From contig JBBIIG010000007.1 in NCBI GenBank assembly GCA_037446635.1, positions 67,674 through 114,818 on the forward strand: DNA of 47,145 bases, given 5' to 3'. The notes below the pieces were generated by a model. It did not search any database and was not told where the DNA came from. It worked only from the letters and a program-made list of their open reading frames with translations. Below are positions 1 to 47,145 of this stretch, one piece after another (the stretch's first letter is position 1; every line of letters begins with the position of its first letter). Source of the stretch: a bacterium (GTDB lineage Bacteria > Zhuqueibacterota > Zhuqueibacteria > Oceanimicrobiales > Oceanimicrobiaceae). Position numbers and translations under genes: made by a program.

Positions 1-2
1 TT

Positions 3-320
3 TTTGGAAAGCGGGTGCCGTTTTCCGGCGGCTTTTTCATGCGAGTCGCGCCGCTGTTGTACATCCAGCGCTGCATTGCCCAATACAACGAATTGGGCCA
101 ACCCGCCGTTATCTATTTACACCCCTGGGAGATCGATGTTGATCAGCCGCGGCTGCCGGTCAACCTCAAAAACAAATTCATCCTTTACGCCAATTTGAAG
201 CGGACGGAGAACAAACTCGAGCAGCTGCTTCAGCGCTATCGCTTTGTCGCCATTCGCGATTTTTTGGCGCTCGAAAAAACGGGTTCGAAAGCCACAGCCG
301 CGAAGGTTGGGGTGTCATGA
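3..320 (+). CDS. Polysaccharide deacetylase, C-terminal part (DUF3473-type), truncated at window start
   Basis: PFSGGFFMR and VIYLHPWEIDVDQPRL motifs typical of DUF3473-containing NodB-like deacetylases; stop at 318-320. Confidence 0.8.
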   Translation, partial: FGKRVPFSGGFFMRVAPLLYIQRCIAQYNELGQPAVIYLHPWEIDVDQPRLPVNLKNKFILYANLKRTENKLEQLLQRYRFVAIRDFLALEKTGSKATAAKVGVS

Positions 321-345
321 TGGCCGGCAGGGGAGATGGTGGATC

Positions 346-1914
346 ATGCGATTCTTCAATTTAAAAAATATTCTGCCGCGCGACCGATTTGACCGGTGGG
401 CTGGGTTGCTCTGCCTGATCTACTTTCTCGGGCTGCTCACCGCGAGTTCATTTCATGAAATGGGCGGCTACGCGGTGGAAACCGATTTTTACGGCGCGTT
501 TGCCCCCGGCGCCGAGGCGCTGCTGCAGGGACGGGTGGAATTGGATCCCGGCTACGGCCCGGGGTATGAAATTGTGCTGATTGCTTTTTACTGGATCACC
601 GGCGATATGTTTGCGGCTGGTAAAATCATCTCCATTTTATCCGCAGTTTGGATGTGCTGGATCGTGTATAAATTGATCAAAAAAGTTTTTGACAGCCGTC
701 TGGCGTTTTTCACCATCTTGCCGCTGGCGTTTGTGATTTTGCCGTGGGCGGTGGTGGCCAGCACGGACGTTTTCTTCGCCGGCTTGGCGGCGGCCAGTTT
801 ATATCTGTTAATCAAAGATCAAAAGATCGAGTTCAAACATTTGATGGGGAGCGGCCTGCTGACCGGATTCATTTACATCACTCGTCCCAACGGCGCCGCG
901 CTGTTCCCGGCGGTGGCGGTGATCCTGCTGCTGATCAATCCCGATCATCTGCCGCTGGCTAAGCGGGTAAAATCGTTCGCGATTTTTTTTGGCTTTGCCG
1001 CCCTGATCATGATTCCATGGCTGGCCACGAACCAACTCGTCAACGAAAATGCTTTTCACAGCGACAGCCACTTGATCATCGCCAGCCATTTTTACAGCCG
1101 GCCGGGCGTCACCAACGCCGAGGATATGGCGAAGATGTCCGGGCAGTTCAGCTCGCTCGCCGACGTCGTCTTCTACGATTTCAAGCACTTTGTTTTGCAC
1201 TACTTTGGCAACCTCTACCGCCACTTCCGCGATGTGCTGCTGCACTCAATCACTCTGCCGGCGGGACTGTTTGTGCTGCCGGGTTGGCTGCTGCTTTTTC
1301 GCCGGCTCAACAAATGGCAGATGGCGTTCATCAGTTTTCCGCTGTTCGGATTTTTGCTGTTGTGTTTAGTGCACTATGAGCCGAGATATTATTTGTTTAT
1401 CATTGCCTTTTTTGTGTTCGGCACGGCCTATTTCTTTTTTGGCGAGCCAAACCCCTCCCCCAAATTCCGTTCTTTGGAATTTGGGGAAGGCTGGCAGGGG
1501 GTCGAGTGGTATCGCTTTCTCAATTTCGGAGTTTACGCCGCGGCAATAGTGATGCTGGGATTTGCCTCTGTCAAAGAATTGAAAGCAGTCGTAACTACCG
1601 AGCCGCTCGAACTGCAGCTTGCCGCGCAAACTTTGAAGCAGCACGTTCAAAAGGGAGAAATCATCATCGCGCGCAAGCCGCACCTGGGATATTTGAGCGG
1701 TTTGAAGACGATCTATTTTCCGGAGGCGCAGACGGTCGATGAGTTGATCGCGTTCGCAAAAGCACGGAATGCAAAGTATCTTTTATATGGCGAGATTGAA
1801 TCGGCGCGGCGGCCGCAGTTGCAGAGTCTGCTCGCCGGCGCGAATTCGCATCACGAGCTGGAAGAAATTTACCGAAGCGCCCAGCCGCCGATGGTGGTGT
1901 ATCGTATTGATTAA
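346..1914 (+). CDS. GT-C membrane glycosyltransferase (ArnT/PMT_2-like)
   Basis: Polytopic hydrophobic protein; acidic ETD motif after TM1, PGY, STD, TRPNG, EPRY; ATG346 after GGGAG. Confidence 0.75.
   Translation: MRFFNLKNILPRDRFDRWAGLLCLIYFLGLLTASSFHEMGGYAVETDFYGAFAPGAEALLQGRVELDPGYGPGYEIVLIAFYWITGDMFAAGKIISILSAVWMCWIVYKLIKKVFDSRLAFFTILPLAFVILPWAVVASTDVFFAGLAAASLYLLIKDQKIEFKHLMGSGLLTGFIYITRPNGAALFPAVAVILLLINPDHLPLAKRVKSFAIFFGFAALIMIPWLATNQLVNENAFHSDSHLIIASHFYSRPGVTNAEDMAKMSGQFSSLADVVFYDFKHFVLHYFGNLYRHFRDVLLHSITLPAGLFVLPGWLLLFRRLNKWQMAFISFPLFGFLLLCLVHYEPRYYLFIIAFFVFGTAYFFFGEPNPSPKFRSLEFGEGWQGVEWYRFLNFGVYAAAIVMLGFASVKELKAVVTTEPLELQLAAQTLKQHVQKGEIIIARKPHLGYLSGLKTIYFPEAQTVDELIAFAKARNAKYLLYGEIESARRPQLQSLLAGANSHHELEEIYRSAQPPMVVYRID
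1451..1503. repeat. Palindromic element within the GT-C coding sequence
   Basis: CCTCCCCCAAATTCC-GTTCTTT-GGAATTTGGGGAAGG (15-bp stem, 1 mismatch) encoding PSPKFRSLEFGEG. Confidence 0.7.
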
Positions 1915-1920
1915 AGTAAG

Positions 1921-1947
1921 TGTCATTTCGAGCGCAGCGAGAAATCT
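1921..1947 (+). repeat. REP-like intergenic palindrome (TGTCAT family)
   Basis: TGTCATTTCGAGCGCAGCGAGAAATCT; related copy at 19767-19799 on the minus strand. Confidence 0.65.
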
Positions 1948-2037
1948 GAACAGGAATAAATTTTAGAATTTGATGGGAGTACAAAAATGGTAAAGGGAGT
2001 TACTGGACGTGTTTCAAACATCAGGAGAAGAAAACCA

Positions 2038-5000
2038 ATGAACCGGTTTATCAACTTACAAAGAGGCGTCAGCATTGGAATCGCGGTTCTTGCTTTTTTC
2101 GTGCTGACCGCATTTGCCAGCGCCCAGATTAAAATTATGCCGCTGGGCGACTCGATCACTCGCGGAGTCATGAATTTGAACCCCACGGACAACGACAGCG
2201 GCTATCGCGTTGACCTCGATCGCCTGCTGGACAATGCTGGAGTGAATTTTGATTTCGTGGGACGTTTGAACAACCCCATCAGCGGCGCAACCTTTGATGC
2301 CAACCACGAAGGCCACAACGGTCAGCGCGCCGATCAGTTGCTCGCACAAATGAACACCATCTTGAACACCAATGTCCCCGATATTGTGCTTTTGCACATC
2401 GGCACCAACGATGTTTCCAACGGCGACGCCAACAGCAGCACGATTCTCGAAATCAGCCAAATTGTCGATGCCATCAAAAATAAGAACGCCAATACCAAGA
2501 TCATTCTTGCCAGCCTGGTACCGCGCGTGGATGATCCATCTAAAGACGATAACACCACTGCTCTAAATGCATTGATTGAAGACTTGGTGCAGAGCAAGCG
2601 CGGCGCTGGCGTCAAAATCTGGTACGCTGGCATGAACGAAATTTTTAAAGCCAACGCCAATTTTGCAACCGAATATTTCACCGCCCCAGACGGTGTACAC
2701 CCCAATGACGCCGGTTACGGCGTGATGGCCCAGGTGTGGTTGGACTTGATTTTGATCGCCCAGGGCGGAACGGACCCGGCCATCACGGATAATTTTGAGC
2801 GCAGCAACCTCGGCATTATTTGGCATTCGGATGCGGAAAACGTTCTTCAAAACGGCGATTTGGTTAATACCGCTACCAGCGGAACGGGCCGCTGGAATTA
2901 TATGTCCACCTATCGCAATCAAAAAAACCCCAATCGCGTGTCCATAAAATGGAGTTCGAGCGCAGATGCGAATGGTATTGCTAACGGCGGCTTAGCCCTG
3001 CTGTTAAATGATCCGACACGAACCGCCGACGGATATATGGCCTATATCACGCCCGCTGATAACATGCTGCGGCTCTGGACGATTAAGGATGGCAACACCG
3101 ATCAGGATACGAACCTCGAAAAAGTCAGCACCGCCCCCGCGCCACAACCAGGCGATGTTTTCCGAATGGATGTGACCGTTGGCGCAACGTTACAGTTTGA
3201 CTACTATGTCAACGATGTTTTGGGGGGGACGATTACTGTCAACCCGGCTCAGCCGCCACAAGGGGTCACTCTTCCAAGCCTGGGCTCCAATCTCTACTCC
3301 GGCGTGATTTTGAACCACAGCCAGGCCAACGACATCGAAGAATTCTCCATTGTGAAATTCAGCGACACCACGCCGCCGGCGGCCATCACCAATCTCGCTA
3401 CCGGCAACGTCACCGCCACCTCCGTTGGGCTAACCTGGACCGCTGTCGGCGATGACGGCCTCGATGGCCAGGCCGCCAGCTATGATTTGCGCTACTCGAC
3501 TTCAAACATCACCGCGCAGAATTTTGCCTCGGCCACGCAAGTGACCGGCGTGCCGGCGCCCGGCGTTTCCGGCGCGGCGCAGTCGTTCACGGTGGGCGGG
3601 CTGCTTTCTGGCACCACCTACTTTTTCGCCATCAAAGCGAAAGACGAAGCGGGAAATTCTGGCGCTATTTCCAATGTGGTGAGCGCCAGCACCTCCCAGG
3701 GCAACGTGGTGGTTGATAATTTCGATCGCACCACCCTTGGTGAAAACTGGACGGCCGATGCCGGCTACCAGATTGTTGATAATGAGCTGAGCAACACCTC
3801 CACTTCAGAGAGCTGGGATGAATTGGCTATTTACAACGCCCGTAAAAATCCCGCGGAAGTTTCGTTTCAATGGGCGCCCGATGCCGGCGCGACTGGCATT
3901 GACCAGGCGGGATTTGCCATCGTGGTGGGCTCCGCCAGCCCGAATTCCAGCGGCTACGCCATTTCACGGCGCAATCCCAACCAGCAGCTTCGCTTGTGGA
4001 ATGTCGTCAATGGCGCGCTCTTGGGCACGCCCATTCACATTTTTGGCGATCAGGCCGGTGAGGTGCTCAATCTCACTCCGCCTGCCGCCGGCGACGTCGT
4101 CCGCATTGTCATCTCCATTGACCCGGACGGCAACCATTTTGACTTCTATAAAAATGATGTCTTCGATGCTCGAGTTACGGATCCAAATAAAACCTATGAT
4201 CTGACGCAGGATTACTGGGCCGGCGTGGCGCTGCGCGCAAATAACCCGGGCCCGGTCGTCATTAATAATGACATTGATAATTTCCAGCTCCTTTTGCAAG
4301 CCGGCGCGCCGTCGCAATTGGTTAAAGTTTCCGGCGATTTGCAGAGCGCTCCCGCCGGGCAGCCGCTTGCAGAGCCATTTGTGGTGAGGCTGACCGATGA
4401 CAGCGGCAACCCCATTGGCGGCGCCAACGTGAATTTCGTGGTGACCGCCGGCGGCGGCACCCTCGACGTCCCCCCGCCTTCAGAGAATATTGTGATCGAG
4501 GCCGAGGTGGGCAGCCTCACGGCGCCGATGGTGGTGAGCAATGACGCCCTGGCCTCCAATGGAAAATTCATTCAGGTTCCGGAAGGGCAGGGAAACGGGA
4601 CCGGTAAGGCCACTTATTCTTTCAACGTGGAGGTGGCCGGCGAGTACATCATGTGGGGCCGCGCCATCACCCCAGATGTTAACGGCGACGTCTTCAATAT
4701 TAAAATGGATAACGGCCAGGAATATTTGTGGGACGTGGGGCAGCGCGCCTTCTTTGGCCAACCGTGGTTTTGGGATGCGGTTTCCCACCGCGGCACCGGC
4801 AGCGCCACCAATCCGCAGATTAACCCGGTGAAATTTAATTTGACGGCCGGTGTTCATACCCTGACCATTCGCGAGGGCAAAGACGGCGCGAAGCTCGATC
4901 AATTTTTGTTGACGCGCGACGTCAACTTCGTGCCCACCAACATTCAGGAGGCGGGCGGCACCTTCACCGACGCCGCCGGCGAAGCCCGTGCCACGTTGAC

Positions 5001-8000
5001 GTTAGGCCCCCAAATCGGTACCAACACCGTGGAAGCGCGATTTGGCGCTGTTGCACCGGTTGTGTTCACCGCCAACGGCACCTCTGGCCCACCGACGACC
5101 ATCACCAAGATTTCGGGCGACAATCAGAATAATCTGGTTCCCCCCGGCGGTACGCTGCCGGCGCCGTTTGTGGTGGAGCTGCGCGACGCCAACGGCAATT
5201 TGAATTTGAATTATCCGGTTAATTTTACGGTGATCTCCGGCAACGGCACCATGTCCAGCCCCAACCCGGTGAATACCGATCCGGTTACGGGTCGCGCGCA
5301 AAATACCCTCACCCTGGCGACGGATACCGGGATCAACCAAGTGAAGATTACCGCCACGGGTTATACCGGCCCGGATGTCATTTTTACTGCCACTCCGACG
5401 CCCGGCAACCCGGACTCGCTGAAGTTGGTGGCTGGCAACAATCAAACTGGCACGGCCGGCTTGCCGCTGGCGCAGCCATTTCAGGTCAAAGTTTTTGACG
5501 CGCTGAAAACACCCATTGCCAATCACAGCGTTACGTTTACCGTGACGGGCGGCGGCGGCATGTTTGGCCTCAGCAATCAGACCACGGTTCAAACCGATGC
5601 CCAGGGCGTGGCTTCCGCAACCTTGACTTTGGGGCCAACGCCGGGCGCGGCCAACACGGCTCAGGCCACCGCCACCTTTCAGGGGACGCCGCTGAAAGGC
5701 TCGCCGGTGAATTTCACCGCCACCGCCCTAACGCCGCAAACCCTGCAAGCCGTTTCGGCGTTGACGCACACCGGCACCGCCAATTTACCATTGGCCGATT
5801 CTATTAAAGTGCGCGTGCGGGATACGCAAAATAATCCGTTGCCCAACTACCCCGTAAACTTCACGGTTATTTTAGGCGGCGGGAAGGTGAACGGCAGCGA
5901 TAACATCAACGTCAATACCGATTTGAACGGCATCGCCAAAGTGCAGTGGCGGTTGGGTTCCATCGCCGGCACGAATAATAATAAGATTCGCGCCAGCGCC
6001 ACGTTCAACAGCCAGCCGCTCACCGGCTCGCCCATCGAATTTACCGCCTCCGCCAGTCCTGCGCCGGCTACGACTTTGATTAAAGTCTCCGGCGACGAGC
6101 AAAGCGGCCTGATTCAAAATCCGCTGGCGCAGCCGTTTGTGGTGAAAGTAACCGATGGCGCCAACGCCATTGCCAACTGGCCGGTGGAATTTGAAGTAAC
6201 CGGCGGCGGCGGCAATTTTAACGGCCAGACTTCTATAACGGTTAGCACCAACAGCAGCGGCGAGGCCTCTGCAACCTTGACTTTGGGAAGCACCGCCGGC
6301 ACGCCGCAGAATCCATTCAACAACACGGTGCAAGTTAGCTCGGAGAACAACGGCCAGCAGTTGCAGGGGTCGCCGCTTACGTTCCGCGCTTCGGCCATTG
6401 CGACCGGCGCTAAGTTCATCGATTTGGTTGCCGGCGGCAATCAAACCGGTCAAGCGGGGCTGCCGTTGGCGCAGAAGGTTCAAGTGAAAGTGACCGACAA
6501 CACGCACAGCAATCCCATCAACAATCATCCGGTTACGTTTAGAATTACGGCGGGCGGCGGCACCATCAACGGCACGGCCGCCAGCGACACCCTTAAGCAA
6601 ATCAACACCAACAGCAGCGGCGTGGCCGAAGCGACCTGGTATCTCGGCGGCGTGTTGGGCGCGAATAACCAGAAGCTGCGGGTTACTGCCAACGACGGCA
6701 TTAACCAGTTAACCGGCTCGCCGATTGAGGTTTTGGCTACCGCCACCACCGGCCCCGTCGATCCCGACGCGTCGCTGGTGGAGTCGAATGTGGCCAGCGT
6801 GCTCGCCGATGGCCAGGCGTTCGCCACCATCACGGTGACGCTCACCGACAAATTTGGGAATCCTCGTTCCGGCAAAGCGGTGATCATCAGCGCCAGCGGC
6901 AGCAACAATTTCATCACCCAGCCGACTGACTTGACCGATGCGCAGGGGAAAGCGGTGGGGCGTGTGGCTTCGACCTCCGCTGGCACCAAGAACATCACGG
7001 CGCGCAACGTCACCGACGCTATGGATCTCAACACTTCGGCAAGCGTGGTGTTTCTGCCGCAGGCGCCGCGCACCATCGTTTTGGATAGCGGCAACAACCA
7101 GACTGCCAATATCGGCACAGCGGTAGAAAATCCCATCGCCGTGAAGGTGGTGGATGTCAACAATAATCCCGTTAGCGGGGTGGCCGTTGAATTTGAAGTG
7201 ATGAGCGGCGGCGGGTTTATCATTAACGAATCCGCTTCACAAACCAGCCTGGGTAAGGTTACGGTGGCCGCAGCCACCAACGAGGACGGCATTGCCAGCG
7301 CCACCTGGGTGCTGGGCCCGAACCCCGGCGCCAATTCGGCGCGCGCCACGGCTTCGTTTAACGGCAGCCCGCTCACAGGTTCTCCGGTGAATTTCACCGC
7401 TACCGGCGTGAACGCCACCGCTACCCGCATGGAGTTGTTCGGCGGCTTCCCGCAGACCGGCGGCGAAGCGGGTCGTCCGCTGCCCATTCCGCTGCAGGTG
7501 AAGGTTACCGATGTTAATGGTAAAGCGGTGGCAGGGACGCTGGTCGCCTTCAATGTAGTTGAAGGCGGCGGCACGCTGGCCAACGAAAACCCGGTGTCCG
7601 ATTTCCGCGGCATCGCCCAGACCGTTTTCACCCTCGGGCCGGTGGTGGGTACCAACCGGGTGACGGCGCGCAACAATGCACTCAGCGGTTCGCCCATCAA
7701 CTTCGAGTTCCAAAGCGTGGTGGGGCCGCCGTCGATTTTGAGTATTCTCTCCGGAGACGACGGCAGCGGCGCGGCCGGCTCGACCTATTCTATCTCGGTG
7801 AAGATCACCGACCTGTTCGGCAACCCCACTCAGGGTGTACACGTCGGTTTTCAAGTGATTCAGGGTGGGGCGACGATTCAGAGCTCGCCCAATACCACGA
7901 CCGACGCCTCCGGGATTGCCGGCGCGCAGTTATTGCTGCCCACCACCACGGGCGACGTGGTGGTGAAAGCCACCTCCAATGCGCTTCCCGGATTTTTCAA

Positions 8001-9465
8001 GCTGTTTGATATCAAAGTCGTGGCCGGCGCGGCGACGAGTCTGGCATTGGAAGCGGGCAACAATCAGGAAGGCACCATCGGCCGGGAATTGGTGTTCCCA
8101 CTCAAAGTTAAAGTGACGGACGTCCACGGCAATGGCGTGCCCGGATTCTCCGTGCCCTGGGTGGTAACCATCGGCAACGGTAGTTTAGCCAATTCCACGA
8201 CGGTTACCGACGCGAACGGCGTCGCTTCCAATAAGCTCACGTTGGGCCAGCAGGCCGGCACCAACGAGGCGCGCGCGGTTACCGCACTCAACCCCTCGCA
8301 GATTGTTTTCACGGCGACCGGCGTCACCAATCGCTTCCCGCTGTTTACAGGCCTGAGCGATAAAACGGTTACCGAGGGCAATCTCTTAACCTTCCAGGTT
8401 TTGGCGGAGGACGCCGATAACGATCCGATTACTTACTCCGCCTCTGGCTTGCCAACGGGCGCCTCTTTCAACGCCAACACCCGCACCTTTAATTGGACGC
8501 CTGGCATCCAGCAGTCCGGCGAATACTTTGTAACGTTTACCGCGCAGGACGACAAAGGCGGCCTGGATGTGGAGACCATCAAAATTACCGTCGTCAACAG
8601 CAACCATCCGCCGGTGATCACCGCTTTCTCGCCGACCACGCTGCAATTCAATGTGCTCAAAGGCACGCCGGTAGTGTTCGCGGTGACGGTGACGGACGAA
8701 GACAACGATCCCCTGAGCTACCGTTGGGAAATTTTCACCGATGTTAATCAAAGCGGCACGCTGGTTTCTACTTCGGCGCAATTCACCTTCAACAGCGAGC
8801 AATTTGCCGAAGGCACCTACACCATCCGCGTGGAGGTTTTCGATGGGCAAGATAAAGTCGCCAACGTCTGGTCCACCGACGTGCTCACTTCGGTGGAGTT
8901 GGCCAGCTTTACCGCGCAGCTTGCGGGTTTTGACGGCGTGAAAATTAGCTGGTCCACCAGCCGCGAAATCGACAACCTCGGCTTCAACGTGCTGCGCAGC
9001 GCCTCGGAGAAAGGCGAGTACGTGCAGATCAACGAGGAGCTGATCGCCCGCAGCGACCGCGGCGACTACCAGTTCCTCGATCGCGATGTGGAAGTCGGAC
9101 AGATGTATTTCTATCTTCTCGAAGACGTGGACATTCGCGGCTTGAAAACTCAGCACGGCCCGATTTCGATTCTGGTAACCGCGCCGGAAACCTTTGAGCT
9201 CAGCCAGAACTATCCTAACCCCTTCAACCCGGAAACGAAGATTCGCTTCCAGTTGCCTAACGCCGGCAGGGTAGCGCTCAAAGTCTTCGATGTTCTGGGC
9301 CGCGAAGTGCGGACGTTGGTGGACGAGCGCAAAGAGGCCGGCTTCCACGTGGTAACCTGGGATTCGCGGGACAATTTCGGCCGCCAGGTCAGCTCCGGCG
9401 TTTACTACTACCAGATCATCACCGACGGATTCCGAGAAACCCGGCGCATGTTGCTCCTCAAATAA
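2038..9465 (+). CDS. Giant secreted SGNH/GDSL esterase with FN3, about 11 Big/invasin-like Ig repeats, CBM-like module, putative Ig domains and FlgD-Ig/T9SS-like CTD
   Basis: Signal peptide; GDSIT, GTND and DGVHPN SGNH blocks; FN3 (TPPAAITNL..LTWTA); repeated SGxxQ..G..L..P..V.V.D units; NYPNPFNPET CTD; ATG2038 after AGGAG. Confidence 0.85.
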   Translation: MNRFINLQRGVSIGIAVLAFFVLTAFASAQIKIMPLGDSITRGVMNLNPTDNDSGYRVDLDRLLDNAGVNFDFVGRLNNPISGATFDANHEGHNGQRADQLLAQMNTILNTNVPDIVLLHIGTNDVSNGDANSSTILEISQIVDAIKNKNANTKIILASLVPRVDDPSKDDNTTALNALIEDLVQSKRGAGVKIWYAGMNEIFKANANFATEYFTAPDGVHPNDAGYGVMAQVWLDLILIAQGGTDPAITDNFERSNLGIIWHSDAENVLQNGDLVNTATSGTGRWNYMSTYRNQKNPNRVSIKWSSSADANGIANGGLALLLNDPTRTADGYMAYITPADNMLRLWTIKDGNTDQDTNLEKVSTAPAPQPGDVFRMDVTVGATLQFDYYVNDVLGGTITVNPAQPPQGVTLPSLGSNLYSGVILNHSQANDIEEFSIVKFSDTTPPAAITNLATGNVTATSVGLTWTAVGDDGLDGQAASYDLRYSTSNITAQNFASATQVTGVPAPGVSGAAQSFTVGGLLSGTTYFFAIKAKDEAGNSGAISNVVSASTSQGNVVVDNFDRTTLGENWTADAGYQIVDNELSNTSTSESWDELAIYNARKNPAEVSFQWAPDAGATGIDQAGFAIVVGSASPNSSGYAISRRNPNQQLRLWNVVNGALLGTPIHIFGDQAGEVLNLTPPAAGDVVRIVISIDPDGNHFDFYKNDVFDARVTDPNKTYDLTQDYWAGVALRANNPGPVVINNDIDNFQLLLQAGAPSQLVKVSGDLQSAPAGQPLAEPFVVRLTDDSGNPIGGANVNFVVTAGGGTLDVPPPSENIVIEAEVGSLTAPMVVSNDALASNGKFIQVPEGQGNGTGKATYSFNVEVAGEYIMWGRAITPDVNGDVFNIKMDNGQEYLWDVGQRAFFGQPWFWDAVSHRGTGSATNPQINPVKFNLTAGVHTLTIREGKDGAKLDQFLLTRDVNFVPTNIQEAGGTFTDAAGEARATLTLGPQIGTNTVEARFGAVAPVVFTANGTSGPPTTITKISGDNQNNLVPPGGTLPAPFVVELRDANGNLNLNYPVNFTVISGNGTMSSPNPVNTDPVTGRAQNTLTLATDTGINQVKITATGYTGPDVIFTATPTPGNPDSLKLVAGNNQTGTAGLPLAQPFQVKVFDALKTPIANHSVTFTVTGGGGMFGLSNQTTVQTDAQGVASATLTLGPTPGAANTAQATATFQGTPLKGSPVNFTATALTPQTLQAVSALTHTGTANLPLADSIKVRVRDTQNNPLPNYPVNFTVILGGGKVNGSDNINVNTDLNGIAKVQWRLGSIAGTNNNKIRASATFNSQPLTGSPIEFTASASPAPATTLIKVSGDEQSGLIQNPLAQPFVVKVTDGANAIANWPVEFEVTGGGGNFNGQTSITVSTNSSGEASATLTLGSTAGTPQNPFNNTVQVSSENNGQQLQGSPLTFRASAIATGAKFIDLVAGGNQTGQAGLPLAQKVQVKVTDNTHSNPINNHPVTFRITAGGGTINGTAASDTLKQINTNSSGVAEATWYLGGVLGANNQKLRVTANDGINQLTGSPIEVLATATTGPVDPDASLVESNVASVLADGQAFATITVTLTDKFGNPRSGKAVIISASGSNNFITQPTDLTDAQGKAVGRVASTSAGTKNITARNVTDAMDLNTSASVVFLPQAPRTIVLDSGNNQTANIGTAVENPIAVKVVDVNNNPVSGVAVEFEVMSGGGFIINESASQTSLGKVTVAAATNEDGIASATWVLGPNPGANSARATASFNGSPLTGSPVNFTATGVNATATRMELFGGFPQTGGEAGRPLPIPLQVKVTDVNGKAVAGTLVAFNVVEGGGTLANENPVSDFRGIAQTVFTLGPVVGTNRVTARNNALSGSPINFEFQSVVGPPSILSILSGDDGSGAAGSTYSISVKITDLFGNPTQGVHVGFQVIQGGATIQSSPNTTTDASGIAGAQLLLPTTTGDVVVKATSNALPGFFKLFDIKVVAGAATSLALEAGNNQEGTIGRELVFPLKVKVTDVHGNGVPGFSVPWVVTIGNGSLANSTTVTDANGVASNKLTLGQQAGTNEARAVTALNPSQIVFTATGVTNRFPLFTGLSDKTVTEGNLLTFQVLAEDADNDPITYSASGLPTGASFNANTRTFNWTPGIQQSGEYFVTFTAQDDKGGLDVETIKITVVNSNHPPVITAFSPTTLQFNVLKGTPVVFAVTVTDEDNDPLSYRWEIFTDVNQSGTLVSTSAQFTFNSEQFAEGTYTIRVEVFDGQDKVANVWSTDVLTSVELASFTAQLAGFDGVKISWSTSREIDNLGFNVLRSASEKGEYVQINEELIARSDRGDYQFLDRDVEVGQMYFYLLEDVDIRGLKTQHGPISILVTAPETFELSQNYPNPFNPETKIRFQLPNAGRVALKVFDVLGREVRTLVDERKEAGFHVVTWDSRDNFGRQVSSGVYYYQIITDGFRETRRMLLLK

Positions 9466-9508
9466 CCGCTGGCAATATCCGCTGCCAAATTCATTTGGAC
9501 GAATTATG

Positions 9509-9549
9509 AAGAGAGCCTGTTTCCCACTGGTTGGGAGCAGGCTCTTTTG
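9509..9549 (+). terminator. Rho-independent terminator
   Basis: AGAGCCTG-TT-TCCCA-ctggt-TGGGA-G-CAGGCTCT followed by a T-rich tail, just after stop 9465. Confidence 0.75.
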
Positions 9550-9722
9550 GTTTTAAAAATTTTTAAGCTACAAATAACGCACAATTGCGAAAATGGCTGT
9601 ATATATTCAGTTGTATTACCGTGGGCTCTTCACACAGTGGATGGAAAGCGGGCTGGAAGGATTCAACAATACGGTCAGTTTTAGTTTACTGGTGGTCGCA
9701 GCCGAAACCGCCAGGGGGATAA

Positions 9723-12700
9723 ATGAAACCGACGTGCCGATCGATACTGCTCACCTTGTTTATCGCTCTTGCGGCTAATGGCGTCGTGGCGCAAACGCCG
9801 AGTCATCCGCATCTGTTTTTTGATCGCGCCGGCATGGATTTGCTGCAGCAGCAGGTTTTGACCAATTCGCGACTTTTCAAAATCTGGGAAAAATTCAAAG
9901 CGGCGCGGGTGGACAGCTCCATCAACATTCGAGTGTGGGAGGGAGGAATTACCAACCTCAATCACGGCCGCAACTACGGCGACGCGCTCGGCGATCTCAC
10001 CATCGCTTACATCGTTACCCGCGATGAATTGTACGCCGAAAAGGCAGTTAAAATGATGACCGACCTGGCGCAATTTTCAAGCTGGGGGCATCACTTGGTG
10101 AATGCGCACATCAGCTTGGGCGTGGCGTTCGCTTGGGACGTGTTTTACGATCGCCTCAGCGAGGATCAGAAAAGTATTATTCTCAACGGCGTCCTGGCAA
10201 AGGCCGACAATCATAACCCTAACGACACCTACTCCAACGTCAACTGGACGCCCGCGGCCGGCGAGGGCCTGATCGGCTTAGCTTTTGCGGGAGATGGCGA
10301 CGCGTCGTTCAATGATTTTGCCGCCAGCCTCCTCAACTTCGCCAAGCGAAATTTCAAAGAAAAAGATCGCAGCGTGCTGTGGTCGCACGGCAGCGATGGC
10401 TTTCCCCACGAGGGTCTGGGCTACTGGCGCAAGTACGCCCACGTTGGGTTGTTTTTAAAAGCGCTGCGCTTCAATGAGCCGGAAAACGATTGGTTTCATC
10501 TCGGTAAAGAGTACCCCGGCTGCGAGTTCTTGAAAAATATGGCTTATCCCCGCATTTACGCCGATGTTCAGCATCCCGATCTGTCCACGCTCACCTGGTC
10601 GGACAGCCGCCAAGTGCGGACGCGCGCCAACGAAGGGCCCTACGGTAACCTCGCGACGCTGACGCTCACGGCCTCGGAGTATAAAGACGGTTACGTGATG
10701 GATTTTATCGACTACCTCATCAACGAAACCGGCGTCCGGTTCAACGGCGAGGATTGGGCGACCTTTCTGTTTTATGACGATACCGATATTCCGCACGCCT
10801 CTTATCGCGACCTGCCCCTCAGCCGTTATTGGCCGGATATGGAAGCCGCCATTTTCCGCAGCGGTTGGGGCAAAAACGATTTGGTGTTTTACATGCGCTG
10901 CGGCTCCCCCGGCGGTCACGGCCGGCGTTTAAAGAACCTCACCCCCGGCGGCCACGATCACCCCGACGCCAATGGCTTCGTGCTGTTTTACAACAACGAT
11001 TATTTGGCGGCCGAAGACGGCTCCTATCCCAACGACGGCCCGGAGGGCGGCTCCGGCAACAAAATCACCTACGGCCATAATACTTATTTAATTGACGGTA
11101 TCGGTCAAAAGGGCGATCTGTCAACCGACGTCGCCACCACTACCGCCAACCTCGATTTTTTGGACGCCGACCACGTGGGCTACCTCCTCGGTGACGCCAG
11201 CGACGCCTACGAAGGCATCAGCAAATTTCATCGCTCTGTGATTTACAAAAAGCACAAATACCTGATCGTCCTCGATGAATTGGAGGACGATCAGCCGCAT
11301 AAATATGAATTTTTGCTGGGCGCCGACAGCCGACATCACATCTCCTTCGACGGCTACAATCATTTCACCATCATTCCCGAAAGCGGCAACGGCATCCTGC
11401 CCTTGGTGCTGGTGGAGCCGCGCAATTTGAGTTACGCCATCAATGCGGAGCGGCCGTACAGCATCAAAGGCGGGTTCACCGACATGCTGCGTGTTTGGCC
11501 TCAGCGCGATTCCACCCGCGCCGCGTTTTTCGCCCTGTTGTATCCGCTCAAAACCACCGATCTCGGCCGCCACCGCGAGGCGTTCTACGACGGCAGCCGC
11601 AGCGGCATCGTGGTGGACCACGACGAATATTATCTCTATAACCCGCAGCGCGAGCTTTATACGTTCAAAAACCTCCAAACCGATGCTAGTTTGTGCTACT
11701 TCGAAAACAGCGCCGCCAATTTCGAGTATCTCGCTGCCGGCGCCCGGGAATTTTTAATCGATGGCGCCATCGGCTTCCGCTCCGATGAACCGCTGGTGGC
11801 GGCGTTTAGTCCGCGCAGAGGGAAAATTCGTCTCGGAAAAAATTTAGGGACGAAAAATCAAGCCACGATCACTTTATTTCAACCCGGTATCGCCGGCGTC
11901 TTAATTGACGGCGAACTGAAGACGCCGGAGAGCAGCGGTCCCGGTTGGGTGACGTTTACCCTGAGGCCGAAGCAGTATCGCATCGGCCCCAGCAACGCCG
12001 AACAAGTGGTTACCGACAATTATGATGTGACGATCTTGACGGAAGATTTTGTGCGCGTGGTTCGCCCCCACGGCGGTGAGCGTTGGCCAGCGGGCAGCAC
12101 GCAGGTGATCAACTGGGTTTTCGCGGGCAGCTTTAGCAGCGTGAACATCGATTATTCCACGGACGCCGGCCAAAGCTGGAAAAATATCGCTGCCGGCGCG
12201 CCCAACACTGGCGCCTTTCAGTGGCTTGTCGCCGCCGACGCCTCCCCGCGCGCTTTGATTCGCGTCGCCAATTCCGAAACCGGCGTTCCCAATGATGTGA
12301 GCGATACGCCCTTTGTGATTTACAGCCCCACGCCGCCGGTGATTCATTCGTTTCAGCCGAACTCCGGGCCGATTGGCACCGCAGTTACCGTCACGGGGCG
12401 GCATTTTGTCGGTGCTCATGCCGTGTTGTTCGGCAGAACTCTGGCCGCGAATTTTATCGTACACTCCGATTCCGTGATCACCGCCGCCGTGCCGGCGAAC
12501 GTCGAGAGCGGTCCGGTCGCCGTGGCCAAAGGAGAAGAAACCGCAACCAGCACGGAAATATTTACTGTGATGCTGCCGCCCATGATTTCCTCGTTTTCAC
12601 CGGAAAGAGGATTAGCGGGGTCGGTGGTTACGATCGCCGGCGGCCGGTTTATTGGCGTCACCCGCGTGATGTTTAATGCAGCGCCGGCGGAGCGGTTTGA

Positions 12701-13658
12701 GGTCCTTTCTGAAAGTGAGATTCGAGCGGTGGTGCCCGCGGCGGCCGCCAGCGGCAAAATTAAAGTAGTCGCTGAATCCGGTACGTCGGAGAGCGCGCAG
12801 GATTTCGTGGTGGTGCCGCCGACGCTGTCTTTCATTCCAATCGATGACAGCTATGTCATGTCCTCCGACCCGTCGGAGGTGCGCGGCTTAACCAATCAAC
12901 TGCGGGTGCGTTCCCACCCCAGCAACGTCGTTTTTAGCTTTTTGAAATTTCAGGTTAGCGGATTGGCGGGGGTGGTGCAAAGCGCGAAGCTGCTTTTGCG
13001 GGTGAATTTGGCGAGCCGCAGCGGCGGCAGCATTTATTCCGTCTCCAATTTTTATCGCGATGGCAGTTCAGCGTGGGAAGAAGAAGCGTTGAATTGGGAA
13101 AACGCGCCGGCCATCGACGGCAGTCCGCTGAGCGCGGTGGATTCCGTTGCACTCGAAGAGGTTGTGGAGTTCGATGTCTCGGCGGCAATTGCCGGCGACG
13201 GCGTCTATAGTTTTGGAATAAAAAGCAGTCTCGTGGATTTGGTGCGCTACGATTCCAAAGAATCGGCGTTTCCGCCGCGGCTGGTGATCGACTTGACGGC
13301 GCATCCGCCAACCCAAGCGGCGATTTCTTTGACCAGCCCGTCCAAGACGCCGTCTCCTACGCTTGATTCGCCGCTGCCGCAGGAAATTTTTTTGAAGCCG
13401 AATTATCCCAATCCGTTCAACAACGAAACCGTCATCGAATATGGCTTGCCGGTTGCTGGTCGGGTGAAATTGGTGGTTTACAATTTGATTGGACAAGTGG
13501 TGCGAACGCTGGTGGACGATCACCAGCCCGCGGGGTTCAAAAGGGCGCAATGGGACGGGCGCGACAATCAGGGGTGGCAAGTCAGCTCCGGAATTTATTT
13601 TATTCGTCTGGAGGCCGGCTCACAGAAATTGATACGAAAGGTTCTGCTGCAGAAGTAG
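9723..13658 (+). CDS. Secreted heparinase II/III-like polysaccharide lyase (DUF4962-like N-terminus) with 2 IPT/TIG, DNRLRE-like module and CTD
   Basis: HPHLFFD start; FRSGW, GHDHPDANGFVL, HNTYLIDG.GQ; P.I.SF.P..G IPT units; DDSYV..LKF module; NYPNPFN CTD. Confidence 0.8.
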   Translation: MKPTCRSILLTLFIALAANGVVAQTPSHPHLFFDRAGMDLLQQQVLTNSRLFKIWEKFKAARVDSSINIRVWEGGITNLNHGRNYGDALGDLTIAYIVTRDELYAEKAVKMMTDLAQFSSWGHHLVNAHISLGVAFAWDVFYDRLSEDQKSIILNGVLAKADNHNPNDTYSNVNWTPAAGEGLIGLAFAGDGDASFNDFAASLLNFAKRNFKEKDRSVLWSHGSDGFPHEGLGYWRKYAHVGLFLKALRFNEPENDWFHLGKEYPGCEFLKNMAYPRIYADVQHPDLSTLTWSDSRQVRTRANEGPYGNLATLTLTASEYKDGYVMDFIDYLINETGVRFNGEDWATFLFYDDTDIPHASYRDLPLSRYWPDMEAAIFRSGWGKNDLVFYMRCGSPGGHGRRLKNLTPGGHDHPDANGFVLFYNNDYLAAEDGSYPNDGPEGGSGNKITYGHNTYLIDGIGQKGDLSTDVATTTANLDFLDADHVGYLLGDASDAYEGISKFHRSVIYKKHKYLIVLDELEDDQPHKYEFLLGADSRHHISFDGYNHFTIIPESGNGILPLVLVEPRNLSYAINAERPYSIKGGFTDMLRVWPQRDSTRAAFFALLYPLKTTDLGRHREAFYDGSRSGIVVDHDEYYLYNPQRELYTFKNLQTDASLCYFENSAANFEYLAAGAREFLIDGAIGFRSDEPLVAAFSPRRGKIRLGKNLGTKNQATITLFQPGIAGVLIDGELKTPESSGPGWVTFTLRPKQYRIGPSNAEQVVTDNYDVTILTEDFVRVVRPHGGERWPAGSTQVINWVFAGSFSSVNIDYSTDAGQSWKNIAAGAPNTGAFQWLVAADASPRALIRVANSETGVPNDVSDTPFVIYSPTPPVIHSFQPNSGPIGTAVTVTGRHFVGAHAVLFGRTLAANFIVHSDSVITAAVPANVESGPVAVAKGEETATSTEIFTVMLPPMISSFSPERGLAGSVVTIAGGRFIGVTRVMFNAAPAERFEVLSESEIRAVVPAAAASGKIKVVAESGTSESAQDFVVVPPTLSFIPIDDSYVMSSDPSEVRGLTNQLRVRSHPSNVVFSFLKFQVSGLAGVVQSAKLLLRVNLASRSGGSIYSVSNFYRDGSSAWEEEALNWENAPAIDGSPLSAVDSVALEEVVEFDVSAAIAGDGVYSFGIKSSLVDLVRYDSKESAFPPRLVIDLTAHPPTQAAISLTSPSKTPSPTLDSPLPQEIFLKPNYPNPFNNETVIEYGLPVAGRVKLVVYNLIGQVVRTLVDDHQPAGFKRAQWDGRDNQGWQVSSGIYFIRLEAGSQKLIRKVLLQK

Positions 13659-13753
13659 TTTCCGGTTTCCGTCTCCTTTCTTGTTTGTCTAACTAATTGA
13701 TTTTTGCGCGATTGATCTGACTCTGGCTCAGATTGCTGTCCTGCCCATTTTAT

Positions 13754-13779
13754 TCACGAAGGACGCGAAGATCACGAAG
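13754..13779. repeat. Short tandem (C)ACG(C)GAAG-type repeat
   Basis: tcacgaaggacgcgaagatcacgaag, three 9-bp-period units. Confidence 0.45.
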
Positions 13780-13833
13780 TTTTTTGAAAAACCGCGCGCC
13801 GGCTCTGGTTGCAAAAATGTTTGCAAAAAAGTT

Positions 13834-13862
13834 TTGGAATTTACTTGAAATGGCTATATACT
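13834..13862 (+). promoter_or_regulatory. sigma70-type promoter of the second lyase
   Basis: TTGGAA-17 bp-TATACT; inverted repeat TTGCAAA-AATG-TTTGCAA at 13809-13826 just upstream. Confidence 0.55.
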
Positions 13863-13967
13863 GGGGTACGTCGATAAAAAAGCGAGTAGGTAGCGCTCAA
13901 GGACATTTTCTAACAACCCGGTCTCCCGACGTCTTTGACGTCGGTTTTGAGAGAGAGGAGTGCTCGT

Positions 13968-16900
13968 ATGGCGCGGTTAGGTTTTGTTATCTGGGTGTTT
14001 TGTTATGTTAGCGCTGGCCCGCTGCTGGCGCAAAATGAATCTCATCCCCACCTCTATTTTGACAGCACCGGCATGGAAGCCCTGCGCAACCGGATTGAGA
14101 CCCACCCCCTCGTCAACAAAATGTGGCTGAAGTTCAAGCGCGATCGCGTGGACTACGCCATGCAGCTTACGATTCCGGAAGGCCCACTTGAAGGCGTTGG
14201 CGCCCGCGAATACGGCGACGCCCTCGCCGATTTGACCATCGCCTACATCGCGACGCAGGACAACCGCTACGTCGCCAAAGCCAAAGAATTAATTTTTGAT
14301 ATTATCGAAAAGCCGAGCTGGGGGGAGCAGTTGGTGGTGGCGCACATAAGCATTGGTCTGGCCTTTTGCTGGGACGTGATGTACGATCAATTTTCCAGCG
14401 ACGAGCGCAAGGCGATCCGCGACAATGCCCGCGTCCGCGCTGGCAATCACGCCAACCCCAATCCGCTTTCCAATCATAATTGGACGCCCTCCGCCGGCGA
14501 GGGGTTGATTGGCCTGGCGTTCGGATTCAATGATTTGGTTAATGAAGCCCGGCAGAATTTTAAGGAAGGCGATCGCAGCGTTCTCTGGGCGCACGGCGAA
14601 GACGGCTTCAGTCCGCAGGGGCTGGGCTATTGGCGCAAATATAATCACCTGGCGTTGTTTTTACACGCCCTGCGGTTCAATAAAGGGCTGGATTGGTTTC
14701 ACCTCGACCAGGAATTTCCCGGCAGCGCTTTTTTGGGCAACAGCGCCTACCCCCGCATTTACGGCGACGTGCAGCACCGCGATTTTTCCTGCCTCACCTG
14801 GAACGACAGCAAGCAGGTTGGCGCCGAACCCCAGGGGCCGTACGGCTGTATGGGCATGTTGGCGCTGGCCGCCTCGGAATACCACGACGGCGCGGCCCTC
14901 GATTTTTTCAGCACGTTGATTAACGAGAACCGCTACCGTTTTGAAAACGAGGATTCCGCCGCTTTCATTTTGTTTGATGACAGCGGGGTGACGCCGCGCT
15001 CCTACCGCGACCTGCCGTTGAGCGGCTACTGGCCCAACATGGAGGGCGCGGTGTTTCGCAGCGGCTGGGACAAAAACGCCCTGATCTTTTACATGCGCTG
15101 CGGCTCCCCCGGCGGCCACGCCCGCCGAATAAAAGGCCTGCCGCCGGATCAGCACAGCCACCCCGATGCCAACGGCTTCGTCCTTTTTTATAACAACGAT
15201 TATTTGGCCGCGGAAGACGGCTCCTCGCCGCAGTCGGGTCCCGATTTCGATCGCCAGATTACCTACGGCCACAACACCATCCTAATTGATGGCGCCGGAC
15301 AGAGGGGTGATCGCGGCTCTCGCCTTGGCGCCACCAACGCCAACCTGGATTTTGTTGACGCCCATCACGTGGGCTTTTTGTTAGGCGACGCCAGCGACGC
15401 CTATCCCAATCTCGATCGTTTTTATCGCTACGTCATTTACAAAAAGCACAAGTATGTGATCATCGTCGATGAATTGAAAGACGACAGCAATCACAAATAT
15501 GAGTTTTTGTTGGGAACGGATCATCATCACACCATCAGTTCGGCTTCGGACAACCGTTTCAACATTCGAGCGCTGAGCGGCAACGCCAAGCTGCCGGTGG
15601 TTTTTGTGGAGCCGCGCAGTCTCAGCAGCTCCATCAATAAAGATCGCCCGTACATTTTTTCACACGACTTCGTGGACATGCTGCGGGTGTGGCCAAGCCA
15701 AAACAACCGCACCGCCACGTTTTTTGCGCTGCTTTATCCCCGCGCCAACAATGAATCCGATCCAGATTTTACCAAAATTTATGAAGAAGACCGCAGCGGC
15801 GTCGTGGTGGACGGCGACGAGTTGTATCTTTATAATGACAGCGGCGCTGCCTATACTCGCGGCAATTTGCAAACGGATTCCAGGCTGGTTTATGTCAAAG
15901 ATAATCCCTCGGCGTTTGAGTATTTGGCGGCCGGCGCCACGCGTTTTCTTTACAACGGCGAGAAAGGCTTTGAATCGAATAAGCGATTGGTGGCCGCCTT
16001 CGCCGGCACCTCTGGAAAAGTTCGCCTCGGTAAAAATTTAGGCGAGTCCGGCGAAGCCACGATCACTTTGTATTATCCCGGCATCACCGGCGTGCGCGTG
16101 GATGGCCAGCCGGCGTGGTTGCTGCAAAACAGTTTGGGACAGGCCACATTTAGTTTGAGTCCCAAGCAATATCAAACCGGCCCCAGCGGCTTCGAGCAAA
16201 CGGTCACCGACAATTATGATATCGAAATTTTGATGGACGGAACCGCGCCGCCGTTTGTGACTGTGGTCAGCCCCAACGGCGGCGAAAGCTGGGTCGTCGG
16301 CAGCGCCCAGACGATTCGCTGGAATTCCGACGGCTCGTTCCCCAACGTTAAAATTGAGTACTCAGCCGACAACGGCGGAAGCTGGCAGACGGTCGCCGCC
16401 AGCACGGCCAACGATGGTGGATTGGATTGGACGATTCCCAACAGCGCCTCCACCAGCACGCTGGTGCGCATTTCCGACGCCGCCGACGGCGATCCCAGCG
16501 ACGTCAGCGATGGCGTGTTTTCAATTCTCTCGACTCCCACTGCGATTCCGATTATTACTTCATTCGCGCCGATCAGCGGGCCGGTGGGATCGGCGGTGAC
16601 GATTAGCGGGGATAATTTTAACGACGCCACTTCAGTAACATTCAATAGCGTGGCGGCTGAGTTTACGATTTCTTCAAACACTCAGATCGTGGCGGCCGTT
16701 CCAAGCGGCGCCGCGACCGGCAAGATCAGCGTGGCGAACGCGGCCGGCGTTGCTGTCAGCGCCAGTGATTTTTTTGTGACGAGCACCGCCGGCGAGGTGG
16801 TTGTCTTTTTACCGCAAGGGGATACCTTCGTGCGCTCCTCCCGACCGAGCGAAAAAAACGGCGCCGTAAAAGACCTGCGGGTTTGGAAAACCGTTTCCGC

Positions 16901-17627
16901 TGATTACATCGCTTATTTTAAATTTGTAGTCGCCGGCGTGGGCGCAATTCAAAGCGCGAAATTGCGGTTGTTTGTGAGCGACGGCAGCAATCAGGGCGGC
17001 AGCGTTCATCTGGCCTCTAACTTTTATCAGGGAACCAGCACGCCGTGGGAAGAAGCCGGCATGAATTGGAACAACGCGCCGGTCATCACCAGCCCGGCGC
17101 TGAGCTCGCTGGGAACGGTGACCAGCGGCAGTTCCGTCGAGTTTGATGTGACCGCCGCCATCGCCGGCGACGGCGAGTACAGCTTTGCCGTACGCACGGC
17201 TACCGCCGATCAGGTGAAATACGCATCGAAAGAAAACGACAACCCGCCGCTGCTGATTCTTACCGTCGGTTCGGAGACCCCGCCCGGCAGCGCCGCCGCT
17301 TTGGCCGATGATTTTGGCGAACGAACGATTTCCAATTCGCCGGTACCAGAAGCGCTGAGGCTGCTGCCCAATTATCCCAATCCGTTCAATGCCGAAACCA
17401 CCATCAAATTTAGCGTGCCGGAAGCGGCGAGGGCGCAGGTGAGCATTTACAATTTGCGCGGACAACCAGTGCGGGAGTTGGTGAACGGTTTCCTGCCGGC
17501 AGGATTTTTTGTTGTGCGCTGGGACGGCCGCGACGATGGCGGCGCAGCAGTGAGCTCGGGCATCTATTTCATTGTGCTGCGAGTTGGTAATCAGCAGCTC
17601 ACGCGGGAAGTGACGTTGCAGAAGTGA
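13968..17627 (+). CDS. Paralogous secreted heparinase II/III-like lyase with 1 IPT/TIG, DNRLRE-like module and CTD
   Basis: Collinear with 9723..13658 (YGDAL.DLTIAYI, NWTP.AGEGLIGLAF, FYMRCGSPGGH, HPDANGFVLFYNNDYLAAEDGS); ATG13968 after GAGGAG. Confidence 0.8.
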   Translation: MARLGFVIWVFCYVSAGPLLAQNESHPHLYFDSTGMEALRNRIETHPLVNKMWLKFKRDRVDYAMQLTIPEGPLEGVGAREYGDALADLTIAYIATQDNRYVAKAKELIFDIIEKPSWGEQLVVAHISIGLAFCWDVMYDQFSSDERKAIRDNARVRAGNHANPNPLSNHNWTPSAGEGLIGLAFGFNDLVNEARQNFKEGDRSVLWAHGEDGFSPQGLGYWRKYNHLALFLHALRFNKGLDWFHLDQEFPGSAFLGNSAYPRIYGDVQHRDFSCLTWNDSKQVGAEPQGPYGCMGMLALAASEYHDGAALDFFSTLINENRYRFENEDSAAFILFDDSGVTPRSYRDLPLSGYWPNMEGAVFRSGWDKNALIFYMRCGSPGGHARRIKGLPPDQHSHPDANGFVLFYNNDYLAAEDGSSPQSGPDFDRQITYGHNTILIDGAGQRGDRGSRLGATNANLDFVDAHHVGFLLGDASDAYPNLDRFYRYVIYKKHKYVIIVDELKDDSNHKYEFLLGTDHHHTISSASDNRFNIRALSGNAKLPVVFVEPRSLSSSINKDRPYIFSHDFVDMLRVWPSQNNRTATFFALLYPRANNESDPDFTKIYEEDRSGVVVDGDELYLYNDSGAAYTRGNLQTDSRLVYVKDNPSAFEYLAAGATRFLYNGEKGFESNKRLVAAFAGTSGKVRLGKNLGESGEATITLYYPGITGVRVDGQPAWLLQNSLGQATFSLSPKQYQTGPSGFEQTVTDNYDIEILMDGTAPPFVTVVSPNGGESWVVGSAQTIRWNSDGSFPNVKIEYSADNGGSWQTVAASTANDGGLDWTIPNSASTSTLVRISDAADGDPSDVSDGVFSILSTPTAIPIITSFAPISGPVGSAVTISGDNFNDATSVTFNSVAAEFTISSNTQIVAAVPSGAATGKISVANAAGVAVSASDFFVTSTAGEVVVFLPQGDTFVRSSRPSEKNGAVKDLRVWKTVSADYIAYFKFVVAGVGAIQSAKLRLFVSDGSNQGGSVHLASNFYQGTSTPWEEAGMNWNNAPVITSPALSSLGTVTSGSSVEFDVTAAIAGDGEYSFAVRTATADQVKYASKENDNPPLLILTVGSETPPGSAAALADDFGERTISNSPVPEALRLLPNYPNPFNAETTIKFSVPEAARAQVSIYNLRGQPVRELVNGFLPAGFFVVRWDGRDDGGAAVSSGIYFIVLRVGNQQLTREVTLQK

Positions 17628-17650
17628 CGGATAAACGATGCGCTGAATTG

Positions 17651-17682
17651 TGGACGCCCGCTTAAAGCATTCGGGAATGACA
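17651..17682 (-). repeat. REP-like palindrome
   Basis: Reverse complement TGTCATTCCCGAATGCTTTAAGCGGGCGTCCA matches 30294-30325 at 25/32 positions. Confidence 0.65.
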
Positions 17683-17869
17683 TTTCAAACAATGAGGCTC
17701 AAGGGCTTCGCATGCCGCCTCTCAACTCGGCGAAATGAGTGATTTGGAGTGCGTCAACCATGTTGACGCTGCATTGACGCAGTCAATTTTTTGTCATAAA
17801 ACCTCCGTCCCGCAACCCAATGTTGACTTCTCAGCCGCGCGCGCCAGCAGGTTCCGTAGCTTGGCGTTT

Positions 17870-17972
17870 TTACTTTTTCTCGACGAGCTTAAGAGTCTTG
17901 CTAAACATGATTGTTCCGGGTTTTTTGTCCACCGCAGATTGGGCACAGACACTCATTTTTATTTTTCTTCAT
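17870..17972 (-). pseudogene. Possible relic of a YgiT-type zinc-finger (antitoxin-like) gene
   Basis: Minus-strand ATG17972 gives MKKNKNECLCPICGGQK; a frameshift continues as PGTIMF, resembling the CPxCGG..PG.T.F start of YgiT-type fingers; second CxxC absent. Confidence 0.35.
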
Positions 17973-18029
17973 GGGGTTCGCGGGTTCTCAAAACGTCCAA
18001 AGAGGGATTAACATTGTCAATGCAATTTG

Positions 18030-19502
18030 CTAACGCACAATCTTCCCACCCGCCTTTTGCCAGTCCAAAAACCCGCCTTCCAATTGCACCGCATCAAAAC
18101 CGTGACGCTGCAGCAGGCCGCAGGCGTAGGCGGAGCGGCTGCCGCTGTGACAATAAACATAGTGGCGTTTGCCTTTCGCGAGGCTCGCGAGATTGGGAAG
18201 CAGTCGAGTGTGCGGAACGTTGAGTGCGCCGTTCAGATGCCCGGCCTCGAACTCGTCGGCGCGGCGGACGTCCAGCAGAACTGCGCTGCCGTCTAATTGT
18301 TCGTCCCGCAAATCGGTGATGTTCATGGAAAGATTGGTCGCCAGCTTTCCGCCGGCCTGTGCGTACTCCTGCTGCACCTGCGGGGTAACATAGCCCACCA
18401 CATCGTCCAATCCAATGCGAATAAGATCGGTAACCGCTTCCCGAACGCATTCTTCTTCAACGACTAAATAAATGGGCCGGCCGGGTTCCACGTACGAACC
18501 GGCAACCGTGGGGAAAGCGGTGTTGAGGGGAGCGTAAAGCGCGCCGGGCAGATGGCCGGCGCGGTAGTGCGGCCAGCGGCGGGTGTCCAGCCAAAAGACA
18601 TCTTTTTTTAAGGCGTTTTTCAAATCATCCACCGAAAGTGGTTTCGGTTCGGGGAGCTGGCCTAAAATGGCGGGGCCGTCGCGGTTCTCTTTTTTCATGC
18701 GGGCGAAATAGTAGGGCGGCTCGGTCTGTCCGTACAGAATCGATTGCACAAACTGGGTTTCGCTGCCGGCATCGCAAATGGCGGGGTTGAACCTTTTCTC
18801 GTAGCCCACGGTGGATTGCGGCACCGCGCCCAGCGCTTTGCCGCAGGCGCTGCCGGCGCCGTGAGCCGGCCACACCTGCAAATAGTCCGGCAATTCTTTA
18901 AAGCGCTGAATGGAGCGAAAGAGGAGCTGTGCCGAAGCCTCTTTGGTGCCGGTCACACCCGCGGCAGTTTCGAGCAGATCGGGGCGGCCGACGTCGCCGA
19001 CGAACACGAAATCGCCGCTGGCGATGCCCATAGGCTCGCTGGCGCCGCCGCCCAAATCGGTGACAAGAAAACAGATGTGCTCGGGGGTGTGCCCCGGCGT
19101 GTGAATGACTTTAAATTGAATGTTGCCGACTTTAAAGGTATCGCCGTCTTGCAGGAGTTGGTGGCTGTAACTGCCGCCGCCTGCCTGCCCGCCTGTGCGG
19201 ACAGGCGCAGGCAGGCCGGATTTTTTATCGAGCCAGCGGTACTGCCAATCCGGGCCGCCCTCGGCGGAAAGGTAAAGCCGCGCATCGGTACGCTCCGCCA
19301 ACTCGCGGGCGCCGGAGAGGAAGTCGGCGTGGATGTGAGTTTCCGCGATGGCGGTGATGCGGAGTCCGTTGCGTTTGGCTTCGTCCAAATAGCGATCGAC
19401 ATCCCGTTCGGGATCGATGACGATGGCTTCGCCGGTGCGTTGACATCCAATCAAGTAAGCTGCCTGCGCGAGTTTGTGGTCGTAAAGCATCCGGAACAGC
19501 AT
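18030..19502 (-). CDS. MBL-fold persulfide dioxygenase-like protein fused to two rhodanese domains (CstB-like)
   Basis: THIHADF, HTPGHTPEH, GDVGRPDL, PAHGAGSACGK; C-terminal rhodanese loop CHSGSRS; ATG19502 after AGGAGG. Confidence 0.9.
   Translation of the reverse strand: MLFRMLYDHKLAQAAYLIGCQRTGEAIVIDPERDVDRYLDEAKRNGLRITAIAETHIHADFLSGARELAERTDARLYLSAEGGPDWQYRWLDKKSGLPAPVRTGGQAGGGSYSHQLLQDGDTFKVGNIQFKVIHTPGHTPEHICFLVTDLGGGASEPMGIASGDFVFVGDVGRPDLLETAAGVTGTKEASAQLLFRSIQRFKELPDYLQVWPAHGAGSACGKALGAVPQSTVGYEKRFNPAICDAGSETQFVQSILYGQTEPPYYFARMKKENRDGPAILGQLPEPKPLSVDDLKNALKKDVFWLDTRRWPHYRAGHLPGALYAPLNTAFPTVAGSYVEPGRPIYLVVEEECVREAVTDLIRIGLDDVVGYVTPQVQQEYAQAGGKLATNLSMNITDLRDEQLDGSAVLLDVRRADEFEAGHLNGALNVPHTRLLPNLASLAKGKRHYVYCHSGSRSAYACGLLQRHGFDAVQLEGGFLDWQKAGGKIVR
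19180..19215. repeat. 36-bp nested palindrome in frame within the MBL gene
   Basis: CCTGCCTGC-CC-GCCTGT-GCGG-ACAGGC-GCAGGCAGG; encodes LPAPVRTGGQAG. Confidence 0.8.
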
Positions 19503-19586
19503 GGCTTCCTCCTGAAGAAGTATGCGTTTGAAATTGTACGGAGTGATTTTTTTGAAGCTGAGTATTGAAGTTTGTTTGCTGGTGGA

Positions 19587-19615
19587 AAGATACAATCTTG
19601 AGGAGGAAGAAGCAA
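19587..19615 (-). promoter_or_regulatory. sigma70-type promoter of the MBL-rhodanese gene
   Basis: Minus strand TTGCTT-17 bp-TATCTT; same hexamers and spacing as 38149-38177. Confidence 0.6.
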
Positions 19616-19766
19616 GAAATTATTTAGGAGTTAGTCTGCTTGCGCAGACTTGTGCTTTGAGCCAGAAACTTTAGTTTCTGGCGAATCTGATAATTTCTGA
19701 AAATCCGTGTTATAGTGCGCAACTTCCTTGGAAGTGAAGAATCTCAAATTCCGTGTATAAATCAGA

Positions 19767-19829
19767 AGATTCGTCATCGCTGCGCTCCTCAGTATGACAT
19801 CAAAATTCGCCTTTTTGGGCAGCAGCCCC
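19767..19829 (-). repeat. Composite repeat: GGGGCTG..CCAAAAAG.CGA leader plus TGTCAT hairpin
   Basis: Reverse complement GGGGCTGCTGCCCAAAAAGGCGAATTTTGATGTCATACTGAGGAGCGCAGCGATGACGAATCT; same layout as 30263-30325. Confidence 0.6.
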
Positions 19830-19844
19830 TAAGTTCGGTTACGT

Positions 19845-22274
19845 TTATTCGTATCTCAGCGCTACCACCGGATTCGAAAGCGCGGCGCGGATGGTCTGGT
19901 AGCTCACCGTGAACAGCGCGATGATCAGCGCCAAAATTCCGGCCGCCAAAAAAATCCACGCCTGGATGTTGACGCGGTAAGCGAAGTTTTGCAGCCAGCT
20001 GCTCATGAGGTAGTAAGCTACCGGCCAAGCAACGATGTTCGCGATGAGAACCCATTTGGTGAATTCTTTCGAGAGCAGCAAAACCACGTTGGCGAGTGAA
20101 GCCCCCAAAACTTTGCGAATGCCAATTTCTTTGGTGCGCTGCTCGGTGGTGAAGGACGCCAGGCCCAGCAGTCCCAGACACGCGATAAAGATCGCTAACC
20201 CAGAAAAAATCGTGAGAATTTTACCCGTGCGCTGTTCCGCCTCGTAGAGCCGGCCAAATTCCTGATCGAAGAAAACGTATTCGAACGCCTGATTGCCGGC
20301 AAATTTGTGCCAGGTTTTTTCGATGGTGGACAACGTGCTGGGAATGTCCTCGGCGGCAACACGCACCGAGACGTATCTTCCACGGTTATCGCGATTGAAC
20401 AACCTGATCGTCAACGGCCGAATTTTTTGATGCAGCGACTCGAAATGAAAATCCTTGGCGACGCCAACGATGGTGTAACTCTGGGAGGTCGCCGGTCCGG
20501 CGCCGGTTTGTACCAATGTCTTGCCGACGGGGTCGCTGACTCCCAGCGCGTTGGCGGCGGTTTCGTTGATCACCACCGCTGAGGAATCGGTTGACCACTC
20601 GCGAGAGAAGAAGCGCCCCGCTGTCATTTCAATTTGATAAGCGGTGGCGAAGTCGTAATCGCTTCGCAAATTCCAAAAGAGATGGCTTTCTTCGCCGCCG
20701 GCGTCTGCCATTTTAAACGCGCTGTTGCCGAAGTTCTGGCCGGGCAGGGTATTGGTGTTGCTCACGGCTAAGATGCTTGCGTTTTGACGAAGCTCGTCCA
20801 TGAAGGGCGTGATGCGCTCGAACAAGTCGTCGGTTTTTTCAACCACAACGATCTGCTCTTTATTAAACCCCAATTTTTTATTTTGAATGAAGTGCAATTG
20901 GTCGCGCACGATGAAGGTTCCAATAAACAGAATAATTGAAATCGCAAATTGGAAAATCACCAGCCCGCTGCGCAGGAGGGGAGAGCGCTGCTGTCCCACT
21001 TTGGTTGCGGCGCCTTTCAAAACGGCAACGGGTTTGAACGAGGCTAAGAAAAATGCCGGATAACTGCCGGCCAACAGCCCCACCAGTATTGCCAATGCGA
21101 TCAACGCGAGCAGGGTGGTGGGGTTTTTGAAATAATGAATATCGAGGCTTTTGCCGGCCAACTCGTTGAAGGCGGGCAGCAAAAATTCCACCAGCAGCAG
21201 CGCAAAAATGATGGCGAGAAAAGCGGTGAAAATGCTTTCGGCGAGAAATTGCCGGATGAGTTGGGCGCGTTCCGATCCTAAAGTTTTGCGGATGCCCACC
21301 TCTTTGGCGCGGCTGGCGGAGCGCGCGGTGGCCAAATTCATGAAGTTAATGCACGCGATGAGCAAAATGGCGAAGGCGATAATTGAGAAAATGTAAACGT
21401 AAGCGGCGCTGCCATTGGCTTCGATCTCAGCGTCGAGATCGGAGTGTAAATGGATGTCGGTCAGCGGCTGCAGGAAGTAACCGTAAACGTTGCCAGCGTC
21501 CCGCAAGGTTTCGAATGATACGCCCAGGGCATGTTGAATTTCCGGCCCAACATATTTTTTTACCAACTCTGGAAACTTGCTCACTACTTTTTCCGGTTCT
21601 CCGCCTTCCCGCAGCACGATGTAGGTGTAAAAATTATTGCTGAGCCAGACCTGATTCAACGTTTGGGGATAACTGGTGAGCGACGCTAAAAAATCAAAAT
21701 GGAGATGAGAATTGTGGGGGAGATCTTCCACCACGCCGGTTACCAGATAATCGCGACGGTTATCCGAATTGATGAGCTTGCCCAGCGGATCTTCATCGCC
21801 AAAATATTTTTGAACCATCGAGCGGGTGAGCACCACCGTGTTGGGCTGCGTCAGCGCCGTTTTGGGGTTGCCCTTGATAAACGGTACGGTGAACACATCG
21901 AAAAAAGTGGAGTCAGCCCAGTAGAATTTTTCTTCGCTAAAAACTTTGTCTTTATAACGAATCACGGGGAAGCCGTAGCTGCGGAAGCGCGCGGCGGTTT
22001 CCACTTCCGGAAATTCTCGCACCAGCGTCTCGCCGATGGGCGCGCACGAGACGGCGGCGTGGAACTCATTGGCGTTAAGCACGCCGCGAATGCCGATGCG
22101 GTAGATGCGGTCGGCTTTTTCGTGATAGCGATCGTAGCTCAGTTCGTCTGCGACGTAGAGCAAAATTAAAATGCAGCACGCAATGCCAATCGCCAGTCCG
22201 GCGATATTGATAAACGAGTAACCTTTTTGTCGAATCAGGTTTCTCAAAGCTACTTTCAGATAGTTGCTGATCAT
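19845..22274 (-). CDS. MacB/FtsX-like ABC transporter permease (duplicated architecture)
   Basis: NYLKVALRNL..KGYSFINIAGLAIG; RAKEVGIRK and RTKEIGIRKVLGA; ends NPVVALRYE; ATG22274 after GAGGGAG. Confidence 0.92.
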   Translation of the reverse strand: MISNYLKVALRNLIRQKGYSFINIAGLAIGIACCILILLYVADELSYDRYHEKADRIYRIGIRGVLNANEFHAAVSCAPIGETLVREFPEVETAARFRSYGFPVIRYKDKVFSEEKFYWADSTFFDVFTVPFIKGNPKTALTQPNTVVLTRSMVQKYFGDEDPLGKLINSDNRRDYLVTGVVEDLPHNSHLHFDFLASLTSYPQTLNQVWLSNNFYTYIVLREGGEPEKVVSKFPELVKKYVGPEIQHALGVSFETLRDAGNVYGYFLQPLTDIHLHSDLDAEIEANGSAAYVYIFSIIAFAILLIACINFMNLATARSASRAKEVGIRKTLGSERAQLIRQFLAESIFTAFLAIIFALLLVEFLLPAFNELAGKSLDIHYFKNPTTLLALIALAILVGLLAGSYPAFFLASFKPVAVLKGAATKVGQQRSPLLRSGLVIFQFAISIILFIGTFIVRDQLHFIQNKKLGFNKEQIVVVEKTDDLFERITPFMDELRQNASILAVSNTNTLPGQNFGNSAFKMADAGGEESHLFWNLRSDYDFATAYQIEMTAGRFFSREWSTDSSAVVINETAANALGVSDPVGKTLVQTGAGPATSQSYTIVGVAKDFHFESLHQKIRPLTIRLFNRDNRGRYVSVRVAAEDIPSTLSTIEKTWHKFAGNQAFEYVFFDQEFGRLYEAEQRTGKILTIFSGLAIFIACLGLLGLASFTTEQRTKEIGIRKVLGASLANVVLLLSKEFTKWVLIANIVAWPVAYYLMSSWLQNFAYRVNIQAWIFLAAGILALIIALFTVSYQTIRAALSNPVVALRYE

Positions 22275-22628
22275 TTTGCACTCCCTCTCAATGCTCTTAA
22301 GGTGGGATAAATTGCCTTTTGTTACGGAAGATGAGGGAGTGGGTTTCTTAAGATTTCTTTCTCGAGAGCGGTCGTGAGCGAGAAAATAGTTGATCATGTT
22401 GTGGCGAAGCCCGAAATTGCGGCTCTCAATCAAAGGAATTAAAAACATGAAAAGGGAATCGGCTTGGCCTCAGAGGTAGCCGGGGCCATCGCGATAAAAA
22501 TTTAGATCTTGCCGCAGAGGGACGTTCGTTTTGGCGCGCCGGCAGAATATAAACATCGCGCAGTCCAATCTGTTGTTGCCAGTTTGATCTTTCCGGCACC
22601 TGCGTTCGCGGCTAATTCTGCTGACCGC

Positions 22629-22724
22629 TTCGGGTTGATGTTCGCCACCGTGTTGACTCTGGGGGTGGTGCCGGTTTTGTACTCGCTGTTTTTCCGGGTG
22701 AAGTTCAGGGATTTTGTTTATTGA
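22629..22724 (+). pseudogene. Orphan C-terminal fragment of an RND (AcrB/CzcA-type) efflux permease
   Basis: FGLMFATVLTLGVVPVLYSLFFRV matches the last TM helix of RND permeases; upstream in-frame sequence is unrelated. Confidence 0.7.
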
Positions 22725-22760
22725 TGATCAGATTTTTTGCGTTCTAAGAATTTTCGAAAA

Positions 22761-24230
22761 ATGGTGGGCATAGACTATCTTTTATTAATCGGCTCGGCGC
22801 TGATTCTTCTCAGCATCGGCATTGCTAAATTTTCCGACAATCTTGGCGTGCCGATTTTACTATTGTTCCTCGGCGTCGGCATGTTGGCCGGCTCCGAAGG
22901 CCCCGGCGGCATTTATTTTGACGACGCCGGTCTGGCGCGTTCCATTGGAATTATCGCGCTGGTTTTTATTCTGTTTGCCGGCGGTATGGATACCGATTGG
23001 ACAGCGGTGCGACCGGTGCTTTGGCCGGCTGTGAGTTTGGCGACTCTCAGCGTTCTTCTAACGGCTTTGGCCGTCGGCGTTGTAACGCACTTCTTCCTCG
23101 GAATTTCGTTGTTGAACGGATTGCTGCTCGGCGCAGTCATATCTTCAACCGACGCCGCTGCGGTGTTTTCGGTTTTAAGAGCGCGCAGCGTCAGCCTGCG
23201 CGGCAATTTGAAGCCGCTGCTGGAAATGGAATCCGGCAGCAACGATCCCATGGCGGTTTTTCTAACGGTTGGCCTGATTCAACTGCTGGTTTCACCACAG
23301 TCGTCGTTTTATGACATTGTCTTTTTATTCGTCACGCAGATGGGCATCGGCGCCGTCTTCGGGTTGGGCATGGGTAAGATGCTGGCGGTTTTGTTGAATC
23401 GTGTGAAGTTTGTTTATGAAGGCTTTTATCCGGTGTTTGCGATGGCGTCGGTAGCGTTTATCTACGGCGCGACGGCACTGATTGGCGGCAGCGGTTTCCT
23501 CGCTGTTTATATCGCCGGCTTGGTGGCCGGCAACAGCGATTTTGTGCACAAGAAAAGTCTGTCGCGTTTCTTCGACAGCCTCGCCTGGTTGAGCCAGATC
23601 GTTATGTTCGTGACGCTCGGGCTGCTGGTTTTTCCTTCGCGCATTGTTCCGATTATCGCCGTGGGTTTGTTGATTTCCGCGTTTCTGATGTTTGTCGCGC
23701 GGCCAGTCAGCGTTTTCATTTCGTTGGCATGGGCTCGGTTAAATTGGCGGGAGAAAACGCTCATCTCCTGGGTTGGATTGCGCGGGGCGGTGCCAATCAT
23801 CCTGGCGACGTTTCCGCTGCTTGCCGGTTTGCCTAACTCCGAGTTGTTTTTCAATCTGGTTTTTTTTATCGTTCTCACCTCTGCGCTTCTGCAGGGTTGG
23901 TCGATTCCGGCGGTGGCGCGGCTCCTCAAAGTTGACGCGCCTTTAAAGCATAAGCGGAATTACCCCTTTGAGTTTGCGCCAGCCGAGGGAATGGATACGC
24001 AATTGAAAGAATTCACCATTCCTTCCCGCTCGGCCATCGTTGGTAAATCTATTGTGGAGATTGGGATGCCGCGGGACAGCCTGATTGTTCTCATCAACCG
24101 GGAAGAACAATTCATCGTTCCCAGCGGCGGCACCGTGTTGAACGAGGGCGATGTTGTGCTGGCGCTCGTCAATCAACGCAACCTGCCGGAGGTGCAGGCG
24201 ATCTTTTCAAGGGCGGCGAGTTCTTCGTAA
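22761..24230 (+). CDS. cvrA: K+/H+ antiporter, CvrA/NhaP2 family, with C-terminal TrkA-C domain
   Basis: GMLAGSEGPGGI.FDD, SSTDAAAVFS.LR, LEMESGSNDPMAVFLT, WVGLRGAVPIILATFP. Confidence 0.9.
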   Translation: MVGIDYLLLIGSALILLSIGIAKFSDNLGVPILLLFLGVGMLAGSEGPGGIYFDDAGLARSIGIIALVFILFAGGMDTDWTAVRPVLWPAVSLATLSVLLTALAVGVVTHFFLGISLLNGLLLGAVISSTDAAAVFSVLRARSVSLRGNLKPLLEMESGSNDPMAVFLTVGLIQLLVSPQSSFYDIVFLFVTQMGIGAVFGLGMGKMLAVLLNRVKFVYEGFYPVFAMASVAFIYGATALIGGSGFLAVYIAGLVAGNSDFVHKKSLSRFFDSLAWLSQIVMFVTLGLLVFPSRIVPIIAVGLLISAFLMFVARPVSVFISLAWARLNWREKTLISWVGLRGAVPIILATFPLLAGLPNSELFFNLVFFIVLTSALLQGWSIPAVARLLKVDAPLKHKRNYPFEFAPAEGMDTQLKEFTIPSRSAIVGKSIVEIGMPRDSLIVLINREEQFIVPSGGTVLNEGDVVLALVNQRNLPEVQAIFSRAASSS

Positions 24231-24344
24231 TTATTTGTCGCAGTATCCGCAAACGCCAACCCCGCGTGTATTTGGAGGTTGCGGCCAGCAGATTCGAGCG
24301 CGAGCTCAATCTTTTAAATTGGAAATCAATCCTGAGGAGGCGTT

Positions 24345-25226
24345 ATGGGAAAGAAAAGTAAGGATAAAAATAAGAAAAAAAAGGCCAAACCTGACGACCC
24401 GGCTTATCTTGCGGCCGGCGACGACCCCAAAGATGGCCAGCCGGAAGTCAAAAAGCTCAAGAAAAAGTTTTATGAAAAGGAATTGGCAAGGCTGCAAACC
24501 GAGCTGGTCAAACTGCAGGAATGGATCAAAAATAATGGTTTGAAGGTGGTGGTGATTTTCGAAGGGCGCGATGCGGCCGGCAAAGGCGGCGTCATCAAGC
24601 GCATTTTGCACCGGCTGAACCCGCGCTTTTGCCGGGTGGTGGCGCTGGGCGTTCCCACGGAAAAGGAAAAAACCCAGTGGTATTTTCAGCGCTATGTGCC
24701 GCACCTGCCGGCGGCCGGTGAAATGGTGCTGTTCGACCGCAGTTGGTACAACCGCGCCGGCGTGGAGCGGGTGATGGGCTTTTGCACGGAGGACGAGGTG
24801 CGGGAGTTTTTTCGAACCTGTCCGGAATTTGAACGGATGCTGGTGCGCTCCGGAATCATTTTGATCAAATATTGGTTTTCGGTGAGCGACGAGGAACAGG
24901 AGAAGCGATTTCAGGAGCGGCTTGATAATCCCGCCAAGCGCTGGAAACTAAGTCCGATGGACATGCAGGCGCGGACGAAATGGGTGGAGTACTCCAAAGC
25001 CAAAGACGAGATGTTTGCACATACCGATATCAAGCAGGCGCCGTGGTACGTGGTGAATGCCGACAACCAGAAACGCGCGCGCTTGAATTGCATCCACCAT
25101 TTACTGAGCATGATCCCGTATAAGGATTTAACCCCGGAGCCCATCGAGCTGCCGGCGCGCCAAAAAGACGAGGGCTACGTGCGCCCGCCCATGAGCGATC
25201 AAAACTTCGTGCCCGAGGTGTATTGA
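24345..25226 (+). CDS. ppk2: Polyphosphate kinase 2
   Basis: FEGRDAAGKGG Walker A, WYFQRY, FDRSWYNRAGVERVMGF, KRWKLSPMD; GGAGG RBS. Confidence 0.95.
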   Translation: MGKKSKDKNKKKKAKPDDPAYLAAGDDPKDGQPEVKKLKKKFYEKELARLQTELVKLQEWIKNNGLKVVVIFEGRDAAGKGGVIKRILHRLNPRFCRVVALGVPTEKEKTQWYFQRYVPHLPAAGEMVLFDRSWYNRAGVERVMGFCTEDEVREFFRTCPEFERMLVRSGIILIKYWFSVSDEEQEKRFQERLDNPAKRWKLSPMDMQARTKWVEYSKAKDEMFAHTDIKQAPWYVVNADNQKRARLNCIHHLLSMIPYKDLTPEPIELPARQKDEGYVRPPMSDQNFVPEVY

Positions 25227-25232
25227 CTTCGA

Positions 25233-25260
25233 GTAGGGGCAATTCATGAATTGCCCCTAC
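25233..25260. repeat. GTAG-type REP palindrome
   Basis: Perfect 28-bp palindrome GTAGGGGCAATTCATGAATTGCCCCTAC just after the ppk2 stop. Confidence 0.85.
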
Positions 25261-25293
25261 GGGTGAATGAATCAGATCAGCAGGAGGTAAATA

Positions 25294-25725
25294 GTGATAA
25301 CAATCAAAGAAGCCATCTTTGGAAGTTCGCGAATTGAATCTTTATCAGCCAACGTGGCTCTGCTCATCTTGCGAGTGTTCACGGGCTTGTCGCTCGCCTT
25401 TGCCCACGGCATTCACAAGCTGCCTCCATCCGAGCGCTTTATCGAGGGCGTGGCCAACATGGGGTTTCCGACGCCGGCGTTGTTTGGGTGGGCGGCCGGC
25501 ATCTCGGAATTTTTCGGCGGCATTTTTCTGGCTTTGGGTTTGCTGACGCGGCCGTCGGCTTTTTTTATTTTTATTACCATGATGGTCGCGGCGTTTGTGC
25601 GCCACGCGCCGGACCCCTTCAGCGTTAAAGAAAAGGCGCTGCTGTTTGCCATCGTCGCGCTGGCGTTGGTGTTGATTGGCGCCGGCAAATATAGCCTCGA
25701 CGCCGTGCTAGGAAAGCGTCTTTAG
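25294..25725 (+). CDS. DoxX family membrane protein
   Basis: LLILRV..G...HG..KL, EFFGG..L.LGL.TR, GAGKYSLD; GTG start after AGGAGG. Confidence 0.9.
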   Translation: MITIKEAIFGSSRIESLSANVALLILRVFTGLSLAFAHGIHKLPPSERFIEGVANMGFPTPALFGWAAGISEFFGGIFLALGLLTRPSAFFIFITMMVAAFVRHAPDPFSVKEKALLFAIVALALVLIGAGKYSLDAVLGKRL

Positions 25726-25996
25726 TTCTCAGCTCTGAAATTGAACGGACAAGCGCCGCAAAGCGTGATTTGGGGCTTTCAGTATCCTCGGTATTTAAGT
25801 TCTATTTTTTTCAAAATAAAATTGAACAGAACATGCGCTTGAATTTTAGAGAAGCGAATCCTCCTTACATCCCCCCTTGAGAGGCAGAAAACCAGGACAG
25901 GATAAGCAAGGAAAGGGGAATACGTGTTGGGAGGTTCACAATAAATCAACTTTGAGTTTACAACAATTTAAAGAACCTCGAGTCCAAGGAGGAAAT

Positions 25997-28900
25997 ATGC
26001 GCTCTCAAATCGTCTCCCGAGTTTCTGCGCTGTTATTTGCGGTATTATGGTTTTCAGGATTGCCTTTCACCGCAGTCTGGGGGCAGACTGTTTTCATCAA
26101 TGAAATTCATTACGACAACACCGGCACCGACGCCGGCGAAGCCATTGAAATCGCCGGCCCAGCAGGCATGGATTTGACCGGGTGGAGCATCGTTCTCTAT
26201 AATGGCGCAACTGGACTGACCTACGACACCGATGCCTTGAGCGGGACCATCCCGGATCTCTGCAACGGCTTTGGTGTGGTGGTGCTGACCTATCCCGTCA
26301 ACGGCATTCAGAACGGTTCACCGGATGCCATCGCGTTGGTGGATGCCTCGAACACCGTCATCCAATTTTTGAGCTACGAAGGGACGTTTACCGCTTTGAA
26401 TGGTCCAGCCAATGGCATGACCAGTGTGGATATCGGCGTTTCGGAAGTCGGCACAGAGCCACTGGGGCAGTCACTCCAGCTCACTGGTACCGGGTGCTCT
26501 TACGGAGATTTCACCTGGAATTCCCCGGCGGCCGCCAGCTTTGGCTCTTGCAACAGCGGCCAGACCTTTACGACCAACATCACATTTTCACAAGCCAGTT
26601 ACCAATATAATGAAGATGGGGCGGCGGTCGGCGCGGTTGTTACCGTCAATCGCAACGGCGACCTCAGCGGAACCGCCAGCGTCGATGTGCAATTCACCGA
26701 TGGCTCGGCGACCGGCGGCGCAGCGCTGGGGCCGGGCGTCGATTACGTCAGCACCACTCAGACCATCAACTTTATCGCCAATCAAGCCAGCCAGACCGTC
26801 ACGATTTCAATCAACGACGACTCAGACCTGGAGGGTGACGAAACCTTTGTGGCGACGTTAACCAATGTGATCGGCGCCTGTATCGGCGCGAACGATATGG
26901 CTACGATTACGATTTTTGACAACGAAGCCCCTCCCTCCGTGGCGTTTACGCAGGCGAGTTACCAGTATAATGAAGATGGCGTAGCCGTTGGCGCGACGGT
27001 CGCTGTCACGCGCACCGGCGAAGTCAGCGGAACCTCCAGCATTGATGTGCAATTCAGCGATGGTACGGCCACCGGCGGCGCGGCATTGGGGGCCGGCATC
27101 GATTACATCAACACCACGCAGACCATCAATTTCATCGCCAACCAAACTCTTGCCGCGGTCAGCATTTCAATTAACGACGATGCAGATTTTGAGGGCAACG
27201 AAACGTTCACGGTAACCCTCGCCAATCCGGTGAGTGCGGTGATTGGTTCGCCCGGCACGGCAACCGTCACCATTTTAAATAATGATGAGCCGCCCACGCC
27301 GGTTGTGATCAACGAGTTGGATTCCGATACCCCGGGCACGGACGCGCTCGAGTTTGTGGAGTTGTATGACGGCGGCGCCGGCAACACGCCGCTGGATGGC
27401 TTGGTGCTGGTTTTCTTCAACGGCTCTACCGATCTTTCTTATGCGGCATTTGATCTCGACGGTTTCAGTACCGACGCCGACGGCTTTTTCCTCATCGGTA
27501 ACAGCGGCGTCACACCAACGCCAAGTATAATCTTCGGCGGCAACACTCTTCAAAATGGCGAAGATGCTGTGGCGTTGTACCTGGCGAACGCTTCCGATTT
27601 TCCTACCGGCACGCCGGTAACCACTTCGCTGCTGGTGGATGCCATTGTGTATGACACCAACGACCCGGACGATCCGGGACTGCTGGTGTTATTGAATCCC
27701 GGCCAGCCGCAAGTCAATGAGAACGGCGGCGGCGATGGCCCCAATCACTCCAACGCCCGCGTTCCCGATGGCGGGATTCGGCGCAACACCGACACCTATG
27801 TGCAGCAAGCCCCAACTCCCGGCGTCAGCAATGTCCCGCCGATTGTGGTCGCCGAGATTTTCGAGATTCAGGGCGCCGGTTTAACCAGCCCGTTGGCTGG
27901 CCAGACGGTAACCTCCAATGATAACATCGTCACGGCGGTTGGCCTCGATGGCTTTTTCATGCAAACGCCGGACGCCCGCGCCGACGCCGATGCCAATACT
28001 TCCAACGGCATTTTCGTATTTACGAACTCGGCACCGACGGTGGCCGTGGGCGACAACGTGAGCGTCACTGGCCTCGTGCAGGAATTTTTTAATTTCACGG
28101 AATTCAGCAGCAACCCGGCGGTGGTGGTGAATTCCAGCGGCAACCCCCTGCCCGCGGCGGTGCAGTTTGATAGCAGCACGCCTTCGCCCTTTCAGCCGCA
28201 ATCGGCCGTAGAGCTGGAGCGCTTTGAGGGGATGTTGGTCGAAATCGCCTCCGGATTGGTGAGCGGGCCTAATCAGCGTTTCGGCACCGATCCCCTGGCC
28301 GAAGTGCACATCGTCGCTGGCCACCCGCGCGCTTTCCGCGAACCGGGCATCATTTTTCCGGGGCTGCCCGGTTTGCCCGTTTGGGATGGCAACCCGGAGG
28401 TGTTTGAACTCGACCCCGACCGGCTCGGCTTACCCAACGCTGCCATTCCCGCCGGCTCGACGTTTCAAGCCACGGGGGTTCTTGGGTTTGAATTCAGCGG
28501 ATACGAGCTGTGGCCAACCCAGCTCACCTTTGATGCAGCGACAATTCTCCATCCTGTGCGCGCCCGCGAGGATGGCGAATTCATGGTGGCCACTTTCAAC
28601 ATGGAGCGCTTTTTTGATGACGTGGACGATCCCGCTATTGATGATCCGGTACCGACGGCGTCGGAGTACGCCGGCATTTTGAGCAAGTACTCTCAGTACA
28701 TCCGCGAGGTGCTGCTCGCGCCGGATATTCTCGCAGTGCAGGAGGTGGAAAATCTCAACGCGCTGCAGGATTTGGCCGCGCAAATTCAAAGCGACGACGC
28801 GAGCCTCGTTTACAGCGCCTTTCTCGAAGAGGGCAACGACGTTGGCGGCATCGACGTGGGATTTTTAGTACGCAACACCGTGACCGTGAATTCGGTGACC

Positions 28901-30247
28901 CAATTGCACAAAAGTGAAATCTTCACCTTCGATAATTCGCTACTGCATGATCGCCCGCCGCTGCTCGCAGAAGTCGAAGTGCCCGACGGCCGCGTTTTAA
29001 CGTTGATGAACCTGCACCAGCGCTCGTTCAGCGGCATCGAGGGCCCGGACTCCACCCGCATTCGGCTCAAACGCCACACGCAAGCGGTTTCTGTCTCCAA
29101 GATGGTCGATAGCCTGCAAACTGAAAATCCCAATATCAACCTGATTGTCTTGGGCGATTTCAACTCGTTCCAATTTACCGATGGCTACGTGCACGTACTC
29201 GGTCAAATTATGGGAACGCCCGCCAGCGCCAGCGAAGCCCTGATTCCCGGCACCGATGAGGTCGATTCCGATCTGCGCAACGAGGTGTTAGAGCTGCCTA
29301 CCAATGAGCGCTACTCGTTCGTTTTTGGCGGCAGCGCGCAGGTGCTCGATCACATTTTGACGTCGGAAAAAATACAGGGCAAAGTGACCGGCCGGCAGTA
29401 TGCACGAGGTAACTCGGACGCACCAGCTTTGTTTAAAACCGATTACAGCACCGTGCTGCGCGCCTCGGACCACGATGCCATGGTTCTTTACCTTGATCTC
29501 ACCGCCCCGGAAATCGTCGTCAACGCGCCGGTTGAAATTTGGCCGCCCAATCACATCTATCATACCTTCGAGACCACAGATTTTGTGCAATCCGTCAACG
29601 ATCCCGACTTATCGGTGGCCGACGTGTTCATCACCTCCGTCACCAGCGATGAGGCTGTCAATGCGCCCAATTCTGGCAATACCGCGAACGATATCGTGAT
29701 CGTGGATTGCCAAACTGTAAAGTTACGCGCCGAGCGCGTGGGAGACGCGAATGGGCGCGTTTACACCATTTACGTCGCTGCCGTTGACGCCAACGGTAAC
29801 GTGGGTTCAGCTGCTTTTCAGGTTCAGACGCCGATTGATCAATCTGGCAGTCCGGTGATTGACGATGGCCCAGCCTATGAAGTGCAGAGCGGTTGTAGCG
29901 CACCCAATGCCCCGATACTTGCGGCCAAGGATTCCGACGCCCAACTACAGGAATCGACGTTCGTGCCGGCCGCATTTGCTTTGGCGCAAAACTACCCGAA
30001 CCCGTTCAACCCCAGCACCACCATCCATTTTGACGTGCCTCAAACTGGCGACGTGACGCTGTCGATTTACAACTTGCGCGGACAATTGGTGCGCACGCTG
30101 GTTTCGGGGGTCGTCGCCGCCGGTCGCCATCAAATTTTGTGGGATGGCGCGGACGAGCGGGGAGTACACGTCGCCAGCGGAATTTATTTATACCGCCTGC
30201 AAGCAGACGGCTTTACGGCCATTCGTAAATTAGTTTTGACGAAATGA
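25997..30247 (+). CDS. Secreted ExeM/NucH-like EEP nuclease/phosphatase with 2 lamin-tail-like domains, 2 Calx-beta, OB-fold and CTD
   Basis: VFINEIHYD and VVINELDSD domains; Calx-beta duplication at 360-bp period; EIQG..SP OB-fold; ATFN, QEVEN, GDFN, LDHIL, SDHD motifs; NYPNPFNP; ATG25997 after AGGAGG. Confidence 0.85.
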   Translation: MRSQIVSRVSALLFAVLWFSGLPFTAVWGQTVFINEIHYDNTGTDAGEAIEIAGPAGMDLTGWSIVLYNGATGLTYDTDALSGTIPDLCNGFGVVVLTYPVNGIQNGSPDAIALVDASNTVIQFLSYEGTFTALNGPANGMTSVDIGVSEVGTEPLGQSLQLTGTGCSYGDFTWNSPAAASFGSCNSGQTFTTNITFSQASYQYNEDGAAVGAVVTVNRNGDLSGTASVDVQFTDGSATGGAALGPGVDYVSTTQTINFIANQASQTVTISINDDSDLEGDETFVATLTNVIGACIGANDMATITIFDNEAPPSVAFTQASYQYNEDGVAVGATVAVTRTGEVSGTSSIDVQFSDGTATGGAALGAGIDYINTTQTINFIANQTLAAVSISINDDADFEGNETFTVTLANPVSAVIGSPGTATVTILNNDEPPTPVVINELDSDTPGTDALEFVELYDGGAGNTPLDGLVLVFFNGSTDLSYAAFDLDGFSTDADGFFLIGNSGVTPTPSIIFGGNTLQNGEDAVALYLANASDFPTGTPVTTSLLVDAIVYDTNDPDDPGLLVLLNPGQPQVNENGGGDGPNHSNARVPDGGIRRNTDTYVQQAPTPGVSNVPPIVVAEIFEIQGAGLTSPLAGQTVTSNDNIVTAVGLDGFFMQTPDARADADANTSNGIFVFTNSAPTVAVGDNVSVTGLVQEFFNFTEFSSNPAVVVNSSGNPLPAAVQFDSSTPSPFQPQSAVELERFEGMLVEIASGLVSGPNQRFGTDPLAEVHIVAGHPRAFREPGIIFPGLPGLPVWDGNPEVFELDPDRLGLPNAAIPAGSTFQATGVLGFEFSGYELWPTQLTFDAATILHPVRAREDGEFMVATFNMERFFDDVDDPAIDDPVPTASEYAGILSKYSQYIREVLLAPDILAVQEVENLNALQDLAAQIQSDDASLVYSAFLEEGNDVGGIDVGFLVRNTVTVNSVTQLHKSEIFTFDNSLLHDRPPLLAEVEVPDGRVLTLMNLHQRSFSGIEGPDSTRIRLKRHTQAVSVSKMVDSLQTENPNINLIVLGDFNSFQFTDGYVHVLGQIMGTPASASEALIPGTDEVDSDLRNEVLELPTNERYSFVFGGSAQVLDHILTSEKIQGKVTGRQYARGNSDAPALFKTDYSTVLRASDHDAMVLYLDLTAPEIVVNAPVEIWPPNHIYHTFETTDFVQSVNDPDLSVADVFITSVTSDEAVNAPNSGNTANDIVIVDCQTVKLRAERVGDANGRVYTIYVAAVDANGNVGSAAFQVQTPIDQSGSPVIDDGPAYEVQSGCSAPNAPILAAKDSDAQLQESTFVPAAFALAQNYPNPFNPSTTIHFDVPQTGDVTLSIYNLRGQLVRTLVSGVVAAGRHQILWDGADERGVHVASGIYLYRLQADGFTAIRKLVLTK

Positions 30248-30262
30248 TTTTGTAATAAACGT

Positions 30263-30325
30263 GGGGCTGTCCAAAAAGTCGATTTTTGTTGAATGTTATG
30301 CCCGCATACTTTTGGCGGGCATCCA
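30263..30325 (+). repeat. Composite repeat: GGGGCTGTCCAAAAAGTCGA leader plus REP-like hairpin
   Basis: Leader similar to 19803-19829 (minus); hairpin TGTTATGCCCGC..GCGGGCATCCA similar to 17651-17682. Confidence 0.6.
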
Positions 30326-30338
30326 GGCTCCTGTTAAA

Positions 30339-30372
30339 ACGTGCCACGTGCTTTCAAAAGTGCGTGGCACGT
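30339..30372. repeat. Palindrome (REP-like or terminator)
   Basis: ACGTGCCACG-TGCTTTCAAAAGTG-CGTGGCACGT followed by ATTTCTTTCTT. Confidence 0.6.
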
Positions 30373-30383
30373 ATTTCTTTCTT

Positions 30384-30400
30384 CTGGCACTGTTGTTGCA
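30384..30400 (+). promoter_or_regulatory. sigma54 (-24/-12) promoter upstream of the phytase operon
   Basis: CTGGCAC-TGTTG-TTGCA with exact GG-N10-GC spacing, about 120 bp upstream of ATG30523. Confidence 0.7.
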
Positions 30401-30522
30401 AAAATTAAGTCCACCAATCCAATTCTAATCTCGACGGGAGGTTGCCAATTACCATTTTGGTAGTTTTTACTTGGCAAACAGTTACGAAATGGCAAGTCAC
30501 AACCAAAGGAAAGGAGACCTCG

Positions 30523-31878
30523 ATGCGCACCCTCGTGACTCAAACCGTGTTTTTCCTTGTGGCAATGGCAGGCTTAGCACACGCGCAGATTGTTTTTCCG
30601 GTGGCAAGCACCTCGCAAACACCCGACAGCGCCGACGACCCGGCCATTTGGATTCACCCCACCGACGCCGCCAGAAGCGTTATCATCGGCACCGACAAAA
30701 GTGCCGGCATCTTTGTTTGGGATTTGAACGGCAGCTTGCTGCAGCACTTGCCGCAGGGGACGAGCTGCAACAATGTGGACGTTCGCTACGCCATCCAATT
30801 GGGCGGTGAGCTGGTGGACGTGGTGGCGACCAATCTCCGCAGCGCTGGTAAACTGGCGGTATTTAAAGTTAACCCCAATTACACCAGCGGTGACGTGCTC
30901 ATTCAAATTGCCGATCGCAACAGCGCGAACAACAACATCCAACGCAACAGCTACGGCCTCGCGCTTTATCGCCGCCCCTCCGATGGCGGATTGTATCTGT
31001 TCGAGAAACCCGAGGGCAGCGGCGGCGAAGTGCGCCAATATCTGATTGCCGATGACGGCGCCGGCGGAGTTACGGTGACCGCCGTTCGCGATCTGAACTA
31101 TAACGGCGATCAGGCGGAAGGGTTTGTCGCCGATGACGAGCTGGGTTTCATCTACATAACGGAAGAGGGCCAGGGGATTCATAAATATCTCGCCGATCCG
31201 GATATGAGCAGCGAGCGCATTTTGTTATTTGCCACCGGCGACGGCATCAGCGGCGATCGCGAGGGCCTGGCGCTGTATGCCTGCGACAACGGCGCCGGCT
31301 ATCTGCTGTTGTCGAGCCAGGGAAATTCAACCATCAAAATTTATGAGCGTCAGGGAAACAATCAGTTTCTCAAAACCGTTGAACCCAGAAATCAAAATGG
31401 GGGTGGCGACTTGGGCACTGATGGCTTGGACGTAACCTCGTTTGCCGCGCCGCCGCTTTTTTCACAGGGGTTGGTGGTTGTGCACGACGACCCCGGCCGG
31501 CGATTTCACATTTATGACTGGGCCGATTTTGCGCAAAATGATCTCAACATTTGTGTGAACGGCTTGCCAACCGCGGTTGCAGAGAAGGAAATTCTGCCAA
31601 GCCAATTCCAATTGGAGCAGAACTACCCCAATCCGTTCAATCCCAAAACCACCATCTCGTACTTCCTGCCCAATACGATGGAAGTGACGTTGGCGATTTA
31701 TAACTTGCGCGGCGAATTGGTTCGCACGCTGGCCGCCGGCGCAACGACGGCTGGCCGCCACCAGGTGGTTTGGGACGGCGTCGATGAAAAGGGCGTCAGC
31801 GTCGCCAGCGGAATTTATATCTATCGCTTGCAGGCAGAGGGGTTGGCGGTTAGCCGCAAACTGGTGTTGGCAAAGTGA
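30523..31878 (+). CDS. Secreted beta-propeller phytase with CTD
   Basis: ADDPAIWIHP, IIGTDK, NNVDVRY, YGLALY, AEGFVADD, DREGLALY, SSQGNS, TDGLDVT; ATG after AAGGAG. Confidence 0.92.
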   Translation: MRTLVTQTVFFLVAMAGLAHAQIVFPVASTSQTPDSADDPAIWIHPTDAARSVIIGTDKSAGIFVWDLNGSLLQHLPQGTSCNNVDVRYAIQLGGELVDVVATNLRSAGKLAVFKVNPNYTSGDVLIQIADRNSANNNIQRNSYGLALYRRPSDGGLYLFEKPEGSGGEVRQYLIADDGAGGVTVTAVRDLNYNGDQAEGFVADDELGFIYITEEGQGIHKYLADPDMSSERILLFATGDGISGDREGLALYACDNGAGYLLLSSQGNSTIKIYERQGNNQFLKTVEPRNQNGGGDLGTDGLDVTSFAAPPLFSQGLVVVHDDPGRRFHIYDWADFAQNDLNICVNGLPTAVAEKEILPSQFQLEQNYPNPFNPKTTISYFLPNTMEVTLAIYNLRGELVRTLAAGATTAGRHQVVWDGVDEKGVSVASGIYIYRLQAEGLAVSRKLVLAK

Positions 31879-31912
31879 TCTTCGGAAATCTTTTTTTGAA
31901 TAAATTTGGGAG

Positions 31913-33517
31913 ATGAACATGAAACCAAGAGCATGGATTGCACTCCTCGCTGCGGCGTTGGTTGGCCTCCTCGCCAGCACCGAAGCATTTTCGCAGCGGG
32001 TAGTTCGGGGGCCCTATTTACAGATGGGAACTCCCACCAGCGTGGTTGTCCGCTGGCGCACGGATGTTGCCACCGACAGCCGAGTCAACTACGGCGTAAC
32101 GTTGAATAACCTGAATCTTTCCGTTCAAAGCTCCAATTCTACTACTGAACACGAAATCCGATTAGACGGACTCAGCGCCGATACCAAATATTTTTTTTCG
32201 GTCGGTACCAGCTCGCAGGTTTTGGCCGGCGATAATGCCGATCATTTTTTTGTTACCTCGCCGCTGCCGGGAACACCCAAGCCAACTCGCATCTGGATTT
32301 TAGGCGACGCCGGTACCAAAAATAGCAACCAGCGCGCCGTTCGCGATACCTACTACAATTTCACCGGTTCGCGCCATACGGACCTTTGGCTGATGTTGGG
32401 TGACAACGCCTACGACGACGGCGAAGACTCCGAGTACCAGTTGGCGGTGTTCGAAAACATGTATGAAAACATGCTGACTAAATCGGTCTTGTGGGCAACC
32501 CGCGGTAATCACGACCGCGACGTTAGCACCTATTATAGTATTTTCACGTTTCCAACCAACGGCGAGGCCGGCGGACTGGCTTCGGGTACCGAAGCTTATT
32601 ATTCGTTCGACTACGGCAACATTCATTTCATTTGCCTCGAATCCACCTCCAGTAGTTTGCGTTCAGAAAACAGCCCACAATGGACCTGGCTGGAAGCGGA
32701 TCTGGCAGCGAACGATCAAGACTGGACGATTGCTTTTTGGCACCATCCACCGTACAGCAAAGGCTCGCACAATTCCGATAGCGAAAGCGAACTCATCCAA
32801 ATGCGCGAGCGGGCAGTAACCCGACTGGAGGATGCCGGCGTGGATTTGGTGTTTACCGGCCACAGCCATTCTTACGAGCGCTCCTTTTTGCTGGATGGCC
32901 ATTATGGCAATTCCGGCTCTTTAACCAGCGCCATGATTTTGAACAACGGCAGCGGCCGCGAAGACGGCGACGGCGCCTATAAGAAAGCGACCCTCGGCTC
33001 ATCGCCGCACGAGGGCGCGGTGTATGTGGTGGCTGGCAGTTCCGGCAAAACCAGCAGCGGTTCTTTGAACCATCCGGCGATGTTCTTCTCTCTCAAGAAA
33101 TTGGGATCGGTGGTACTGGATATCAACGGCAACCGCGCCGACGCCAAATTCATTGATGATGCCGGAGAGGTGCGCGACTATTTCACCATCATCAAAGGCG
33201 CCCCCACTGGCGTGGACGAGCCGCCGGAGGTTTTGCCCGTGCAAATTGTTTTGAGCCAAAACTATCCCAATCCGTTTAATCCCAGCACCACCATCACGTA
33301 TAGCTTTTCTAGGGCTGGGGAGGTGACATTGGCCATTTACAATATGCGCGGCGAGTGGGTGCGCAATTTGGCTGAAGGCGCCATGCCGGCGGGCCGCTAC
33401 CAGGCGGTGTGGGACGGCACGGATGCGAATGGCGCACGGGTGGCCAGCGGCGTGTATCTCTGCAAGCTGCAAGTCAACGGAGTAAGCGCCTCGCGCCGGC
33501 TCGTACTGGCAAAATAA
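31913..33517 (+). CDS. Secreted purple acid phosphatase-type metallophosphoesterase with CTD
   Basis: RGPYLQ N-domain; GDAG, GDNAY, GNHD, HHPPY, GHSHSYER motifs; NYPNPFNP. Confidence 0.92.
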   Translation: MNMKPRAWIALLAAALVGLLASTEAFSQRVVRGPYLQMGTPTSVVVRWRTDVATDSRVNYGVTLNNLNLSVQSSNSTTEHEIRLDGLSADTKYFFSVGTSSQVLAGDNADHFFVTSPLPGTPKPTRIWILGDAGTKNSNQRAVRDTYYNFTGSRHTDLWLMLGDNAYDDGEDSEYQLAVFENMYENMLTKSVLWATRGNHDRDVSTYYSIFTFPTNGEAGGLASGTEAYYSFDYGNIHFICLESTSSSLRSENSPQWTWLEADLAANDQDWTIAFWHHPPYSKGSHNSDSESELIQMRERAVTRLEDAGVDLVFTGHSHSYERSFLLDGHYGNSGSLTSAMILNNGSGREDGDGAYKKATLGSSPHEGAVYVVAGSSGKTSSGSLNHPAMFFSLKKLGSVVLDINGNRADAKFIDDAGEVRDYFTIIKGAPTGVDEPPEVLPVQIVLSQNYPNPFNPSTTITYSFSRAGEVTLAIYNMRGEWVRNLAEGAMPAGRYQAVWDGTDANGARVASGVYLCKLQVNGVSASRRLVLAK

Positions 33518-33553
33518 AATCACATTACGCTGCTCAAATCTGATAGGAAAGTA

Positions 33554-34618
33554 ATGCTGAAGAAAATATTCATTTTGATGTCCTGCTGGTTTTGTGTTCT
33601 GCTGTTGTGTACCAACGCCGGTTCGCAATCGCAGGGAATCTGGATCAGCCGCGACGAAATCATGCAATTGCCGACTTCGGGCGCCGCCTGGGAGGCGCTG
33701 CTGCGCGTCGCCAAAAGTGACTTTGGCCGGGCTAAGGGCGGCCACGACGACCCGCATGATGTTTACACCCTGGCGCAAGCCCTGGCCGCGGTTCGTCTTA
33801 ACGATGAAAACCTGCGCGCGAAAGTCGCCGCGAATGTGCTCTCAGCCATCGGCAGCGAGAACAACGGCAACGTGCTTTCGCTGGCGCGCAACCTGATTGG
33901 CTATGTCATCGCTGCGGATGTGATCGATCTTAAAAACTTCGATTCCGACAAAGACGCCCAATTCCGCAAATGGCTCGCCGCCGTCCGCCACAAAAAATTG
34001 GGCGGAGGCACGCTGATTGCGGTTCAAGAGCGGCGCCCGAACAACTTTGGCGCCCACGCCACGGCGGCGCGCGCGGCCATCGCTATGTATTTGGGGGAAA
34101 AAGCCGAACTGGAGCGCACCGCTAAAATTTTCAAAGGCTGGATGGGCGATCGTTCTTCCTACGCCGGCTTTAATTTTGGGAGCCTCGATTGGCAGGCCGA
34201 TCCCGAGCAGCCGGTGGGCATCAATCCCAAAGGCGCAACCAAATACGGGCACAATATCGACGGCGTGCTGCCGGACGATCAACGCCGCGATGGCAGCTTT
34301 CGCTGGCCGCCGCCAAAAGAGAATTACGTTTATGGCGCGCTGCAGGGCGCGTTAGCTGCCGCCAACATTCTTCATCGCGCCGGCTACGATACCTGGAATT
34401 GGCAAGATCAAGCCCTTTTGCGCGCGTATAAGTGGCTTTACGAGCAAGCCAACTTCCCGGCGGTGGGCGACGATCTCTGGCAATTGCCTTTGGTCGATTA
34501 CATTTATGGCACTAATTACTGGGACGGCTCGCCGGTCGGCCACGGCAAAAATATGGGCTGGACCGATTGGACGCACGCCCAACGCGCCAGCGACGGTTCG
34601 ACTGCGAAACCAAAATGA
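33554..34618 (+). CDS. Exported alginate-lyase-like (alpha/alpha toroid) protein, no CTD
   Basis: Signal peptide; YVIAAD, RPNNFGAHA (NN..H-like), DDQRR, NYVY. Confidence 0.55.
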   Translation: MLKKIFILMSCWFCVLLLCTNAGSQSQGIWISRDEIMQLPTSGAAWEALLRVAKSDFGRAKGGHDDPHDVYTLAQALAAVRLNDENLRAKVAANVLSAIGSENNGNVLSLARNLIGYVIAADVIDLKNFDSDKDAQFRKWLAAVRHKKLGGGTLIAVQERRPNNFGAHATAARAAIAMYLGEKAELERTAKIFKGWMGDRSSYAGFNFGSLDWQADPEQPVGINPKGATKYGHNIDGVLPDDQRRDGSFRWPPPKENYVYGALQGALAAANILHRAGYDTWNWQDQALLRAYKWLYEQANFPAVGDDLWQLPLVDYIYGTNYWDGSPVGHGKNMGWTDWTHAQRASDGSTAKPK

Positions 34619-35448
34619 AACGCACGCACGGTTTTTTGATTGGGATCTGCTTTCTCTTTTGTCTAAACAGCGCTTTTGGGCACGGCCCGTTGGATGAGCA
34701 AATTGCCGATGTCACAAAAGAGATTCGCCAAAATCCCAATAATCCCCACCTGTTTCTGAAACGCGGCGAGCTGCATCACTTTCACGAAGATTGGCCGGCG
34801 GCGCTGGCGGATTTTGACACCGCCGCCCGGCTCGATCCGAAACTCTCGCTTGTTGATTTATACCGCAGCAAAACCTTGCTCGCTGCCGGGCGGCCGCAAG
34901 ATGCCAAAGCCGCGCTGGATCGTTTTTTTGTGGATAACCCCAATCACGTCGAAGGGCTCTTGACGCGCGCCCGCACCCTGGTTCGGCTGGGCCAATTTGA
35001 AGCAGCGGCCAGCGATTTTACCAAAGTGATCGAATTCGCTGAAACCCCTGCCCCGGAATTTTTTATCGAGCGCGCCCAGGCGCTGCAATCGGCCGGTGAA
35101 ACGTTTTATCCCGCGGCGCTGTCTGGGCTCGACGAGGGCTTGCGGAAAATCGGACCAGTGGTTACCCTGCTTCTTTTTGCCATCGAATTAGAAGTTAAGC
35201 TGGCGCGCTTTGATGCGGCGCTGGCGCGGCTGGAGCAGATTTCTCAACAGTCGCGGCGCCAGGAAAAATGGCTGATGCGAAAGGGCGAGATTCTCGAACA
35301 AGCCGGCCGGCTGAGCCAAGCCCGCGAGGCGTACAACCAGGCTTTAGAAGCCATTGCAGAGCTGCCGCCAACTCGCCGCAAGAACAAGGCAGTGCTCGAA
35401 ATGGAGAATCGCATTCAAGAAGCGTTGCGAAATTTGAATTTGAAATGA
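34615..35448 (+). CDS. Exported tetratricopeptide-repeat protein
   Basis: Signal peptide; TPR units (LFLKRGELH..AALADF, LLTRARTL..AAASDF, LMRKGEIL..AREAY); ATGA overlap with upstream stop. Confidence 0.85.
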   Translation: MKRTHGFLIGICFLFCLNSAFGHGPLDEQIADVTKEIRQNPNNPHLFLKRGELHHFHEDWPAALADFDTAARLDPKLSLVDLYRSKTLLAAGRPQDAKAALDRFFVDNPNHVEGLLTRARTLVRLGQFEAAASDFTKVIEFAETPAPEFFIERAQALQSAGETFYPAALSGLDEGLRKIGPVVTLLLFAIELEVKLARFDAALARLEQISQQSRRQEKWLMRKGEILEQAGRLSQAREAYNQALEAIAELPPTRRKNKAVLEMENRIQEALRNLNLK

Positions 35449-35467
35449 ATAAGGATGTTCGGAAAAT

Positions 35468-35869
35468 TCAACTGTTGCCGCGGGCGGCAGCGGCGATGCT
35501 TTCAAAAAGATTAATCAGATTTTGAACTTCTGTATCCAGTGCAGATTTGGTGTCTTTGGGCACCTCCCCGTAACCGCGCAAGGGTTCGGATTTGCAGTCC
35601 TCCAGCATTTCCCACAAACGGGACACACGCACTTGAATCGCCCACACCGGATCGCGTCGCCGCGGGTTAGGAATTTTAAAGCGCGAACGGAATTCTTTCA
35701 CCTTTTGACGCGCGCCTGCGATCTTCTGCAAAACGGCTTGACTCCGTTCCGCTGGCAGTTGCGCATTGGCGATGATCTGAGTGAAATCGTTTAAGGTCTG
35801 TTCCACGATTTGCAAAACAGAGGAGAGCGCCCGCCGATGATTATCGTTTAGTTCAATTTGTTTATTCAT
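35468..35869 (-). CDS. Small helical hypothetical protein
   Basis: 133-aa ORF, ATGA-coupled to the upstream gene; LNDNHRR and LRGYG motifs. Confidence 0.7.
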   Translation of the reverse strand: MNKQIELNDNHRRALSSVLQIVEQTLNDFTQIIANAQLPAERSQAVLQKIAGARQKVKEFRSRFKIPNPRRRDPVWAIQVRVSRLWEMLEDCKSEPLRGYGEVPKDTKSALDTEVQNLINLFESIAAAARGNS

Positions 35870-36300
35870 GGTCGGGGATGAGAAGGGTTTTCACTTTCCA
35901 GAAGCCTTTTTAGTAAGCGACTATTGGCCTGTTTGATGATCGCTTGCCACTCCTCCGCCGGAGCGCCCAGCGCACGCGCCGAGCGCAGCAGCGCCGCCAA
36001 AAATTGGATGTCGGGAGTGCGTGTTTGTCCGCGAAGCGGATCGCCTGCCTGCGCAGGCAGGGTATCCGACAATTCCTCGCGGGCGCGCGTCAGCAGCGGC
36101 TCTATCGCCGGGCGATATTGCAGTTCACCGAGAATTTCCGCAGCTAAATGTCGTGTCTCTGGAATCGGATGATGCAAGGCGCCGATCAATCTTTCCGGAT
36201 AACTGCGGTTCGCAGCGGCCGCCAAATCGCATCCGCAAAACGGGCACGTTTTGGCGTCGGCTGAAATGATTTTCCAGCACTCGGGACAAAAATAGGTCAT
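35866..36300 (-). CDS. Zinc-ribbon plus HEAT-repeat protein
   Basis: FCPECW..CPFCG followed by LIGALHHP..TRHLAAEILGEL....AIEPL. Confidence 0.8.
   Translation of the reverse strand: MTYFCPECWKIISADAKTCPFCGCDLAAAANRSYPERLIGALHHPIPETRHLAAEILGELQYRPAIEPLLTRAREELSDTLPAQAGDPLRGQTRTPDIQFLAALLRSARALGAPAEEWQAIIKQANSRLLKRLLESENPSHPRP
36025..36072. repeat. 48-bp composite palindromic element in frame within the HEAT gene
   Basis: TTGTC...GACAA ends enclosing TCCGC-GAA-GCGGA and the perfect palindrome CCTGCCTGCGCAGGCAGG (36044-36061). Confidence 0.75.
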
Positions 36301-36350
36301 TTATCACTACGCCGATAGTTGGTGATTTCTGTATTGAAAGAAGGTGCGGA

Positions 36351-36773
36351 TTAAGCCACCACCAGCACCGTGCATGTCGCGTGGGTGATGATGTTGGCGG
36401 ACGTGCTGCCGGGATGCTTTTTGCGAATGGCCGAATGGCCGTGCCGGCCCACCACCAGCAAATCAAACTGGTGATGTTCCGCGTAGCCGACGATCGTGTC
36501 CACCTCGTGGCCGGGCAGGACTTTGTCCACCAATGTTACGCCGGCTGCGGCGGCCTGGGCGATAGCTTGCTGCTGCATTTCGTGATAGTGCTTTTGCGCT
36601 TCGAGCTGAATTTCTTTCACTTCGCCAACCGTGGCGGCGTATTTTGGCAGTTCTTCAATGACTGAAATAATTTCGAAGTAGGCCTCATACTTTTTGGCGA
36701 GGTCGATAGCCGCCTCCAGCGCCCGCTTTGAGACCGGGGAACCATCATAAGCGATCAGAATTTTTTTAAACAT
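36351..36773 (-). CDS. Universal stress protein (UspA family)
   Basis: MFKKILIAYDGS, DLLVVGRHG, GSTS.NI..HA.CTVLVV. Confidence 0.93.
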   Translation of the reverse strand: MFKKILIAYDGSPVSKRALEAAIDLAKKYEAYFEIISVIEELPKYAATVGEVKEIQLEAQKHYHEMQQQAIAQAAAAGVTLVDKVLPGHEVDTIVGYAEHHQFDLLVVGRHGHSAIRKKHPGSTSANIITHATCTVLVVA

Positions 36774-36784
36774 GGCCTTCTCCA

Positions 36785-37951
36785 TTAATTTTTGTTTCCA
36801 TTCACCATCGTTACCGCTTGGTCAATTTCTTTGGTTTCGATGAATTCCATTTTGGGTTGGAACCAGCGCTGGGCGATCACGGTGGGGATGATCGCACTTA
36901 GCACGACCGTGGCCACCAGCACCGAAAATTGCGCCTGATTGATATACCCCGCCTGCAATCCAAACACCGATGAAATCGTTCCCATCGTCAGGCCAGTGCT
37001 CATCAGCAGGGTGGTGTACATGGCGTCTTTGGGAACGTACTTTTTAGCAAACGGGTAGGTGCCGATGAGTTTGGGAATTTGTTTGACCAGCAGCATCTGC
37101 ACCAGCAAGCCAAAATTCGCGAGCAGAAGTTTGAGCGAGACGTTCATGCCGCCGTTGATGAAGAAAAACGGCGTGATAAAAGCAAACGCCACCACCCGCA
37201 GCCGGCGCTGCAGCAGGCGATTGGCGCTGAACATCTTGCTGAGCACCAGGCCGAAAACAAACGCCGGCAAAATCGCGTGGCTGGCGCCGAGTTTGGCCAA
37301 CGCCATGAAAATAATGAGAATCAAAAACAGAAATTTGATTTCCGGTTCGATCACGCGGTCGCCGTAGCGCTGGAAAATTTTTGGCGCCAGGCGGGGCGCC
37401 GCAGCGATGACCGCTGTTGAAAACACCAGAAAAACCAATGTAAGCCAGGTGAATTCGATAAACAACAAGCTCAACGCAATGGCCGTTCCCATATCAGTGA
37501 CGAAACACGAGGCCATGATGATCTTGCCGATTTTGGTTTCGGTGAGGCCAGTTTCAACCAGCACCGCATAAACGACAGCCAGCGAAGTGGTAGAAAGCGC
37601 GACGCCGGCGACTTTGGCGGCCTCGGGCGTCCAGCCCAAAACATAGTAACAGTAGGCCATCGCTCCAAGAAATGGCGCCAGAAACGAGGCGAGGCCGATG
37701 AGAAAGCTTTCTTTGAATTTCTCTTTCATCACCGCCGTATCCACTTCGGCGCCGGCGAGAAAGGTGAGCAAAATGCCGCCGAAGCCGGCGAAGAACGTGA
37801 TCCACGGCGTCGGCTGCAAACCGAGAAAATTGCCCCCAATGACGCCCAGCGAAATTTCTATGATCGCCACCGAGAGGCCAAATTCTACCGAAACCACGCT
37901 CGCCAGCAGAATGAGTACCCATAAAATAACCGAAAGCAACTGTTCGTTCAT
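36785..37951 (-). CDS. Cation:proton antiporter (Na_H_Exchanger, CPA2-like)
   Basis: About 12 TM segments; LLTFLAGAE, ALSTTSLAVVY, FVTD, TPFFF, MSTGLT.G; GGAG RBS. Confidence 0.9.
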   Translation of the reverse strand: MNEQLLSVILWVLILLASVVSVEFGLSVAIIEISLGVIGGNFLGLQPTPWITFFAGFGGILLTFLAGAEVDTAVMKEKFKESFLIGLASFLAPFLGAMAYCYYVLGWTPEAAKVAGVALSTTSLAVVYAVLVETGLTETKIGKIIMASCFVTDMGTAIALSLLFIEFTWLTLVFLVFSTAVIAAAPRLAPKIFQRYGDRVIEPEIKFLFLILIIFMALAKLGASHAILPAFVFGLVLSKMFSANRLLQRRLRVVAFAFITPFFFINGGMNVSLKLLLANFGLLVQMLLVKQIPKLIGTYPFAKKYVPKDAMYTTLLMSTGLTMGTISSVFGLQAGYINQAQFSVLVATVVLSAIIPTVIAQRWFQPKMEFIETKEIDQAVTMVNGNKN

Positions 37952-37981
37952 GCAGAACTCTCCAGATAAAGTTTAGTCAGA

Positions 37982-38030
37982 GTCGAAGCGGGTCATCAAC
38001 TCCATCCTTTGGGGTTGCGACCTCCCCAAA
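37982..38030 (-). ncRNA. Candidate second cis-regulatory RNA (pseudoknot; possibly a chrB-type orphan motif)
   Basis: TTTGGGG-AGGTCGCAA-CCCCAAA stem-loop whose loop can pair with downstream TGATGACC or TTCGAC. Confidence 0.5.
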
Positions 38031-38032
38031 CT

Positions 38033-38080
38033 AAAAACTCCTACCCTCGAAATAGGAATCCTATTTCAAAAGTAGGAGTT
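38033..38080 (-). terminator. Intrinsic terminator forming the riboswitch expression platform
   Basis: AACTCCTAC-TTTTGAAATAGG-ATT-CCTATTTCGAGG-GTAGGAGTT-TTT; the 5' arm is the 3' pseudoknot strand of the aptamer. Confidence 0.8.
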
Positions 38081-38133
38081 ATCAACCCGTCCGATTAAAA
38101 TCGGAACAGATGTTAAAGGCGAACTCCATCACC
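38072..38133 (-). ncRNA. Fluoride riboswitch (crcB motif)
   Basis: GGTGATGGAGTTCGCCTTTAAC..(stem TCCGATT/AATCGGA)..GTTGATAACTCCTAC: P1 GGTGA/TCGCC, pseudoknot GGAGTT/AACTCC, terminal TAC. Confidence 0.92.
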
Positions 38134-38148
38134 GGTTTTTGGGGCGAA

Positions 38149-38177
38149 AAGATAGTGAATGAAATGGAAAAAAGCAA
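38149..38177 (-). promoter_or_regulatory. sigma70-type promoter of the riboswitch operon
   Basis: TTGCTT-17 bp-TATCTT ending 15 bp upstream of the aptamer. Confidence 0.65.
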
Positions 38178-38263
38178 GCAACATTCTTTTTATTTTTCAT
38201 TTCACCTTGTTTGTCTGTATGTAATACTTGAACTTAGAAATGACCATTGTAACTGGTGACACT

Positions 38264-40402
38264 ATGACTAAACAGTTTGTATTAGGCACTATGGCTGCCT
38301 TTTTTCTCTTAATTTCCTTCGAAAGAGTCTTTGCGTCTCAAGATTGGATTTGGCAGAATCCCCTTCCCCAGGGAAATAATTTGTATGGTGTATTTTTCGT
38401 CAACCCCGATACCGGCTTCGTGGTGGGCGGCGAAGGCGTCATCCTCCGTACCAACGACGGCGGCCAGTCCTGGACGCCGCAAATCAGCGGAACCACCAAC
38501 TTTCTGCGAGGAATCTATTTTACCGGTACCAACCGCGGGATAGCGATTGGCATTCAAGGGACCATTTTGCGCACTACCAACGGCGGACAAACCTGGACGT
38601 CTCAAAATTTGAACACCAATAAATCGGTGCGGGGCGTCTTTTTCAGCGACGCCGTCACGGGCACGGTGGTGGGAGAAGACGGCATCATTTTTCGTACCAA
38701 CGACGGTGGAACGAACTGGCAACCACAGGAAAGCGGCACCACCAAGTGGCTGCGTTCGGTTTCATTTATCGACCGCGAAAAAGGAGTGGCGGTGGGCGGC
38801 GGCGGCGTCATCATTCGCACTTCCAACGGCGGCGCCACTTGGGACAGCCGCCAAAGCGGCACCGACGTGGAGTTGCTGGGTGTCTCATATACAACCGATG
38901 ACGTGGTGGTGGCGGTCGGCCGAGAGGGTACCATTCTCCGTTCTACCGATGGCGGAAAAAGCTGGAGTCCACAAGAAACCGGCACCACCCGCGCTCTCCG
39001 CGATGTGTTTTTCACTCACCCGGATAGCGGCACCGCGGTGGGAAGCGCTGGCTGGATCCTGCGCACCAATGACGGCGGCCAGACCTGGGTTCGGCAAAGA
39101 AATGGCATCCGATCGTTGGACGCCGAGCTGCGGGCGGTGCAATTCTTGAATTCTCAGCTCGGCTTTGTTGTTGGTTTTGACGGCACGATCTTGCGCACCG
39201 ACAACGGCGGCGAGGAATGGGTGAACTTTTTGGAGGGCGTCACCGAAGACCTGAACGCCATTGCCTATTTGGATACCAGTTCCGCCTACGTGGTGGGAGA
39301 TAACGGCGTCATTCTCAAAACCACCAATCATGGCCGCGAGTGGATTCCACAAGCGAGCGGCACCAGTATGGATCTGAACAGCATCGTTTTCAATGAGTCT
39401 GGAACAGGCGTAACGGTGGGAGAGCGGGGCATCATTCTTCTCGCGGTTGATGGCGAGACCTGGAACAATCAGCCCAGCGGGACCACTCGGAATCTCAACC
39501 ACGTTCTGTTCACCAGCAGTTTCGGGATCGCAGTCGGTGATAGCGGCGCAATTTTGCGAACAACTACCGGCGGTTTGACCTGGAACACGGTCAGCAGCCA
39601 TACCACCGCCAACCTGCGGCATGTGCATTTTTCCAATAATTTTACCGGAACCATCGTCGGCGATTCGGGGACCATTTTGCGCTCCTTGTCCGGCGGCGGT
39701 CAGTGGTCGGCACAACAGAGCGGCACCACGGCTAATTTAAATGGGGTGTATTTTTTTGACGATCGCAGAGGCATAGTAATTGGCAGTGGCGGAATGATTC
39801 TCACCACCAGCAACGGCGGCACCACTTGGAGTGTGCTGCCCAGCGGAACGGACTACGATTTGATGCGAGTTTATTTTTATACCGCCAACCGCGGCATTAT
39901 TGTCGGTAGCCATCCGGTGCAGGAGCAGGGTGGGCTCATTCTGCGGAGCGAGGACGGCGGCGCCACGTGGTCGCCGGAGGCCAGCGGTACTTTCAAAGAT
40001 CTGTTCGATGTCGCCGTCTGCAGCGACGGCTCGGCGACGGTGGTGGGTGAGAGCGGCGCCATTCTTTTCAAAAAAAATTTTGACACCGTCGTGAGTGTGG
40101 ATTCCCCACCGCAACCAGCGAATTTCACCCTGTTTCAAAATTACCCCAATCCATTCAACCCCTCCACAATCATTAGCTACCAATTGGATGACTTTGCGCC
40201 CGTGCGATTGGTCATTTTCAACGTGTTGGGCCAAAAGGTAAGAACTCTGGTAAACTCCCGCCAGCCCGCAGGCCGCCACCTAGTGGAGTGGAATGGGCAG
40301 AACGATGACGGCGTGGTCGTTCCCACCGGCGTGTATTTTTGCCGTTTGGAAGCTGGTTCGGGCCAGCTAAGCAAGATCATCAAATTAGTGTTATTGAAAT
40401 GA
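38264..40402 (+). CDS. Secreted YCF48/BNR-repeat beta-propeller protein with CTD
   Basis: 14 repeats of about 42 aa (VG..G.ILRT.DGG.TW..Q.SGT..L..V.F); NYPNPFNP CTD. Confidence 0.88.
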   Translation: MTKQFVLGTMAAFFLLISFERVFASQDWIWQNPLPQGNNLYGVFFVNPDTGFVVGGEGVILRTNDGGQSWTPQISGTTNFLRGIYFTGTNRGIAIGIQGTILRTTNGGQTWTSQNLNTNKSVRGVFFSDAVTGTVVGEDGIIFRTNDGGTNWQPQESGTTKWLRSVSFIDREKGVAVGGGGVIIRTSNGGATWDSRQSGTDVELLGVSYTTDDVVVAVGREGTILRSTDGGKSWSPQETGTTRALRDVFFTHPDSGTAVGSAGWILRTNDGGQTWVRQRNGIRSLDAELRAVQFLNSQLGFVVGFDGTILRTDNGGEEWVNFLEGVTEDLNAIAYLDTSSAYVVGDNGVILKTTNHGREWIPQASGTSMDLNSIVFNESGTGVTVGERGIILLAVDGETWNNQPSGTTRNLNHVLFTSSFGIAVGDSGAILRTTTGGLTWNTVSSHTTANLRHVHFSNNFTGTIVGDSGTILRSLSGGGQWSAQQSGTTANLNGVYFFDDRRGIVIGSGGMILTTSNGGTTWSVLPSGTDYDLMRVYFYTANRGIIVGSHPVQEQGGLILRSEDGGATWSPEASGTFKDLFDVAVCSDGSATVVGESGAILFKKNFDTVVSVDSPPQPANFTLFQNYPNPFNPSTIISYQLDDFAPVRLVIFNVLGQKVRTLVNSRQPAGRHLVEWNGQNDDGVVVPTGVYFCRLEAGSGQLSKIIKLVLLK

Positions 40403-40489
40403 CGGCAGAATTCTTGGTCGTCAATGTTCGAGGTCTTTTCAATTTTTGACGCCAGCCGTTCGTTCGCTGCCCTTATCTCATTTTTTTCC

Positions 40490-40517
40490 TTGCAAAAATT
40501 TCAGCTTTTGCTAAACT
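40490..40517 (+). promoter_or_regulatory. Promoter of corA (extended -10), probably leaderless transcript
   Basis: TTGCAA-16 bp-TAAACT preceded by TGn; ATG 7 nt downstream with no SD. Confidence 0.55.
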
Positions 40518-40523
40518 TTTGAT

Positions 40524-41588
40524 ATGTCAAACAAGAAAGCACAACGTGCTCGCAAAGCCGGCCTCTCGCCGGGCACGCTCATTCACATCGGTGAGAAAAA
40601 AACCGCGCAGGTGAAAATCACCCTGATGGATTACGATGAAAGCCATTTGGAAGAGAAAGTGATCCAGCGGGTGGAGGAGTGTTTTCCGTTTAATAACACC
40701 TCTTCGGCCACCTGGCTGCAAATCAACGGGCTGCACCAGGTTGAGGTGATCAAAACCCTCGGCGAGCGTTTCGGCATTCATCCGCTGGTTTTGGAAGACA
40801 TCCTCAACACCGAGCAGCGCCCCAAAATGGAGGACTTCGAGCAGTACATTTTTGTGGTGTTGAAGATGGTGGATTTTGTCGAGGGCAAAATTGAAATCAC
40901 CGCGGATCAGCTCAGCATCGTTTTCGGGTCGAATTTTCTGATCTCGTTTCATGAACGCGAAAACGGCGTGTTCCAGTCGGTGAAGGAACGAATCCGCAGC
41001 GGCAAAGGCCGGCTGCGAACTCGCGGCGTCGATTACCTCGCCTTCGCGCTGCTGGACTCGGTGGTGGACCACTATTTTGTGATCCTCGAGACCCTGCAGC
41101 AGCGCATTGAGGAATTGGAAGATCGTCTGATCGCCGATTCCGATTCATCTTCGATTCAGGAAATTCACGAGCTGCGGCGCCTGGTAATTTTACTGCGCAA
41201 GTCAGTTTGGCCGCTGCGGGAGCTCATCGCCGGGCTGCAAAGATTGGAGACGCCGCTGGTCACCGATTTCACCGACGTTTACTTGCGCGACCTTTACGAT
41301 CACGTGGTGCAGGTGATCGACACCGTCGAAACCTACCGCGAGCTGCTTTCCAGCATGGTGGAAATCTATCTCACCGGCATCAGCAACCGCATGAACGCGA
41401 TCATGAAAGTGCTGACGATGATCGCCACCATTTTCATCCCACTGACATTTATCGCTGGCATCTACGGCATGAATTTCGAGTACATGCCGGAGCTGGAGTG
41501 GCGCTGGGGTTACCCGGCGGTTGGGTTGGTGATGCTCCTGATTGGCGCGGCGATGCTGGTTTACTTCAAACGCAAAAAATGGCTTTAA
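40524..41588 (+). CDS. corA: Magnesium/cobalt transporter CorA
   Basis: GLSPGTL, HPLVLEDILNT.QRPK, GIYGMNF, MPEL.W.WGY. Confidence 0.96.
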   Translation: MSNKKAQRARKAGLSPGTLIHIGEKKTAQVKITLMDYDESHLEEKVIQRVEECFPFNNTSSATWLQINGLHQVEVIKTLGERFGIHPLVLEDILNTEQRPKMEDFEQYIFVVLKMVDFVEGKIEITADQLSIVFGSNFLISFHERENGVFQSVKERIRSGKGRLRTRGVDYLAFALLDSVVDHYFVILETLQQRIEELEDRLIADSDSSSIQEIHELRRLVILLRKSVWPLRELIAGLQRLETPLVTDFTDVYLRDLYDHVVQVIDTVETYRELLSSMVEIYLTGISNRMNAIMKVLTMIATIFIPLTFIAGIYGMNFEYMPELEWRWGYPAVGLVMLLIGAAMLVYFKRKKWL

Positions 41589-41600
41589 GCGGAGGCGCAC

Positions 41601-42470
41601 ATGACGTTTGAGGAACTGCTGTCCCTCATCGAGAAAATTTTTGCGTATCAACTGTTCACCATCAAAAGCACGCACGTGACCGTTTCCTCACTGCTGATGT
41701 TTTTTCTGGTGATGGTGGGGTTTCTGGTGTTGTCCCGCGTTTTTATTAGAATATTTTTGAGGAAGCTGCTTGCGACCTTCAAGCTCGAACAATCGACCCA
41801 ATATGCTTTGGGCCGCATCACCCATTACATTATTCTGGTGGTAGGCGCCATCGTCGCCTTTCAGTTCATCGGCATCGATTTGAGCGGGCTGATGGTGGTG
41901 TTCGGGTTTCTTTCGGTGGGCATTGGATTTGGCTTGCAGAACCTCACCTCAAATTTTATTTCGGGTTTGATTCTGCTGTTTGAGCAGCCCATCAAAGTTG
42001 GCGACCGCGTGACCGTTGGCAACACCGAAGGCGACGTGGAGGAAATCAACATGCGCTCCACCACCGTTCGTTCTCTGAATAACATCGCGATTATCGTTCC
42101 CAATTCTGAGTTTATCTCTTCCACGGTGGTGAACTGGTCGCACAGCGATCTGCGCATCCGGCTGGATATCGACGTCGGAGTTTCGTATGACTCGGATCTC
42201 GATCTGGTTTTGCGATCGCTGCGCGAGGTGGCGGAGGAAAATTCTGAGGTGTTGAAAGAGCCCAAACCGGAGACCCTGTTCATCGAGTTTGGAGACTCGT
42301 CGTGGAATCTTCGTTTGCGGGTTTGGATTAACGATCCGAAACGTCATCAACAGGTGCGCTCGGATATCAACTGCGCTATCGTGCGTAAATTCCGCGCGAA
42401 TAAAATCGAGATTCCCTTTCCGCAGCGCGATCTGCACATTCGCTCGCCGCTGGTTGTAAATCAAACGTAG
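41601..42470 (+). CDS. mscS: Small-conductance mechanosensitive channel (MscS family)
   Basis: VGIGFGLQN...NFISG.ILLFE.PIKVGD, IIVPNS, VGVSY, IEIPFPQRDLH. Confidence 0.92.
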   Translation: MTFEELLSLIEKIFAYQLFTIKSTHVTVSSLLMFFLVMVGFLVLSRVFIRIFLRKLLATFKLEQSTQYALGRITHYIILVVGAIVAFQFIGIDLSGLMVVFGFLSVGIGFGLQNLTSNFISGLILLFEQPIKVGDRVTVGNTEGDVEEINMRSTTVRSLNNIAIIVPNSEFISSTVVNWSHSDLRIRLDIDVGVSYDSDLDLVLRSLREVAEENSEVLKEPKPETLFIEFGDSSWNLRLRVWINDPKRHQQVRSDINCAIVRKFRANKIEIPFPQRDLHIRSPLVVNQT

Positions 42471-42609
42471 GGGCGTATTGCGATACGCCCTACGGGTGTA
42501 TCTCGATACACCCCATCTCTCGCTCCCACGCTCCAGGTGGGAGCGAACTCGGAGATCCCGCTAAGAATTTTTCTCTGCGAACCTTCGCGTCTTGGCGGCT
42601 TTGCGAGAG
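42467..42609. repeat. Mosaic cluster of REP-like palindromes
   Basis: GTAGGGGCGTATTGCGATACGCCCTAC (42467-93); GGGTGTATCTCGATACACCC (42494-513); TCGCTCCCAC-GCTCCAG-GTGGGAGCGA (42520-46); (c)ttyGCG tandem run (42573-609). Confidence 0.8.
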
Positions 42610-42651
42610 GACTTTTTGCTTTTTTGCACAGATTTCACTTATAAAAGACTA

Positions 42652-45600
42652 ATGAATATGCGCGCGCTCAAAGAAAAAAAAGATAAGCCGGCCAGTTCCG
42701 TGCCCACGGCCACCGTTACCATTCCAGTTAACCCCCGTACAGAGACGGCTGATTTCGATCTCAATCCCATTTTAGACGAATCCTTTTTTCTGGCTTACGG
42801 GGTTTTGAAAAATTTTCTGAACCCTTTACACCAGTGCGCCCGCCAAAAAATAACCGGTCTGGTGGAAATAAATTCCAGACTCCATCAACGCCTGAGTGAA
42901 TTAACTCAGAATGATTTTTCTCCCGCAACCTTTTGTCGTGAATTGGAGGCGGCAACGAAGGAATACCTCCAGTGGCTCGAAGCGGGCCCATTTCTCGATG
43001 ACGCCGAGTTTGCCCGCGATCTGTTGAATCCGCTGGATCAGGAATTTCAGCAGCTTTGTCAAAAGCTGCCGGCATTTGTGACGATTACCGTTGCTGACGA
43101 ATTTTGGCAGCCCGCGTCTGGCGATCCGCTCCTGATTCGTTGGTGGAAAAGAGGTGTCGCGCTGCGTTTGAGCTTTCAACGATTTGCTTACAAAATCGCG
43201 AACCGCATCCGCGCCCTGCTGCGGCGGCCCGAGCAAACAGCGCCGCCCCGGCAGCGCAACATCGCAGCTCAGCCATTTTTGAAATTTCATCTTGAGTTAC
43301 CGCTGGCAACATTCCTGCTCGAAGAGCGGCAGCGGAATTTGCGCGGCCTGGCGGAGCAGGTGCATCAAATCCATCAAGGCACCGAAAGCATGATGTTTGA
43401 CTTGCTGTTTTTGGATGATCTCAAAGAGCTTTATCTTAATCCACCTCCAGAAAAAGTTGCCCCCAAATTGCAAAGCCTCAAAAATCAAATCCAGAACCTG
43501 CAAGCTGATTTAGAAAACATAAACGTTTCTGAAAGCGAGAAGCGGCTGCAAGAATTTTTAGATGACGCGCACCGTTCCCTGCGGCTCCATTGGGAAAGGG
43601 CCGGAACCGTCGTGCTGCCAAACCAGCGATTTGGCGATCTCAAAGTTGCAAAGGGCTGGCGCAGTCTCGAGCAGGATTTTAATGAAGCACAGAAATCGTG
43701 GGCTCAGCATTTCGAGGGCGAAAAGCATGATTGGCAGAAAGACTTGCAGCTTTCGGAGCTGCAATTGCGGGCCACCCAAATCTGTTTCGACACCCTCGGC
43801 GCGATGGTGAAAAAAATCCGCCAGCAAATCCTGCCGGAATTTGAGCGGCTGCACAATCTGCTGGCGGCTTCTTTAGAACGATTTCAGAAAATTGAGCAGC
43901 CGAGCGATTCGGAGCTCGAGCGCGCCATTCTCGATGAAAATCGCAGCTTGGTGCGCGACCTGCGGCGCGAGCACCTGCCGCACATCAGCGAAATTATTTT
44001 GCAGGCGAAGTTGGTGAAGGCGGTGGAAAATTGTGGCTCGCGCATCGGCCACACAATTGAAAGCCTGCCTGATCGGCACCGCATTTTCCGCTCGGTGGAT
44101 TTGAAAGGCCTGCGGCCCAAATCAAACGTGGTGGAAATTGCTTTGAAGGATTTGGTGTTGAGCGAAACTTACTCGAAATTGGAAAAAGAACACGCGGCGT
44201 TTGCGAGCGAGATTCAGCAAAAAGTGGATAAAATTGTCCGAGATATTTCGGAGATCGATCAGATCATCGAAGTTAATTTGGAAGCCGCGTTGGAACTGCT
44301 GCAGGAAGAGTCCTCCGAGACGCAGGCGGAGGCGCACAGCGTGGCGCTGCAGGGCGTCCAACGGGCAAAGAATCAGATCATTTCTTTGATTCAACAAATT
44401 GAAGAGATCGCCGCGCAAAGTGAAGAGACGCTGTTGAAACTTGCTCTCGACTTTGAAAAGCAAATTAAGGTGCTGGCCGACAACGAAAAAATTCTCGACT
44501 TAAAGCTGCGAGTGGCCAGGGCTCGTTCCCGTGAACAAGTTCGCGACTACCGCCGGCAGATTTTAAAGAGCCTGAAGTTGGCGCTGCCCACGCTTCGGGC
44601 CGAAGGTTCCGAGCTGTTCAAAAAGATTCGCGACAGCTACTTCCGCATCCGGAAAATCACCGGGCTGGCGCACGCCACGGTTGACGCCGAAGCGAAGCTG
44701 ATCCAATTTGTCAGCGAAACCCAGCGGCGAATCAATCGGCTGCCTTATGTTTATCAGCGGTTGTTTCGCATCGAGCCGTTGACCGACGAACGCTTTTTTG
44801 GCGGACGGGCTGAGGATTTAGAATATCTTAAAAACGCCTTTGCCGCCTGGAGGGCCGGCGAATACGGGGTCACGGCAATCGTGGGAGAAAAAGGCAGCGG
44901 CAAAACCACTCTGCTGAATTTTGCCACAAGTGAAATTTACAGTAAACTTCCTTTGCAAAAGATCGAATTGGCCGGGCTCGCCGTCAGTGATGAAAAAAAA
45001 TTGTTTCTTCTATTAAAGGATGCGTTGCATTTCGACGACGCGGCCAACCTGGATGACCTCGAGAGGCGGCTCATAAATTTGGAGAATCAAAAAATTATTG
45101 TGGTTGAGGATCTCCAGAATCTGTTTATTCGCACGGTAGACGGCTTCGACGCGCTGGAGCGGTTTCTGTCTTTGATATCGCGAACGCATCGCAGCGTTTA
45201 CTGGGTGGCAACTTGCACCCGTTATAGCTGGCGTTATTTAGATCGCGTGCTGAACGTTTCCAAATTTTTTCAGCATGTTATTTCATTGGGCAGTCTCACT
45301 CAGGAAGATATCGAAAACATTATTTTGAAACGCCACCGGGTGAGCGGGTACAAGTTGGTGTTTGAACCGCCGCCGGAAGCGAGCCAATCCAAAAAATTCA
45401 AAAAGCTTGCTTCCGAAGCGGCGCGCCAAGATTTTTTGCAGGATTTGTACTTCGGACAATTGAATCAACTGGCGGCCGGCAACATCACGATAGCGATGAT
45501 GTTCTGGCAAAGCGCCATCCAAAAAATCGCGCAGGAGAGCATGCAAATTTCTCTAAAGAATTTTGACGCCTCGTTTCTCCACCAATTGCCGGCCGAAGAA

Positions 45601-45816
45601 TTGTTTACGTTAGCCGCGCTTTTACAGCACGAGATGCTCCGCATCGAAGAGCACGCCACGATTTTTCACCAGGATATTCAACAGAGCACGCTTTTGATGA
45701 ACCGCATGGCCAATCGCGGCATACTTTATGAAAAATCCAATGGCTGTTTTCAAATCAATTTTCTTTTGTATCGCGCGGTGGTGCAAACGCTGGCTGCAAA
45801 AAATATCCTTCATTAA
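42652..45816 (+). CDS. Large protein: long helical N-terminus plus C-terminal P-loop (AAA/STAND-like) ATPase
   Basis: FFGGRAE, Walker A GEKGSGKTT, Walker B IIVVED, AAGN motif and a possible winged-helix tail; start at 42652 or 42658. Confidence 0.8.
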   Translation: MNMRALKEKKDKPASSVPTATVTIPVNPRTETADFDLNPILDESFFLAYGVLKNFLNPLHQCARQKITGLVEINSRLHQRLSELTQNDFSPATFCRELEAATKEYLQWLEAGPFLDDAEFARDLLNPLDQEFQQLCQKLPAFVTITVADEFWQPASGDPLLIRWWKRGVALRLSFQRFAYKIANRIRALLRRPEQTAPPRQRNIAAQPFLKFHLELPLATFLLEERQRNLRGLAEQVHQIHQGTESMMFDLLFLDDLKELYLNPPPEKVAPKLQSLKNQIQNLQADLENINVSESEKRLQEFLDDAHRSLRLHWERAGTVVLPNQRFGDLKVAKGWRSLEQDFNEAQKSWAQHFEGEKHDWQKDLQLSELQLRATQICFDTLGAMVKKIRQQILPEFERLHNLLAASLERFQKIEQPSDSELERAILDENRSLVRDLRREHLPHISEIILQAKLVKAVENCGSRIGHTIESLPDRHRIFRSVDLKGLRPKSNVVEIALKDLVLSETYSKLEKEHAAFASEIQQKVDKIVRDISEIDQIIEVNLEAALELLQEESSETQAEAHSVALQGVQRAKNQIISLIQQIEEIAAQSEETLLKLALDFEKQIKVLADNEKILDLKLRVARARSREQVRDYRRQILKSLKLALPTLRAEGSELFKKIRDSYFRIRKITGLAHATVDAEAKLIQFVSETQRRINRLPYVYQRLFRIEPLTDERFFGGRAEDLEYLKNAFAAWRAGEYGVTAIVGEKGSGKTTLLNFATSEIYSKLPLQKIELAGLAVSDEKKLFLLLKDALHFDDAANLDDLERRLINLENQKIIVVEDLQNLFIRTVDGFDALERFLSLISRTHRSVYWVATCTRYSWRYLDRVLNVSKFFQHVISLGSLTQEDIENIILKRHRVSGYKLVFEPPPEASQSKKFKKLASEAARQDFLQDLYFGQLNQLAAGNITIAMMFWQSAIQKIAQESMQISLKNFDASFLHQLPAEELFTLAALLQHEMLRIEEHATIFHQDIQQSTLLMNRMANRGILYEKSNGCFQINFLLYRAVVQTLAAKNILH

Positions 45817-45950
45817 AGCGATTAAACTGAATTGACAGTCATTTAGGAGGAATCTTTTTTGCAGACAGGATGATATCCAATAAAAAGACTCCTCCTGAGT
45901 GACAGGAAGATTCTCGACACTCAACTTTTAATTGAATTCCTGGATAGAAT

Positions 45951-46919
45951 ATGATCTCCAAATTTCTGTTCGTTTTATTCTCTGCGGCGACATGTTTGAG
46001 CGACGCGTTTCTGCTGGCGCAGGCGGTTCAGGACACCACGCAGATCGCCGCAAAAAGTCCGGAGAAGACCACGGAAGCAATTCGGCGATCTATTCAGGAG
46101 AGTAAACCCGAGTGGTCGCTGACCTTCGGCAAAGTATTTTGGACGGCCGTAATTTTGACGATCGCCTATTTCGCCATCAAATATCTGACCCGGCTGCTGG
46201 AAAATTTGGCGGAGCGCTGGACCAACCTGCGGTTGGGCATCAAGCGGGTGATTCCAATTTTGCGCATCGCCGGCTGGACGTTGGCGATTTACATCATCAT
46301 CGCGGATATTCTAGCGCCGCCCATCGCCACGCTGCTGGCGGTGACGGCCTCGGCGGGCATTGCTGTCGGCTTCGCTTCCCAGGATATTTTGAAAAATATT
46401 TTTGGTGGCATCATGATTTTGTTCGACCGTCCATTTCAAGTGGGAGATAAAATCGAAGTTGGAAGTCACTATGGCGAGGTGGTGAGCATTGGCTTGCGCA
46501 CCGTGCGCATTGTAACGCCGGACGATTCGCTGGTGTCGATTCCCAACAGCGAGATGGTCAACCAGTCGGTTTCCAACGCCAACTCCGGCGAGACCAACTG
46601 TCAGGTGGTGGCGGAGTTTTATTTGCCGGCGCACATCGATATTGTAAAAGCTAAAAAAATCGCCTATCGCGCCGCGCAGGTTTCACGCTACGTTTATTTG
46701 AACAAACCCATTTCCGTAGCGTTGCGAAATGAAATTCACGAAGGGCGTTCGCTTCTCAAAATGCGGTTGAAGGCTTATGTACTGGACATCCGCTACGAGT
46801 TTCCGTTTGCCACAGAGATGACCGAGACGGTGATCCAGGAATTTTTAAAGAATGATATAGTCAGCGCGGATGAATTGTCCGTCGTCGCCGCAGTTAAGAA
46901 TTTCAAGAACAATAAGTGA
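45951..46919 (+). CDS. Second MscS-family mechanosensitive channel
   Basis: IAVGFASQDILKNIFGG.MILFDRPFQVGD, IGLRTVRI.T.DDSLVSIPN. Confidence 0.9.
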   Translation: MISKFLFVLFSAATCLSDAFLLAQAVQDTTQIAAKSPEKTTEAIRRSIQESKPEWSLTFGKVFWTAVILTIAYFAIKYLTRLLENLAERWTNLRLGIKRVIPILRIAGWTLAIYIIIADILAPPIATLLAVTASAGIAVGFASQDILKNIFGGIMILFDRPFQVGDKIEVGSHYGEVVSIGLRTVRIVTPDDSLVSIPNSEMVNQSVSNANSGETNCQVVAEFYLPAHIDIVKAKKIAYRAAQVSRYVYLNKPISVALRNEIHEGRSLLKMRLKAYVLDIRYEFPFATEMTETVIQEFLKNDIVSADELSVVAAVKNFKNNK

Positions 46920-46953
46920 TCTCGCCTTTGCTATCCTGTCCGATTATTAACCC

Positions 46954-47145
46954 ATGAAAACGTTGCCGCGAAAAGCAATACGGATGTGCTTTTGCATCCT
47001 TTTATTTTCCTGTTCCTGGCTGCCGGCAAAGGAGCGCCCCACCATTGGCTTGGCATTGAGCGGCGGCGGAGTCAAAGGGTTTTCGCAGATTGGCGTGCTA
47101 AAAGTCTTTGAGGAAATCGGCCTGCCTATCGATTACATTTCCGGC
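46954..47145 (+). CDS. Patatin-like phospholipase, N-terminal part, truncated by window end
   Basis: Translates MKTLPRK...RPTIGLALSGGGVKGFSQIGVLKVFEEIGLPIDYISG; glycine-rich oxyanion loop, window ends at the first G of GxSxG. Confidence 0.9.
   Translation, partial: MKTLPRKAIRMCFCILLFSCSWLPAKERPTIGLALSGGGVKGFSQIGVLKVFEEIGLPIDYISG

Follow-up and report, generated by a model that had tools for sequence, protein, structure and literature searches.

The leader of an operon that encodes a cation:proton antiporter and a universal stress protein (USP) in this bacterium most likely consists of a single transcriptional fluoride riboswitch followed by a deletion scar that carries the 3' half of a dead second fluoride aptamer (aptamer B), a reading to which we assign a probability of about 0.8. 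A deletion would have fused the interior of aptamer B to the ribosome-binding region of a dynamin-like gene that is no longer present. For the resulting scar, folding predicts a single long hairpin 5' of the Shine-Dalgarno sequence, which would sense nothing and serve as passive leader sequence. The features are listed in Table 1, with positions counted in the window, the whole stretch of 47,145 nucleotides that was analysed.

Table 1. Features of the antiporter leader and operon, in the order of transcription.
Feature	Position	Strand	Details
Putative sigma-70-type promoter	38149..38177	minus	-35 TTGCTT 38177-38172, 17-nt spacer, -10 TATCTT 38154-38149
Fluoride (crcB) aptamer A	38072..38133	minus	P1 38133-38130/38121-38118, pseudoknot 38127-38123/38079-38075
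Intrinsic terminator	38028..38079	minus	20-pair stem 38079-38037, then interrupted U run
Likely ribosome-binding region of lost dynamin-like gene	38021..38037	minus	Supplies the 5' arm of the 7-pair stem
Putative deletion junction	37998..38020	minus	Alignments
Likely 3' half of aptamer B (P2 stem, conserved UGAUGAC)	37982..38014	minus	P1 absent, pseudoknot strand short
Spacer and Shine-Dalgarno sequence (37963-37958) of antiporter	37952..37981	minus	Resembles spacer behind aptamer B in relatives
Cation:proton antiporter, 388 aa, CPA2-like	36785..37951	minus	PF00999, E 1.8e-36
Universal stress protein (USP), 144 aa	36351..36785	minus	PF00582, E 3.9e-30
Zinc-ribbon/HEAT-like protein, 144 aa	35866..36300	minus	Weak Pfam matches under cut-off
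133-aa protein, end of operon	35468..35869	minus	No family assigned

The first-pass annotation had described the upstream part of the leader (element 1) as a minus-strand promoter, a canonical crcB aptamer and a terminator that sequesters the 3' strand of the aptamer, and this description held throughout. The promoter hexamer pair with its 17-nt spacing recurs 5' of the aptamer in six of the seven relatives examined, making a sigma-70-type promoter likely from the sequence, and the list returned by a scan for consensus promoters did not include the TTGCTT/TATCTT pair of this leader. The Rfam model RF01734 matched 38142-38066 with 36.3 bits, compared with a gathering score of 34, and was the sole Rfam family matched in the whole window; all pairs of P1 (4/4, with an 8-nt loop) and of the pseudoknot (5/5, loop to 3' strand) can form. 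The pseudoknot 3' strand of aptamer A is also the start of the 20-pair terminator stem, the fold of aptamer and terminator together has a z of -6.8, which none of 200 shuffles equalled, and the same terminator layout is present in the related loci L011, L004 and L027. Element 1 is therefore supported by its sequence as an ordinary single transcriptional fluoride riboswitch placed before the antiporter and USP genes.

Element 1 is similar to the B. cereus type of RF01734 in having P1, the pseudoknot and a terminator based on the pseudoknot 3' strand, and it differs in its longer P2 insert, in its interrupted U run and in preceding a CPA2-like antiporter and a USP instead of an exporter of the Fluc/CLC kind. 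The B. cereus riboswitch, in which the pseudoknot 3' strand likewise forms the terminator base, is of the transcriptional ON type according to the accessible text of PMC11077080. By analogy, the terminator would displace the pseudoknot in the absence of fluoride and transcription is predicted to stop at 38037; in its presence, the pseudoknot would be held against terminator invasion, with read-through as a consequence. Because of this analogy we infer that fluoride turns on the antiporter, the USP and the two small genes behind them. The fluoride riboswitches form a validated class. That they often stand before antiporters, as had been stated in the first-pass annotation, was seen directly in the loci collected here.

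The second element, at 38030-37982, has exactly the letters that had been reported for it, and it had been interpreted as a second sensor or protein-binding RNA, in which a 7-pair stem presents a loop with two alternative pairing partners in a pseudoknot-like form. A 7-pair Watson-Crick stem with two 4-pair loop partners occurred in 9 of 2000 shuffles, and in 232 of 2000 when G-U pairs were allowed in the stem, the pattern having been picked after it was seen in the sequence. In nested folding, however, the 7-pair stem was a minor fold (-8.8 kcal/mol, pair probability of approximately 0.14) compared with one long hairpin (-13.9 kcal/mol, pair probabilities of 0.7-0.86), the outer helix of which is the very pairing between loop and GACC that had been drawn before; the folding program scores nested pairs only and leaves pseudoknots unscored, so that there is still room for a pseudoknot in the second element. 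The stability of the 61-nt element was ordinary, with a z of -1.5 (21 of 200 shuffles, and 70 of 1000 in a second run).

Comparison with known RNA families provided no counterpart. At E ≤ 10, Rfam returned only two snoRNA fragments (12.2 and 9.7 bits) over the second element and, besides the fluoride aptamer, only chance matches of the miRNA/snoRNA type over 37900-38230; RF01734 gave no match on the second element at the same threshold, and a model built for the lineage (R1) gave 4.6 bits over 8 nt. The leader precedes a cation/proton antiporter gene, as the nhaA-I, nhaA-II (Li+) and DUF1646 (Na+) riboswitches do, but the corresponding models (RF03057, RF03038 and RF03071, the last named Sodium/DUF1646) matched nothing on the contig of the window at E ≤ 10. 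Neither chrB-a nor chrB-b was matched at E ≤ 10 when all 4227 Rfam families, which presumably include their models, were scanned. The earlier proposal of a chrB-a/b relationship is disfavoured by the context: both are small cis-regulatory candidates, but the chrB motifs are described, in the accessible part of PMC5737381, from alpha-Proteobacteria upstream of chromate-resistance genes, whereas the second element, without an Rfam match, lies in a probable KSB1-group genome before an antiporter and a USP. According to the accessible text of PMC7657543, chrB RNA contains a pseudoknot.

The likeness of the second element to a fluoride aptamer is best accounted for by the 3' half of aptamer B. When 38035-37952 was aligned with the B regions of related loci, the score was 55 with L004 and 42 with L027, neither of which was reached by any of 2000 shuffles, and these two were the best of 129 leaders. 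The distance from the conserved GAC to the start codon is 40 nt in the window compared with 41, 41, 41 and 42 nt in four intact B copies, and the 23 nt ending at this GAC are identical to B of L004 at 18 of 23 ungapped positions, the best agreement among 84 aptamers. Thus, the alignment score and the position together indicate descent from a fluoride aptamer. As in RF01734, a P2-like stem and UGAUGAC are kept; unlike RF01734, the element has no P1, its pseudoknot strand is shorter by two letters, and it does not pass the covariance model. In the alignment with intact B, the P1 region falls into a gap and the pseudoknot 3' strand is two letters short, so that neither the conserved 5' GAUG P1 nor the five- to six-pair pseudoknot of a fluoride aptamer is present.

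The homology to B, as judged from the sequence, is modest and leans on position. For the 5' end of the element (38035-38015) there is no alignment with B beyond chance (1680 of 2000 shuffles did as well), the core alone was equalled against B of L027 by 156 of 2000 shuffles, and for the spacer alone the scores with L004 and L027 were reached by 19 and 106 of 2000 shuffles, respectively. A profile of the four B regions placed the second element fifth genome-wide with an E of 6.1, the 25 best matches of a general aptamer profile did not include it, and L055, a fluoride leader that is unrelated, aligned with the element at a score of 40. Also against the scar reading is a G-C to A-U change in the P2 remnant relative to L004. 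The 5' end has a different likely source, namely the ribosome-binding region of the dynamin-like gene: 38021-38037 agrees at 15 of 17 positions with the sequence leading up to the dynamin start remnant of L011, from the same genus, which is the best of 76 post-terminator 17-mers. The exact junction point cannot be fixed because the stretch between these two parts resembles the dynamin start and the P2 of aptamer B alike.

The related loci supply the arrangement from which such a scar could have come. In the six closest orthologues of the antiporter, with 89-93% protein identity (L011 and L027 over most of the length, L004 and L006 over 82 aa, L123 and L173 over 150 aa), intact aptamer B lies directly before the antiporter gene in four and is absent in two (L006 and L011). 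The Rfam score of B is 45.6 bits in L004 and 34.8 bits in L027, and that by model R1, the training set of which contained neither locus, is 43.1 bits in L173 and 48.1 bits in L123. B is probably translational in these relatives because it has no terminator and lies approximately 30 nt before the Shine-Dalgarno sequence. The longest layout, that of L027, consists of two successive aptamers, each with a terminator, a dynamin-like GTPase gene (602 aa, PF00350), aptamer B without a terminator, the antiporter and the USP. L004 has aptamer A, its terminator, a remnant of the start and end of the dynamin gene, intact B and the antiporter, and L006 and L011 have aptamer A, the terminator and a dynamin remnant without B; L006 keeps pieces of the start and end of the dynamin gene, as L004 does. 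In the genome of the window, which is 97% complete, no relative of the dynamin-like protein was found by tblastn, and three weak N-terminal PF00350 matches were set aside as probably belonging to other GTPases.

The arrangement in L004 is the likely forerunner of the leader in the window. With aptamer A brought directly upstream, B may have become redundant, which is the situation in which a tandem aptamer is expected to vanish (PMC9481103, accessible part), and it would have been lost wholly in L006 and L011. A nucleotide tree of 12 gene starts left six of nine inner branches open and does not give the order of events, and only the different breakpoints suggest separate losses. Some irregularities were also seen in these loci: L027 has a one-base frameshift at 2457-2500, near the antiporter start, which may be a mutation or an assembly error; the genome G055 has two copies of the antiporter start (L004 and L006, on C70 and C81), both at contig ends and with different leaders; and transposase-like sequence appears, by eye, upstream of both of these copies.

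Conservation of the second element was evaluated in leaders of orthologous antiporters, collected from 52 loci in genomes and the best 80 of 163 in metagenomes. The 129 leaders of up to 300 nt comprise 48 of the 52 genome loci (four without a gene start were omitted), L004 and the 80 metagenome loci; the genomes searched include two flagged as unpublished (G163 and G159), and the positive claims rest on neither. The loop or core motif of the second element was found in none of the 129 leaders, and a fluoride-aptamer-like pattern was present once in 90, twice in 1 and absent in 38. The annotation had named a lack of conservation of 38030-37982 among orthologous leaders as what would speak against its proposal, and this is largely what was observed; moreover, the one near-identical contig breaks the stem. 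Recurrence with covariation, which would mark a new conserved RNA motif, was not seen, that contig being the only recurrence found. As a DNA query against 166 other genomes of the phylum, the element gave only short matches, the best with an E of 0.017 over approximately 20 nt; the DNA search of the 167 phylum genomes is insensitive at such distance because B of L004 was not recovered by it. A degenerate pattern of the shared core found only the loci of the window, L004 and L027 among 202, and was built from these three. A DNA pattern of the gene start of the orthologue gave no match in metagenome contigs.

The near-identical contig, of 581 nt, covers 37641-38218 with the same junction as the window and is identical in sequencing runs X1 and X2, so it was counted once; run X4 covers the flanks and hardly the second element, run X3 is without the leader, and a search among sequencing runs gave no RNA run. 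The contig differs from the window by 17 substitutions, of which 15 are listed and underlie the following counts, and by one insertion. The 49-nt element has four changes and the 98 nt that make up aptamer A and its terminator have one (Fisher p 0.04), and the density of changes in the element compared with the rest of the contig gave a p of 0.06. The single change within aptamer A and terminator keeps its pair, and the variant breaks a pair of the 7-pair stem, the probability of which is 0.00-0.05 on either reading of the insertion. Read literally, the contig extends the long hairpin to -24.4 kcal/mol compared with -19.8 kcal/mol (2 of 1000 shuffles, z -3.3), with one pair replaced on both sides; with the insertion shifted by one place, the energy is -19.0 kcal/mol. 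Random changes of the same number matched the hairpin stability of the contig in 225 of 3000 trials, and neutral decay from its form gave the energy of the window in 1315 of 3000. Loose ends in X1 and X2 suggest that a further copy, of the L027 type, exists.

These results bear on several other explanations of the second element. The same scar may have been retained as a ligand-independent long hairpin (approximately 38022-37991) that tunes the stability or translation of the read-through mRNA, which we regard as unlikely. The strongest, if thin, argument for retention comes from the contig of X1 and X2, in which the hairpin is preserved and lengthened on the literal reading, and the hairpin does dominate the predicted ensemble. 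However, the contig is a single independent sequence, random change and neutral decay reproduce the energies at the rates given above, the form in the window is not more stable than its shuffles, and L006 and L011 do without the hairpin. In addition, templated mutation can improve the pairing of imperfect inverted repeats. A stronger version, in which the broken aptamer and what remains of the ribosome-binding sequence have folded anew into a working hairpin that responds to a ligand or protein, so far in one small KSB1 lineage, appears very improbable to us; if it were true, the working scar would be a regulatory RNA born from a broken riboswitch.

We consider it highly improbable that, as originally proposed, the element is a second aptamer or a pseudoknot that binds a protein and gives two-input control, be it a specificity variant that arose from B or not. 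The strict 7-pair stem with its two loop partners is uncommon among shuffles, UGAUGAC is kept in the window and tandem layouts occur in the lineage, but the element recurs in none of the orthologous leaders and has no better match in the other genomes of the phylum than the short one above, its stem is a minor fold that nearly disappears in the variant, no Rfam model including those of nhaA-I/II and Sodium matches it, and both of its halves have a simpler origin, with intact B at the same spot in four of the six closest orthologues. That the element is an unrelated spacer, like B only by chance, is a view of similarly low probability: the weak genome-wide profile value and the weakness of core and spacer, taken separately, against L027 would suit it, but the joint alignment score was never reached by shuffles, the two best of the leaders are close orthologues and the spacing agrees within 1-2 nt. 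The reading as a deletion scar behind a single fluoride riboswitch is thus retained, with the caution that a riboswitch-like sequence that follows a riboswitch can represent a degraded copy.

The relatives of this leader record how a tandem can arise through loss of the intervening gene (L027 to L004) and then collapse (the window, L006 and L011). Two loci, L027 at 187-440 (G162, C194) and L105 at 3417-3150 on the minus strand (G135, C325), have tandem fluoride riboswitches in which each aptamer has its own terminator; with 33.6 and 33.9 bits, their second copies fall just below the Rfam cut-off, and P1 and pseudoknot pair fully in both. At 1198-1500 of L004 (G055, C70), an aptamer A of the terminator type (50.7 bits) and the terminator-less B, both above the Rfam cut-off, are 138 nt apart, a likely bi-mechanism tandem that formed when the dynamin gene between them was lost. 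R1 matched 42 of 125 genomes of the class, and three (G162, G135 and G055) had two matches with starts within approximately 210 nt of each other. These three loci are comparable to the tandem riboswitches for one ligand, pseudo-cooperative or bi-mechanism, treated in the accessible part of PMC9481103, whereas the window has one complete aptamer only. Fluoride is among the classes not found in tandem in Table 3 of that source, and the tandem pair in the accessible text of PMC8814607 is engineered; the supplement of PMC12452182 (Tables S8, S11 and S12), however, counts 10 tandems among 1418 fluoride riboswitches, so that natural tandem fluoride riboswitches are rare but already catalogued and the idea that they were unreported was dropped. 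The accessible parts of PMC12667848, PMC8814607 and PMC11777429 contain nothing bearing on the second element.

In 10 different genomes or records (L027, L102, L103, L079, L083, L091, L094, L106, L059 and L018; 13 of 152 aptamer-pattern rows, duplicates included), the gene for a dynamin-like GTPase is preceded by a fluoride aptamer at a distance of up to 230 nt, with L109 as a weaker eleventh. A literature search for a fluoride riboswitch together with dynamin found no mention, in a collection that lacks most subscription titles, among them the paper that first described the class. The tandem switches and this aptamer-dynamin link may merit more attention than the second element itself.

Regarding the genes of the operon, the antiporter, with its start codon at 37951, scored 95 bits against TIGR00932, under the cut-off of 238. 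Relatives of the zinc-ribbon/HEAT-like protein were found by tblastn in other fluoride-riboswitch operons (L100, L103, L062 and L015). The 133-aa protein had no Pfam or NCBIfam match; by tblastn, L103 and L109 encode relatives with 53% and 49% identity, located 3' of their dynamin-like genes, and the protein travels with the dynamin operons that have a fluoride riboswitch (L103, L109 and L100).

Among the other loci, six (L022, L024, L025, L028, L029 and L030) have a fluoride riboswitch and antiporter directly 3' of an RNase P RNA gene, and L052 has two fluoride-aptamer matches at 1803-2059, on opposite strands and approximately 90 nt apart, suggesting divergent operons. On the plus strand of the window, the divergent genes at 38228-42470 encode a YCF48/BNR-repeat protein with a FlgD tail, a CorA magnesium transporter and an MscS channel. 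Also on the plus strand, 25877-33517 encodes a series of secreted-type proteins whose C-terminal tails are of the FlgD/Por type, including an endonuclease/exonuclease/phosphatase with Calx-beta, a phytase and a purple acid phosphatase, a set suggestive of phosphate scavenging; it is followed by genes for an alginate-lyase-like protein and a TPR protein.
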